64,000 nucleotides of DNA from Mayamaea pseudoterrestris (lineage: Eukaryota), in assembly GCA_027923505.1 (NCBI GenBank), contig BROI01000007.1:558001-622000 (forward strand). The letters run 5' to 3'. Positions 1 through 64,000 of this stretch are shown here, one piece after another. Each line of letters opens with the position of its first letter. Position 1 is the first letter of the stretch. The notes beneath the pieces were generated by a model, which saw only the letters and a list, made by a program, of their open reading frames with translations, did no database searches and was not told where the DNA came from. Position numbers and translations under genes: made by a program.

Positions 1-1612
1 CGGTCGTTGCAGAAACAGAACCCGTCTTGGTTTGCTGATATGCCGAGAGAGCTGCAGCCGCAGCTGCTGCGGCCGCAGACGAACCCGCTTGTAAGGTCGT
101 TTCATTATTCGTAGAACCTGCAGCAGGAGCTTCGGCGCCATTGGCTGTCTTGACAACCTTTGCTTTGTCTTGCTCAACCGCGAGTGCCGCAGCATCCGCC
201 TTGCGCTTCTTCTTCATTTGCGTACCAGCTGCGGACAAGTCAGCCGCTTGCTGCTTCCGAAACTGATCCTGAACTTCTGTAACATCCATCATTTTCATCT
301 TGGATCGCTGATGTGAATTTCGCTCAGCAGCCAGCTGTGACCTTGATGCAGAAGCTGCCGCAACCATCGACGCAGATAAACTAGCTGCTGCTGATCCACT
401 ATTGCCGCTACTCGCAGTTTGATTGCGTTGAAGGCCGCTCTTCTTGTTACGGAGCAAGGCTTGCGCCGCACCAGCCTTGCGCGCCTTGAGAATGGGCTGC
501 GTTCGCACATTTCCAGCGGTTGGCCCTCGACTCGTCGCAGACGACATGCCTGGTCGCGCCAGTGGTTTGGTTGGCATGAGAAACATGGATGACTTCTTCT
601 TGACGGGTTGTTTCGTGGTTGTGCGACTAGCTGCTGCGCCTGCTGGAGCCGTGGAGTCTGCTGATGCAGCCATGGCTGCTTCGGAGGAGGGTCGTGCTGA
701 TCCATTGTTTGCTTGGGGGCTGGCCATGCTAGCGTTTGCCTTGACCGATGCCATGCCGGCGGCAGTGACAGTGTCGTGTGTTTGCTCCTCCATTGCCTTG
801 AGTTCCTCCATTTTGGCATCCATGTGCAAAATCTCGGCTGATTCATTGACTTTAAAATGCTGATGCGGCGCAGTAACTTCTGGAAGTACTTGTTGTAGTA
901 CAGATGGAGACAAGAGGGCGTAGTAGAAGGGAGCTAGCGTAGGATCAGCATCCGCAGTTGCTGCCATGAATCTTTGCGGATTGTTGGCATCTTCTTCGTC
1001 GTCGGAATCAAATTCGTACTGCTCAGTCTGTTTGATGCGCGCATTGACTCTTTGTAATATCTTTTTGCATGTTTTATCCAACACCTTTTTTGCTTCGGTG
1101 CCCATATTTGCTGTCTCTTGAGGCAAGTCTGGTGAAGCATCACTGTCCCTGCTGGCAATTTTGTATTGCACGAGTCCAGCAATGACTCGAACCCACTCGT
1201 CGTAGGTTTTCGTCGTCTGAGCCTCCTGGAGTATCTTGGACACTTCTGCATCCATCTCTTCAATTTCATCCTCGTTACTAATGCTGCGTGCATTGTCGTT
1301 TTCTCCTGCAGAATCGAGCCCAAGCAAGGCAATGAGTATTCGCAACTGCGTCGACTTGTTTGTTTTGACAAGAATTTTTCGGATGCGTCGCAGGTACTGT
1401 CGAGCTGAGTAAGGCTGATTACTGCTAGAACTAGTCGTCGCGCTCACAACGACGCGCAAGGCTGGCGTGACAATCGCCTTGGTCAATTCCAAGCTGGAGA
1501 AGGGCGATCGTAGTTTGCTTTCAATACTTGTCAAAAAAGCATCCAAGTCCCCGACGATATCATCGTCATCATCCGAATCAGAATTGGCATTATTTCCTTC
1601 AGCGTCTGACAT
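1..1612 (-). CDS. Negative elongation factor A (NELF-A)-like protein, 3'-partial (runs off the window start)
   Basis: Hand translation from ATG at 1612; absent from the ORF track because no stop lies in the window. Reads MSDAEG...KLRSPFSSLELTKAIVT...YLRRIRKILVKTNKSTQLRILIALLGL...EEMDAEVSKILQEAQ...DEWVRVIAGLV...LAPFYYALLSPSVLQQVLPEVTAPHQHFKV...KMKMMDVTEVQ...MKKKRK. These blocks are colinear with recalled animal NELF-A motifs (SAVKLKLLLG, DPWVLMVADIL, PLECQYL..KHFQL, VKLLDISE..KRRRK). Confidence 0.72.
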   Translation of the reverse strand, partial: MSDAEGNNANSDSDDDDDIVGDLDAFLTSIESKLRSPFSSLELTKAIVTPALRVVVSATTSSSSNQPYSARQYLRRIRKILVKTNKSTQLRILIALLGLDSAGENDNARSISNEDEIEEMDAEVSKILQEAQTTKTYDEWVRVIAGLVQYKIASRDSDASPDLPQETANMGTEAKKVLDKTCKKILQRVNARIKQTEQYEFDSDDEEDANNPQRFMAATADADPTLAPFYYALLSPSVLQQVLPEVTAPHQHFKVNESAEILHMDAKMEELKAMEEQTHDTVTAAGMASVKANASMASPQANNGSARPSSEAAMAASADSTAPAGAAASRTTTKQPVKKKSSMFLMPTKPLARPGMSSATSRGPTAGNVRTQPILKARKAGAAQALLRNKKSGLQRNQTASSGNSGSAAASLSASMVAAASASRSQLAAERNSHQRSKMKMMDVTEVQDQFRKQQAADLSAAGTQMKKKRKADAAALAVEQDKAKVVKTANGAEAPAAGSTNNETTLQAGSSAAAAAAAAALSAYQQTKTGSVSATT

Positions 1613-2024
1613 TTTTATGCAATCAATGAAGCAGCAGGATATGAGTAAGAATATTTGTCATCGAACGCGAGCTTGTTCTCATGGTCGAGAGAAACGCAAC
1701 CGCGCGATGATGACGTCACGACACCGGTCCGACTTGATGACGTTTTGTCCCACTTTTCGATTTGAACGCCATGGAGATTGATGCGACTCCGACCTGCGAC
1801 GAGCTCTCGCGACATCATACTGCACCAACAATTAAACCAAAGGCATGGCTTGGATATACCGGTAGCAATACGCTTCTCTTGAATAAGATCGTCGCATTGG
1901 CTGCTTTCGTTTTAGGGTGAACGACCCATAGCAAAGCTCACAGTCTGTCGTTGAAAGAGCAGTTCAGCAGCACGCGAAACGAAGGCGCGACGACGGGCGA
2001 CATTGCATCACTATAGCGTACATC

Positions 2025-3687
2025 ATGTCTGCCAGCACTCCTAACAACCCAATCGCATCCAACGAGGAAGGCGATGGAGTCGCAGAACCTATTTTTGCTG
2101 CTCCCGAGGATGAACCGCCTCGCTTGGTGCTGCGCAACCTTCCGTTTGACCAGTCTCGAAACATTATTCAGGATGAACACAATCATGGAACCACCAAGAT
2201 TGGTCGCTTGATTCGACATGACTTTTTTCACGTTTTGTTGCAGCTTTCAACTTGGAGGCTAATGCTGCTCATGCTGTTCATTTGGACGTTTTTGGTTCTC
2301 TTTTTTGCCGCCATGTATGTTGCGGCAAACAGGGGGCATGGCACGGGGGTCTGCAATTTGGGCTTGCCTGGCGAGCCTTTATACTATTACAGTGCGTTTG
2401 CCTTTTCGCTGCAAACGCAGCAAGCAACTGGGTAAGACGTTTGTTCTTTGTTTTCGCAACGTTCTTGGAAAGTGATACTTGTCTGTGCGCGTGCTGCAAG
2501 CTAAAGTCACATCTCACCCAATTGTTGTGCCTACGACTTACGTAGCTATGGGCTCCCAAACTCGAGCAATGCCTTCTTTGAGGACTGCCCTGCTCTCATT
2601 GCAACAGTATACTTTCAAATGACATCCTCACTGTTTTTCAACGGTGCGTGGCATCAATCTCGACAATGCGCGACGAGTTTTGTGGTTGAACAAGCTGAAA
2701 CTAGCAATTGACGAGACAAGCTGCTCACGCTTTATTTCTATCTGTTCTAAAGCCTTTTTGATCGGTGTCATTATTTCACGAATTTCCAATTCGGCGAATC
2801 GGTCGGTCCAATGCATGTTTTCGAAAAAGGCAATTGTTTCCATGATTGGAGGTCAGCTTCGTTTCCAGTTTCGTGTCTTTGATTTGGATTCTAGACACCC
2901 TGTCGTTGAAGCGAGGGTCAAACTCTTTGCGGTAACCAAGGATCGTCCCGTGCCGCGGCCATTGCGGACGCTCCAACCCAATGACGAACTGGGAGGCATG
3001 CTCTTCCTTTCACTACCGCAGGTTGTCAGCCACCACATTGACAGTTACAGCTTGCTGCATCCACCAGTCTCGCGAGATCCGGCACTGACGGACGAACATC
3101 ATGGCCCAATCTACCATCACAATAATCATGGCCTCGTCTTGCGCCAAGCCGACTCTGCCACTTGCAGTCGCAAGGAGGTGATTTGCTCCATCTGCGGCGC
3201 GACTCATAGCACGCATGAACGCTGGGCTCGCCATGTTGAGTATATGCAGATGATGGAGCGCCAAGAGGATTTTCCAACCGAAGGGACACACCTATCAATT
3301 TCATCGCAGGAGGTGAACGTGGATCGATACCAACCGATGCAAAATATGGCAGTTTTGGAGTCTCACTATCTGGACAATATCAGTGAAGTGATTTGCGTAG
3401 TGGAAGGCATTGATCCATTGACGTCGGGAACATTTACAGCTCTATACAGCTATCGCGCCACCGATATTGTTTGGGACGATGGGGCCATGTTTAGTCCCTG
3501 TCTTCGAGTCGAGAAGGATTTATTTCGCGTCGATTTGAACCGCTTCCATGGCATTACAATAAAACCAAAGGGGCGTTTGCAGCAACTGTCGCTTCGTCTG
3601 CATGATTCGTTTTTTCGCGAGACAGAAGCGGAGCAAGGCAAGCCCATTGCCATTCCTGACCGAATCGCTGAGGAAGAAGATGAGTAA
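2025..3687 (+). CDS. Inward-rectifier K+ channel (Kir/IRK family); exons 2025-2431, 2546-2643, 2753-3687
   Basis: Slide helix DFFHVLLQLSTW, TM1, pore spliced as FSLQTQQATG|YGLP, TM2, MFSKKAIV, LRFQFRV and VICVVEGIDPLTSGTFTALYSY cytoplasmic-domain motifs. GT-AG introns at 2432-2545 and 2644-2752 join the frames. Confidence 0.88.
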
Positions 3688-4139
3688 GACGGCGTTAGGT
3701 TGTTGACTGGTAGCAACGGTGATCTATTTTTGTCTTTAGCTTTTTCTTCTTAAAATGCAATAGCATATATATTAATTGCAGATGCTACAGGTGAACAGGG
3801 TATAATTTGGTGGCACCAATCTCACCATATATGTGTTCCCAAGCATGGCAGAACATAGTTAACAAAACAGACTTTAAGGGTAGTGGTTGAAGGCCACACA
3901 TGAAGCACCATGGAGCTGCTTACTGTGTGGTTTTTTGCCCTTTCATATCTTAAAGCATAGCCAGAACAGCATTGCTGGATAAAGACTTTCGGGTTAGTCT
4001 TGGAAGGCCAGATAGCTGATTACTTCGAACTCTTTGTTGGGCTACCTTTAGATAGATACATCTGCAGACTCAAGCTTTTACTTTTTACTTGTTATTCTCA
4101 ATAAACCATCATCATTATATTGCAAATTTCCAAGCAAAT

Positions 4140-6278
4140 CTAAACTGTTTGCTTCTCAAAAAATGGGCCAAAGACTTCTGAAATCATGCAACGCGCTGGC
4201 AAGAATTTATCGGCGTCTTCTGGTGTGAGCAGACGTATCGTGTGAGTCACCTTGTCCCTTTCAAACTTTGCTTCAAATTCTTCAGCAACCGCTTTTGAAT
4301 CAATAATGGCTTCATGCTCAATCTCGTAAAAGCTTGCTCGAGGCCAAAGATTGAAGCTACCACAAGCACTCCATTCGCCGTCAATGGTTGCATACTTGGC
4401 ATGTACAAACGACGGAGTATTGCCATTGACAGGGGCGGTCACATAAACCTCCGCGTCAGGCGCGACTGTGAGCAAGTGCCGAAGGGATAAGAACATGTCG
4501 CGCTGCCCACCTCGAAGGTCATTGGAAAAGTAGGAGTTAAAAAGCAGCTTGCAGCGTACACCACGCGCAGCTGCAAGACCAATGGCCTCGTTCACGACAA
4601 GTGGATAGGCAGAGTGGCCGAAGCACATGGTGATGGATGTCGTTGCCTGTTTGATTGCGCCCATTATGACTCGAAAGATAGCATCTTCACCCTCAAAGCT
4701 TGGTAAGGATCGGACAATGGCCACGCGACATGCCTGATCGCTATAGACTTGACGAGAGACCATTTCCGACAAGCGAGCACCGAGCTCAGTCTTGGATACC
4801 GGCAAGTCATGCGAAACATCAGCAGGCAAACAACGTGACGCCGCATCCCACAATGCTTTCGTCGATGCATAGATTTGATCGACAACGTCGCCCACCACAA
4901 GCATGTCAACTTCTGTTGTCGCCGCATTTAGCTGAGGATTTAGGTTGCTTCCACCAATAATACCAACCTTGCGGTCAACGACAATAGCCTTGGAGTGATT
5001 CTTGACGCGATACTTGTGTTTCGCATCGCGGGCACACCACCAGCGAATCTGAAACTTGTCTCCAAACTCGGTGGCCATTTCACAAATCTTGCGCAAAAAG
5101 TCCAACGTGGTCAAGGCTTGCGCATGCGTAAACTCTGGAGCATTGGCAGGACAATGGTCGAGAAACGACGTCAAGGTGACACTGCCACTTCGATCCTGCG
5201 TAAGCTTGGTTGCCGCGTCCTTGTTGACAAAGGCGCTCCTGATGAATGCACTCTCCATAGTCATCAAGTCAAGCAGCAAGTGAACCGTCACGTTGTGCTG
5301 ACGAATGCAGTAGGGAAGCAGATCAAGCATAATGTATCGCTGCGCCGGGTCATTGCCAAAAAAGTAGCAAGTACTAATCTGGATGGATTGTTCGGCTGCC
5401 ATGCAGAGACCCATGGCGCATTCCAAGTACTCGTCGCGCTGTTTCAACAATCGGACGCTGGTGTTTGGAACGTACGCGTCCTTGCAAGTAGCTTCTGGGC
5501 TTGGACATTTCTCTGGAGCGTATGCTGCCTTCCATTCATCAGGGTCAACTACATGGTTCAGAATCGTCGAGGCTTCTTGGAACATGATGGTTTCCAGAGT
5601 GTTGTTGATCAGTGCCTCGGGGATGCATCCTTCGTGAAAGTCCCAGTTGGATATTCCTTCCGTGCGAGCTTCCCTTGACGCAAACTCTCCCAACGTCAAA
5701 AACTCGAGACGAAGCAAAAGCACCTTTTTGATGATGTCGCAGCATTTGAGAACAAATTCCGGAGTCGGCAAGGGAACCGAATTCGTCGCGTAAATGTCAA
5801 GCACTTGATATGGGGTTTTCGGCACGTCCGACCAGATGCGACCAACCGAAACGTCATGCTCCAGTGTAGTACTAGTATAAAATCCAGGTGCTCGACCAAC
5901 TTGCTGCGGCATGAGGCGCAAGGCATCCTCGAGTTTCTCCAAGTGCGCCAAGGTAGTCGCCAAGTCATTCTCATACAGAGGTACTCGGAACTGCTCGAGT
6001 ACTTGAGGGATTGACAGTCGACTAGCGGTAGTATTGGTGCAAGTAGCAGCAGCCGCAGCCGCAGCAGCTAGTACAGCAGTTGCTGCAAAGACAGTGTCTT
6101 GGACTTGCTGGACAGCAGCTTGAACAAGAACCGACTCAACGACGGCGGAAGCGACTGCTGCCTCCGTCGGAGGCATCGGAACCACTGCTGTAACAGCTGC
6201 CGCAGTCATCGTTGGGTCGTTGTCATTCTGCTCAAACACTGAGCTCACGGGAAGGCTTGTTGATAGCATTATTGGCAA
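4140..6278 (-). CDS. Phospholipase D superfamily protein (cardiolipin-synthase-like, two HKD motifs)
   Basis: Long ORF with NHSKAIVVD..GGSN and VHAKYATID..GSFN motifs. The true start is probably a nearby in-frame ATG. Confidence 0.85.
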   Translation of the reverse strand: MPIMLSTSLPVSSVFEQNDNDPTMTAAAVTAVVPMPPTEAAVASAVVESVLVQAAVQQVQDTVFAATAVLAAAAAAAATCTNTTASRLSIPQVLEQFRVPLYENDLATTLAHLEKLEDALRLMPQQVGRAPGFYTSTTLEHDVSVGRIWSDVPKTPYQVLDIYATNSVPLPTPEFVLKCCDIIKKVLLLRLEFLTLGEFASREARTEGISNWDFHEGCIPEALINNTLETIMFQEASTILNHVVDPDEWKAAYAPEKCPSPEATCKDAYVPNTSVRLLKQRDEYLECAMGLCMAAEQSIQISTCYFFGNDPAQRYIMLDLLPYCIRQHNVTVHLLLDLMTMESAFIRSAFVNKDAATKLTQDRSGSVTLTSFLDHCPANAPEFTHAQALTTLDFLRKICEMATEFGDKFQIRWWCARDAKHKYRVKNHSKAIVVDRKVGIIGGSNLNPQLNAATTEVDMLVVGDVVDQIYASTKALWDAASRCLPADVSHDLPVSKTELGARLSEMVSRQVYSDQACRVAIVRSLPSFEGEDAIFRVIMGAIKQATTSITMCFGHSAYPLVVNEAIGLAAARGVRCKLLFNSYFSNDLRGGQRDMFLSLRHLLTVAPDAEVYVTAPVNGNTPSFVHAKYATIDGEWSACGSFNLWPRASFYEIEHEAIIDSKAVAEEFEAKFERDKVTHTIRLLTPEDADKFLPARCMISEVFGPFFEKQTV

Positions 6279-6626
6279 TGTATGCTGTCAATTCAATATA
6301 ATCAGATATTGATAGTGTATAGAGGGCTTTGCTGGTTCTCTCGGATCGTTGCAAGGCTTTGTACGTTGTGATAGAATGAGTGTGGCAGGCAGGAGCGCGA
6401 GGCGCTGCGATTGTGTCGTGTTCCCCGAATGACGAGGGCGCGGGGGTGCGGGGCTTAATTGGCATGCGTTGGAGCTAGCATGCACGAGTGAATAGTATGA
6501 CGACACTTCTTTCAGAGTTCCAGTCGGCCGGTACCGGTACGATAATACCGGGTAGCTCTCAAGTCTCCATTTACATGATCGCAAAATCGTTCATTTCTTT
6601 ACTTTTCTATACATATCAGCGAGACC

Positions 6627-7904
6627 ATGACTTCGACTTTAACTGACGAAGGATCCAAATTGACAATTATTTTGTCGGATAGCTTGGAAATAATTGAAAG
6701 TGCGAGCAGCGGGGGCGAGCGCACCATTACAGTTTCGACCGACCAACTTCTTTGCGATGCCATGGATGAGTACAATCACACTCGATTCCGTCGGGCTCGC
6801 ATCTTGGAAAGCGTATTGCGAGAGCAGCAACGAGTGGGTAAAGGCACAGGAGGAAGCATGCGTTGGCTTCCTGTGGCAGCTGCAACGAGTATGGACTTCT
6901 ACAAACTTGTTCACACGGAAGGTCTCTTGACCTTTCTCTTGAACGCTTTTCAAGCGTGGGAAAGTCTTGGTCCGCAAGGTCGGGATCTCAAGGGATCTTT
7001 GCCGGTAGAAGAAGTTGAACATTCTACGAAGGCTGGAGGCGATGATGAGCCATGTCCACCGCTTATTCCCATCAACATGCCTCTTCCTCGACTCCCAAAC
7101 AGTCGCCAGCGACCAAGTAAACATGTATTTGGTCAAATGGGATACTACTGCAACGATACCTGTACTCCAGTTTTTGATCACCTGGTTCATGAACTCTTGG
7201 AGGATGCTGGTGTCATGCAGAGTGTACTTGACTTGGCGCTTGTAGAGCGAGATACAAAGTCTACGATTTACGCGGTGCCAACTCATCCGGGCCACCATGC
7301 CGCGCACGATAGTTTTGGAGGATACTGCTACGTGAATCATGTGGCGGCCCTCGCAAAGCAGCTGCAGGAAAAGCTGTCGAAAATGGGAACCATTGGCGCA
7401 AAGATTGCCATTTTGGACGTGGATTACCATTGCGGTAATGGGACTGCCAGCATCTTTCACGACGATTCCAGCGTTTTGCTTGTAAGCTTGCATTGCGATC
7501 CTGACTATGACTATCCATTTCATATTGGATATGCTGACGAAGTTGGAGAAAAGGGTGACTCGTCGAGAACGCTTCATTTGCCGCTTCCTCCCAAGACAAA
7601 ATGGCCCGCCTATCGAGTCGCGTTGGAGCATGGTCTGTCGAGAATCGTCAATGACTTTGACCCACAGGCGCTCATTGTGTCACTGGGGCTTGACACGTAC
7701 GCGGAAGATCCCTGCGCCCTTCGGCTCGCCGGCTTTGAACTACAAGGCAACGACTATGTTGAAATGGGTCGACTCATTGGAGAGCGCAGTGCCAGCATAT
7801 CGACTGTTATTTTTGTGCAGGAGGGAGGATATCGGATGGATGCCGTTCCAGAGGCTGCGAAGAATGTTGTTACGAGCTGTCATGCGAGTCGACAGCTGGG
7901 TTGA
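6627..7904 (+). CDS. Zn-dependent deacetylase, HDAC / acetylpolyamine amidohydrolase-like
   Basis: Motifs PGHHA, GGYCYVN, DVDYHCGNGT, VSLH, SLGLDT, QEGGY. Confidence 0.88.
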   Translation: MTSTLTDEGSKLTIILSDSLEIIESASSGGERTITVSTDQLLCDAMDEYNHTRFRRARILESVLREQQRVGKGTGGSMRWLPVAAATSMDFYKLVHTEGLLTFLLNAFQAWESLGPQGRDLKGSLPVEEVEHSTKAGGDDEPCPPLIPINMPLPRLPNSRQRPSKHVFGQMGYYCNDTCTPVFDHLVHELLEDAGVMQSVLDLALVERDTKSTIYAVPTHPGHHAAHDSFGGYCYVNHVAALAKQLQEKLSKMGTIGAKIAILDVDYHCGNGTASIFHDDSSVLLVSLHCDPDYDYPFHIGYADEVGEKGDSSRTLHLPLPPKTKWPAYRVALEHGLSRIVNDFDPQALIVSLGLDTYAEDPCALRLAGFELQGNDYVEMGRLIGERSASISTVIFVQEGGYRMDAVPEAAKNVVTSCHASRQLG

Positions 7905-7921
7905 TGAATACTAATATGTCT

Positions 7922-7958
7922 AAATGAATGAATGAATGAGTGAGTGAATGAATGAATG
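7922..7958. repeat. (GAAT/GAGT)n microsatellite
   Basis: aatgaatgaatgaatgagtgagtgaatgaatgaatg between two convergent 3' ends. Confidence 0.8.
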
Positions 7959-8007
7959 GGTGCACTATTCGAATAAGTATTATAAGTCGCAGTTTTATTT
8001 AATTATA

Positions 8008-10174
8008 TCACAGTTGCTTAAACAGATAGGCATGCTCGCAGAGTGCGACAATGTTTGGCCGCAGCGATTGCTCGTAAGTGAGACATGCTTGAATGAATTC
8101 CTTGCCTTGCTCCGACACCTGCGGCTGATCCGGAAAGTGGACATGGTGTGCATTCAACATGGTTTGATCCTTGAGAATGCGATCTTGCGATTGCCCCTCT
8201 CCAAACGGCCGTCTTCCATAGAGCATCTGATAGTATATAGTGCCAATGGACCATACATCTACTTTTGAACTGATGCGAACGTTGTCGTCCGTGACAAAAC
8301 ATTCTGGAGGCAAGTACCAATATGTTCCCGCTCCTTGCGAAGTGAGCTCCATACTCTCGGCCGAGTCGACAGTGTCGACGATCTTACTTAACCCAAAATC
8401 TGTAATCTTGGCATCGCCGGCAACATCAAACAAAACTGTAAAGAAGAATGGTGTGTGAGCCACTACTCTGACACCAATCATTGCTCTCAGTGCATACACA
8501 TCAAACTCACTGTTGCCCGGTTTCAGGTCATAATGGATAATACCCTTACGCGCCCCATCTGCAGAGGGCTGGCTCAAATACTGCATTCCCAATAAAATTT
8601 GGAATAAAATGGCACGGGCATCGCGCTCGGCAAGCGACTTCCTCTCCTTCAGTAAGACGTCCAAGTCGCCACCACCGCAGCACTCCAGAACAGTGGCAAA
8701 TGAATTAATATCAATTTCAAATACATCAAATAATGACACGATCCGCGGATGGCGAACATTCTTGTGAATTTCGTATTCTCGAGAAATATGCTTGGTGTAA
8801 TTTTCCTTCTTGCTGTCGGACCATCGAGGATCAAGCTGATGAATCTTGACGGCGACATCACACAGCTCAACTAGGTCATATGCTTTCCAAACCTCTGAAA
8901 AGCCTCCTTTTCCAAGAAGCGACTGCAGGACATATCGATCATGCAGTTTTGGGCGCGATCGAAAGCGAGAATTATCTTCGCTATTGACGCGCTTGAGCCC
9001 ACGAACATGAGCAGCCTTTTCTAAATTCAGAGCCTGCTCTTCTCGGATCAATTCCTGCTCGCGACGGCTAACGTCCGACAAATGGTATTCCACCGATTCA
9101 AGTGCTTCTGCTGCTTCCAGGCGGCTGTTGATTGCAATTCCACCCACTATTTCAGACTCGTCGTTGCAGTTACCTCGCGAAACTCTCTCCCATGCCTTTT
9201 TAGCCGCTTCCTTTCGCAACTCCAATGTATTGCGCTCCTTCTTAAGCTTTGATTTTGTTTCCAGCAGCGTCTTGGTCGCTTGCCCGTCCTGCCAAACTTC
9301 TACAGTTCGCATACCGACACGCTGGATAACAATCTGCCCCAACCGCGCTCCATTGACTGCCAGATTGGCTCGAACCGCCGCAGCGTCTTGCTCCGCCTGC
9401 TTGCGAATACTTTCCTCAACTACGCGCATTAAACGCGAGACTTCCTGCGCCTGCATTTGCTTGGCCGTCGCCAGTTGATTCTGACAGCGCTCCAAGGAAA
9501 CCGTCAAGTTGGCATGTAGAATGCTTCGATGGTTGCGAATGGCCGAGAGTTGTTCCGTCGTTTCCTTGAGAGTTTGCTCAAGTTCCGTACAATGACGCTG
9601 AAGCAGCTGCAGCTGAGTGCGATCATCACTGCCAGAGGCTGTAGATGAAATTGGTTTGGTGGTTGCGTTGGCAGGGATTAAAGCACGTGGAAGAGTCGAC
9701 TCGCGTAAAGGTGGCTCGTCGACTGGCAAGGGCACGTTAGCCTTGGTACTAGAAGGCTTGAAAAAGTTGGAAATGAGTCGGTTATTAGTTGGTCCCTTGG
9801 TTGTGTTGCGCTTTTTGGAATCGCGTGAATTAGTGGTTGGGCTCGTGGCTGGTAGCACGTCCGTCGGAGCAACTGCATCATTCGTCACGGGAGCGACAAC
9901 TGCAGCTTCCATCGTAGCCTCCGCAGACTTTGCTTGCTGCTGGGCAGCCCGTGATCGCTTGCGAGCTTCCGCCTTCTTTGAGTTATCCTTGGCCGGTGCA
10001 TTCGTTTCAACCTTGATTGTCTTGCCCCCAAGATTCTCCTTGACTGATGGTAAATCAAATTTAACAGGGTTGGCTGGCTTTCGCTTCCTTTTATTTTTCC
10101 CGCTAGTTTCTGCTTCATTCGAACCGTTTGTTGGCGGAGATGGAGATTCGCTGATTTGAACGACAGAAGGTGAC

Positions 10175-10206
<32 letters not shown>

Positions 10207-10563
10207 ACTGCTCAAATGAGCCGTAATCAGAGTGTGCGTACTCGCGTTGGATGCGTCCGCCTCTAAAACGGAGTCACCGCCAGCAACCTTGACCATTTGT
10301 CGAGCTGCTGCCAAGTTAACTTCATGCAATGACGTGGAAAGATTGCTGCGACTTCCAGTGTTGCTGTTGTTACTGCTTCCCATGAGAACAGGCGTATCAA
10401 AGCCAAAGGAATGGACCTGCATGTGCGGGGAATTTAGAGTAGGGGTATCAGAATCATAAGGCTCTGTGAAACGAGCTTCGAGCAATTCTAATTTTTGCTC
10501 CAACGAGACACGGTTGGAAACTGGAGATTGCTTCAGTTGCGGCATGATGTTGCTGTTGACCAT
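8008..10563 (-). CDS. TLK: Tousled-like kinase; one stop-free 75-bp intron at 8436-8510
   Basis: Coiled coil, then LLGKGGFSEVWKAYD, VAVKIHQL, KKENYTKH..REYEIHK, IIHYDLKPGN|ILFD, KITDFGLSK, MELTSQGAGTYWYLPPECF, ISSKVDVWS. Confidence 0.93.
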
Positions 10564-11020
10564 GGCAGATTGCTGATTGCTGATTGCTGGAGGTAACGTC
10601 GCCTTATGGACAATGATTGGTGATTATTAGATAGATAGCTAAGAGATGCGAGCTGTCGTGGCAATCTTGAATGCTATCAATAACAACGCAGACTGCTTTG
10701 TGGCTCTCGTCGCATCATTGTGCGGATGGATTTGACAGAACAAATCGGTTGATCGGAGGCGCGGTTGCCGCGCGCTCGCGGCGGGCGTCCAATGCGAGAA
10801 AAGTCGTGGTGCGACACGAGACAGCATGTTCCTTCATTTTGGCGATGAGGCAGTAATTAATCAAGACTATTCCCACTATATTTGTATGTAATTGCTCGTA
10901 CAGAGATTTTCAGACGTTGAGAGATACTTTATTGATTTAAAAGGGCTCGCACGCTGGATAAATTCCTCGCTGCAACATAAAACGATTGCTTCGGCCGAGC
11001 CATCGAATTACCGACACTAT

Positions 11021-11923
11021 TTACTTGCAACTCTTTGTTGCGTTCATGTCAATGCCACAAACATCCGCCAGCCGAATGAGGTAAATCGTCACATCCGCAA
11101 TTTCCTGGCCCGCCTTGTCGACAAGCTCGGGAGATAGTGGTTGAGCTTCATCCTTGCTCCACTGAAAGAGTTCCGCTAGCTCGCCCAATTCGCCCAAGAG
11201 CGCCAAAAGCAAGCTGCGAGGTAAGTGATACTTGGACCAGCTTCGCTCCGTGGCGAATCGACGAATTGCTGCGGTCAATTCTGGAAGAGCATCGCCGAGA
11301 CTCGCATGCTTGGGCAAAGCGTTTAATGTGACATGTAGTGTCGACTGTCCTTCGTCCTTGGTAATGCCCGTCTCTTTGGAGTATTCCGTGCTATACGAAT
11401 ATATTAAAAGTCAGATCAGAGTTTACTAATGAATGACAAAGATCAAGGCATGAAGCGTAGGAAGTACTTACTACTTGCCAGCCTTGCCGGTGCACAATTC
11501 CGCTGGATACTTTTTTCGATTCAGTTCCATCTTCTTGTAGATACAAGTCGAAAGATCCAATTCCAATCGAGCTGCCGTCTCTTCCAGACCAGTCAGCAGC
11601 TGCGACGTCAATACCGAAAGTTGCGAGCATTCAGCAATCGATCGTCGAGCCTCCTCCGAGACGCCTGCGTCGCTCGTCGAATCCAACGGAACGTTTTCCA
11701 AAAACAAAGCTGACAGCTTGCCAACCAAGACTGAAAGTTGGAAAATGTCATTGCGAATGAGGTGAACTAAATAAGAATCGACAAAATTTTGAAGTGTTGG
11801 CAAAGTCGAGGTCGACGACAACGTTTGATTTTGATGACGAGTTTCTTCATCATTCTTTAACATGTCGTGAACACCACTCAGATGATTGATGCAGACGCTT
11901 GTTGGGGAGGTAGCCGATTTCAT
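11021..11923 (-). CDS. dCTP pyrophosphatase 1 / MazG-like all-alpha NTP pyrophosphatase; intron 11391-11471
   Basis: FATERSWSKYHLPRSLLLALLGELGELAELFQW and QEIADVTIYLIRLADVCGID; exon 1 has KKMELNRKKYP. The splice joins GKAGK-Y-TEYS. Start codon uncertain. Confidence 0.82.
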
Positions 11924-12219
11924 GACCCTAAGGATGGTGCAGTACTGTATTAATGTGAATGAAAAAAGCGAGATCACTTTTTATACCAGTTGTTCTTCCA
12001 TCGTCCGACAGCGCGCCATGGCAAAGCGAAACGCATTGGCTTTCCGTGTCGAAATGTCACACCACCACCAATTAAAATGTCGGACCGGTAACAAAACACG
12101 TATGCGCCGTGCTCGTATCCACAGAAAAAACTGACCGCCAAAGTCAGCCTACAGTAATGAATGGACAATCCTACGGTAGAGCTTGCTTTAGCTGTTCACA
12201 TGCTCCGAAGCAACTCATC

Positions 12220-12232
12220 AAAAGTAATAAAA
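12220..12232 (-). terminator. Putative Pol III terminator (TTTT-attac-TTTT) for the permuted tRNA
   Basis: Two T4 runs on the minus strand, the first starting about 10 nt after G37. Confidence 0.6.
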
Positions 12233-12241
12233 GTATCGTTT

Positions 12242-12322
12242 CATAAGACCAACACTCTGACCACTGAGTTACACGAGCATCGGGTGTGCTCGAGGAGAGG
12301 GTCGAACTCTCGACCATTGGCT
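12242..12322 (-). tRNA. Circularly permuted tRNA-Ile(UAU): 3' half (nt 38-73) at 12322-12287, 8-nt spacer, 5' half (nt 1-37) at 12278-12242
   Basis: Reassembled 73-mer GCTCGTGTAACTCAGTGGTCAGAGTGTTGGTCTTATG+AGCCAATGGTCGAGAGTTCGACCCTCTCCTCGAGCA folds into a full cloverleaf: acceptor GCTCGTG/CTCGAGC, D stem ACTC/GAGT, anticodon stem TTGGT/GCCAA, T stem GAGAG/CTCTC. Anticodon TAT at 12245-12243. Confidence 0.92.
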
Positions 12323-12360
12323 TACTTGAACGTAGTGACGCAAAGACGGCCGTGTTTGGG

Positions 12361-12368
12361 TATATAAA
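12361..12368. promoter_or_regulatory. TATA element (TATATAAA) between the permuted tRNA (-) and LSm2 (+)
   Basis: Lies ~40 nt upstream of tRNA nt 38 on the minus strand and ~95 nt upstream of the LSm2 ATG on the plus strand. Confidence 0.5.
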
Positions 12369-12460
12369 CGCTGACTATTGATTTAAGTAACGCTCCGACA
12401 GCAACATTTGGGTTCTTCACAAACCGCACGATCATTTTACAGGGAGTCCATGACTTGACC

Positions 12461-12845
12461 ATGGTATGTAAGGCTTCTACTGTCACTTCCCTGTGTTTTC
12501 TTCTCCATATTTGATCTTACACTTGGAATCGTTTTTGCTCTTCAGATTTTTGTTTCCTTCTTCAAAACTCTGGTGGGCAAGGAGGTGGCAGTCGAGCTAA
12601 AGAACGACGTTGTATTGATGGGCGTTTTGCATAGCGTGGATCAATACCTTAACATTAAGCTTTTACAAGTACGAGTGGTCAATCCAGAAAAATATCCACA
12701 GCTGACAGCTTTAGAGAACTGCTTTATTCGCGGGAGTGTTGTGCGATATATTCAGATTCCTAGCGAGTTTGTCGACACGGAATTGCTGCAAGACGCTGCT
12801 AGAAAGGAAAACGCGCCTGCCAGTAGTAAGGCCAAGTCTGGGTAG
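12461..12845 (+). CDS. LSM2: U6 snRNA-associated Sm-like protein LSm2; ATG-only first exon, intron 12464-12545
   Basis: M|IFVSFFKTLVGKEVAVELKND..LHSVDQYLNIKL..NCFIRGSVVRYIQIP..VDTELLQDAARKE. Confidence 0.93.
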
Positions 12846-13187
12846 ACAAAGCATGAGCGAGGAGATTGACAGTCGGCTGTTATTCATAGACGACAACCTG
12901 CTGCAGGAGCTACAACATCTGGTCACTGGTGTATTGTTTCTCACAATTTGCCGGAAGATCATTCAAGTATTCTTTGATGATGGTGGTAGTATAAGGCAAA
13001 ATACCGCTTAAAACTCCAAAAAATTACTGTCTGTATGATTACTTGCGTCATTAGTGGTACAACGACCAATTCGCGAACGTGTGTAATGCAAAGAATGCTT
13101 CTGTACGCTACCTCAAATTATATATGAATGTTTGATCTATAAATTACTACTTTCTTGGCAGATGGATGTGCAAAATCCATTTGACTA

Positions 13188-15848
13188 CTACGACTGCAAC
13201 ACTTCAACAGTCAAGACCCAGAACTTTGTGCCGACTGGAAGGCCGTAGGGGTTGGCATCAGTACCAAGCTCACCAGCAACAAGTTCTTCCTGGAAGACAA
13301 TGCGGCCCAAGACGTAGTCAGGCGCGCCCTTGATGCAATCCGTCGACAAAAAGCGATAGGGGCACTTCGTGTGGAACGCAAGGTATGTTCGCTTGCCTCC
13401 AGATCCTCGGCCAGTGGGCATAAACAAGCCAATATCACCAATCTCAAAACTGCTGTGACTAATCTTGTCGCTCAGTCGCTTACTTTCCATTAATGACTGT
13501 TGCCCTTCTTCCTTGGCTAGTCGCACCTGCGCCTTTACAGCGCTGAGTTCCTTACGCAGTGCTGCAACCTCTGCGTCGTCGACAGTTGTTCCGTCCTGCG
13601 CTTTGGCATCATCAATGTATGACCGGGGCGGCTTGCCACCTAGGCGCTCCAATGCTTGACGAAGAACAGCATTCTCATAAGCCAGTGTCTTGGCTTCGGC
13701 GTCGGCTGCTGCTCCGCCGGCTGGATCAAGAATAAGGTCGTTTCCACTTTGGTCTGACGCGCTTACAATCAACTGGTCTTGATTTTGCTGAGCCGCAGCA
13801 GCTAACGCCATCTCGTGGTCACGAACCTGGTGGCTCTCCGTTGTCAGCGTCGAAGCACTACTCACTGGATTGTTATCGTCATTGGCGGCACTGCGCATCA
13901 CTGCATCGGTGAGAGTATCGCCTCTCGGCGACATGCCAACTTCGGGCAGCGCATCTACTTCGTGAGTTGATGGCAGCTGCGGAGTAAATAGTGGTGGAGG
14001 AGAGGCCAGCGTAGGGGCAAATATTTCAAAAAAGGCAGGCATTAAATGACGGCCCGGGCCTCGCAAAAACTTTTCGCGAGCCTTGACTTCGTCGTCGCGC
14101 ATGGCGGCTAGTCGCTCCATCATCGCATTTGAACACGCCGTGACGGCATGGCCAAAAGCACGACGGCGTTGAATCTCGGTAATGAAGCTCCGGTATGAGT
14201 CTGGTAGCTCAGCAACGTGCTCAAGGTGCACCATATTCTCCGACTGCTGCGTCAAGGCATCGCGCAACACCCCGACACTTGAGAGGATACGATGAATCGA
14301 TGATTGTGCAATGCTCACGTCGCGTAAACGATTTTTCATTCGCTTCATGGCATTCGTCTTTGCTTCTGCCACTCGATACATGAACTCCTTCAGTCGCTGA
14401 TCGTCTTCAGCCATGGCTGGTATGAGTCGCTTCGATGACTCGGACATCTCGCGAAACGGAGTGAATGCAGCTTGTACCTGATCATCATTATCTGCATTAA
14501 TCGCATCGATGATCATTCGAACAACCTTCCCATGGTCAGCCGTCAAGGAATCCGAGCGCTCCGATTGTCTGTCTCTGATATCCCTTGCAAAGCCTTCAAC
14601 TTCCGACCACAATGTTTCAATTTCCAATTCGGCCTCGCGATCCAATTTCCCCTCTTGCTCGCGAGTGGCTGGCGTGCCCATTTCGCCAAACGCTTGCTCG
14701 AGCGATTGAAACAAGGTCATAAGGCGCTGATGTGAGTTTGAGCATTGCTGTGCCCAGTTTCTTTCTCGTTCTACGGGGACAGTATCTAGTAACGTTTCCA
14801 TTGAACGACCAGACGCCCTCGCCGTAGACACCAGCGAGGGGTGCAATGGAACTGCAGCCAAATTATTCAAGATCGACTCGAATCGCTGTAGCAAGCTTCC
14901 CTGCGCGGTAATTTTGGCTTGGAAACCAGAGGCAAACTCTGCCCGTGTCCGCGTCGCCGAGTTGAATGTTTCCGAAAGGTTCGAGACTGCAGCACGAAGC
15001 GCTCGCGCCATGACGGCTTGCTCCTGAACGCAAGTTTTACAAGCCGCCAGACGAAGATCTGCGCCATCCGCCAAGGAGCGCCCTTGTACGGAATATAACA
15101 TGAATTGACGCTCGTATGCAGCAAGCGCCTGGTGCAAAGGCGGCGAAGAGACGGGATCGAGCGAAAGCGGACTTGGCCCTGGCGGCTCTTGAGGTACATA
15201 GACATCCATTGGTTCTAAATGGCATGGTGTAGGGTCTGGAGCATGTTCCGACAAGGACTGCTTTGAAAATAAGAATAGTCTGCGAGCGCCAGTACGCTCA
15301 GTTGTTGCAAGTATCTTATGCGGAACTCCAAAATGTTCGGGTATAGGGTCATCTTCCGCATCTCCAAGGCGAAGTGAATTCAAAGTCTCGTCAGATTGCA
15401 AAGTTGAGTCCTTCACCACTTTATATGGTGGCCCTATCAGAAGAATTTGATCGTTTGCAGGAACCGCTGCAGCGAGATGTCCTCGAATATTTGCGACTCT
15501 GGTTTTAATAGAGATCAAAAAATCGCTCGTAAGAAACACAATCACTCCGATCAAACAAACAACAAAGCTTGCAATAGACAACTTTAAAAGCCATATGCGA
15601 AGCAAGCAGTCCAGTCATTTCATTACTTCTATTTAACAATAGACCTCTGCAACTTTCTCCTCCAAGGCGCTCCCTGGAATGCTAACGAGACGTGGAACAA
15701 CCGCTCTATTTGACTCCGATTTTCTCCAGCCCGTTTCCACTTACGTCAATTCCGAAGGATGTAGCGATATTTTATAGGTCGTCCCAGTGCACGCAACTAG
15801 CACTCGGATACTAACTGATTGAGATGCGCTAGGGGACGATGCCATCAT
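13188..15848 (-). CDS. ATG11: Autophagy-related protein 11 (ATG11/RB1CC1-like); intron 15499-15744
   Basis: N-terminal ubiquitin-like segment, ATG17-like coiled coil (YRSFITEIQRRRAF), C-terminal claw region (ISHSSFEIGDIGLF..YVLGRI..NPYGLPVGTKFW). Confidence 0.82.
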
Positions 15849-16165
15849 GGTGGTGATCAGTCCTATGCTTCTCAACGCGCAGCAGTTATTCGTCCATTCG
15901 CCTCTCGCTCGTGATGTGTCGCTTTCTCTCGCGCGCGTCAAGATGCGTGACGACTGACTCGTGACTGCTTTTCAGTCCTAACGAGTCGTAACGGTACTGA
16001 AAAGATCCAATCGGCGACCAGCCGCATTTCATTCACACGATCATCGACAGCACACACGATGCTTCTCCATTCTGCACCTTTGGCAAAGGATCAAACTTAA
16101 GCCTTGTCTTTTCGTAGCAAACACACCAAATTGCATGGAAGTTGGGGACTCAACAAGAACAAAGC

Positions 16166-16897
16166 ATGAATCAGACAGCCGCTGATCCGAATCAGAACAG
16201 CAGAGGACAATCGGCAGCTGAATCATGTCTGTCGATTGGCAATGACTTGCAACTACGCGTCCCTTACTATTGCGAAGAAAATGTGTGGCGACTTGCGTAC
16301 AAAATGACGCGTGAGCATCCGGATGATCGCTTCTATGTATGCTTTATTTCCAATGAATCCAATACGGTCGCCATGTACAATCAATTGGCTGCTAGTGACG
16401 AACGAGACAAACCTGTCATTTGGGATTACCATGTCATACTGATAAGATGGTGTCATCGCGATGAGCAGGCAGTTGTCCATGATGTCGACAGTCGCTTGTC
16501 ATATCCCCAATCGCTGCGGAAATATCTACTTGGTTCTTTCACAAGCAGCCGCAATATGACTTTTGGGCCTCCATTTGCCCCACTATTCAAGTTGATTCCA
16601 GCCCACCTTTATCTCCATTATTTTGCCAGTGACCGAATGCACATGTTTAATGCAAAGATTCGAACCTGGAATGCTCCACCACCGCCCTACAACTGCATCG
16701 AAGGACGCCCAAATGGACCGTCATTGGATCGCACTGACTCGGCGCACGCCGCCTGTGTTACATTGCAAAACTATTTGAACTTTGCGACTGTAAAGAACGC
16801 GGAAGGTACAGATTCCTTGCGCGATACAATACCCAAAGAAGCCTTTGGGCGAATCTTGTCATTGAATGAGCTGGTATCGTTTGAATTCGAGCACTAA
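16166..16897 (+). CDS. NTAQ1: Protein N-terminal glutamine amidohydrolase (NTAQ1/WDYHV1)
   Basis: YYCEENVW, FISN, VIWDYHVIL, HDVDSRL, FASDRMHM, PPPY. Confidence 0.92.
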   Translation: MNQTAADPNQNSRGQSAAESCLSIGNDLQLRVPYYCEENVWRLAYKMTREHPDDRFYVCFISNESNTVAMYNQLAASDERDKPVIWDYHVILIRWCHRDEQAVVHDVDSRLSYPQSLRKYLLGSFTSSRNMTFGPPFAPLFKLIPAHLYLHYFASDRMHMFNAKIRTWNAPPPPYNCIEGRPNGPSLDRTDSAHAACVTLQNYLNFATVKNAEGTDSLRDTIPKEAFGRILSLNELVSFEFEH

Positions 16898-17312
16898 GTC
16901 GATGCGAGTTACCGCTACATTCTATCCAGCGACGCATGTCATTATCACGTGATCAGCTGCGCTCAGTGCCAGACTATGACATTGCCGGTGGCAATTACAA
17001 GAATGAGCCGGACGGATTGTACTGTACCAGTACATTGTACTTGAGAATGCGCGAAGTTTTTCCCTATGCTAGCAGATTCATTTTGAACACCTTTATGTAA
17101 ACCACAACAAGCTCGAGTACCTTTGTTGTAAAGCTTTGCCAGATTTAAAGGTCCATGCAACGATTGTCGCTTACAGTGTCTCATTGAATCGTGCGCCTGA
17201 TAGCGGGTCAGGTCGCATTCCGTCGCACCACGAAACGATTCGGAACAACGACCGCGTCTTCCTTCGTCGCCCTCCATGCTTCCAAAAGACGACAATCACA
17301 CAACTGGTTACC

Positions 17313-17759
17313 ATGTACGAAACTCAAACGCTTAATGCAGACCATGCACCAGGTCTTAACAAGCAGCTGCGAGACCGAACCAAATATGCTCTGGCGGTGA
17401 CAGTACTTTTGCTCGTGGCCGGCAAACTCCATTGGGCATGCCTTCCGTCAGCATACTCGATTTACAACTTGAAGGCTGGAACAGCAGTCTCGAGCAAGAA
17501 TGCCAAGTGGATGTTTCTCAGCGTCACGAGCTTTATCGTGAGTTTGACCTGCTTCATCATGGAAGGTGGAGCACGACTCGTTGATGGAGATCGCGACTAT
17601 AGCTTTCAAGCAAGGCTACGCTTCTATAGCTTTGCAGCAAGATCATTCTGGTGGCCAGTTCTGACGCTTTTTCTGATGTGTACCTGGTATCCTACGTTGG
17701 AGACTGTTCGTATTCGTCAAACTTCTGGTCAATTAGCTGTGACGAAGAAGATATGTTAA
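17313..17759 (+). CDS. Hypothetical small membrane protein (about 3 TM segments)
   Basis: ATG at 17313 in good context, with hydrophobic segments; no family recognised. Confidence 0.5.
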   Translation: MYETQTLNADHAPGLNKQLRDRTKYALAVTVLLLVAGKLHWACLPSAYSIYNLKAGTAVSSKNAKWMFLSVTSFIVSLTCFIMEGGARLVDGDRDYSFQARLRFYSFAARSFWWPVLTLFLMCTWYPTLETVRIRQTSGQLAVTKKIC

Positions 17760-17888
17760 TCGACGTGTATTCCATCCTTCATCAAACATGTCTACATGCC
17801 CACTAATAGTAAAGAGTTCGTTCATTTAGAAAGGCTTGTATATAAACTAAAGCATCTTTTAGTCTTCATGCAAGTGCCGATGGCATCA

Positions 17889-18729
17889 TCATTCGCCAAA
17901 TGTATCTGCCACTGGATCGTAGATGGCACCTTGTTGCTGTTCAGTCCGGCTGCCATTCCCAGTTTCATCTTCAATCTCAACAATCCCAGAAGTATCGATC
18001 GGCATTCCAGTCTTGATCTTGATATGGTTCAGTAACATGTCAATCGCAACATTCATCGAGTGGGTCGTTGAATTGACAACGAAATCCGCCAGTAATTTGG
18101 TTGGCTCAACGTGGCAATTGTGCATTGGCCGAACCGTCGCATGGTACTGCGCCACAACGTCATTCATGGTCCGTCCCCGCTCGGCCACGTCGCGTTGAAG
18201 GCGGCGAATGAAGCGAATGTCTGCTTCAGCGTCCACAAAGACGCGAACGTCCAGCTCCGCCAATAGTTGGGGATGCGACAAGATGAGAATGCCTTCGACT
18301 AGAATGACCTTGGCTGGTGTCAACGGTAACGTCTCTGTGGTGCGCGAATGCCTTACAAAATCGTAGATTGGGATTTCGACACTTTCTCCACGTTTCAATC
18401 GCTTGACATGCTCTATAAGTAGTTCCGTGTCGAGACTATCGGGATGATCAAAGTTGGTCAGCGCTCGTTTTTCCACAGTCATGTGCGATTGATCCTTGTA
18501 GTAAGAATCATGAAGAATGTAGTTAACATTTTCTTCGCCTCCCAGTTCTAGCAGTAAGCGCCGGGCCAGTGTTGTCTAGAAAACGAGTGAAAATGAGCAG
18601 CAGCCAAGCAATGGGTGAGGTGACTTAAAGAAAGCAGCCGGCAATATAGGTCTATTAACCTCAAAATCAGCCTACCTTTCCCGATCCACTTCCTCCTGCA
18701 ATTCCAACAGCAAGTAGAGGCTGCGCCAT
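17889..18729 (-). CDS. Uridine kinase; intron 18576-18675
   Basis: MAQPLLAVGIAGGSGSGK|TTLA P-loop, HDSYYKD, NFDHPDSLD, PIYDF, VEGIL, IRRLQRDVAERGR. Confidence 0.92.
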
Positions 18730-19315
18730 TGTTTACTGCGACTTCCTCTTGCCACAGTACTTGTACAAGCAGTAGGCCAATACTGTTCGTCCGCCTCCAT
18801 CATGGCGTGACGGCGCGCCAAATTCATCCGTTTTCAAAAGAAGTGTCGCATCTAAATGGATGGATGTCGTAGCGTCACCGTACATGCTTTTCTCGCGGCT
18901 GTTAGACGTTCCACGTTGTTCGCCACCTCGATTCGTGCGCACTATTTGCAAGACCAAACTTCAAGGTAATGTTATCTCTGTGATTGAATAGGCCCTTGAT
19001 ATATGCCACATTGGTCCCGATTTCAGAACTTGGATGCCCATTGATATCCACTGGTCTACTCACCCACTACAGTTGAGTTTCTCCGGGTCATCTGTCAATA
19101 TGTCTGAACAGTCATTGAAGACGCCATCCGTTGCGCGCCTATGATACATACGAATGGTGCATGACTAAAATGACCAGTGGATTCTGCGTGCATTTTCGCT
19201 CACAAAACACACTCGACAACAAGACTGCATGCCAGCCTGCACCGATAGGTGAATATCATAGGCAGCAACAAGTAGAGCCTACACACAAATCAAAGTGGAA
19301 TCCAAACATACAACA

Positions 19316-19756
19316 ATGACAAGACTACCTACCCAAAGCCACAATGCTACAAAATTGAGCTGCCGCAAGCGCGAAACCACCGTCAAATTTGCTGCCGACA
19401 CGACGTGTGCAACGGCACACAAAGTGACTGCATGTGACCGCTGCCTTCAATCGACTGGCAATAAGCGAAGATATATGCGAAGAGGCTCTAAGAGCGCTTC
19501 CATGATAATACGAGCCATGCAAAAGGAGATAGTTTCGAACCAACGAGTTCTCGTTTCGCCGGAGCCCCCGCTCAAGGAAATAGGGAGCGATGGCCAAGTG
19601 CGACGACTGTCGCTAATGTCGGCTCTCAAGGTCTCGCTGGATCAGGTCACCATCGATGACCAGACATCAGACGAGGAGAGCAAAGATGACGGCATCTCTT
19701 CATCGGATATACGTCGTCGCACTATCCAAGTCCTTGCCGAGGTGACTGACATGTAG
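19316..19756 (+). CDS. Hypothetical protein
   Basis: ORF with an RRYMRRGSKSASM motif and an acidic C-terminus; no family recognised. Confidence 0.55.
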   Translation: MTRLPTQSHNATKLSCRKRETTVKFAADTTCATAHKVTACDRCLQSTGNKRRYMRRGSKSASMIIRAMQKEIVSNQRVLVSPEPPLKEIGSDGQVRRLSLMSALKVSLDQVTIDDQTSDEESKDDGISSSDIRRRTIQVLAEVTDM

Positions 19757-20598
19757 TCACGTTGTCACGATTTATCATCTCGGACCGTCCAGGCACAGCA
19801 AGGCATTGGAATGCCACTGGTCTTCATAACTCATAACAAACATAACATAGAATTCATGAACATAGACAATCATTATAAGTCACAGATAATATGTGGTTTG
19901 TGCGTTTCATGGGCACCGACCTTGACGTTTATATACACCGCTTAATGACACAAGACAGTAACAGCATAGCTGCTCCAATATCTCTTGTCCAAAAGCAAAA
20001 GTGTAACAGCGCTTTCGGAGGAAAGTCTGAACCCATACGTAGATGAAAACTAGAAGAAGTGGCAACCGAAACTTCACAGCATTTGAAGGCATCTAAGTTG
20101 CTGCGTCAACTTAAACCAGCCAGCAAATAATGCACTTGATTCTCCGGATTAATGTGTTGCATATAGATTTTCGTACGAGCGAGTGCATCAACGAATTGGT
20201 GTGGCGCAAGGAGCCATCTAAACAGCTAACGAAAACGCGAGGCTCTCCCAAAGTTTTTCCATATACTGTTGCGCAAGCTTTGGCAATTAAGCTCGAAAGC
20301 TATGATCACCAGCCTGTCGCGTTCAGGTATAATGCCGGTACCGGTATACACTGCTTCCGGTACGGTGAGGTAGCACGGTTTGTGATAGCTACCATACTTT
20401 CGAGTCGTACCGGTATATTAGTCCCGGTAAGACAGATCTAGCTCTCAGCCAGCCAAGTCGTCGCGAGCGTTATGATGTCGTCGTCGACCATATTTCACAT
20501 GACCGAGATTCCAAGTGTTGGTCTTATCAGATTCGCATTCCATGGTCATCTCAGCTGCAAATGTGCATTGCTATAACATAGATTACAGATAAAGAATT

Positions 20599-21219
20599 AT
20601 GGAAAGCATCCAGCATGAGCAAATCAGCACAATGAGCACTTCGGCATGCTGCTCGTCGGCGCGTGAAACCAGCAAGATGAACTCGGCAACAAAGGCTCTT
20701 GTTCTCTTGATATGTGCAACAGTTCTTGGCTGTTGGAGCCGGCTTGAGGGATCTGACATGACAGAGCGATGTAGTCCTCCTAAATGCACAATAAAATCAG
20801 GTCCAATCTCCCTTGTCGCGGCATTGACTGGCACTGCCCCAACTCAATCCTCTTCCACCAGTCATAACAACAACATTAATTTTCCACTGAGACCGATAAT
20901 AGCTGAACTTGGTGTAATTGCGCTCTTCCAAGTGATTGGGTTTCCCGCCATTGGACGAGCTGGCGTGCTGCTGCGACGAGTCAAGCTCATGCGCCTCGGC
21001 CGTTCGCTTCACGTGCCGGCACCGTTGCTGAGACAGCTCTCGCGACAAGCGAAACATTTGACGCGGGTCAGTACCAAGGTTTGGAAGACGGCGGAGACTG
21101 TATATTCCAAGACGTCGCTCTCGAAGCTGGTGCAACGGATCAAAAAGATGCTCAAGATATTTTCGCATGCACACGAGGAGGAAGAGCTGGAGGCGTCTGC
21201 TTCGCATACCGGTACTTGA
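20599..21219 (+). CDS. Hypothetical protein with hydrophobic segments
   Basis: 206-aa ATG ORF filling an otherwise gene-free gap. Confidence 0.5.
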   Translation: MESIQHEQISTMSTSACCSSARETSKMNSATKALVLLICATVLGCWSRLEGSDMTERCSPPKCTIKSGPISLVAALTGTAPTQSSSTSHNNNINFPLRPIIAELGVIALFQVIGFPAIGRAGVLLRRVKLMRLGRSLHVPAPLLRQLSRQAKHLTRVSTKVWKTAETVYSKTSLSKLVQRIKKMLKIFSHAHEEEELEASASHTGT

Positions 21220-21386
21220 AGCCGTCGCTTTGACTTATATACATGGTTTACATCCAAATTGATGGATGGACGAGTTTATTAGAATCATAATTGTTTGGAG
21301 AATACGTTTACGAAAACTTTATTCTACGTTTGGTACTTCTTCGTGGCGACATGTCTTTCGTTTGAGCTCCCTATAAATCGCAATCT

Positions 21387-22258
21387 TTAACTCGACTTTT
21401 CATCCTCCACATCTCCGCTCCGCTTATCCAAAATGTGATCGATTACTCCAAACTCTAGAGACTGCGTCGCATCCATAAAGTAGTCGCGATCCATGACGCG
21501 CTCAATCACCTCCAGTGGCTGCTTGGTATGCTCAGCCATGATGCGATTCAAATTGGCGCGGGTCCGAAGTATTTCCGTCGCTTGAATCTCAATATCGGCA
21601 GCCATGCCTTGGGCGCCACCACTATAAGATCATATATGGACAATATTGTTGAGAACGACGCTTTAAAGACACATGGATTGAGACAAGACAATCTGTATTA
21701 TACGTACCTTGGTTGATGCAGCATGATTCTAGCATTGGGCAATGCAAACCTACAACCAGGAGCACCTCCAGCAAGCAAGAGGCTCCCCATGGAGGCAGCT
21801 TGTCCCATGCAAATGGTATGAACATCGCTGCGAATGTATTGCATCGTATCGTACATGGCCATACCAGCCGTGACAAGGCCGCCCGGGCTGTTAATGTACA
21901 TGTACACAGGTTGGTTCGGTTGCTCGGACTCGAGGAAGAGCAGCTGTGCCGTAACAAGCGATGCCATTTGGTCCGTGACTTGGCCATGTACACAAATGAT
22001 TCGCTCGCGCAAGAGACGAGAGTAAATGTCAAAGGATCGTTCGCCGAGGGCGCCACTCTCGAGAACAATGGGAACCGTGTAGTTTCTGCGAGCAATTGAA
22101 GAGATACCAGTATTTGGCGTTTGGGCCGATTTGCTACTGACAGGATACTTGTGCATTGAGCATGATGCTGTCGTACATGCGGATTGCCAACGTTGATTGA
22201 TAGTGAATGCGTCGATGCATTGCTTTACATTTCGCGTGGAAATGCGAAAGTTCATCAT
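21387..22258 (-). CDS. clpP: ATP-dependent Clp protease proteolytic subunit, probably mitochondrial; intron 21622-21707
   Basis: [51 protein letters not shown]-terminal transit-peptide-like extension. Confidence 0.94.
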
Positions 22259-22595
22259 ATCTCAAACCTCGTCTGCCTTGATAATTCACTAAATAGATCC
22301 AACGTTGTTGATCTCTGGACTTGTTCGGATCTTCGCCTATTGGATCCACTTTAAAAGAAGGAGCGCATGCCATCAGAAGATATTCCATGGTCGCGATGAC
22401 GCCCGCAAGGATATTTGTCGGAACGGTAGTCAGTTGTTCGGTCTTTCGTCGCAAGTGACGTCATCGTCGCGGCGGAATCCAAGCGAACCACCATGACGAT
22501 CATGCCTTTAATAGTCACTCATCGCTTATTACCCCAGTTGCAGTGCCATCTTCCTGGCATCCTTTATCGTTGTGTAGATAAAGAAGAGAATAAAT

Positions 22596-23750
22596 ATGTC
22601 GGCCATGGCGCAGAAACAAAAGGTTAAAGCCGAGGAGCTCTTGGCGGAAGCAGCCAAAACACTCGTCAAGAAATCCTGGTTTGGCTCCAACAAGGAACGA
22701 AACGCCGAGGATGCCGTTGAATTGTACATGCAAGCCGCCAATGCTTATAAAGTTGGAGGCATGAGTCAGGAAGCTGGCGAGACTTACTGCAAAGCTGGAG
22801 AATTGCATCGCGATGTTTTGAAGAATGAAGGAGAGGCTGCCAAGGCGTATAGTCAAGCTGGTGAGTGCATCGTGAAAGTGTTGTTGCGTGATGAGCTCTT
22901 GCTTCTACCAATCATCAAGGGATTGAGCAGCTGCGATGACGTTTCTGCATTACCGGAACTTGTTTGCGAAGGAGTATTGAAAACGCGCTCGTCGCTTTTC
23001 TCATTTTTTTATAAGTGATCTGTGTGAAATGGTCTCACATTCATGCTCTCTTATCGCACATTTGCAGGCCAGTGCTACAAGAAGAGCAGTGCCGTCGATG
23101 CCGTCCAAGCCTTTCAGTCGGCAGCATCCCTTCTCACGGACGCGGGTCGCCTCACGCAGGCTGCCAAGATTTACAAGGAATGTGCCGAGCTTTTTGAAAA
23201 CGAAGAGGTGGGCGAGCAGGATGGTAAATCGGCCATTGTCATGGCAATCGAATTGTACGAGCGTGCTGCCGAACTGTTTGAAATGGATCAAGGCAATAGT
23301 CAATCGAGCCAGTGCCAGGCCAAGGTGGCGGAGCTTTGTAGCGCGGCATTGGATCCGCCTGACTTGACTCGGGCGGCGCAGATCTACGATGCACTTGGTC
23401 GCAAGTGTCTTGATTCCAACTTGCTCAAGTTCAACGCCAAGGTTTACTTTTTGCAGGCGGTGCTCTGCCACTTGGGCAATAGCGATGCCATTGGTGCAAA
23501 CCAGGCCTTGTCGCGATATGAATCACTCGACTATACGTTGGCCGACTCGCGCGAAGGCAAGTTTGCTCGATCGTTGATCGAGTGTGTTGAAGGCTATGAC
23601 GGTGAAGGCTTTGGAGCTGCCTGCCAAGACTACGATCGCATCTCCAAGTTGGATCCATGGAAGACAAGCATTCTTGTCAGAGTCAAGCGAAGCATTCAAG
23701 ACGAGGCGGGTGGTGGTGAGGACGAGGATGACGAATTTGATCTGACGTAA
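22596..23750 (+). CDS. Alpha-soluble NSF attachment protein (alpha-SNAP/Sec17); intron 22861-23067
   Basis: EDAVELYMQAANAYK, NLLKFNAK, SREGKF, YDRISKLDPWKT, C-terminal EFDLT. Confidence 0.92.
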
Positions 23751-23942
23751 TTTAGCTTACAAAGCTACTCATTAAGCGTTCATGTAGGTTGCAGCTACAC
23801 ATTGTTACTTACAGTTACAATCAATAGAGGTTTCAAGTTTTCACTTATGCATTGAGGGGCGGCCATCGACAGCTCGCTCCGCTACATATGTCTTTAATTT
23901 TTGATTATGAAAGAATAAAATTTACGCTCGATTCAACATCAG

Positions 23943-26516
23943 TTACATATTCCGACTCGCCAAGGCTTCTGTAAGTTTTGGTAGCCAGTAATCCTCAATA
24001 CGTTGGTTGACAAAACAATTGTACGAGAGTCCGTCCTGGTCATATGCATCATCGCCTTTTTTCTTGGTACTGTTGGGCCAAGGCACTGCTACCAAGCACC
24101 CCAGCCACTTCTTGTCAAAGTCTTTGTGACAGTGCCCTCGCCATCGGTTGGTTTGGTCGGGTTTGATCGTTTTGGTATGAACCATGAGTGCTTCATGCAA
24201 TTCGTCAGTCACGCGTTCGCTGGGAGAGTGCTCCTCGTGTCGACGTATTCTCCACTCTGTCCCGTTTCGGCGCTTGCTCTCGGCGTAGGTTACGAGGATG
24301 GAATCGGGGACGGTACTATAATGCACAAAGTGATAATGGACGTATGATGGCCGGTAAATTTGTTTCCTGGCCCGCTCTGCCCAGTTTGGCTTGGGGAATT
24401 CTTCAGGATCACAGTTGTATGCTTGAAGAAATGTAACATCGTCGCGTTTCTTTAGCGACTTGCCGTGATCAGCTGGGTGACATGATTCCGGCCGCAACTT
24501 TCCTCTCGTACTGCGAAAAGTTAAGACATTTGTCCCGCCATTTGCGGCGTCGGAAAGAACATCTTTCAGGCTCGTGTAGTTCCCCATGGGAACAAGGTAT
24601 TCATCCGAGTCGAATGACGATATCCATTCAGTGAATGGTCCATACCGCGTTCGGCAGCTATTTTCCGCAGCATATTGACTTGATCGCTCGCCAGTGTTGT
24701 CGTGCGCCGGAACATTATTGTTGCAAATGATGGAAGGCCAGTCAATGTATGTCACTTTACCAGGAAACCGATCTGCTACCTCTCGCAGTGACGTTTCATT
24801 GGTTTGTGCTCCACTGTTATCGTACAGGTAAATTTGGTCAAAGCCCACTAGCAAATGAAACTCAATCCACTCATTCATTCGAGCAAACGTATCGGAAGTA
24901 ACGTCCGATGCGCGGGAGGCGCCGCGTGTTTTGAATTGTGCCGAAGCCCAGACGCAGGCAGACAAATAGTGTGGTTTCTTATGTTGCTTAAAGACGTCAG
25001 GAACAAGTTCAGTTTCACCTTTTCCATCGCTTAACTGTGGCGGTAAGCAAATGGGTATATTTTCCCACCGGCCACTAGCTTGGACGTGCGGAAGAACATT
25101 TCTGGGGCCCCATCGCTCAGTCGCGTTGAACCCTTTCACTCCCCATATGCGTCTTGGTCCGATCTGCTCCTCTGTGAGCCAGTGTTCGTCGTACCGGACG
25201 GAAGTTCGAATGGGCACTAGGTTAACATAAACTGTTGGCGTGCCATCACTTAAAATTAACTCTCCGCTGGCGACGCGTTCTCTTAATTTATGCTCATCGG
25301 GGACTGGACAATGAAATCGAATGTTGCTAGTCCAGAAGAAGATTGTATCCTTGCCCTTGGCGGTCAGCATGGCATCTACGTTCTTCCGGTAGGATACAAG
25401 CTCATAGTTGAAGGGATACTGACTCAAAGTCTCGCCGAGGTAGATTGTCTGTGGTTTGTTGTAGTCGTCAAAGGTCGTTGCATGAAATTGGCATACGAAA
25501 CGAGTGAACATGCCATCGCCAGAAGACTCATTATGGGATGCGAGTCGGTACCTTGATGCAGCCTGCGTTTCCTCATCCGACAATGACGGTTGCCACAAAT
25601 CCGGTGCCAGCGTCCTCGCCATCTTCTCCGTTATCCTTTCGACGCTGATTGGCTGCATCAAGGCAACTTGAGGCGTCAATCGATTCACATCCTTGGTGTA
25701 CTTGGTTCCAGTCCGACACCGTCGTTTGTTCTGTGCGACAAACTCAATGCGACTTCCATCCTGACTCGGAAAGACGTCATGTATCCATGATAGCCACGGA
25801 TCCGACTCGACGGGGCAGTGAGGCAGCTCCTGCTGCGCAAAGTTTTCGGGCGTGGCTTCATCGGCCACGTTCCAAACAACTGGATTGCCGTTTGGATCAA
25901 TCTCCAAACCTCGATCGACCGGAAACCTACCAGGCATGTCGTGGCAGCTTTGAACCTTTTTGTAAACCACTTTCTGTAGCTGGTGAGGCGTCTGTTTGCG
26001 GAGGGGTAGAGGCATTATAAAGTTCGGAGGAGTGCCCTTGTCTCGTTCATTCGCCAAATCTCCACGGCTTCCAGTTCCAGGAATTGTGTCGTTTAGTGGA
26101 GGCTCAATGAAAGCAGTGATTGGCTTGAAGATAGCTTTTGACCCATATTGTTTTAGAGCAGCTTCTGCCTTGGCTCTGTCAAACTGAAACGATGTGCTTG
26201 ATGATGACTGTCGACGTGTCGTGATTTCAGTCTTGGCGATGATCGTTTCTCCCCCCTCGTCTATCCCTCGATGTATCACGAGAAATGAGTACATGGAGAA
26301 GAAAAGGTACAGTACAACTATAAGCATTGTACTGCCGATAACTCGCTGTGTCAATGTAAACGTTGTGCCTTTGGTGTGATGCCTCCATCGAGTTGCGCCC
26401 TGTTTGCGTCGATCATGGCTGTTGCCAGCTGGCCTGGCTGGATCCACTGCAGCCTGCAGACGATATGCTGTCCCAGCTCCCGGCCTTCTTGAAGATACAG
26501 ATCGGCTCTGCAACAT
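23943..26516 (-). CDS. Type II membrane glycosyltransferase family 92 (DUF23)-like protein
   Basis: N-terminal TM anchor; EWIEFHLLVGFDQIYLYDN, QYAAENSC, WISSFDSDEYLVP. Confidence 0.8.
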   Translation of the reverse strand: MLQSRSVSSRRPGAGTAYRLQAAVDPARPAGNSHDRRKQGATRWRHHTKGTTFTLTQRVIGSTMLIVVLYLFFSMYSFLVIHRGIDEGGETIIAKTEITTRRQSSSSTSFQFDRAKAEAALKQYGSKAIFKPITAFIEPPLNDTIPGTGSRGDLANERDKGTPPNFIMPLPLRKQTPHQLQKVVYKKVQSCHDMPGRFPVDRGLEIDPNGNPVVWNVADEATPENFAQQELPHCPVESDPWLSWIHDVFPSQDGSRIEFVAQNKRRCRTGTKYTKDVNRLTPQVALMQPISVERITEKMARTLAPDLWQPSLSDEETQAASRYRLASHNESSGDGMFTRFVCQFHATTFDDYNKPQTIYLGETLSQYPFNYELVSYRKNVDAMLTAKGKDTIFFWTSNIRFHCPVPDEHKLRERVASGELILSDGTPTVYVNLVPIRTSVRYDEHWLTEEQIGPRRIWGVKGFNATERWGPRNVLPHVQASGRWENIPICLPPQLSDGKGETELVPDVFKQHKKPHYLSACVWASAQFKTRGASRASDVTSDTFARMNEWIEFHLLVGFDQIYLYDNSGAQTNETSLREVADRFPGKVTYIDWPSIICNNNVPAHDNTGERSSQYAAENSCRTRYGPFTEWISSFDSDEYLVPMGNYTSLKDVLSDAANGGTNVLTFRSTRGKLRPESCHPADHGKSLKKRDDVTFLQAYNCDPEEFPKPNWAERARKQIYRPSYVHYHFVHYSTVPDSILVTYAESKRRNGTEWRIRRHEEHSPSERVTDELHEALMVHTKTIKPDQTNRWRGHCHKDFDKKWLGCLVAVPWPNSTKKKGDDAYDQDGLSYNCFVNQRIEDYWLPKLTEALASRNM

Positions 26517-26780
26517 GAGGCTGATGTAATAATTAGTCTTTTGCGTCGAGGTTTGGTCACGGTTGATCGTTCCAAAAAATGAAGAGAATTTTAGTACCGC
26601 TACGATGTTTGTGTAACGCTACGACCTTTGCGACGGAAACGCACACCTTCCGTTTCACTCCGTGCTGATGACCATGGCACAACACGCGCGGCGCTGTTGC
26701 AGTGTTTTACTTACCAAGACTTGTGACCGCAAAAGTCGACTTTTTCATTGTAGCTTGATTAAGTCACAACTATCAGCATC

Positions 26781-27956
26781 ATGGGGAAGCACGAGAAAGG
26801 CTCCGTCAAGGACATTGCGAAACAAATTAAATCCAAAGGCTTGCAAAAACTCAAATTCTACTGCCAACTCTGCGAGAAGCAGTGTCGCGACGCCAATGGC
26901 TTCAAATGCCACTTGACAGGAGACTCTCACTTGCGCCAAGTCAAGCTGTTCAGCAGTAATGCGCAAGGAGTCATGGATCGCTACAGCAAGGAGTTTGAAA
27001 AAATGTTTCTCGACAATTTACGCATGCGACATCAAACCGTCAAGGTTTCGGCCAATAATGTTTACCAGCAAGTTATTCAAGACAAGCAACATATACATAT
27101 GAATGCGACTATTTGGGCGACGCTGACTGACTTTTGCAAGTACCTCGGGAAAACTGGCAAGTGTATTGTTGAGGAAACGGAGCGCGGCTGGATGATTCAG
27201 TACATTGATCGAGATCCAAGCAAGGCTGCCAAGGCGCTTGAACTGCAGAAACGCACAGAAGCGGAGCAAGCGGCGGAAATGGCACTGCAGGAAAAGTTTC
27301 AGCGGCAGCGAGAGGAAGCGGCAAAGCAGCTGGATGCGAGTGTTGTGGAGGCAGCAACACCGAGCGCACTCGACACTAACGCGAATATTAATGTCAATTT
27401 GGAGATTCGCAAACCTTTAAAAAAGGTTAAGACAGGGGCAAGTACGAATGTTGGAGCGGTGTTTGGAGAAGATGACGAGGGTTCCGAGAGCGACGACGGT
27501 CCTCCCTCGGGTCCACCGCTTCCACCAGCATTTTTGGAAAGTAAGAAGCGTTCACGTACAGAACCAGAATCTAGTCAATCAGCAGCTGTCGCTGCTGCAG
27601 CTTTACTAAAGGATAGCGATGATGGCTGGCTCTTGGACAATATTCTTGTCCGCATTATCAACAAAAAGTCGAAATACTTTAAACAAAAGGCAATCGTCAA
27701 GCGGGCTGGTCGATTGGCGCAGTTGACTCTGTTAGACGACTCTAACAAGAGTTTGGAAGTCAAACAAAAGCATTTGGAGACCGTCGTGCCAAAGCAAACG
27801 GGATCGCGTGTGCGGTTGCTGCAGGGAAGACATCGGGGTCAAGTGGCAACAGTTCAAGCGCTCGACAAGCATGAGTTTCGAGCAACGCTCCAGCTTGCGA
27901 ATGCTGTGGTTTTGCAAAATATTGATTACAATGACTTTTCGCAAGTAGCAGAATAG
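26781..27956 (+). CDS. KIN17: DNA/RNA-binding protein KIN17
   Basis: KGLQKLKFYCQLCEKQCRDANGFKCH, HIHMNATIWATLTDFCKYLG, C-terminal KOW/SH3-like (HLETVVP). Confidence 0.95.
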   Translation: MGKHEKGSVKDIAKQIKSKGLQKLKFYCQLCEKQCRDANGFKCHLTGDSHLRQVKLFSSNAQGVMDRYSKEFEKMFLDNLRMRHQTVKVSANNVYQQVIQDKQHIHMNATIWATLTDFCKYLGKTGKCIVEETERGWMIQYIDRDPSKAAKALELQKRTEAEQAAEMALQEKFQRQREEAAKQLDASVVEAATPSALDTNANINVNLEIRKPLKKVKTGASTNVGAVFGEDDEGSESDDGPPSGPPLPPAFLESKKRSRTEPESSQSAAVAAAALLKDSDDGWLLDNILVRIINKKSKYFKQKAIVKRAGRLAQLTLLDDSNKSLEVKQKHLETVVPKQTGSRVRLLQGRHRGQVATVQALDKHEFRATLQLANAVVLQNIDYNDFSQVAE

Positions 27957-28341
27957 TAGATTGAACAAACTTTTCCGTTCGTCTCGCTAGGAGTGCTCGT
28001 TCGCAATGCAACGGCTCCTCGCACTGGGGCATTGTGGTCTTTTCTTCGAGTCATGTTATGAATTGCAGAACGGTTTATATATAAAACAGCGGCTTTACTG
28101 TATAGAGATGTTATGTGCACTAAAACAACTTCAAAGGCATACCGTATGCGACGCGACGTAGCTGCTTTCCAACTTCGGTAGCGGTGCGACACTCTTGAAA
28201 GAAACGCAGCCGCACAACACAAATCCACACGGCGACCAATAACGCAACAAATCCTTGCCTTCCCTCTTGCTAACACAGCTACTTTGATTCCGACTCTCTT
28301 ATCGGTGACCATATTAATTCTTTCTATATATCCTTAAAAGA

Positions 28342-31300
28342 ATGGTGATCGTCGAATTTCCTCTTTGGGTCGCGCACTCGACGGAAGCTTCCTCCACAAC
28401 ATCTGCAACGCATGATTCTGCGCACAATGTCAAGGCTGCCCAAGCCTTGAACATGCTGCAGACGAAAAAGTCTGCCATGTACGGGGTCGACTGCCATCCG
28501 GACGGAACGCGATTTGCCACGGCAGGTGGAGACGGAACAGTGCGAATATGGAGTACGGCTCCACTCTTTTCCAACAAGCATCGAGGAAAAATTGCAAATG
28601 AACTCGCGCATCAAAGCAACAGCAACAGTCTCACCATGGGTGGAGGAGGTTTGGTGACTTCATTCGTGAGTAGCAGCAGTAGTAGCAGTGGAAGTGATCA
28701 TGATGATTTGACCTCGCCGATAAACGGAAGCGGCAATCTGCAGAATGCAAGTCGGGAGTCAACAGGCAGCAATAAACCAAGCAGCAGTGACGAGGAAGAA
28801 CAGATTCGCGACTTGAATAGCCTGGTACGACGCAAAAAGGATGGTCAATCACCCGCACGACCTTTGCGGCCACAAGCAAGTCCTCCTTTGAAGGCAGCGA
28901 CAAAGAGCCAATTTGCTCAAAAGCTCAACACTAAAAGCAATGAACCGCCACGCTTGCTTGCCACCCTGTCGGCGCATACGGGATCTTCCGTTTTGGCGGT
29001 GCGTTTCTCAACGACGGGCAAGTATTTGGCGTCGGCTGGCGATGACGCTGTCGTTTGCATCTACGAGCGATCCAATGTTGCGTCGGCAGCGTCGGGCAAT
29101 CTGACGGGGCATTACAATCATCATCACCATCATGCTCATGCGGAACATTGGATTCGAATACACTGCTGTCGGGGGCATGAACTGGATGTAGTTGATTTAG
29201 CTTGGGCTCCGGATGATTCCTATTTGGTGTCGTGCTCGCTTGACAGTCAAACGCCAATCATTGTTTGGAAGATTGCCGATGATTTTGACAGCCGAAATAG
29301 CAGCAAGGGCATTATCAAGAGCCCGTACAAGGTTCTTGGACGAGGAGTTCATACAAGTACCGTCAAGGGTGTATGTTTTGATCCAGCTGGTTCGTACATT
29401 GCGAGTTCGGGGGACGATCCTGCGGTTTGCATTTGGCGCGCACACGACGATTGGGGGCTGGAGCAGCGGATCGACGCTTCCTCCGGCATTTTTCGGCAGT
29501 GGCATGCCAATGATGACTCTGTCAGCTTGTCGAGTCAGTCCTTGTTTCGTCGCATTAGTTGGGCAACGGATGGCGCTTTCTTATGTTCGACGAACTCTGT
29601 CGTGAAGAATAAGCATGTTGCGTCAACAATAAGTCGTCAAAGTTGGAACGTGAGCTCTGGCTCGCATGTTTCGACAGGTGCTGCGAACCTTGTTGGTCAC
29701 AAGCAGCCGGTCGTTGTGAGTCGGCACGCGCCTCAAATGCTCAGCGCCAAGAAGCGGCGCGAAAGAGCTCTTCAGAATGACGAAATTGAACATGAAGCTG
29801 ACGATGAAGCGGAAGACGATGAAGACGAAGAGCCACAACATGCAATGCTATTGGCACTAGGTGACAAGCGCGGGTTCGTGACAGTATGGAGCACTAAGAA
29901 GTCGCGTCCAATTTTCAAGTTGCAATGCAGCGAAAGTCGATGTACAGTGACGGATTTGTCTTGGCTAAAGTTACCCACGAGTGACAATCTTGTTCTTCTA
30001 ATATCCTTATTGGATGGCCAGTTAGTTGCTGTCAATTTTGCAGTGCCGTCAGAGCTTGGCGCGTTGTTGAGTAAAAAAGATCAGGCTAGAGTGTTTCAAT
30101 TGAGATATGGAATTGATGCAGACGATAACCGACTGTTCGTTGGCCGGAGCACAGGCATTAAAATAGTGGAGAACCCACTGCAGATGACACTAGAAGATCA
30201 GGATATGAATGACGCTGATGGAGGCGATAATCCTTTTCCAGATGACGTCGATAATGATAAGGAAGAGCTGAGTGCGCCCCAGCAGGAAACGCAAGCGAAA
30301 CAGAAGGAGAGTCGGATAGGTGGCAAGAAACGAGTGCAGCCAATGCTTGTCAGTTTGACTACAGCGCCAGAGAAGCGAGCTCGAGTCGATAATTCAAGGG
30401 ATAAAGAGCTGCAGGAGAGACGGAAATCGCTTGATCCAGTGCAAAATGCACTTGACGCCGCAGAAAAAGCTAATGCAGCCATTCAGGCTGCTCATGCGCA
30501 AAAGGAAAGGACAAGTCATAACGACGCTACAATTGCCCAGACAAATGCTCCATCAAATATCACTTTGACAGCACCTGCTCGCCCAGCGCAGCTACCTGCT
30601 ACCAATTCGTTCGCGTTGCCTTTTAGCACCGAGACATCTCATTCCGCCGAGCTTCCTCTCAGGAATGACTTCATTGCCTCCCACTCGGACCCTCCAGCAT
30701 CGTTTATGGTTGAGTGCAAGAACTCCAACAAAACTCCTTCAGGTTCGATAGGGTCGTCAATGCCATGCATTGACATTGCAATTAGCTCTGTAGGGAAGGT
30801 GTCATGGAAAGAGCAGATCGCCGGCACATCATGTTGTGCCATTGCTGCGTCGCTTGATTTTCTTGCAGTCGGGACTAGTGACGGTACAATCCAGCTCTAC
30901 AGCACCTCACCCAGTATGGGCTGGGCGTGTGGTGTTGCATTCAGGTCGCATCCTACGATTGTGATCGGTCAAGCGCCAGTTAACCTTAGGTTAAACGATC
31001 AGACAGCGGCAACTGGCGAGAAGACTGTGTCAATGATGATTGTGAGCGCTGACGGGGGCTTTGCAGTTTACACGCTACTACCACAGCTCAAGCTGCAATA
31101 CAAGGGCACTATTGTTCCTGCTATGACGCACATGACACATAGTGCCTGTGTCAGACAAGGCTTGGCAGTTCCAAACCTTTCAAGAATTCAAGTAACTGAG
31201 TCAGGCCATTTACTGATGTTACTATCTTTGGAACCCGCCACGCCTCGTACAGACGCCAACGGGAATTATGCCTCACGTTCAATGGCAAGTGCACTGGAAA

Positions 31301-31896
31301 GTATTGGTGGTTCTGTCCAAGCATTTGTGTATAATGTTGACGCTGAACTCTGGATGCGGGTTTCGGATAGTCGCTTCCTACTGTCAGACTTTTACAGTGT
31401 GAACCCCTCTCGAAATAACGAAAGAGGACGACTTATACAATGGGACGACCTTGTTCGAATCGGAAGTGCGCAGTCACAGCTCAAGGCAAATCGTCGATTG
31501 AACGCTGACAGCGGCGAGGTCCGCACAATATACAATAGCGACGAAGAAAGTATCTTTGAAGCAACCAGAGTACATTGTGAGGATCGCATGGCTTGCGCCA
31601 TGGCTTTTGGAGAAGCAAATGAATTCGAGCATTGGCTTCGATTGTACATCCGCACGTTGACGCGCTCGGGAAATGTTGATGTGGTGCGCATTGTCGTTGA
31701 CATGCTCAAAACTGACGAAGACCGACCCTTGCTTGGCTCCGACAGGATGGGTTGCTGGTGGATGTCACAGGCATCGTCCATTCTGGGACTTGGACGAACA
31801 ACTCTTCTCAAGTCGATTGTAATTCCAGAGCTCAGCAAGAATCGATCGTTGCAACGACTCACGAACGAAATCAACCTGGAAGTTTCCAATTTGTGA
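28342..31896 (+). CDS. HIRA: Histone chaperone HIRA/Hir1
   Basis: WD40 repeats (HPDGTRFATAGGD, GHELDVVDLAWAPD, VKGVCFDPAGSYIAS, FRRISW), B-motif-like GKKRVQP, C-terminal Hira domain. Confidence 0.92.
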   Translation: MVIVEFPLWVAHSTEASSTTSATHDSAHNVKAAQALNMLQTKKSAMYGVDCHPDGTRFATAGGDGTVRIWSTAPLFSNKHRGKIANELAHQSNSNSLTMGGGGLVTSFVSSSSSSSGSDHDDLTSPINGSGNLQNASRESTGSNKPSSSDEEEQIRDLNSLVRRKKDGQSPARPLRPQASPPLKAATKSQFAQKLNTKSNEPPRLLATLSAHTGSSVLAVRFSTTGKYLASAGDDAVVCIYERSNVASAASGNLTGHYNHHHHHAHAEHWIRIHCCRGHELDVVDLAWAPDDSYLVSCSLDSQTPIIVWKIADDFDSRNSSKGIIKSPYKVLGRGVHTSTVKGVCFDPAGSYIASSGDDPAVCIWRAHDDWGLEQRIDASSGIFRQWHANDDSVSLSSQSLFRRISWATDGAFLCSTNSVVKNKHVASTISRQSWNVSSGSHVSTGAANLVGHKQPVVVSRHAPQMLSAKKRRERALQNDEIEHEADDEAEDDEDEEPQHAMLLALGDKRGFVTVWSTKKSRPIFKLQCSESRCTVTDLSWLKLPTSDNLVLLISLLDGQLVAVNFAVPSELGALLSKKDQARVFQLRYGIDADDNRLFVGRSTGIKIVENPLQMTLEDQDMNDADGGDNPFPDDVDNDKEELSAPQQETQAKQKESRIGGKKRVQPMLVSLTTAPEKRARVDNSRDKELQERRKSLDPVQNALDAAEKANAAIQAAHAQKERTSHNDATIAQTNAPSNITLTAPARPAQLPATNSFALPFSTETSHSAELPLRNDFIASHSDPPASFMVECKNSNKTPSGSIGSSMPCIDIAISSVGKVSWKEQIAGTSCCAIAASLDFLAVGTSDGTIQLYSTSPSMGWACGVAFRSHPTIVIGQAPVNLRLNDQTAATGEKTVSMMIVSADGGFAVYTLLPQLKLQYKGTIVPAMTHMTHSACVRQGLAVPNLSRIQVTESGHLLMLLSLEPATPRTDANGNYASRSMASALESIGGSVQAFVYNVDAELWMRVSDSRFLLSDFYSVNPSRNNERGRLIQWDDLVRIGSAQSQLKANRRLNADSGEVRTIYNSDEESIFEATRVHCEDRMACAMAFGEANEFEHWLRLYIRTLTRSGNVDVVRIVVDMLKTDEDRPLLGSDRMGCWWMSQASSILGLGRTTLLKSIVIPELSKNRSLQRLTNEINLEVSNL

Positions 31897-32413
31897 TGCT
31901 ATAATAAATGATGATGATAGCTTTGTTTGTTTATCTAGATTGTAGGCGATACGAGATACACATACCCAGCCAATAAGGGCGACTAGCAACATAAGAAGAG
32001 TACGACATAGATGGGACGTGATCGCTCCACAGTTGAGATTTGGGGACCAGTTGCGACTTTAAAGTGCAAAAATTAGCTAAACTCGTTTTGATGAAAAGAA
32101 TGATGATGATTCGATTACCTCTCCCATCGCTGTACCGAAACTAAAAATTTGCTTGCACCTCCGATATTGCTGGCCCAAATGACCAGGAGGCATGTGCAAA
32201 AGTATAGCATCAAGTGCAGGATCAAGTACGGCAAGGGCGATAATCTATTTTGCACACGAGTCTGATCCGTACAGGGATGTGCTCAAGTAAAATATTTATG
32301 AGCAAGTATATAAAAGGCCAGCACCAACTTTTTCAGTAAATCGGACAATTTGCTTCAAGAATACTATGTAAAAATGTACAAAACATATCACTAGCTTAAC
32401 GGTTGTCGATAAA

Positions 32414-33410
32414 TTATTCAACGCCGCCTCCCGTCAGTGACTTCCACAAGCCAGCGAGTCCACCAACTTGCTCCTGCAGTGAACGAGGTTTACGAATCGG
32501 CACCTGTCCATTTTCAAACTTGTTTCTTAAATCGTAAACAAACTCCAGAGCCGACCGCTCCGCTTCCGTCAACTCTGGATGCCAAAAGTCAATGATCAAT
32601 ACATGCCGATCTTGCTCGGTGGGATTGCCGGTGGAATGAACAAAGGATGTATCAATCGTGGTCAGCTTGCCTTGCGCCCAGCCCCTGCGCACACCTCCCA
32701 CTTCCATCCAGACCAAGATGCGAGGTCAAAATAAAGTTGCGTCCATCGCTATGTGGTTGCACGCCGGTTCCTGGTGTTTGCTTCGCAAAGCAAACGCCTC
32801 GCACCGCCAGCGGAATTTTCAGCGACTTTAACAAGCGAAAGGTTTCCGGAAATTGGAGGCACGTTTCCGTGTTCCATACGCCAAGTCGCTGCAGTCGCAC
32901 GGCGCTCCAACCTTGGCCCATGACTTGGTTCTGCCAAATGGAGTCTGTGGCAAAGACCATGGAAGTGTTGAGTTTCGTTTCGTATTCGGCTTGGATAATG
33001 TGAGCGCTTGCTTCCAAGTCTTGCGCCCATGGGAACAGCTGCAAGTCTTCTGCTGCGTTCCAAAACGGTTTCGTTGTTAATCCATCGACATGTTCCTCCG
33101 ATGGCTCGTGGCCTGCAGCGCTTGGTGTTGGTAGGGAAAGTTTCCCCTGGGCTCTTGCCGCAAAGGTTCGAATGCGATCAATGTCTTGGTTTTGCTTGCG
33201 CCAAAAGTTCTCAATGTCATCAAGGCCATCGTCTACATCCTCCCAAAATTGCATCTGCCGTTCCGTCAAGACATTGCATGACAAATGGCAGTGCCTTGTT
33301 GATGCGTGACGATTGTTCGTTACAAGAGTTGTGAACCCTGCCGATTTGCTGATGTGGAAAAGCAGCATGCATGCGGCAGAGCGCGACAATCTCATCGTCC
33401 ATCTTCTCAT
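32414..33410 (-). pseudogene. Aspartyl/asparaginyl beta-hydroxylase-domain 2OG-Fe(II) oxygenase with an internal frameshifting deletion at ~32710
   Basis: PHSDGRNFILTSHLGL, then a frame change to WMEVGG..IDTSFVHS..RHVLIIDFWHPEL. N-terminus resembles a signal peptide followed by SAG-F (possible plastid targeting). Confidence 0.7.
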
Positions 33411-33591
33411 ATTTGTAGTGGTTGATGCTGGTCAATGCGCTGTACTTGCGCAGTAAGGCTGTAACGGTTGCTTCTCGCCGCAAAATCGGATGCAAAACAA
33501 ACAACAAAACTGTGAAGTCGACGGCCGAAAAGAAGAACCGGTGAGACACGGGCCTCATCGTGATCACCGCGCGCGTTCATCGCGTCCTTGG

Positions 33592-36500
33592 TGTTGAGCA
33601 TGGATGAGAACCCAAACCGAAGCGACAGCGGTGACGTCACGAAGACGGTCACGTTTAAGTAAGCGCGGTAAGCGGCAACCGAAGGAGTGGATCGAGGACG
33701 ATCACTTCTTGGAGAAAATAAGTAAAGTGGTTTTATTGACTCTGTTCTGCTTACATAGTGTCGCGGGCGGATTCATCCCTTTCCGCGCGCGAGCGGTGGA
33801 GAGTGCGACCTCCGCTCCGCCAGCAAGCGAAGGAAACCGACGCAACCGTCATTATCGTCGTGGGAATCGTGCTGGGAATCGTTCCGGGAATCAAGGCAAT
33901 GGTAGCAGACTCAACGGACCGAGTCGTGCGCCGAGTGGAAATTTCCAAGGAAGCGAGCCGACGCTCGCTGGATTCATCTACGACTACAACGGTTCGCGCG
34001 ATCCCGATGGATTCATCCGTACGACGAACGAGATCATCACTTTCGTCGGGCGCTCCTACAAGAAATATACCAAGGAGCTGCTCAAGGGCATGCGCAACGT
34101 GGAACTGGAGATTCCTGACGAGCCTGCGCGTCCAACGAAGGATGCCGACACGACGGACTCGGACTGGTCCATAATGCTCGAGGAATACAAGGCCGACAAG
34201 AAAGAGCATGTCGAGCGCGTGCGTGTGTACTCCGACTTCCTTGCTGGTCTCTACGCCGTGTTGTATGGACAATGCACGGAGCGTATGAAGGATCGTGTCA
34301 AGTCGCACGCCAAGTTCCGAGACGCCGAGGAGGACACGGACGGAATTAAGTTGCTGGCGATTATCAAGGAGATCTCGCATACGTACGAAGGGCGCTGCAA
34401 ACTTGTGGATCAAGTCGTGGACATTCAAGCTGAGTTGTTCGGACGTACTCAAGGAGCGCGCGAAAGCCTGCAGAAATATTACGAAAGCATGGTCACGCTG
34501 GCAGACGTGGCGAAGGCGGTTGGCGTCACGATGCACAACGAGATCGTGGCATTGAACATTGCCAAGGATGACAATCGTAACAAGGCGACCAAGGAGGATA
34601 TCAAGGCCGCCGAAGAGCTCGAGCTTGCGATGCTTTTCGTGCGTGGCGCAACGGGCGAATACGCTGGGTATTGCAAGCACTTGCGCAACTGCTACCTCGA
34701 CGGGCACGACAATTTCCCGTTGACGATCCACGATGCATACAACATCATGCAGCGTCGTGAGCATGCGGATGGAGAAGCCACGTTGCCAACGAACGAGGGC
34801 GTGGCGTTTCACACGACTGGTACAGCGCGTGACCCTCCTAGATGCTGGACCTGCCAACAGGTTGGTCATGTGCAGCGAGACTGTCCTACGAGAACGGAGT
34901 CTACGGAGAGTGCGCCGGCTGCAGAGGCTAGCGGGGCGCAGCACTTCACGCTGGGTAGCGAGGAAGATAGCGATGACGACGACGAGGTCGGATACATGTT
35001 CGCGCAGCCGCCGAAGGTGAACATCTCGAAGAAGGCTGTGCTCTTGGACAATCAGTCGACAGTGGATCTGTTCTGCAACGCCAAGATGCTGACGAACATT
35101 CGCCCGGTGCCAACGTGGATGGTGATCAAGTGCAACGCCGGTACAGTAAGGACGAACATGATGGGCGACCTGGAGGGCTATGGTCCGGTGTGGTGGTATC
35201 CGCAGGGACTGGCGAACATTTTGAGTTTGGCGCAAGTCCGCAAGAAGTTTACCGTGGAGTATCTCATGCACGGCGTGGAGCGTCCAATGTTTGTCGTGGA
35301 GAAGCCGGACGGTAAGCAGCGCGAGTTTGTCGAGACTGACTCTGGGCTGTATGTTTGCGAGAGCTTTTCGAAGGGCAAGCGCGGTGATGTCAAGGATGGA
35401 GTGGCGATGTTGACTACGGTAGACGATAACCGTACTAACTACACCAATGATGACTATTTACGCGCTGTTAGAGCTAGGGAACTGCAAATCAAAATTGGAC
35501 GGCCAAGCCTCAAGGATTACCTGCGCATCGTTACTAGCAATCAGTTGCCGAACTGTCCTGTGACGAAAGCCGACATCCTGGCTGCTGAGCACATCTTTGG
35601 ACCAGATGTTGGCTCGTTAAAAGGAAAGACGACGCGTCGCGCGTCGCATCTGGTGAAGCCAGCAATTGTTGAGCAGCTTCCACCGGCTATCATGAGTCGC
35701 TATCGAGACGTTACTCTTTGTGCTGACATCATGTATATCAACAAGGTCCCTATGTTGGTGACGTTCTCCCGCAGCATTCGTTTTGCTACGGTCGAGGTGA
35801 TTCAAAACCGTACGCTTCCGGTTATGTTGAAGGCAATCGAGTCTGTGTTGAAGATTTACGCACGCGGTGGGTTCCGTGTCGTCGCGGCTCTGATGGATGG
35901 GGAGTTTGCTCCAATGCTGGGCGCGTTGGCTGATCTCGGAGTGGCGCTCAATGCGACGTCTGAGGATGAGCACGTTGGCGAAATCGAACGGTTTATCCGT
36001 GTCGTGAAGGAACGGGTGCGCGCGACATACAACACATTGCCGTTTAAGCACGTGCCAGCACGCTTGGTTATCGAAATGACGAAGTCTGCCGTGTTTTGGT
36101 TGAATGCGTTTCCGCACGAGCGTGGCATTTCCAAGGATCTCAGTCCACGCACCATTGTGACTGGTCAGACAGTTGACTTTAATCGACATTGCAAGTATGA
36201 ATTCGGTCAGTATGTGCAAACGCATGAGTCGCACAGCAATGACATGCAGGCGCGCACGATTGGTGCGCTGGCTCTGCGCCCGACTGGTAATGTGCAGGGT
36301 GGGTTTTATTTCCTCAGTTTGTCTTCGGGCAAAATTCTGAATCGTGGCCACGCTACGCCTTTGCCCATGCCTGATGATGTCATTGAGCGCGTGCATCGTC
36401 TCGCTCGTCAACAGAAGGCCAATCCGGGCATCGTGTTCATGGACCGCCACCGTGTTGCGGAGGCTGCTGAGCCCGTCATGTGGCACGATGATGACGACGA

Positions 36501-38288
36501 GGATGATGATGACTCTGATTACGATGACGACGCTTCTCGCGGCGACGACGACTCTGCCGGCGGAAGCGAAGGAGTGAATGCGACCGATGACGATGACGAT
36601 GACAGCGACGACGACGATGGTGCTGACGGGGCAATCGAAGGAGTGCCGGGCGATGAGGCTGGTGATGGTGAGGCCATTGACGGCGAACTTGACGACGCGC
36701 CGGCCGTGGATGATGGCGAAATTGAAGGAGTGCCCGATGAAGGCGACATTGAAGGAGTGCCAGCTGCTGCAGACGAAGAGGATTTCGATGCGCGCTATGG
36801 CCCACGCACTGGTCGGTATGGCCTGCGTGCGCGCAAACCTCGATCGTTCGCTCATTTGTTCACGCTCGACGCTGCAGAGGAAGTGTCGGAGCCACTCGTC
36901 ACGGCACAGATGAACATGCGACAAGGTTTAAAGGCTTTCGGCGATGCTGGAGTGGAGGCAGTGCGCAAGGAAATGCAGCAGCTACACGACAGGCACGTCA
37001 TGAAGGCAGTCCCCCAGTGCACTCTGACTCCGCAGCAGCGCAAGGACGCGCTGGCGTATTTGATGTTTCTCAAGCGCAAGCGATGCGGGACAGTGAAGGG
37101 ACGCGGTTGCGCGGATGGACGCAAGCAACGAGCATACACTGCAAAGGAAGACGCAGCATCTCCAACGATAGCGACAGAGGCCATATTTCTGACGGCTATC
37201 ATTGACGCTATGGAAGGGCGCGAGGTTGCTGTAGTTGATGTACCAGGTGCTTTCATGCAAGCGGAAATGGATGAGTTGGTGCACGTACGTTTCACTGGGA
37301 AGATGGTGGAGCTACTGTTGGAAATTGATCGCGAGATGTACGAGCCTTGCGTCACAATGGAGAATGGCGAGAAAGTCATGTACGTCGAATTACTCATGGC
37401 GCTTTATGGTACGCTTCGAGCAGCACGACTATTCTGGGAGAAGCTGTCTGCAAAATTGCTTGAGTGGGGCTTCGAGAAGAACCCGTACGATCCGTGTGTG
37501 TGTAACAAGATTGTCAATGGAAAGCAAATCACCGTGGGATGGCACGTGGACGATTTGAAGATTTCACACGTCGACGTGAGCGTAGTGGATGAGTTCATCG
37601 CACAGATGGATGAGGAGTTCGGCAAGGAGACTCCAATGAATAAGTCACGCGGAAAAGTGCACGACTACCTCGGCATGGTATTGGACTATACTAAGCCTGG
37701 AGAAGTAGCAATCAACATGGTTGACTATGTGAAGAACATCCTTCATCATGCGCCGGACGACATGGATGGAACGGCAGCTACTCCGGCCGCCAGTCACTTG
37801 TTTCAGATCTCGGAAAATCCAGTCATGTTGAGCGAAGCAAAGAAGCAGATTTTTGTGACGATTGTGATGCAATGTCTGTATCTGAGTCAGCGAGCGCGAC
37901 CGGATATTCGCACAGCGATTTCTTTCTTGAGCACGAGGCTGCAGCAGCCTGACGAAGACGACTATAAGAAGGCTGCAAGAGTGATTAAATATTTACGCGG
38001 AAGCGTGGACATGGTGTTGACGCTGAAGGCGGACCAGTCCGGGATAGTCCAGTGGTGGGTGGATGCGTCGTACGCGGTACACCCAGACATGAAGGGTCAC
38101 ACTGGTGGAACAATGACACTTGGTCAAGGATCAGTGTACAGTACGTCGGCTAAACAGAAGTTGGTAACAAGAAGAGAGAGCTACCGCAGTTGCTGTGGAC
38201 AGGATATTTTCTGAAGGCGCAAGGTTTCGGGGTCAAGGACACGAAATTGTATCAAGACAATATGAGTTCAATGCTGTTGGAAAAGAAT
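33592..38288 (+). mobile_element. Ty1/copia LTR retrotransposon A (CoDi-type), 3'-truncated in RNase H, no 3' LTR
   Basis: Putative LTR from TGTTGAG at 33592. ORF has CCHC knuckle CWTCQQVGHVQRDC, protease LLDNQST, integrase (ADIM/DGEF/EIER), RT WHVDD and RNase H WWVDASYA, in copia order. Confidence 0.93.
33604..38214 (+). CDS. Gag-Pol polyprotein of copia element A (5' end noisy, 3' end broken)
   Basis: 1536-aa ORF. The real start is probably MSSTSN as in the second copy at 46002. Confidence 0.88.
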   Translation: MRTQTEATAVTSRRRSRLSKRGKRQPKEWIEDDHFLEKISKVVLLTLFCLHSVAGGFIPFRARAVESATSAPPASEGNRRNRHYRRGNRAGNRSGNQGNGSRLNGPSRAPSGNFQGSEPTLAGFIYDYNGSRDPDGFIRTTNEIITFVGRSYKKYTKELLKGMRNVELEIPDEPARPTKDADTTDSDWSIMLEEYKADKKEHVERVRVYSDFLAGLYAVLYGQCTERMKDRVKSHAKFRDAEEDTDGIKLLAIIKEISHTYEGRCKLVDQVVDIQAELFGRTQGARESLQKYYESMVTLADVAKAVGVTMHNEIVALNIAKDDNRNKATKEDIKAAEELELAMLFVRGATGEYAGYCKHLRNCYLDGHDNFPLTIHDAYNIMQRREHADGEATLPTNEGVAFHTTGTARDPPRCWTCQQVGHVQRDCPTRTESTESAPAAEASGAQHFTLGSEEDSDDDDEVGYMFAQPPKVNISKKAVLLDNQSTVDLFCNAKMLTNIRPVPTWMVIKCNAGTVRTNMMGDLEGYGPVWWYPQGLANILSLAQVRKKFTVEYLMHGVERPMFVVEKPDGKQREFVETDSGLYVCESFSKGKRGDVKDGVAMLTTVDDNRTNYTNDDYLRAVRARELQIKIGRPSLKDYLRIVTSNQLPNCPVTKADILAAEHIFGPDVGSLKGKTTRRASHLVKPAIVEQLPPAIMSRYRDVTLCADIMYINKVPMLVTFSRSIRFATVEVIQNRTLPVMLKAIESVLKIYARGGFRVVAALMDGEFAPMLGALADLGVALNATSEDEHVGEIERFIRVVKERVRATYNTLPFKHVPARLVIEMTKSAVFWLNAFPHERGISKDLSPRTIVTGQTVDFNRHCKYEFGQYVQTHESHSNDMQARTIGALALRPTGNVQGGFYFLSLSSGKILNRGHATPLPMPDDVIERVHRLARQQKANPGIVFMDRHRVAEAAEPVMWHDDDDEDDDDSDYDDDASRGDDDSAGGSEGVNATDDDDDDSDDDDGADGAIEGVPGDEAGDGEAIDGELDDAPAVDDGEIEGVPDEGDIEGVPAAADEEDFDARYGPRTGRYGLRARKPRSFAHLFTLDAAEEVSEPLVTAQMNMRQGLKAFGDAGVEAVRKEMQQLHDRHVMKAVPQCTLTPQQRKDALAYLMFLKRKRCGTVKGRGCADGRKQRAYTAKEDAASPTIATEAIFLTAIIDAMEGREVAVVDVPGAFMQAEMDELVHVRFTGKMVELLLEIDREMYEPCVTMENGEKVMYVELLMALYGTLRAARLFWEKLSAKLLEWGFEKNPYDPCVCNKIVNGKQITVGWHVDDLKISHVDVSVVDEFIAQMDEEFGKETPMNKSRGKVHDYLGMVLDYTKPGEVAINMVDYVKNILHHAPDDMDGTAATPAASHLFQISENPVMLSEAKKQIFVTIVMQCLYLSQRARPDIRTAISFLSTRLQQPDEDDYKKAARVIKYLRGSVDMVLTLKADQSGIVQWWVDASYAVHPDMKGHTGGTMTLGQGSVYSTSAKQKLVTRRESYRSCCGQDIF

Positions 38289-39004
38289 GTAGAGGCATTA
38301 TAAAGTTCGGAGGGGTGCCCTTGTCTCGTTCATTCGCCAAATCTCCACGGCTCCAGTTCAGGAATTGTGTCGTTTGTGGAGGCTCAATGAAACATTGGGT
38401 TTCGCTTTTGACCATATTGTTTTAGAGCACTTCTGCCTTGGCTCTGTCAAACTGAAACGTTGACTTGATGATGACTGTCGACGTGTCGTGATTTCAGTCT
38501 TGGCGATGATCGTTTCTCCCCCTCGTCTTCCCTCGATGTATCACGAGAAATGAGTACATGGAGAAGAAAAGGTACAGTACAACTATAAGCATTTACTGCC
38601 GATAACTCCTTTGTGTCAATGTAAACGTTGTGCCTTTGGTGTGATGCCTCCATCGAGTTGCCCCTGTTTCGTCGATCATGCTGTTGCCACTGCCTTGGAT
38701 CCATACACCTGCAAGATATACTGTCCCAACTCCCGCCTTCTGAAGAACAGATCGTTGCAACATGAGTGATGTAATAATTGTCTTTTGCGTCGATTTGTCA
38801 GTTGATCGTTCAAAAAATGAAAAATTTTTAGTCCTTCTTTTGTCGCTACGACCTTTGCGGGAAACGCACACCTTCCGTTTCACTCCCGTGCCTTTGATGA
38901 CCATGGCACAACACGCGCGACGCTGTTGCAGTGTTTTCTGACCAAGACTTGTGACCGCAAATCGACTTTTTCATTGTAACGATTAAGTCACAACTATCAG
39001 CATC

Positions 39005-40127
39005 ATGGGGAAGCACGAAGGCTCCGTCAAGGACATTGCGAAACAAATTAAATCAAAGACTTGCAAAAACTCAAATTCTACTGCCAACTCTGCGAGAAAC
39101 GGTGTCGCGACATAATGGCACAAATCCATGACAGGAGACTCTCGCGCGCCAATCAACTGTTCACAATGTCGCAGAGTCATGGATCGCTTACAACAGGTTT
39201 GAAATATGTTTCTCGACAATTTACGCATGCGACATCAAACCGTCATTTCGGCCAATAATGTTTACCAGCAAGTTATTCAAGACAAACAACATCTCCATAT
39301 GAATGCGACTATTTGGGCGACATGACTGACTTTGCAAATTCCTCAGGAAAACTGGCAAGTGTATTGTTGAGGAAACGGGCGCGGCTGGAGATCATTGATC
39401 AGAGATCAAACAAGCTCCGCTTGAACCGCGCAAAACGCACAGAGGAACAAGCGGCGGCGAAATGGCACTGCAGGAAAAGTTTCAGCGGCACGAGAGGGAC
39501 AGCAACGCCTGGATGCGAGTGTTGTGGAGGCAGCAACACCGAGCGCACTCGACACTAACGCGAATATTAATGTCAATTTGGAGATTCGTAAACCTATAAA
39601 AAAAGGTAAAGACAGGGTACGAATGTTGGAGCGTGTTTGAGGAGATGACGAGGGTTTCGAGAAGCGACGACGGTCCTCCTCGGGTCACCGCTTCCACCAG
39701 CATTTTGGAAAGTAAGAAGCGTTCACGTACAGAACCAGAATCTAGTCAATCAGCAGCTGTCGCTGCTGCAGCTACTAAAGGATAGCGATGATGGCTGGCT
39801 CTTGGACAATGTTCTTGTCCGCATTATCAACAAAAAAGTCGAAATACTTTAAACAAAGGCAATCGTCAAGCCGGGCTGGTCGATTGGCGCAGTTGACTCT
39901 GTTAGACGACTCTAACAAGAGTTTTGGAAGTCAAACAAAAGCATTTGGAGACCGTCGTGCCAAAGCAAACGGGATCGCGTGTGCGGTTGCTGCCGGGAAG
40001 ACATCGGGGTCAAGTGGCAACAGTTCAAGCGCTCGACAAGCATGAGTTTCGAGCAACGCTCCAGCTTGCGAATGCTGTGGTTTTGCAAAATATTGATTAC
40101 AATGACTTTTCGCAAGTAGCAGAATAG
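39005..40127 (+). pseudogene. Frameshifted duplicate of KIN17 (probably sequencing-error copy)
   Basis: Fragments QKLKFYCQLCEK and EVKQKHLETVVP lie in different frames. Confidence 0.75.
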
Positions 40128-40511
40128 TAGATTGAACAAACTTTTCCGTTCGTCTCGCTAGGGTGCTCGTTCGCAATGCAACGGCTCCTCGCACTGGGGC
40201 ATTGTGGTCTTTTCTTCGAGTCATGTTATGAATTGCAGAACGGTTTATATATAAAACAGCGGCTTTACTGTATAGAGATGTTATGTGCACTAAAACAACT
40301 TCAAAGGCATACCGTATGCGACGCGACGTAGCTGCTTTCCAACTTCGGTAGCGGTGCGACACTCTTGAAAGAAACGCAGCCGCACAACACAAATCCACAC
40401 GGCGACCAATAACGCAACAAATCCTTGCCTTCCCTCTTGCTAACACAGCTACTTTGATTCCGACTCTCTTATCGGTGACCATATTAATTCTTTCTATATA
40501 TCCTTAAAAGA

Positions 40512-43500
40512 ATGGTGATCGTCGAATTTCCTCTTTGGGTCGCGCACTCGACAGGCTTCCTCCACAAACATCTGCAACGCATGATTCTGCGCACAATGTC
40601 AAGGCTGCCCAAGCCTTGAACATGCTGCAGACGAAAAAGTCTGCCATGTACGGGGTCGACTGCCATCCGGACGGAACGCGATTTGCCACGGCAGGTGGAG
40701 ACGGAACAGTGCGAATATGGAGTACGGCTCCACTCTTTTCCAACAAGCATCGAGGAAAAATTGCAAATGAACTCGCGCATCAAAGCAACAGCAACAGTCT
40801 CACCATGGGTGGAGGAGGTTTGGTGACTTCATTCGTGAGTAGCAGCAGTAGTAGCAGTGGAAGTGATCATGATGATTTGACCTCGCCGATAAACGGAAGC
40901 GGCAATCTGCAGAATGCAAGTCGGGGAGTCAACAGGCAGCAATAAACCAAGCAGCAGTGACGAGGAAGAACAGATTCGCGACTTGAATAGCCTGGTACGA
41001 CGCAAAAAGGATGGTCAATCACCCGCACGACCTTTGCGGCCACAGCAAGTCCTCCTTTGAAGGCAGCGACAAAGAGCCAATTTGCTCAAAAGCTCAACAC
41101 TAAAAGCAATGAACCGCCACGCTTGCTTGCCGCCCTGTCGGCGCATACGGGATCTTCCGTTTTGGCGGTGCGTTTCTCAACGACGGGCAAGTATTTGGCG
41201 TCGGCTGGCGATGACGCTGTCGTTTGCATCTACGAGCGATCCAATGTTGCGTCGGCGGCGTCGGGCAATCTGACGGGGCATTACAATCATCATCACCATC
41301 ATGCTCATGCGGAACATTGGATTCGAATACACTGCTGTCGGGGGCATGAACTGGATGTAGTTGATTTAGCTTGGGCTCCGGATGATTCCTATTTGGTGTC
41401 GTGCTCGCTTGACAGTCAAACGCCAATCATTGTTTGGAAGATTGCCGATGATTTTGACAGCCGAAATAGCAGCAAGGGCATTATCAAGAGCCCGTACAAG
41501 GTTCTTGGACGAGGAGTTCATACAAGTACCGTCAAGGGTGTATGTTTTGATCCAGCTGGTTCGTACATTGCGAGTTCGGGGGACGATCCTGCGGTTTGCA
41601 TTTGGCGCGCACACGACGATTGGGGGCTGGAGCAGCGGATCGACGCTTCCTCCGGCATTTTTCGGCAGTGGCATGCCAATGATGACTCTGTCAGCTTGTC
41701 GAGTCAGTCCTTGTTTCGTCGCATTAGTTGGGCAACGGATGGCGCTTTCTTATGTTCGACGAACTCTGTCGTGAAGAATAAGCATGTTGCGTCAACAATA
41801 AGTCGTCAAAGTTGGAACGTGAGCTCTGGCTCGCATGTTTCGACAGGTGCTGCGAACCTTGTTGGTCACAAGCAGCCGGTCGTTGTGAGTCGGCACGCGC
41901 CTCAAATGCTCAGCGCCAAGAAGCGGCGCGAAAGAGCTCTTCAGAATGACGAAATTGAACATGAAGCTGACGATGAAGCGGAAGACGATGAAGACGAAGA
42001 GCCACAACATGCAATGCTATTGGCACTAGGTGACAAGCGCGGGTTCGTGACAGTATGGAGCACTAAGAAGTCGCGTCCAATTTTCAAGTTGCAATGCAGC
42101 GAAAGTCGATGTACAGTGACGGATTTGTCTTGGCTAAAGTTACCCACGAGTGACAATCTTGTTCTTCTAATATCCTTATTGGATGGCCAGTTAGTTGCTG
42201 TCAATTTTGCAGTGCCGTCAGAGCTTGGCGCGTTGTTGAGTAAAAAAAGATCAGGCTAGAGTGTTTCAATTGAGATATGGAATTGATGCAGACGATAACC
42301 GACTGTTCGTTGGCCGGAGCACAGGCATTAAAATAGTGGAGAACCCACTGCAGATGACACTAGAAGATCAGGATATGAATGACGCTGATGGAGGCGATAA
42401 TCCTTTCCAGATGACGTCGATAATGATAAGGAAGAGCTGAGTGCGCCCCAGCAGGAAACGCAAGCGAAACAGAAGGAGAGTCGGATAGGTGGCAAGAAAC
42501 GAGTGCAGCCAATGCTTGTCAGTTTGACTACAGCGCCAGAGAAGCGAGCTCGAGTCGATAATTCAAGGGATAAAGAGCTGCAGGAGAGACGGAAATCGCT
42601 TGATCCAGTGCAAAATGCACTTGACGCCGCAGAAAAAAGCTAATGCAGCCATTCAGGCTGCTCATGCGCAAAAGGAAAGGACAAGTCATAACGACGCTAC
42701 AATTGCCCAGACAAATGCTCCATCAAATATCACTTTGACAGCACCTGCTCGCCCAGCGCAGCTACCTGCTACCAATTCGTTCGCGTTGCCTTTTAGCACC
42801 GAGACATCTCATTCCGCCGAGCTTCCTCTCAGGAATGACTTCATTGCCTCCCACTCGGACCCTCCAGCATCGTTTATGGTTGAGTGCAAGAACTCCAACA
42901 AAACTCCTTCAGGTTCGATAGGGTCGTCAATGCCATGCATTGACATTGCAATTAGCTCTGTAGGGAAGGTGTCATGGAAAGAGCAGATCGCCGGCACATC
43001 ATGTTGTGCCATTGCTGCGTCGCTTGATTTTCTTGCAGTCGGGACTAGTGACGGTACAATCCAGCTCTACAGCACCTCACCCAGTATGGGCTGGGCGTGT
43101 GGTGTTGCATTCAGGTCGCATCCTACGATTGTGATCGGTCAAGCGCCAGTTAACCTTAGGGTTAAACGATCAGACAGCGGCAACTGGCGAGAAGACTGTG
43201 TCAATGATGATTGTGAGCGCTGACGGGGGCTTTGCAGTTTACACGCTACTACCACAGCTCAAGCTGCAATACAAGGGCACTATTGTTCCTGCTATGACGC
43301 ACATGACACATAGTGCCTGTGTCAGACAAGGCTTGGCAGTTCCAAACCTTTCAAGAATTCAAGTAACTGAGTCAGGCCATTTACTGATGTTACTATCTTT
43401 TGGAACCCGCCACGCCTCGTACAGACGCCAACGGGAATTATGCCTCACGTTCAATGGCAAGTGCACTGGAAAGTATTGGTGGTTCTGTCCAAGCATTTGT

Positions 43501-44069
43501 GTATAATGTTGACGCTGAACTCTGGATGCGGGTTTCGGATAGTCGCTTCCTACTGTCAGACTTTTTACAGTGTGAACCCCTCTCGAAATAACGAAAGAGG
43601 ACGACTTATACAATGGGACGACCTTGTTCGAATCGGAAGTGCGCAGTCACAGCTCAAGGCAAATCGTCGATTGAACGCTGACAGCGGCGAGGTCCGCACA
43701 ATATACAATAGCGACGAAGAAAGTATCTTTGAAGCAACCAGAGTACATTGTGAGGATCGCATGGCTTGCGCCATGGCTTTTGGAGAAGCAAATGAATTCG
43801 AGCATTGGCTTCGATTGTACATCCGCACGTTGACGCGCTCGGGAAATGTTGATGTGGTGCGCATTGTCGTTGACATGCTCAAAACTGACGAAGACCGACC
43901 CTTGCTTGGCTCCGACAGGATGGGTTGCTGGTGGATGTCACAGGCATCGTCCATTCTGGGACTTGGACGAACAACTCTTCTCAAGTCGATTGTAATTCCA
44001 GAGCTCAGCAAGAATCGATCGTTGCAACGACTCACGAACGAAATCAACCTGGAAGTTTCCAATTTGTGA
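40512..44069 (+). pseudogene. Frameshifted duplicate of HIRA (probably sequencing-error copy)
   Basis: Split into at least 5 ORFs by single-base indels, mostly in homopolymers. Confidence 0.75.
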
Positions 44070-44586
44070 TGCTATAATAAATGATGATGATAGCTTTGTT
44101 TGTTTATCTAGATTGTAGGCGATACGAGATACACATACCCAGCCAATAAGGGCGACTAGCAACATAAGAAGAGTACGACATAGATGGGACGTGATCGCTC
44201 CACAGTTGAGATTTGGGGACCAGTTGCGACTTTAAAGTGCAAAAATTAGCTAAACTCGTTTTGATGAAAAGAATGATGATGATTCGATTACCTCTCCCAT
44301 CGCTGTACCGAAACTAAAAATTTGCTTGCACCTCCGATATTGCTGGCCCAAATGACCAGGAGGCATGTGCAAAAGTATAGCATCAAGTGCAGGATCAAGT
44401 ACGGCAAGGGCGATAATCTATTTTGCACACGAGTCTGATCCGTACAGGGATGTGCTCAAGTAAAATATTTATGAGCAAGTATATAAAAGGCCAGCACCAA
44501 CTTTTTCAGTAAATCGGACAATTTGCTTCAAGAATACTATGTAAAAATGTACAAAACATATCACTAGCTTAACGGTTGTCGATAAA

Positions 44587-45582
44587 TTATTCAACGCCGC
44601 CTCCCGTCAGTGACTTCCACAAGCCAGCGAGTCCACCAACTTGCTCCTGCAGTGAACGAGGTTTACGAATCGGCACCTGTCCATTTTCAAACTTGTTTCT
44701 TAAATCGTAAACAAACTCCAGAGCCGACCGCTCCGCTTCCGTCAACTCTGGATGCCAAAAGTCAATGATCAATACATGCCGATCTTGCTCGGTGGGATTG
44801 CCGGTGGAATGAACAAAGGATGTATCAATCGTGGTCAGCTTGCCTTGCGCCCAGCCCCTGCGCACACCTCCCACTTCCATCCAGACCAAGATGCGAGGTC
44901 AAAATAAAGTTGCGTCCATCGCTATGTGGTTGCACGCCGGTTCCTGGTGTTTGCTTCGCAAAGCAAACGCCTCGCACCGCCAGCGGAATTTTCAGCGACT
45001 TTAACAAGCGAAAGGTTTCCGGAAATTGAGGCACGTTTCCGTGTTCCATACGCCAAGTCGCTGCAGTCGCACGGCGCTCCAACCTTGGCCCATGACTTGG
45101 TTCTGCCAAATGGAGTCTGTGGCAAAGACCATGGAAGTGTTGAGTTTCGTTTCGTATTCGGCTTGGATAATGTGAGCGCTTGCTTCCAAGTCTTGCGCCC
45201 ATGGGAACAGCTGCAAGTCTTCTGCTGCGTTCCAAAACGGTTTCGTTGTTAATCCATCGACATGTTCCTCCGATGGCTCGTGGCCTGCAGCGCTTGGTGT
45301 TGGTAGGGAAAGTTTCCCCTGGGCTCTTGCCGCAAAGGTTCGAATGCGATCAATGTCTTGGTTTTGCTTGCGCCAAAAGTTCTCAATGTCATCAAGGCCA
45401 TCGTCTACATCCTCCCAAAATTGCATCTGCCGTTCCGTCAAGACATTGCATGACAAATGGCAGTGCCTTGTTGATGCGTGACGATTGTTCGTTACAAGAG
45501 TTGTGAACCCTGCCGATTTGCTGATGTGGAAAAGCAGCATGCATGCGGCAGAGCGCGACAATCTCATCGTCCATCTTCTCAT
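44587..45582 (-). pseudogene. Duplicate of the AspH-like gene with the same deletion plus an extra frameshift
   Basis: Same HLGL/WMEV junction at ~44883 and an additional 1-nt loss near 45028. Confidence 0.7.
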
Positions 45583-45763
45583 ATTTGTAGTGGTTGATGC
45601 TGGTCAATGCGCTGTACTTGCGCAGTAAGGCTGTAACGGTTGCTTCTCGCCGCAAAATCGGATGCAAAACAAACAACAAAACTGTGAAGTCGACGGCCGA
45701 AAAGAAGAACCGGTGAGACACGGGCCTCATCGTGATCACCGCGCGCGTTCATCGCGTCCTTGG

Positions 45764-48212
45764 TGTTGAGCATGGATGAGAACCCAAACCGAAGCGACAG
45801 CGGTGACGTCACGAAGACGGTCACGTTTAAGTAAGCGCGGTAAGCGGCAACCGAAGGAGTGGATCGAGGACGATCACTTCTTGGAGAAAATAAGTAAAGT
45901 GGTTTTATTGACTCTGTTCTGCTTAATCATTAGTGTCGCTTCAAGGGCGCGCAAGATATATTCTAGATCCAACATTTTCTCCAAGAAGGGAGTGAAAAGA
46001 CATGTCTTCGACGAGCAATACTCCGACGACAGGAGCGGCGTCGAGCGGTGGAGGTGCGCCTCCCGCTCCGCCAGCAAGCGAAGGAAACCGACGCAACCGT
46101 CATTATCGTCGTGGGAATCGTGCTGGGAATCGTTCCGGGAATCAAGGCAATGGTAGCAGACTCAACGGACCGAGTCGTGCGCCGAGTGGAAATTTCCAAG
46201 GAAGCGAGCCGACGCTCGCTGGATTCATCTACGACTACAACGGTTCGCGCGATCCCGATGGATTCATCCGCACGACGAACGAGATCATCACTTTCGTCGG
46301 GCGCTCCTACAAGAAATATACCAAGGAGCTGCTCAAGGGCATGCGCAACGTGGAACTGGAGATTCCTGACGAGCCTGCGCGTCCAACGAAGGATGCCGAC
46401 ACGACGGACTCGGACTGGTCCATAATGCTCGAGGAATACAAGGCCGACAAGAAAGAGCATGTCGAGCGCGTGCGTGTGTACTCCGACTTCCTTGCTGGTC
46501 TCTACGCCGTGTTGTATGGACAATGCACGGAGCGTATGAAGGATCGTGTCAAGTCGCACGCCAAGTTCCGAGACGCCGAGGAGGACACGGACGGAATTAA
46601 GTTGCTGGCGATTATCAAGGAGATCTCGCATACGTACGAAGGGCGCTGCAAACTTGTGGATCAAGTCGTGGACATTCAAGCTGAGTTGTTCGGACGTACT
46701 CAAGGAGCGCGCGAAAGCCTGCAGAAATATTACGAAAGCATGGTCACGCTGGCAGACGTGGCGAAGGCGGTTGGCGTCACGATGCACAACGAGATCGTGG
46801 CATTGAACATTGCCAAGGATGACAATCGTAACAAGGCGACCAAGGAGGATATCAAGGCCGCCGAAGAGCTCGAGCTTGCGATGCTTTTCGTGCGTGGCGC
46901 AACGGGCGAATACGCTGGGTATTGCAAGCACTTGCGCAACTGCTACCTCGACGGGCACGACAATTTCCCGTTGACGATCCACGATGCATACAACATCATG
47001 CAGCGTCGTGAGCATGCGGATGGAGAAGCCACGTTGCCAACGAATGAGGGCGTGGCGTTTCACACGACTGGTACAGCGCGTGACCCTCCTAGATGCTGGA
47101 CCTGCCAACAGGTTGGTCATGTGCAGCGAGACTGTCCTACGAGAACGGAGTCTACGGAGAGTGCGCCGGCTGCAGAGGCTAGCGGGGCGCAGCACTTCAC
47201 GCTGGGTAGCGAGGAAGATAGCGATGACGACGACGAGGTCGGATACATGTTCGCGCAGCCGCCGAAGGTGAACATCTCGAAGAAGGCTGTGCTCTTGGAC
47301 AATCAGTCGACAGTGGATCTGTTCTGCAACGCCAAGATGCTGACGAACATTCGCCCGGTGCCAACGTGGATGGTGATCAAGTGCAACGCCGGTACAGTAA
47401 GGACGAACATGATGGGCGACCTGGAGGGCTATGGTCCGGTGTGGTGGTATCCGCAGGGACTGGCGAACATTTTGAGTTTGGCGCAAGTCCGCAAGAAGTT
47501 TACCGTGGAGTATCTCATGCACGGCGTGGAGCGTCCAATGTTTGTCGTGGAGAAGCCGGACGGTAAGCAGCGCGAGTTTGTCGAGACTGACTCTGGGCTG
47601 TATGTTTGCGAGAGCTTTTCGAAGGGCAAGCGCGGTGATGTCAAGGATGGAGTGGCGATGTTGACTACGGTAGACGATAACCGTACTAACTACACCAATG
47701 ATGACTATTTACGCGCTGTTAGAGCTAGGGAACTGCAAATCAAAATTGGACGGCCAAGCCTCAAGGATTACATGCGCATCGTTACTAGCAATCAGTTGCC
47801 GAACTGTCCTGTGACGAAAGCCGACATCCTGGCTGCTGAGCACATCTTTGGACCAGATGTTGGCTCGTTAAAAGGAAAGACGACGCGTCGCGCGTCGCAT
47901 CTGGTGAAGCCAGCAATTGTTGAGCAGCTTCCACCGGCTATCATGAGTCGCTATCGAGACGTTACTCTTTGTGCTGACATCATGTATATCAACAAGGTCC
48001 CTATGTTGGTGACGTTCTCCCGCAGCATTCGTTTTGCTACGGTCGAGGTGATTCAAAACCGTACGCTTCCGGTTATGTTGAAGGCAATCGAGTCTGTGTT
48101 GAAGATTTACGCACGCGGTGGGTTCCGTGTCGTCGCGGCTCTGATGGATGGGGAGTTTGCTCCAATGCTGGGCGCGTTGGCTGATCTCGGAGTGGCGCTC
48201 AATGCGACGTCT
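45764..48212 (+). mobile_element. Second copy of copia element A (putative LTR 45764-45929, gag-PR-partial IN), cut by element B
   Basis: ORF 46002 onward matches element A up to GVALNATS, then switches into the element B LTR. Confidence 0.9.
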
Positions 48213-51200
48213 TGCAGGATGCGAACGAAAACAGCGAAAATCGGGCAAGTCACACCGAATGTCCGATAGGGTGACACAGCGGCACTCGCGGCTCACCACA
48301 GCCTCACGATCGCGTGATGCGTGGCAGCGACGGCTTCGAAGCGATTCAACGAGTATATTGCTGAAACTAGTGCGATATAGAGTAGAAACAAGCAGACTTA
48401 CTAAGCTTGAAGAGTTAAGAAAGCGATTTATTCGTCTCTCGTATTGTAGCAACTGCAAGCTTGGATTGGCCATCCAAGGACAGCTACAAGCGAAAGGTGC
48501 AACGATTTGATTTACAAGTTACAAGATTAACACTGTCTTGAGACTCATTGCCTCGGCATAGAGACTTTATCGACGAAGAGTACTATTGATTTACGAAGTA
48601 ACGTGGACGCACGTTGGTTCTTGGCCCGGAAAGTTCCGCAGGTGATAGCAAGAACATTGTCACGACGACAACGATGGCGGAAACTCGCGCGCAGAAAGAC
48701 GCGGCGTTTGCGCATGTTTACGAAGAGAACGTAGGCGTTTTCCAAGATCCCCAGTTCAAGGAGTTATTCGACGAACTCGGAGTAGAATCGCTTACGCAAT
48801 TGATCGAGATGGAGTACGACGATTTCGCGACGAAGTGGAACGTCACGACGACGACAACGACGACGACTGACGATGGCGACAATGTCACGCAGGAAACGAG
48901 CGAACACTCGCTAACGAAGATGAAACAACGCACGATCACGAACGCGATCGAATGGTATTTGGCGCAAGAGTCGCCGGACATCAAGACATGGTCGCAACTG
49001 ACCACCGAAACGCTGGCGACGTTCGTCACAGCACGAGCGAAGGAACGAGTCCAAGCGCGCAACATTGCGAGCGTGGGCAGCGGAAGCGGAGCGAAACCTC
49101 CAGCGAAGGAAAGCGAAACGGAATCCAAGAAGGACGAATCCAAGGACTCCACGCTAACGAACGAAGGCGACGAGTCGAAGCCCGACTCGGCCGACAAGGT
49201 GCCACCGACGAGCGTGGACGTGGACACGAAGCAGTCACCGACATCCGTACTGGACCTCGGCGACGACGAAGACGACGAGAAGTATTCAGACCAATTTACG
49301 AAGTCTATCAAGTTCTCGGCGAGGGATTGTAAAGAAATGAAGCTGGATTCCTCGTGGAAACAGTGGATTTCCGAGTTGAAAGTCATCGCTACATTGCACG
49401 ACTTCCACGAAGTCTTTGACGACGATTATGACCCGAAGGAAAAGGGACCGAAGGAACAGAAGGCGTATGCAAAGAAGAATGTGTTTGTATACAGGATCTT
49501 TCTCACGCACTGTCGAACTCCGTCTGCATCACTCGCAGTACAGCAGTTCAAGAAGACGATGGACGGACGCGAAGTCTACCAACGATTGCGAACGCGATAC
49601 GAAGAAGGCGCTACTGCTCACATCGAGAAGGAACGCGCGCGAACGGAACTGCAGGGAATGCGGCTGACCGAGAAGTGGTCAAGGCCGACGATCGAATTTC
49701 TCGCACTGTTCTACAAGAAAGTCATCTGGCTGCTCGAAATGGACGCAGAAGCTCTGACAGGTTTACAACGATACGACATGCTACGCGACGCTTTCTCTGA
49801 GCACACTGGATTCAGCGCCTCACTAGCAGGTTTTGACGGAATGATTGCCATCAAGAAACACATGGGGCAACACGACTCGGAAGACAATTTCGCGCAGTTG
49901 TACGCGCACTTAGAAGAGTGCTGCATCAAGTATGACAAGAAACACCCATCGACGACGAAGACTAAGCGCACAATCAATCAAGCGCAGTCTAGTGGAACGA
50001 AAGGAGGCGGCGGCGGCAATGGCGGCGCGACTCCAAGCGGCTTATCGGCGGAACGATTTGCAGCGATCATGAAGAAACCTCACGCGAGCGTGAAGGATGA
50101 AGTCTGGTTGGAGATGAAGTTTGATCAGCGAAAGCAGTTGAAGGACAAGCGTGCGACGGCGCCCAAGACACCCGAAAACGGATGGCGACCGCGCAACCAA
50201 CGAGGCACGGCTACGACGCAGACGCAAGTCAACGCGGCGCATCAAGAGCGTCACGCGACGGAATCTGTAGCGAACGATCACGCAAGCGTTCCTGGCACGA
50301 TTAATATTCAGCCAGGCAATAGTGGAATGTCAGTCCAAACGGCTGCACGATCGGTTCTGCAAGCGAACAATGCGAGTACTACAACTCAGCAAGTGACAGG
50401 ATCGTTGACGACTGATAACACCGGACGAGGTACATTCAGCTTCAACATGCATCGTCGTATGCGCGTCAATCGCGCACACTACGAGCGGATCAACGAAGGC
50501 GCGCTCATCGACAGCGGCGCGAACGGAGGCTTATGCGGAGGAGACATGCTCGTCGTTTCGGAAACGAACGCCGAGGTGGATGTGACTGGTATTGACGATC
50601 ATATTGTCCCAGCTCTCAAGATTGGCACTGCAGCCGGACTGGCTAAGACCCTTAGTGGCGAAACCATTCTGCTTTTGTGTCACCAGTATGCTTTAAAGCG
50701 AGACGGACCGACGATTCATTGCCCGAATCAATTGCGCGCAATGGGACATCGTGTCGACGATATTCCGACCATGTTTGGCGGAACGCAACGAATTACGACA
50801 AACATTGGAGGCTACGTTTTGCCATTGGCGATTCGCGATGGCCTGGTGTACTTGGACGTGACGAAACCCACGTTCGATGATTTGGATAAGTACCCGACTG
50901 TCATCATGACGTCGGACGTGCCGTGGGACCCGACTGTTTACGATGTCGAGCACGCGCACGACGATTTCGACGAACGCGATCACGATTATGGATCTTTCGA
51001 CGAACGATTCGACGATGACGGTATCACGCACCGCAATCGTCACACGCCGACACGCACTGGCGACGAACTTGACGTACTGATCAATCGGTGCGTGCGACAC
51101 GCTCAGTTTTCACGCGTTAATTTGCGGAAGCTACGAAGCAAGGAACCGGACTATAATGCTCTTCGGCCGTACCTCGGATGGGTCCCGACTGAGCGAGTTC

Positions 51201-54200
51201 AACAGACTTTACGTCACACGGAAGCATGGTATCATCTCAGCGAACATCCGCGATTACCATTTCGACACCTCACGAAGTCACGATTTCCGGCCGCGAACGT
51301 TCAGCGGTTGCGCGAACTATTCGCCACGGACACGATACACTCTGACACGCCAGCTTTGGATGATGGAATTCTAGGGCATGGGGGAGCTACTAAGATGCAG
51401 CTCTTTGTTGGACGAGAAAGTTTTTACACGCGCGGCTACCCGATGAAGTCGGAGAGCGAAATGTCAAACGCGTTAGAGGATTTTATCCGCGAAGTGGGCG
51501 CTCCTAACGGACTGCTCAGCGACAATGCCAAGTCGGAGACTGGCAAGGCTGTGAGGGATCTCTGTCGGATGTACAATATTCCTCAAGTGACCACAGAACC
51601 GGGTCATCCAGAACAAAATCCATGCGAACGTCACACGTCGCACATTAAGCCAATGATGGAGAACCTCCAACGAGATTCGGGTTCGCCAGGGCATTGCTGG
51701 GTTTTGCTGATTAAATTCGTAATCATGATTCTGAACGTCCTCGCGACGAAATCGCTGGGATGGCGCACTCCAACGGAAGTTGCGTTCGGAAATTTGCCGG
51801 ATATTTCGCCTTTGTTACATTTCAAGTGGTGGGAACCGGTCACGTTTGAGGCGCAGGGGAGTTTTCCCTCGGCGGTACGATCTGGCAACGGCCGATTCGT
51901 GGGCATCGCAGAGAATAGCGGTCCGCACATGACTTTTCTCGTTCTGACGGACGACACGCTTCAGGCGATTCCGCGCTCCAACGTGGTCTCGCGCAGCTAC
52001 TTGTTACCACGAGAGTTGCCTTCCTTCCCTGAGTCTGGAGGGGAGATTTCTGAAGAAGCTACACGCGCAAGCGAGCGAAATTTTGAAACTCCAGATCTCG
52101 CGACAGGACGCTACCATAGCACGAATGCGACAGAAAGTAGTCACGACAACTACGAAGGAAACGACGACGAAACGATTCCGATGGCGAACCACGCCAACGT
52201 ACCAGCGAAGTTCTTCAGAAGGGCTGAGCAAGAATCAGGGAATAAATGCCCTCTGTTCTCTCCAAGCGAACTCATCGGACGCACGTTCGTAAGGGAACAC
52301 GAAAACGGTCAGAAAATGCGAGCGACTGTATGCGAATATATCGAAGTACGCGATAACGAGCTACTCGAAACGACGAAAGGTTTCCTGATCCAGATGGGAG
52401 AGGAGCCAGCGAAAGACTTAATAAGTTACAACGAACTGTCGGATTTAATCGAACGACAGATGGACGAAGATATACGAAACGATCCGGCGACTCAGTGGGT
52501 ATTCACGAAGGTAATCGGACACGAGCTTAATTTGAAACCGAACGATCCGACATACAAAGGAAGTTCAAGTAACGTTCTCGTCGAATGGACTGACGGAACG
52601 ACGACGTGGGAGCCTCTCGCGATCATGAAGAAGGACGATCCGATAACGATCGCAGAGTATGGACTCAAGCACGGCTTACTCGACAAGCCAGGATGGAAGC
52701 AGCTGGAGCATTACACTCGGAAGCGAAAGAAGTTTCGACAGATGGTGACAGCAGCGAAACGAAAATCGAAAGCAAACGGCGTACGCTACAAATTCGGCGT
52801 AAGGTTGCCGCGCAATTATAAAGATGCGAAAGCTCTCGACGAGATCAACGGCAACACGCTGTGGACGGATGCGATTCGAACGGAATTAAATCAGATAAAT
52901 GATTACGACACGTTCGCAGATCAAGGAGTCGGTAAGGTTATGCCGGCGCCGTGGAAACGAATAAACGTGCACATGATATTCGATGTCAAGCACGATTTGC
53001 GACGGAAAGCACGACTCGTCGCAGGAGGACATATGACAGAGCCGCCGAAGGATTCAGTTTACTCGGGCGTTGTGTCATTGCGAAGTCTACGAATGGTAGC
53101 GATGTTAGCGGAACTCAACGGTCTGGAACTGTGGGCAGCTGACGTCGGCAACGCATACTTGGAAGCGAAAACGAAAGAGAAGGTTTATATCGTGGCAGGT
53201 CCGGAGTTCGGGGAGCTCGAGGGTCACACGCTCACGATCGTGAAGGCACTATACGGTCTTCGCACGTCAGGCGCACGCTGGCACGAGCACTTTGCAGACA
53301 CGCTCCGCGACATTGGCTTCATGCCGTGTATCGCAGAACCGGACGTGTGGATGCGCGATAAAGGCACGCACTACGAATACGTTTGTGTGTATGTCGACGA
53401 TTTAGCGATAGCGATGAAGAATCCGAAGGAACTAACGGATCTTTTAATTGAGAACTACAACTACAAGTTGAAGGGCGTCGGTCCATTGGCATATCATTTG
53501 GGCGCAGACGTTTGGCGAGACGACGACGGCGTACTCTGCTTCGGAGCGAAGAAGTACGTCACAAGACTACTAGCGAACTACAAAGAAATGTTCGGCGAGG
53601 AACCGCGACCGCAGACAAGTCCACTACGCGACGGCGATCATCCGGAACTCGACGAAACGAAAGAACTTGACGACGACGGAATTGCGAAGTATCAATCGAT
53701 AATTGGTGCGTTGCAATGGGCAGTAAGTTTATGTCGATTCGACATTCACTGTGCTGTCATGACTATGGGGAGATTCCGAGCTGCGCCACGAGCGGGGCAC
53801 TTGGAACGGTTGAAGCATATTTGCGGATACTTACGACGATACCCGGATGGAGCGATTCGATTCAACGTTTCGATTCCAACGGACGAGCGATACGCGACAG
53901 TTGACAAGATGGATTGGGATTACAGTGTGTACGGCAAGATCTGCGAAGAGCTTCCGTGGAACATGCCCACGCCGCGCGGCAAGGCGGTGCGAATGTCAAC
54001 GTTCGAAGATGCGAACCTGTACCACGATTACACGACGGGACGGGCAGCGATGGGCATGCTACACATGTTGAATGGAACAGTCGTCGATTGGTTTTCGAAA
54101 CGCCAAGCGACGGTCGAGACGGCGACGTACGGCTCGGAGTTTGTAGCAGCGAGAGTGAGCACGGAGCAGATCATGGATCTCCGCTTCACGCTACGCATGT

Positions 54201-54795
54201 TGGGAGTTCCGCTCGACGGACCTTCATGGATGTTTGGAGACAACAAGTCGGTAACGCAAAGCAGCAACTTACCGCACTCTAGTCTGACGAAGCGACACAA
54301 TGCACTGGCATTTCACCGTGTACGCGAAGCGATTGCGGCGGGAATTATTAATTTCAACCACATCATGGGAACGACAAACCCGGCGGATGTACTTACCAAG
54401 TTTCTTCCACGGGCTACGGCAAGCAAGCACTTAAAGAACCTGCTCTTCAAGGAATCGAACTATTAGGTATGACTTGAGGGGAGTTGCAGGATGCGAACGA
54501 AAACAGCGAAAATCGGGCAAGTCACACCGAATGTCCGATAGGGTGACACAGCGGCACTCGCGGCTCACCACAGCCTCACGATCGCGTGATGCGTGGCAGC
54601 GACGGCTTCGAAGCGATTCAACGAGTATATTGCTGAAACTAGTGCGATATAGAGTAGAAACAAGCAGACTTACTAAGCTTGAAGAGTTAAGAAAGCGATT
54701 TATTCGTCTCTCGTATTGTAGCAACTGCAAGCTTGGATTGGCCATCCAAGGACAGCTACAAGCGAAAGGTGCAACGATTTGATTTACAAGTTACA
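48213..54795 (+). mobile_element. Full-length Ty1/copia element B (CoDi-type) with identical 311-bp LTRs
   Basis: LTRs 48213-48523 and 54485-54795 (TG...CA), PPT GAGGGGAG just before the 3' LTR, single uninterrupted polyprotein ORF. Confidence 0.96.
48674..54466 (+). CDS. Gag-Pol polyprotein of element B (PR-IN-chromo-like-RT-RNaseH)
   Basis: ALIDSGAN, ATDT/SDN/NPCE integrase, VLVEWTDGTTTWEPL chromo-like block, VYVDD, FEDANL..GDN..NPADVLTK. Confidence 0.94.
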   Translation: MAETRAQKDAAFAHVYEENVGVFQDPQFKELFDELGVESLTQLIEMEYDDFATKWNVTTTTTTTTDDGDNVTQETSEHSLTKMKQRTITNAIEWYLAQESPDIKTWSQLTTETLATFVTARAKERVQARNIASVGSGSGAKPPAKESETESKKDESKDSTLTNEGDESKPDSADKVPPTSVDVDTKQSPTSVLDLGDDEDDEKYSDQFTKSIKFSARDCKEMKLDSSWKQWISELKVIATLHDFHEVFDDDYDPKEKGPKEQKAYAKKNVFVYRIFLTHCRTPSASLAVQQFKKTMDGREVYQRLRTRYEEGATAHIEKERARTELQGMRLTEKWSRPTIEFLALFYKKVIWLLEMDAEALTGLQRYDMLRDAFSEHTGFSASLAGFDGMIAIKKHMGQHDSEDNFAQLYAHLEECCIKYDKKHPSTTKTKRTINQAQSSGTKGGGGGNGGATPSGLSAERFAAIMKKPHASVKDEVWLEMKFDQRKQLKDKRATAPKTPENGWRPRNQRGTATTQTQVNAAHQERHATESVANDHASVPGTINIQPGNSGMSVQTAARSVLQANNASTTTQQVTGSLTTDNTGRGTFSFNMHRRMRVNRAHYERINEGALIDSGANGGLCGGDMLVVSETNAEVDVTGIDDHIVPALKIGTAAGLAKTLSGETILLLCHQYALKRDGPTIHCPNQLRAMGHRVDDIPTMFGGTQRITTNIGGYVLPLAIRDGLVYLDVTKPTFDDLDKYPTVIMTSDVPWDPTVYDVEHAHDDFDERDHDYGSFDERFDDDGITHRNRHTPTRTGDELDVLINRCVRHAQFSRVNLRKLRSKEPDYNALRPYLGWVPTERVQQTLRHTEAWYHLSEHPRLPFRHLTKSRFPAANVQRLRELFATDTIHSDTPALDDGILGHGGATKMQLFVGRESFYTRGYPMKSESEMSNALEDFIREVGAPNGLLSDNAKSETGKAVRDLCRMYNIPQVTTEPGHPEQNPCERHTSHIKPMMENLQRDSGSPGHCWVLLIKFVIMILNVLATKSLGWRTPTEVAFGNLPDISPLLHFKWWEPVTFEAQGSFPSAVRSGNGRFVGIAENSGPHMTFLVLTDDTLQAIPRSNVVSRSYLLPRELPSFPESGGEISEEATRASERNFETPDLATGRYHSTNATESSHDNYEGNDDETIPMANHANVPAKFFRRAEQESGNKCPLFSPSELIGRTFVREHENGQKMRATVCEYIEVRDNELLETTKGFLIQMGEEPAKDLISYNELSDLIERQMDEDIRNDPATQWVFTKVIGHELNLKPNDPTYKGSSSNVLVEWTDGTTTWEPLAIMKKDDPITIAEYGLKHGLLDKPGWKQLEHYTRKRKKFRQMVTAAKRKSKANGVRYKFGVRLPRNYKDAKALDEINGNTLWTDAIRTELNQINDYDTFADQGVGKVMPAPWKRINVHMIFDVKHDLRRKARLVAGGHMTEPPKDSVYSGVVSLRSLRMVAMLAELNGLELWAADVGNAYLEAKTKEKVYIVAGPEFGELEGHTLTIVKALYGLRTSGARWHEHFADTLRDIGFMPCIAEPDVWMRDKGTHYEYVCVYVDDLAIAMKNPKELTDLLIENYNYKLKGVGPLAYHLGADVWRDDDGVLCFGAKKYVTRLLANYKEMFGEEPRPQTSPLRDGDHPELDETKELDDDGIAKYQSIIGALQWAVSLCRFDIHCAVMTMGRFRAAPRAGHLERLKHICGYLRRYPDGAIRFNVSIPTDERYATVDKMDWDYSVYGKICEELPWNMPTPRGKAVRMSTFEDANLYHDYTTGRAAMGMLHMLNGTVVDWFSKRQATVETATYGSEFVAARVSTEQIMDLRFTLRMLGVPLDGPSWMFGDNKSVTQSSNLPHSSLTKRHNALAFHRVREAIAAGIINFNHIMGTTNPADVLTKFLPRATASKHLKNLLFKESNY

Positions 54796-56063
54796 ATCTG
54801 CAGGCTGAGACTGGTGACAAATTGTCACCAAATACATTGCCGTCCCCTGAGACACTAGCCAGGCATACCATCTTGTTGCGCAGCCTGAATAATGATGTTG
54901 GCACCATTCTGGTGTCATTTGGGTGTATACATGGCCTGCTGTAGGGGCGTTTGAATGTCACGGCATCTGCAGGCTGAGACTGGTGACAAATTGTCACCAA
55001 ATACATTGCCGTCCCCTGAGACACTAGCCAGGCATACCATCTTGTTGCGCAGCCTGAATAATGATGTTGGCACCATTCTGGTGTCATTTGGGTGTATACA
55101 TGGCCTGCTGTAGGGGCGTTTGAAGGTCACGGCATCTGCATGGCTGAGACTGGTGACAAGTTGTCACCAATATCATTGCCGTCCCCTGAGACACTAGCCA
55201 GGCATACCATCTTGTTGCGCAGCCTGAATAATGATGTTGGCACCATTCTGGTGTCATTTGGGTGTATACATGGCCTGCTGTAGGGGCGTTTGAAGGTCAC
55301 GGCATCTGCGGGCTGAGACTGGTGACAAGTTGTCACCAAATACATTGCCATCCCCTGAGACACTAGCCAGGCATACCATATTGTAGTGCGGCCTGCATAA
55401 TGATGTTGGCACCATTCCAGTGTCAATTGGGTGTATACATAGCCTGCTGTAGGGGCGTTTGAATGTCACGGCATCTGCAGGCTGAGACTGGTGACAAGTT
55501 GTCACCAATATCATTGCCGTCCCCTGAGACACTAGCAGCCAGGCATACCATCTTGTAGCGCAGCCTGAAAAATGATGTTGGCACCATTCTGGTGTCATTT
55601 GGGTATACATGGCCTGCTGAAGGGGGTTTGAATGTCACGGCATCATGCGGGCTGAGACTGGTGACAAGTTTTTCCCCTGGACACTAGCCAGGCATACCAT
55701 CTTGTAGCGCAGCCTGACATGATGTTGGCACCATTCTGGTGTATTTTGGGCACCTACAGGGCCTGCTGTAGGGGCGTTTGAATGTCATGGCATCTGCAGG
55801 CTGAGACTGGTGACAAGTTGTCACCAAATACATTGCCATCCCCTGAGACACCAGCCAGTCAAAAAAATTTGTAGCGCAGCGTGAAATAAGGATGTTGGCA
55901 CCATTCTGGTGTCATTTGGGCCTTACAGGGCTTGCTGTAGGGGCGTTTGAATGTCATGCGGGCATCTGCAGGCTGACACTGGTGCCAAGTTGTCACAAAT
56001 ATAATTGCCGTCCCCTGAGACACCAGCCAAGCATAGCATCATGTAGCGCAGCCTGAATAATGA

Positions 56064-56377
56064 TGTTGAGTTGCCACCTCGTCTTATGACAAGACGGTTA
56101 GCTACCTGTGTTTTGTATGCATTTAATCCTGTGCAGGGTTGAGTCACACTTGTGACCGAATCCTCACATACATGAGTGAAATCGCTGACGATCGAGGCGT
56201 GAACCTCGACCGTGAACCCAGTGAGAACGAGAAAGAAGCGCACGAGTAGAGTAGCGAGTAACATGCACTATTCTAGCAATTGAGTTTGTTTGTTTGCTTT
56301 ACGCTGGACGAAGAGGTTGATCGCTCCGAGTCCATTGTAGTCGCTGGAATAAAGGTTCGTCTGATATTATCGTGTCA
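56064..56377. mobile_element. Solo-LTR-like 314-bp insert in the satellite
   Basis: Unique sequence bounded by TG(TTGAG)...(GTGT)CA, with AATAAA near its right end; no TSD. Confidence 0.55.
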
Positions 56378-58709
56378 CACCAAATACATTGCCATCCCCT
56401 GAGACACCAGCCAAGCCTACCATCTTGTAAGGCAGCCTGAATAAGGATGTTGACACCATTCTGGTGTATTTTGGGCACATACAGGGCTTGCTGTAGGGGT
56501 GTTTGAATGTCATGGCATCTGCGGGCTGAGACTGGTGACTAGTTGTCACCAAATACATTGCCATCCCCTGAGACACCAGCCAAGCCTACCATCTTGTAGC
56601 GCAGCCTGAATAATGATGTTGGCACCATTCAGGTGTATTTTGGGCACCTTCAGGGCTTGCTGTAAGGGCGTTTGAATGTCACGGCATCTGTGGGCTGAGA
56701 CTGGTGACAAGTTGTCACTGAATACATTGCCATCCCCTGAGACACCAGCCAAGCCTACCATCTTGTAGCGCAGACTGAATAATGATGTTGGCACCATTCC
56801 GGTGTATGAATGTCGCGGCATCTGCGGGCTGAGACTGGTGACAAGTTGTCACCACATACATTGCCATTCCCTTGACACAGCAGCCAAGCCTACCATCTTG
56901 TAGCGCAGCCTGAATAAGGATGTTGACACCATAATGGTGTAGTTTGGGCACCTACAGGGCTTGATGTAGGGGCGTTTGAATGTCACGGCATCTGCGGGCT
57001 GAGACTGGTGACAAGTTGTCACCAAATACATTGCCATCCCCTGAGACACCAGCCAAGCCTACCATCTTGGCGCGCAGCCTAAAAAATGATGTTGACACCA
57101 TTCTGGTGTATTTTGGGCACCTACAGGACTTGCTGTAGGGGCGTTTGAATGTCACGGCATCTGTGGGCTGAGACTTGTGACAAGTTGTCACCAAAACATT
57201 GCCATCCCCTGAGACACCAGCCAAGCCTTCCATCTTGTAGCGCAGACTGAATAATGATGTTGGCACCATTCTGGTGTATTTTGGGCACCTACAGGGCTTG
57301 CTGTAGGGGCGTTTGAATGTCGTGGCATCTGCGGGCTGAGACTGGTGACAAGTTGTCACCAAATACATTGCCATTCCCTAAGACACCATCCAAGCCTACC
57401 AACTTGTAGCACAGCCAAAAGGATGATGTTGGTATCATTCTGGTGTATTTTGGGCACCTACAGGGCTTGCAGTAGGTGCGTTTGAATGTCACAGCATCTG
57501 AAGGCTGAGACTGGTGACAAGTTGTCACCAAATACATTGCCATCCCCTGAGACACCAGCCAAGCCTACCATCTTGTAAGGCAGCTTGCATAAGGATGTTG
57601 ACACCATTCTGGTGTATTTTGGGCACCTACAGGGCTTGCTGTAGGGGCGTTTGAATGTCGTGGCATCTGCGGGCTGAGACTGGTGACAAGTTGTCACCAA
57701 ATACATTGCCATCCCCTGAGACACCAGCCAAGCCTACCATCTAGTAGCGTAGCCTGAGTAATAATGTTGGCACCATTCTGGTGTATTTTGGGCACCTACA
57801 GGGCTTGCTGTAGGGGCGTTTGAATGTCACGGCATCTGCGGGCTGAGACTGGTGACAAGTTGGCACCAAATACATTGCCATCCCCTGAGACACCAGCCAA
57901 GCCTACCCTCTTGTAGCGCAGCCTGTATAATGAAGGTGGCACCATTCTGGTGTATTTTAGGCACTTACAGGGCTTGCTGTAGGGGCATTTGAATGTCATA
58001 GCATCTGCGGGCTGAGACAGGTGACAAGTTGTCACCAAATACATTGCCATCCCCTGAGACACCAGCCAAGCCTACCATCATGTAGTTCAGCCTGAATAAG
58101 GATGTTGGCACCATTCTGGTGTATTTTAAGCATCTACAGGGCTTGCTGTAGGGGCGTTTGAATGTCACGGCATCTGCGGGCTGAGACTGGTGACAAGTTG
58201 TCACCAAATACATTGCCATCCCCTGAGACACCAGCCAAGCCTACCATCTTGTAGCGTAGCCTGAATAAGGATGTTGGCACCATTCTGGTGTATTTTGGGC
58301 ACCTACAGGGCTTGCTGTAGGGGCGTTTGAATGTCCAGCATCTGCAGGCTGAGACTGGTGACAAGTTGTCACCAAATACATTGCCATCCCCTGAGACACC
58401 AGCCAAGACTACCACCTAGTAGCGCAGCCTGATTAATTATGTTTACACCATTCTGGTGTAGTTTGGGCTTCTACAGGACTTGCTGTAGGGGCGTTTGAAT
58501 GTCACAGCATCTGCGGGCTGAGACTGGTGACAAGTTGTCACCAAATACATTGCCATCCCCTGAGACACCAGCCAAGCCTACCATCTTGTAGCGCAGCCTG
58601 AATAATGATGTTGGCACCATTCTGGTGTATTTTGGGCACCTACAGGGCTTGCTGTAGGGGCGTTTGAATGTCACGGCATCTGCGGGCTGAGACTGGTGAC
58701 AAGTTGTCA

Positions 58710-59757
58710 TTGACCTGTCAAACGCCCCATGCCCTGGCCACCCAAATACCCAATGAGTCAGGCAAAACATGTCTAGGGTATGCCATGGATAGGTGCAGAG
58801 TCGCAAATGGTGAAAAGGAATGCCTGGAGGCTGACACCACGGGTACAGCCTCCACTGTGGCTATGGCCAACACCACAAGTTTTAGATTCTGACCTTTCAA
58901 ACGCCCCATGCCCTGGCCGCCCAAGTACCCAATGAGTCAAGCAAATCATGTCCAGGGTATGCCATTGACAGGTGCAGAGTCTTAAATGGTGCAAAAGGAC
59001 TGCCTGGAGGCTGACACCATGGGTATGGCCTCCACTGTGGGTATGGCCAACACCACAAGTTGCAGATTCTGAACTGTCAAATACCCCGTGCCCTGGCCAC
59101 CCAAATACCCAATGAGTAAGGCAAAACATGTCTAGGGTATGCCATTGACAGGTGCAGAGTCTCAAACGGTGAAAAATAGACAGCCTGGAGGCCTACACCA
59201 TGGAATGGTCTATGGAATCATAACACTACAATGCCCCATGCCCTGATCACCCAACAACCCAAAGAGTCAGGCAAAACATGTCCGGGGTGTGCCATTGACA
59301 TAACGATGGTCTGAAATATTGCAAAACGGACTGACTGGAGGCCTACACCATGGAATGGACTGCAGGCTGGGGGTGGCCAACACCCCAAATTATGGAATCA
59401 TACCACTACAATTCCCCATGCCCTGGCCACCCAACAACCCAATGAGTCAGGCAAAACATGTCCAGGGTGTGCCATTCACATGTGGATGGCCTGAAATGGT
59501 GCAAAACGGACTGCCGGGAGGCCTACACCACGGAATGGTCTGCATGATGGGTGTGGCCAACACCCCAAAATATGGAATCATACCACTACAATGCCCCATG
59601 CCCTGGCCACCCAACAACCCAATGAGTCAGGCAAAACATGTCCAGGGTATGCCATGGACATGAGAATGGTCTGAAATGGTGCAAAACGGACTGCCCGGAG
59701 GCCTACACCATGGAATGGTCTGCAGGATGGGGGTGGCCAACACTCTAAATTAAAATT
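58710..59757. repeat. ~180-bp satellite block 1 (two subtypes)
   Basis: Periods 58711/58890/59070 and 59391/59571. Core CCCCATGCCCTGGCCACCCAA..CCCAATGAGTCAGGCAAAACATGTC. Confidence 0.92.
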
Positions 59758-61300
59758 ATGAGACTGGTGACAAGTTGTCACCAAATACATTGCCATCCCC
59801 TGAGACACCAGCCAAGCCTACCATCTTGGCGTGCAGCCTCATTAATGATGTTAGCACCATTCTGGTGTATTTTGGGCACCTACAGGGCTTGCTGTAGGAG
59901 CGTTTGAATGTCATGGCATCTGCGGGCTGAGACTGGTGACAAGTTGTCACCAAATACATTGTCATCCCCTGAGACACCAGCCAAGCCTATCATCTTGTAG
60001 CGCAGCCTGAATAATGATGTTGGCACCATTCTGGTGTATTTTAGGCACCTACAGGGCTTGCTGTAGGGGCGTTTGAATGTCATGGCATCTGTGGGCTGAG
60101 ACTGGTGACAAGTTGTCACCAAATACATTGCCATCCCCTGAGACACCAGCTAAGCCTACCATCTTGTAAGGCAGCTTGCATAAGGATGTTGACACCATTC
60201 TGGTGTATTTTGGGCACCTACAGGGCTTGCTGTAGGGGCGTTTAAATGTCGTGGCATCTGCGGGCTGAGACTGGTGACAAGTTGTCACCAAATACATTGC
60301 CATCCCCTGAGACACCAGCCAAGCCTACCATCTAGTAGCGTAGCCTGAGTAATAATGTTGGCACCATTCTGGTGTATTTTGGGCACCTACAGGGCTTGCT
60401 GTAGGGGCATTTGAATGTCACGGCATCTGCGGGCTGAGACTGGTGACAAGTTGTCACCAAATACATTGCCATCCCCTGAGACAGCAGCCAAGCCTACCCT
60501 CTTGTAGCGCAGCCTGAATAATGAAGGTGGCACCATTCTGGTGTATTTTAGGCACTTACAGGGCTTGCTGTAGGGGCATTTGAATGTCACAGCATCTGCG
60601 GGCTGAGACAGGTGACAAGTTGTCACCAAATACATTACCATCCCCTGAGACACCAGCCAAGCCTACCATCATGTAGTTCAGCCTGAATAAGGATGTTGGC
60701 ACCATTCTGGTGTATTTTGGGCACCTACAGGGCTTGCTGTAGGGGCGTTTGAATGTCACGGCATCTGCGGGCTGAGACTGGTGACAAGTTGTCACCAAAT
60801 ACATTGCCATCCCCTGAGACACCAGCCAAGCCTACCATCTTGTAGCGTAGCCTGAATAAGGATGTTGGCATCATTCTGGTGTATTTTGGGCACCTACAGG
60901 GCTTGCTGTAGGGGCGTTTGAATGTCCAGCATCTGCAGGCTGAGACTGGTGACAAGTTGTCACCAAATACATTGCCATCCCCTGAGACACCAGCCAAGAC
61001 TACCACCTAGTAGCGCAGCCTGATTAATTATGTTTACACCATGCGGGTGTAGTTTGGGCTTCTACAGGACTTGCTGTAGGGGCGTTTGAATGTCACAGCA
61101 TCTGCGGGCTGAGACTGGTGACAAGTTGTCACCAAATACATTGCCATCCCCTAAGACACCAGCCAAGCCTACCATCTTGTAGCGCAGCCTGAATAAGGAT
61201 GTTGGCACCATTCTGGTGTATTTTAGGCACCTACAGGGCTTGCTGTAGGGGCGTTTGAATGTCACGGCATCTGCGGGCTGAGACTGGTGACAAGTTGTCA

Positions 61301-62342
61301 TTGACCTGTCAAACGCCCCATGCCCTGGCCACCCAAATACCCAATGAGTCAGGCAAAACATGTCCAGGGTATGCCATGGATAGGTGCAGAGTCGCAAATG
61401 GTGAAAAGGAATGCCTGGAGGCTTATACCACGGGTACAGCCTCCACTGTGGCTATGGCCAACACCACAAGTTTTAGATTCTGACCTGTCAAACGCCCCAT
61501 GCCCTGGCCGCCCAAATACCCAATGAGTCAAGCAAATCATGTCCAGGGTATGCCATTGACAGGTGCAGAGTCTCAAATGGTGCAAAATGGACTGCCTGGA
61601 GGCTGACACCATGGGTATGGCCTCCACTGTGGGTATGGCCAACACCACAAGTTGCAGATTCTGAACTGTCAAATACCCCGTGCCCTGGCCACCCAAATAC
61701 CCAATGAGTAAGGTAAAACATGTCTAGGGTATGCCATTGACAGGTGCAGAGTCTCAAACGGTGAAAAATAGACAGCCTGGAGGCCTACACCATGGAATGG
61801 TCTATGGAATCATAACACTACAATGCCCCATGCCCTGATCACCCAACAACCCAAAGAGTCAGGCAAAACATGTCCGGGGTGTGCCATTGACATAACGATG
61901 GTCTGAAATATTGCAAAACGGACTGACTGGAGGCCTACACCATGGAATGGACTGCAGGCTGGGGGTGGCCAACACCCCAAATTATGGAATCATACCAATA
62001 CAATTCCCCATGCCCTGGCCACCCAACAACCCAATGAGTCAGGCAAAACATGTCCAGGGTGTGCCATTCACATGTGGATGGCCTGAAATGGTGCAAAACG
62101 GACTGCCGGGAGGCCTACACCACGGAATGGTCTGCATGATGGGTGTGGCCAACACCCCAAAATATGGAATCATACCACTACAATGCCCCATGCCCTGGCC
62201 ACCCAACAACCCAATGAGTCAGGCAAAACATGTCCAGGGTACGCCATGGACATGAGAATGGTCTGAAATGGTGCAAAACGGACTGCCCGGAGGCCTACAC
62301 CATGGAATGGTCTGCAGGATGGGGGTGGCCAACACTCTAAAT
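61301..62342. repeat. ~180-bp satellite block 2
   Basis: Near-identical to block 1 at offset 2591. Confidence 0.92.
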
Positions 62343-63526
62343 TATGAGACTGGTGACAAGTTGTCACCAAATACATTGCCATCCCCTGAGACACCAGCCA
62401 AGCCTACCATCTTGTAGCGCAGCCTGAATAATGATGTTGGCACCATTCTGGTGTAATTTGGGCACCTACAGGGCCTGCTGTAAGGGCGTTTGAATGTCAC
62501 GGCATCTGCGGGCTGAGACTGGTGACAAGTTGTCACCAAATACATTGCCATCCCCTGAGACACCAGCCAGGCATATCATCTTGTAGCTCAGACTGAATAA
62601 TGATGTTGGCACCATTCTGGTGTAATTTGAGCACCTACAGGGCCTGTGTTAGGAGAGTTTGAATGTCACGGCATCTGCAGGCTGAGACTGGTGACAAGTT
62701 GTCACCAAATACATTGCCAACCCCTGAGACACAAGCCCAGATTACCATCTGGTAGCGCAGCCTGAATAAGGATGTTGGCTCCATTTGGGTGTATTTTGGG
62801 CACCTACAGGGCTTGCTGTAGGGGCGTTTGAATGTCACGGCATCTGCAGGCTGAGACTGGTGACAAGTTGTCACAAAATACATTGCCATTCCCTGAGACA
62901 CCAGCCAGGCATACCATCTTGTAGCGCAGCGGAATTATGATGTAGGCACCATTTTGGTGTAATTTGGTCAACTACAGGGCTTGTTGTAGGGGCGTTTGAA
63001 TGTCACAGCATCTGCGGGCTGAGACTGGTGACAAGTTGTCACCAAATACATTGCCATCCCCTGAGACACCAGCCAAGCATACCATCTTGTAGCGCAGCCT
63101 GAATAATGATGTTGGCACCATTCTGGTGTAATTTGGGCACCTACAGGGCCTGCTGTAGGGGCGTTTGAATGTCACGGCATCTGCGGGCTGAGACTGGTGA
63201 CAAGTTGTCACCAAATACATTGCCATCCCCTGAGACACCAGCCAAGCCTACCATCTTGTAGCGCAGCCTGAATAATGATGTTGGCACCATTCTGGTGTAT
63301 TTTGGGCACCTACAGGGCTTGCTGTAGGGGCGTTTGAATGTCACGGCATCTGCGGGCTGAGACTGGTGACAAGTTGTCACCAAATACATTGCCATCCCCT
63401 GAGACACCAGCCAGGCATATCATCTTGTAGCGCAGCCTGAATAATGATGTTGGCACCATTCTGGTGTAATTTGGGCACCTACAGGGCTTGCTGTAGGGGC
63501 GTTTGAATGTCACGGCATCTGCGGGC

Positions 63527-64000
63527 CAATGACAAGTCGCAGAGCGGCGAAGTCAAGAGCCCGAACCCTAATTAGCTTGTGTCGAGTCCGCAGCTGTCGT
63601 ATGTGACATGTGAATGAAGAAAGTGCGCAACCGTCGTGTGGATGCGTTGTATGAATGGAACGACCAGTTACGACTGATGTAATGTGATTGAAAGAAACGG
63701 ATTGATCGGATGATCTTCCGAGTGGTCGATGTAGCGATGTAGCGATAAGCTCACAATATAGAACTACTAGTTTGCGACGAGAGTGCAGTCGTATTCGTGT
63801 AGTGGCGAGCGCAAGACTATTCGACGAGCCATCTCCATCAAGAGCTGTACAGACCGTGGCCAAGGACCCTGTATCGGAGCTTTTTGGAGGTAAGACGTTG
63901 ACTGCGAAATCGTCAACGGTGTTAGATTAACATTTCAGTGCTTTGAGAGCGAGAACGAGCGAGGGAGCTATCGTGACACATTCGTCTGCAGCGAGTCCGA
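63527..64000 (+). mobile_element. Start of a probable third LTR element C (putative LTR ~63527-63923)
   Basis: Abrupt exit from the satellite into ~400 bp of unique sequence, followed by AGATTAACA, the same 9-mer that follows the element B 5' LTR. Confidence 0.55.

Follow-up and report, generated by a model that had tools for sequence, protein, structure and literature searches.

A stretch of 64,000 nucleotides from the freshwater pennate diatom Mayamaea pseudoterrestris (hereafter the window; positions are counted from its first letter) contains what looks like a tRNA gene with its two halves in reversed order, which raises the questions (i) whether the halves, once rejoined, make a regular tRNA; (ii) whether the sequences that flank them form a bulge-helix-bulge motif at which a precursor could be spliced; and (iii) whether the complementarity of these flanks reflects selection or chance. 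The gene occupies positions 12237-12332 of the minus strand and reads, on that strand, as a 10-nt leader, the 3' half, an 8-nt spacer, the 5' half and a trailer (Table 1).

Table 1. Coordinates of the permuted tRNA locus, its flanking signals and the divergent neighbour gene in the window
Feature	Position	Strand	Basis or remark
TATA-like box, TATATA	12361..12366	minus	44 nt before A38; putative polymerase III promoter element
Leader strand of outer helix h', CGUU	12329..12332	minus	pairs 4/4 with trailer AACG; covaries across loci
Leader strand of central 4-bp helix H, CAAG	12325..12328	minus	3/4 pairs with C32-A35
Leader UA	12324-12323	minus	sequence reading
3'-site bulge, U-A-A38	12322..12324	minus	geometry; predicted cut 12323/12322
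3' half of tRNA-Ile(UAU), A38-A73	12287..12322	minus	ARAGORN on rejoined halves
Spacer, 8 nt	12279..12286	minus	between A73 and G1; presumably removed
5' half of tRNA-Ile(UAU), G1-G37	12242..12278	minus	anticodon U34 A35 U36 at 12245-12243
5'-site bulge, U36-G37-A	12241..12243	minus	geometry; predicted cut 12242/12241
Trailer, A and AACG (strand of outer helix h')	12241 (A), 12237..12240 (AACG)	minus	pairing, covariation, RNAalifold
U4 run, presumed polymerase III terminator	12229..12232	minus	first run after the gene, 10 nt past G37
Second U4 run	12220-12223	minus	beyond the first
LSM-domain gene, divergent neighbour	12461..12845	plus	start codon 12461-12463, intron 12464-12545, exon 2 12546-12845

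The rejoined tRNA and the splice motif in the window

When rejoined, the two halves constitute a 73-nt tRNA-Ile with anticodon UAU according to ARAGORN, which made the same call (tRNA-Ile(tat), 73 nt) for all nine rejoined sequences, namely that of the window and those of eight related loci with the same half order, which are described below. ARAGORN called no tRNA in the whole 64-kb window and no ordinary tRNA in the unrejoined sequence of the eight related sites, and an Rfam search of positions 11000-13500 gave no tRNA match. A sub-threshold Rfam match to YrlA (Y-RNA-like; E 0.048), located over the permuted T and D arms of the locus, was read as tRNA likeness and set aside. Tandem doubling makes a permuted gene read like an intron-bearing gene; when the window was scanned in this way in 140-nt pieces, the locus was recovered in nine overlapping pieces, and no second type II permuted tRNA with an anticodon-loop junction was found in the 64 kb.

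The cloverleaf of the window tRNA is regular, with a single mismatch in the acceptor stem (U6.U67, at 12273/12293) and with U31.G39 closing the anticodon stem; by eye, U8, A14, G18G19, U33, U54U55C56 and G15:C48 are all present. Mismatches in the acceptor stem recur among the nine permuted loci (U6.U67 in seven, C3.A70 in four), and lie at columns 42/68 and 45/65 of alignment A1, in which the nine sequences are placed in register. In the contiguous relatives L077 and L008 the acceptor stem is, by eye, fully paired. These mismatches may be tolerated, may be edited, or may have to do with the hairpin that closes the acceptor stem in the precursor.

G37 (window position 12242) follows U36 in all nine permuted genes, as it does in contiguous relatives with the loop CUUAUGA, e.g. 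L077, L008 and L118-L125. In tRNAs that read codons starting with A, position 37 is usually a modified A, and G37 after U36 is unusual.

A first-pass annotation, made from the window letters, had described a bulge-helix-bulge formed by leader, anticodon loop and trailer, and its elements are indeed all in place: C32-G, U33-A and U34-A are paired and A35.C is mismatched; the 3-nt bulges U36-G37-A and U-A-A38 are present; and the outer helix AACG/CGUU is fully paired, with U31.G39 at the anticodon-stem side. The motif thus has the strict hBHBh' form, two 3-nt bulges on opposite strands with a 4-bp central helix between them, in which h is the 5-bp anticodon stem (100% of cells paired) and h' is CGUU/AACG. 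Each predicted cut falls past the second base of a 3-nt bulge. The junction between positions 37 and 38 proposed earlier likewise held, in that the predicted join gives the loop CUUAUGA, as in contiguous relatives, the cuts themselves being predicted from this geometry. In the window alone the join could also be written as 38/39, because the trailer too begins with A; it is fixed at 37/38 because the trailer of L116 begins with U.

This geometry is that of a canonical 37/38 intron, whose 3' cut lies 3 nt past the base (-3) to which position 32 is paired. Such a pair is a rule for eukaryotic pre-tRNA substrates, and C32-G(-3) is found in nine of nine loci. The position 32/-3 pairing rule is set out in section 8 of PMC3978253 (accessible part).

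Signals for transcription flank the gene on both sides. The TATATA box is presumed to be a promoter element by analogy with Cyanidioschyzon merolae (PMC3978253, accessible part); a TATA-like motif stands 35-62 nt upstream of A38 in eight of the nine loci, and a T-run of at least 4 is located 5-27 nt past G37 in all nine. The spacer of the window gene holds neither a TATA-like element nor a T-stretch; in the relatives it is 5-14 nt long and not conserved in sequence. Of the features by which Soma 2007 defined permuted genes, those visible in the sequence are found together here: the half order, a short spacer from position 73 to position 1, a cloverleaf, a bulge-helix-bulge, and TATA-like and T-stretch flanks; the circular RNA intermediate and the mature, aminoacylated tRNA of that definition are predicted.

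How often such a motif would arise by chance was estimated by drawing random 10-mers and 5-mers from the window. Only 0.16% of 400,000 draws had the strict geometry, i.e., outer helix 4/4, central helix at least 3/4 and G opposite C32. Folding energies of the single locus were less telling: the 121-nt precursor gave z = -0.94, which is not significant (35 of 200 shuffles fold as well); in the two-strand fold of the window junction, 32 of 200 shuffled trailers and six of eight foreign trailers were at least as good; and for the window, L094 and L116 the duplex energy of a locus's own trailer did not stand out from that of foreign ones. Folding the precursor, a check proposed with the original description, did not select the strict motif: the minimum-energy fold contains the CGUU/AACG helix and lacks the central helix, GUAAG pairing with CUUAU instead. 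The window sequence by itself weakly suggests that the motif is more than chance; that it is so follows from the comparison with the eight related loci.

Related permuted loci and covariation of the outer helix

Metagenome contigs were scanned for a T-loop that has the D-arm and UAU anticodon of this tRNA 19-49 nt behind it, which yielded at least 117 loci. Ordinary contiguous tRNA(UAU) genes lying close behind another tRNA account for 107 of the 119 matches listed. The permuted order was found in at least eight loci (L035, L037, L086, L091, L092, L094, L114 and L116), all on metagenomic contigs and 70-88% identical to the window tRNA. Four other candidates (L060, L073, L099 and L100) gave no ARAGORN call and failed the rejoining test; these are tandem ordinary genes with interrupted or cut 3' parts. 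A scan of prokaryotic genomes gave no match, and a scan of viral contigs gave eight contiguous genes and no permuted one.

All eight genes of the viral scan, and the contiguous tRNA(UAU) genes of the metagenomes, have the anticodon arm GGU-CUUAUGA-GCC with U31.G39. L077, the closest contiguous relative among the matches listed, shares 86% identity with the rejoined window tRNA, and their alignment crosses the join without a gap. As the contiguous relatives have an identical arm, joining G37 to A38 would yield exactly the loop of the unbroken relatives. The contiguous tRNA-Ile(UAU)-like genes of viral contigs L118-L125 and of metagenome contigs L018, L059 and L070 lie in tight tandem tRNA arrays, and some of the large viral contigs with such arrays are labelled giant-virus MAGs.

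In alignment A1 (the window and the eight permuted loci), every cell of the anticodon, T and D stems is paired (100%), and both partners have changed at two, four and one pairs, respectively. The outer helix, which lies outside the tRNA, was assessed in the same way. In strict register it is paired 4/4 in five of the nine loci, each time with a different sequence (leader/trailer CGUU/AACG in the window, AACU/AGUU in L037, ACAC/GUGU in L086, ACGC/GCGU in L091 and GUCU/GGAC in L116), whereas only 2 of 72 mismatched leader/trailer combinations pair fully; the remaining loci have 3/4 (L035), 2/4 (L092), 1/4 (L094) and 0/4 (L114) pairs. Over all loci, 72.2% of outer-helix cells are paired, compared with 43.1% in shuffles, and the covariation score is 0.806, compared with 0.244; none of 500 shuffles was as high by either measure. 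Both-side changes occur at all four pairs, sliding the partner strand by 1-3 columns lowers pairing to 33-56%, and RNAalifold, run without an input structure, predicted the outer helix as well as the four stems of the tRNA.

As positions 32-35 are invariant, the central helix has no scope for covariation. Its leader strand is complementary to 32-35 in 83% of cells, with a competing register (slide +2) at 72%; three or four of the four pairs are present in all nine loci (four of four in L092, L094 and L114), and the G at -3, opposite C32, is invariant throughout.

In three loci (L092, L094 and L114) the strict register of the outer helix is lost, and pairing there calls for a 4-nt bulge, a helix farther out or a relaxed motif. 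At L092 (274-380 and flanks), a distant 8-bp complement can be read directly, which the co-fold lengthens to 11 bp; the TATA box (-62) and the T-run (+27) of this locus are shifted outward together with the helix. Since box, helix and T-run are displaced jointly, the transcription unit seems to track the helix. At L094, an AACA/UGUU helix can be recognised by eye past a 4-nt bulge. Only a relaxed form is found at L114, where a long distal helix, lying beyond a U7 run, is probably outside the transcript.

Some of the permuted loci also share a neighbour with the window gene, where an LSM-domain gene is transcribed divergently from it (Table 1). The permuted gene stands divergently beside an LSM gene in L037 (78% identity over 99 aa) and in L091 (87.5% identity over 24 aa at the edge of the locus), and no LSM gene was found in the 1.4 kb upstream of L035; synteny was judged in these three loci, the flanks of L086, L092, L094, L114 and L116 being too short. 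Compensatory change in orthologous LSM-linked loci had been named at the outset as a sign to look for, and it is what L037 and L091 display, with AACU/AGUU and ACGC/GCGU in place of CGUU/AACG.

We consider the covarying helix, as read from the aligned sequences, to be unusually clear evidence of selection on the splice motif. The initial argument, that complementarity between the flanks speaks for selection, is accordingly borne out by the nine-locus comparison and finds no backing in the single-locus energies. On these comparative grounds, we conclude that the permuted gene with its splice motif is a real, selected feature.

A predicted circular precursor and competing readings

We regard it as very probable that this locus is a permuted tRNA-Ile(UAU) gene whose flanks form an hBHBh' motif, at which the tRNA-splicing endonuclease would cut to give a circular intermediate, the enzymatic steps being assigned by analogy. 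RNA polymerase III would start about 25-30 nt downstream of the TATA box and stop at the U-run, giving a transcript made up of leader, 3' half, 8-nt spacer, 5' half and trailer. This precursor would fold as a cloverleaf in which the spacer closes the acceptor stem, while leader and trailer close the open anticodon loop: leader CAAG would pair with C32-A35 and leader CGUU with trailer AACG, leaving the two 3-nt bulges of the hBHBh' motif. The endonuclease would then cut past the second base of each bulge, and tRNA ligase would join G37 to A38 to form the circle, from which RNase P and tRNase Z would remove the spacer before CCA is added. We infer every one of these enzymatic steps, and the circle, from the permuted tRNAs of Cyanidioschyzon and prasinophytes. 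Genes near the permuted tRNA contain AUA codons, which is consistent with this reading.

The canonical 37/38 intron of tRNA-Ile(UAU) has the same cut sites, the same geometry and the same 32/-3 pair, and leader and trailer stand where the two ends of that intron are. The 'intron' is here open rather than a closed loop, so that splicing would circularise the ends of the transcript instead of excising an internal piece. Leader and trailer probably go back to the two intron ends of a tRNA-Ile(UAU) gene that once had an intron and underwent tandem duplication.

A different placement of the cuts could be envisaged, in which a ruler mechanism, using the mature domain and the 32/-3 pair, sets both sites and the outer helix merely tethers the ends for ligation. 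Consistent with this, G(-3)-C32 is the only contact outside the tRNA that is invariant in nine of nine loci, the outer helix is out of strict register in three of the nine, and the permuted tRNAs of green algae have only a relaxed hBH at 37/38 (PMC3978253, section 8, accessible part). However, the exact register of 3-nt bulge and 4 bp is kept in five of nine loci despite complete turnover of the sequence, and since mere tethering needs no fixed register, its retention speaks against an outer helix that does nothing else. We therefore think this reading unlikely.

Still less probable, to our mind, is that the pairing with the anticodon loop mainly replaces the intron that other eukaryotes need for pseudouridine formation at positions 34 and 36 of tRNA-Ile(UAU), any structure sufficing to join the ends. 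The leader is complementary to C32-A35, including anticodon bases 34 and 35, to the extent given above, and intron-dependent pseudouridylation of tRNA-Ile(UAU) has been discussed for yeast and C. merolae (PMC9602550, accessible part); yet such a role leaves the covarying outer helix and the fixed 3-nt bulges unexplained, and it is compatible with splicing at the hBHBh' motif rather than an alternative to it. That the locus represents a defunct tRNA fragment left by a rearrangement, with fortuitously complementary flanks, as the non-significant folding energy of the single locus and the acceptor-stem mismatches might suggest, is scarcely credible, and it is contradicted by the comparative data: the permuted order in at least eight further contigs at 70-88% identity, compensated stem pairs, conserved synteny, covarying flanking helices, TATA boxes and T-runs.

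With splicing at the hBHBh' motif as the preferred reading, a wider and more tentative proposal can be made, which we offer as a possibility rather than an expectation: pennate diatoms would decode AUA by means of tRNA-Ile(UAU), whose sole gene would be permuted and would have been linked to the LSM gene since before these species diverged. Were the proposal true, a stramenopile would depend on its tRNA-splicing machinery to produce a circular tRNA precursor; cutting and anticodon modification would both require the open 'intron', which would account for its retention; permuted tRNAs would have had an independent origin outside red and green algae; and it would be explained why this isoacceptor is invisible to standard tRNA finders in diatom genomes.

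Comparison with known permuted genes, and genomic surroundings

The published type II layout consists of a TATA-like element, the 3' half, a short intervening sequence, the 5' half and a T-stretch, with a bulge-helix-bulge at the junction as the hallmark of permuted tRNA genes, and the published pathway leads from the splicing endonuclease through a ligase-made circle to RNase P, tRNase Z and CCA addition (PMC3978253, accessible part). The diatom locus matches this anatomy point for point. Table 1 of that review, as accessible, lists 34 genes from Cyanidioschyzon, Ostreococcus, Micromonas, the Bigelowiella nucleomorph and Thermofilum, among which there is no diatom gene and no Ile(UAU).

The genes of Cyanidioschyzon resemble the window gene in their half order, their short intervening sequence (7-31 nt, compared with 8 nt in the window), their 37/38 junction, the bulge-helix-bulge of leader and trailer, the TATA-like box, the T-stretch and a CCA that is not encoded. 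They differ in that the window gene is from a diatom, i.e. a stramenopile, specifies Ile(UAU) and has no additional intron, and in that the circle is predicted here from sequence. In C. merolae itself, tRNA-Ile(UAU) is encoded by an unpermuted gene with three introns (PMC9602550, accessible part).

Permuted genes of the prasinophytes Ostreococcus and Micromonas and of the Bigelowiella natans nucleomorph were described by Maruyama 2010 (reviewed in PMC3978253, accessible part). With a single exception, the genes listed there are of type II with a 37/38 junction, which suits a eukaryotic endonuclease, and like the window gene they have short intervening sequences and an AT-rich upstream region. 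In contrast, they have a relaxed hBH and mostly encode Ser, Leu, Cys and iMet tRNAs, whereas the loci of the diatom type encode tRNA-Ile(UAU) and, in five of nine cases, have a full hBHBh' with a covarying outer helix.

A more distant likeness is that to the crenarchaeon Thermofilum pendens, for which Chan, Cozen and Lowe reportedly described a permuted tRNA-iMet and a permuted tRNA-Tyr in 2011. These two genes share with the window gene a splicing motif at the junction (PMC3218864 and PMC3978253, accessible parts); they differ in having their junction at 59/60, within the T loop, as well as an encoded CCA and an archaeal endonuclease (PMC3978253, Table 1, accessible part). The permuted genes of Auxenochlorella have reversed halves as well and were found by way of an incomplete tRNAscan-SE set, their host, unlike Mayamaea, being a trebouxiophyte green alga (2025 preprint PMC12633428, accessible part).

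Few lineages have so far been credited with permuted tRNA genes: a single red alga, the prasinophytes, the nucleomorphs of chlorarachniophytes, one crenarchaeon and, in the preprint, Auxenochlorella (PMC3978253 and PMC12633428, as far as their accessible text goes). A full-text literature search gave no mention of nuclear permuted tRNAs in diatoms or other stramenopiles, a provisional result that covers texts other than subscription papers and supplements; nor are any mentioned in the accessible parts of a 2026 review of tRNAs in photosynthetic organisms (PMC13578239) and of the PlantRNA 2.0 preprint. Both the type of element and the mechanism have been described before; what appears to be new is the lineage and the isoacceptor.

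A conserved and covarying example from diatoms extends permuted tRNA genes to a major group of secondary-plastid algae, and shows that such a permuted order can outlast the divergence of species while selection maintains its splice motif. Its compensatory variants form a clean natural series with which the demands of a eukaryotic splicing endonuclease on a bulge-helix-bulge could be tested. Since ARAGORN and Rfam are blind to the locus, tRNA sets compiled for diatoms with standard tools probably miss the AUA decoder.

The LSM-domain gene beside the permuted tRNA, a putative LSm2, has a Pfam LSM domain (E 1e-16). Four sequencing runs gave only contigs: two DNA-like ones that are identical to the window and may be its source, one RNA-like contig limited to the LSM mRNA and its intron, and a 151-nt piece at 11977-12127; none lay over the tRNA gene, and the runs yielded no relative. 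A spliced RNA-like contig links 12463 to 12546, which confirms an 82-nt intron directly after the start codon of the LSM gene; the 5' end of the RNA-like contig is at 12433 or farther upstream. A two-codon upstream frame, ATG ACT TGA, starts 11 nt before the LSM start codon (12450-12463).

Farther along the window, an ATG11-like open reading frame extends from 13188 to 15209; its product matches a named protein of Mayamaea pseudoterrestris at 100% identity, its next relatives being diatom proteins (Fistulifera, Nitzschia, Amphora and Bacillariaceae MAGs). On the minus strand, a long open reading frame (8008-10563) has, by eye, a polyglutamine run and a C-terminal part resembling a protein kinase, in which an apparent in-frame insertion may be an unspliced intron.
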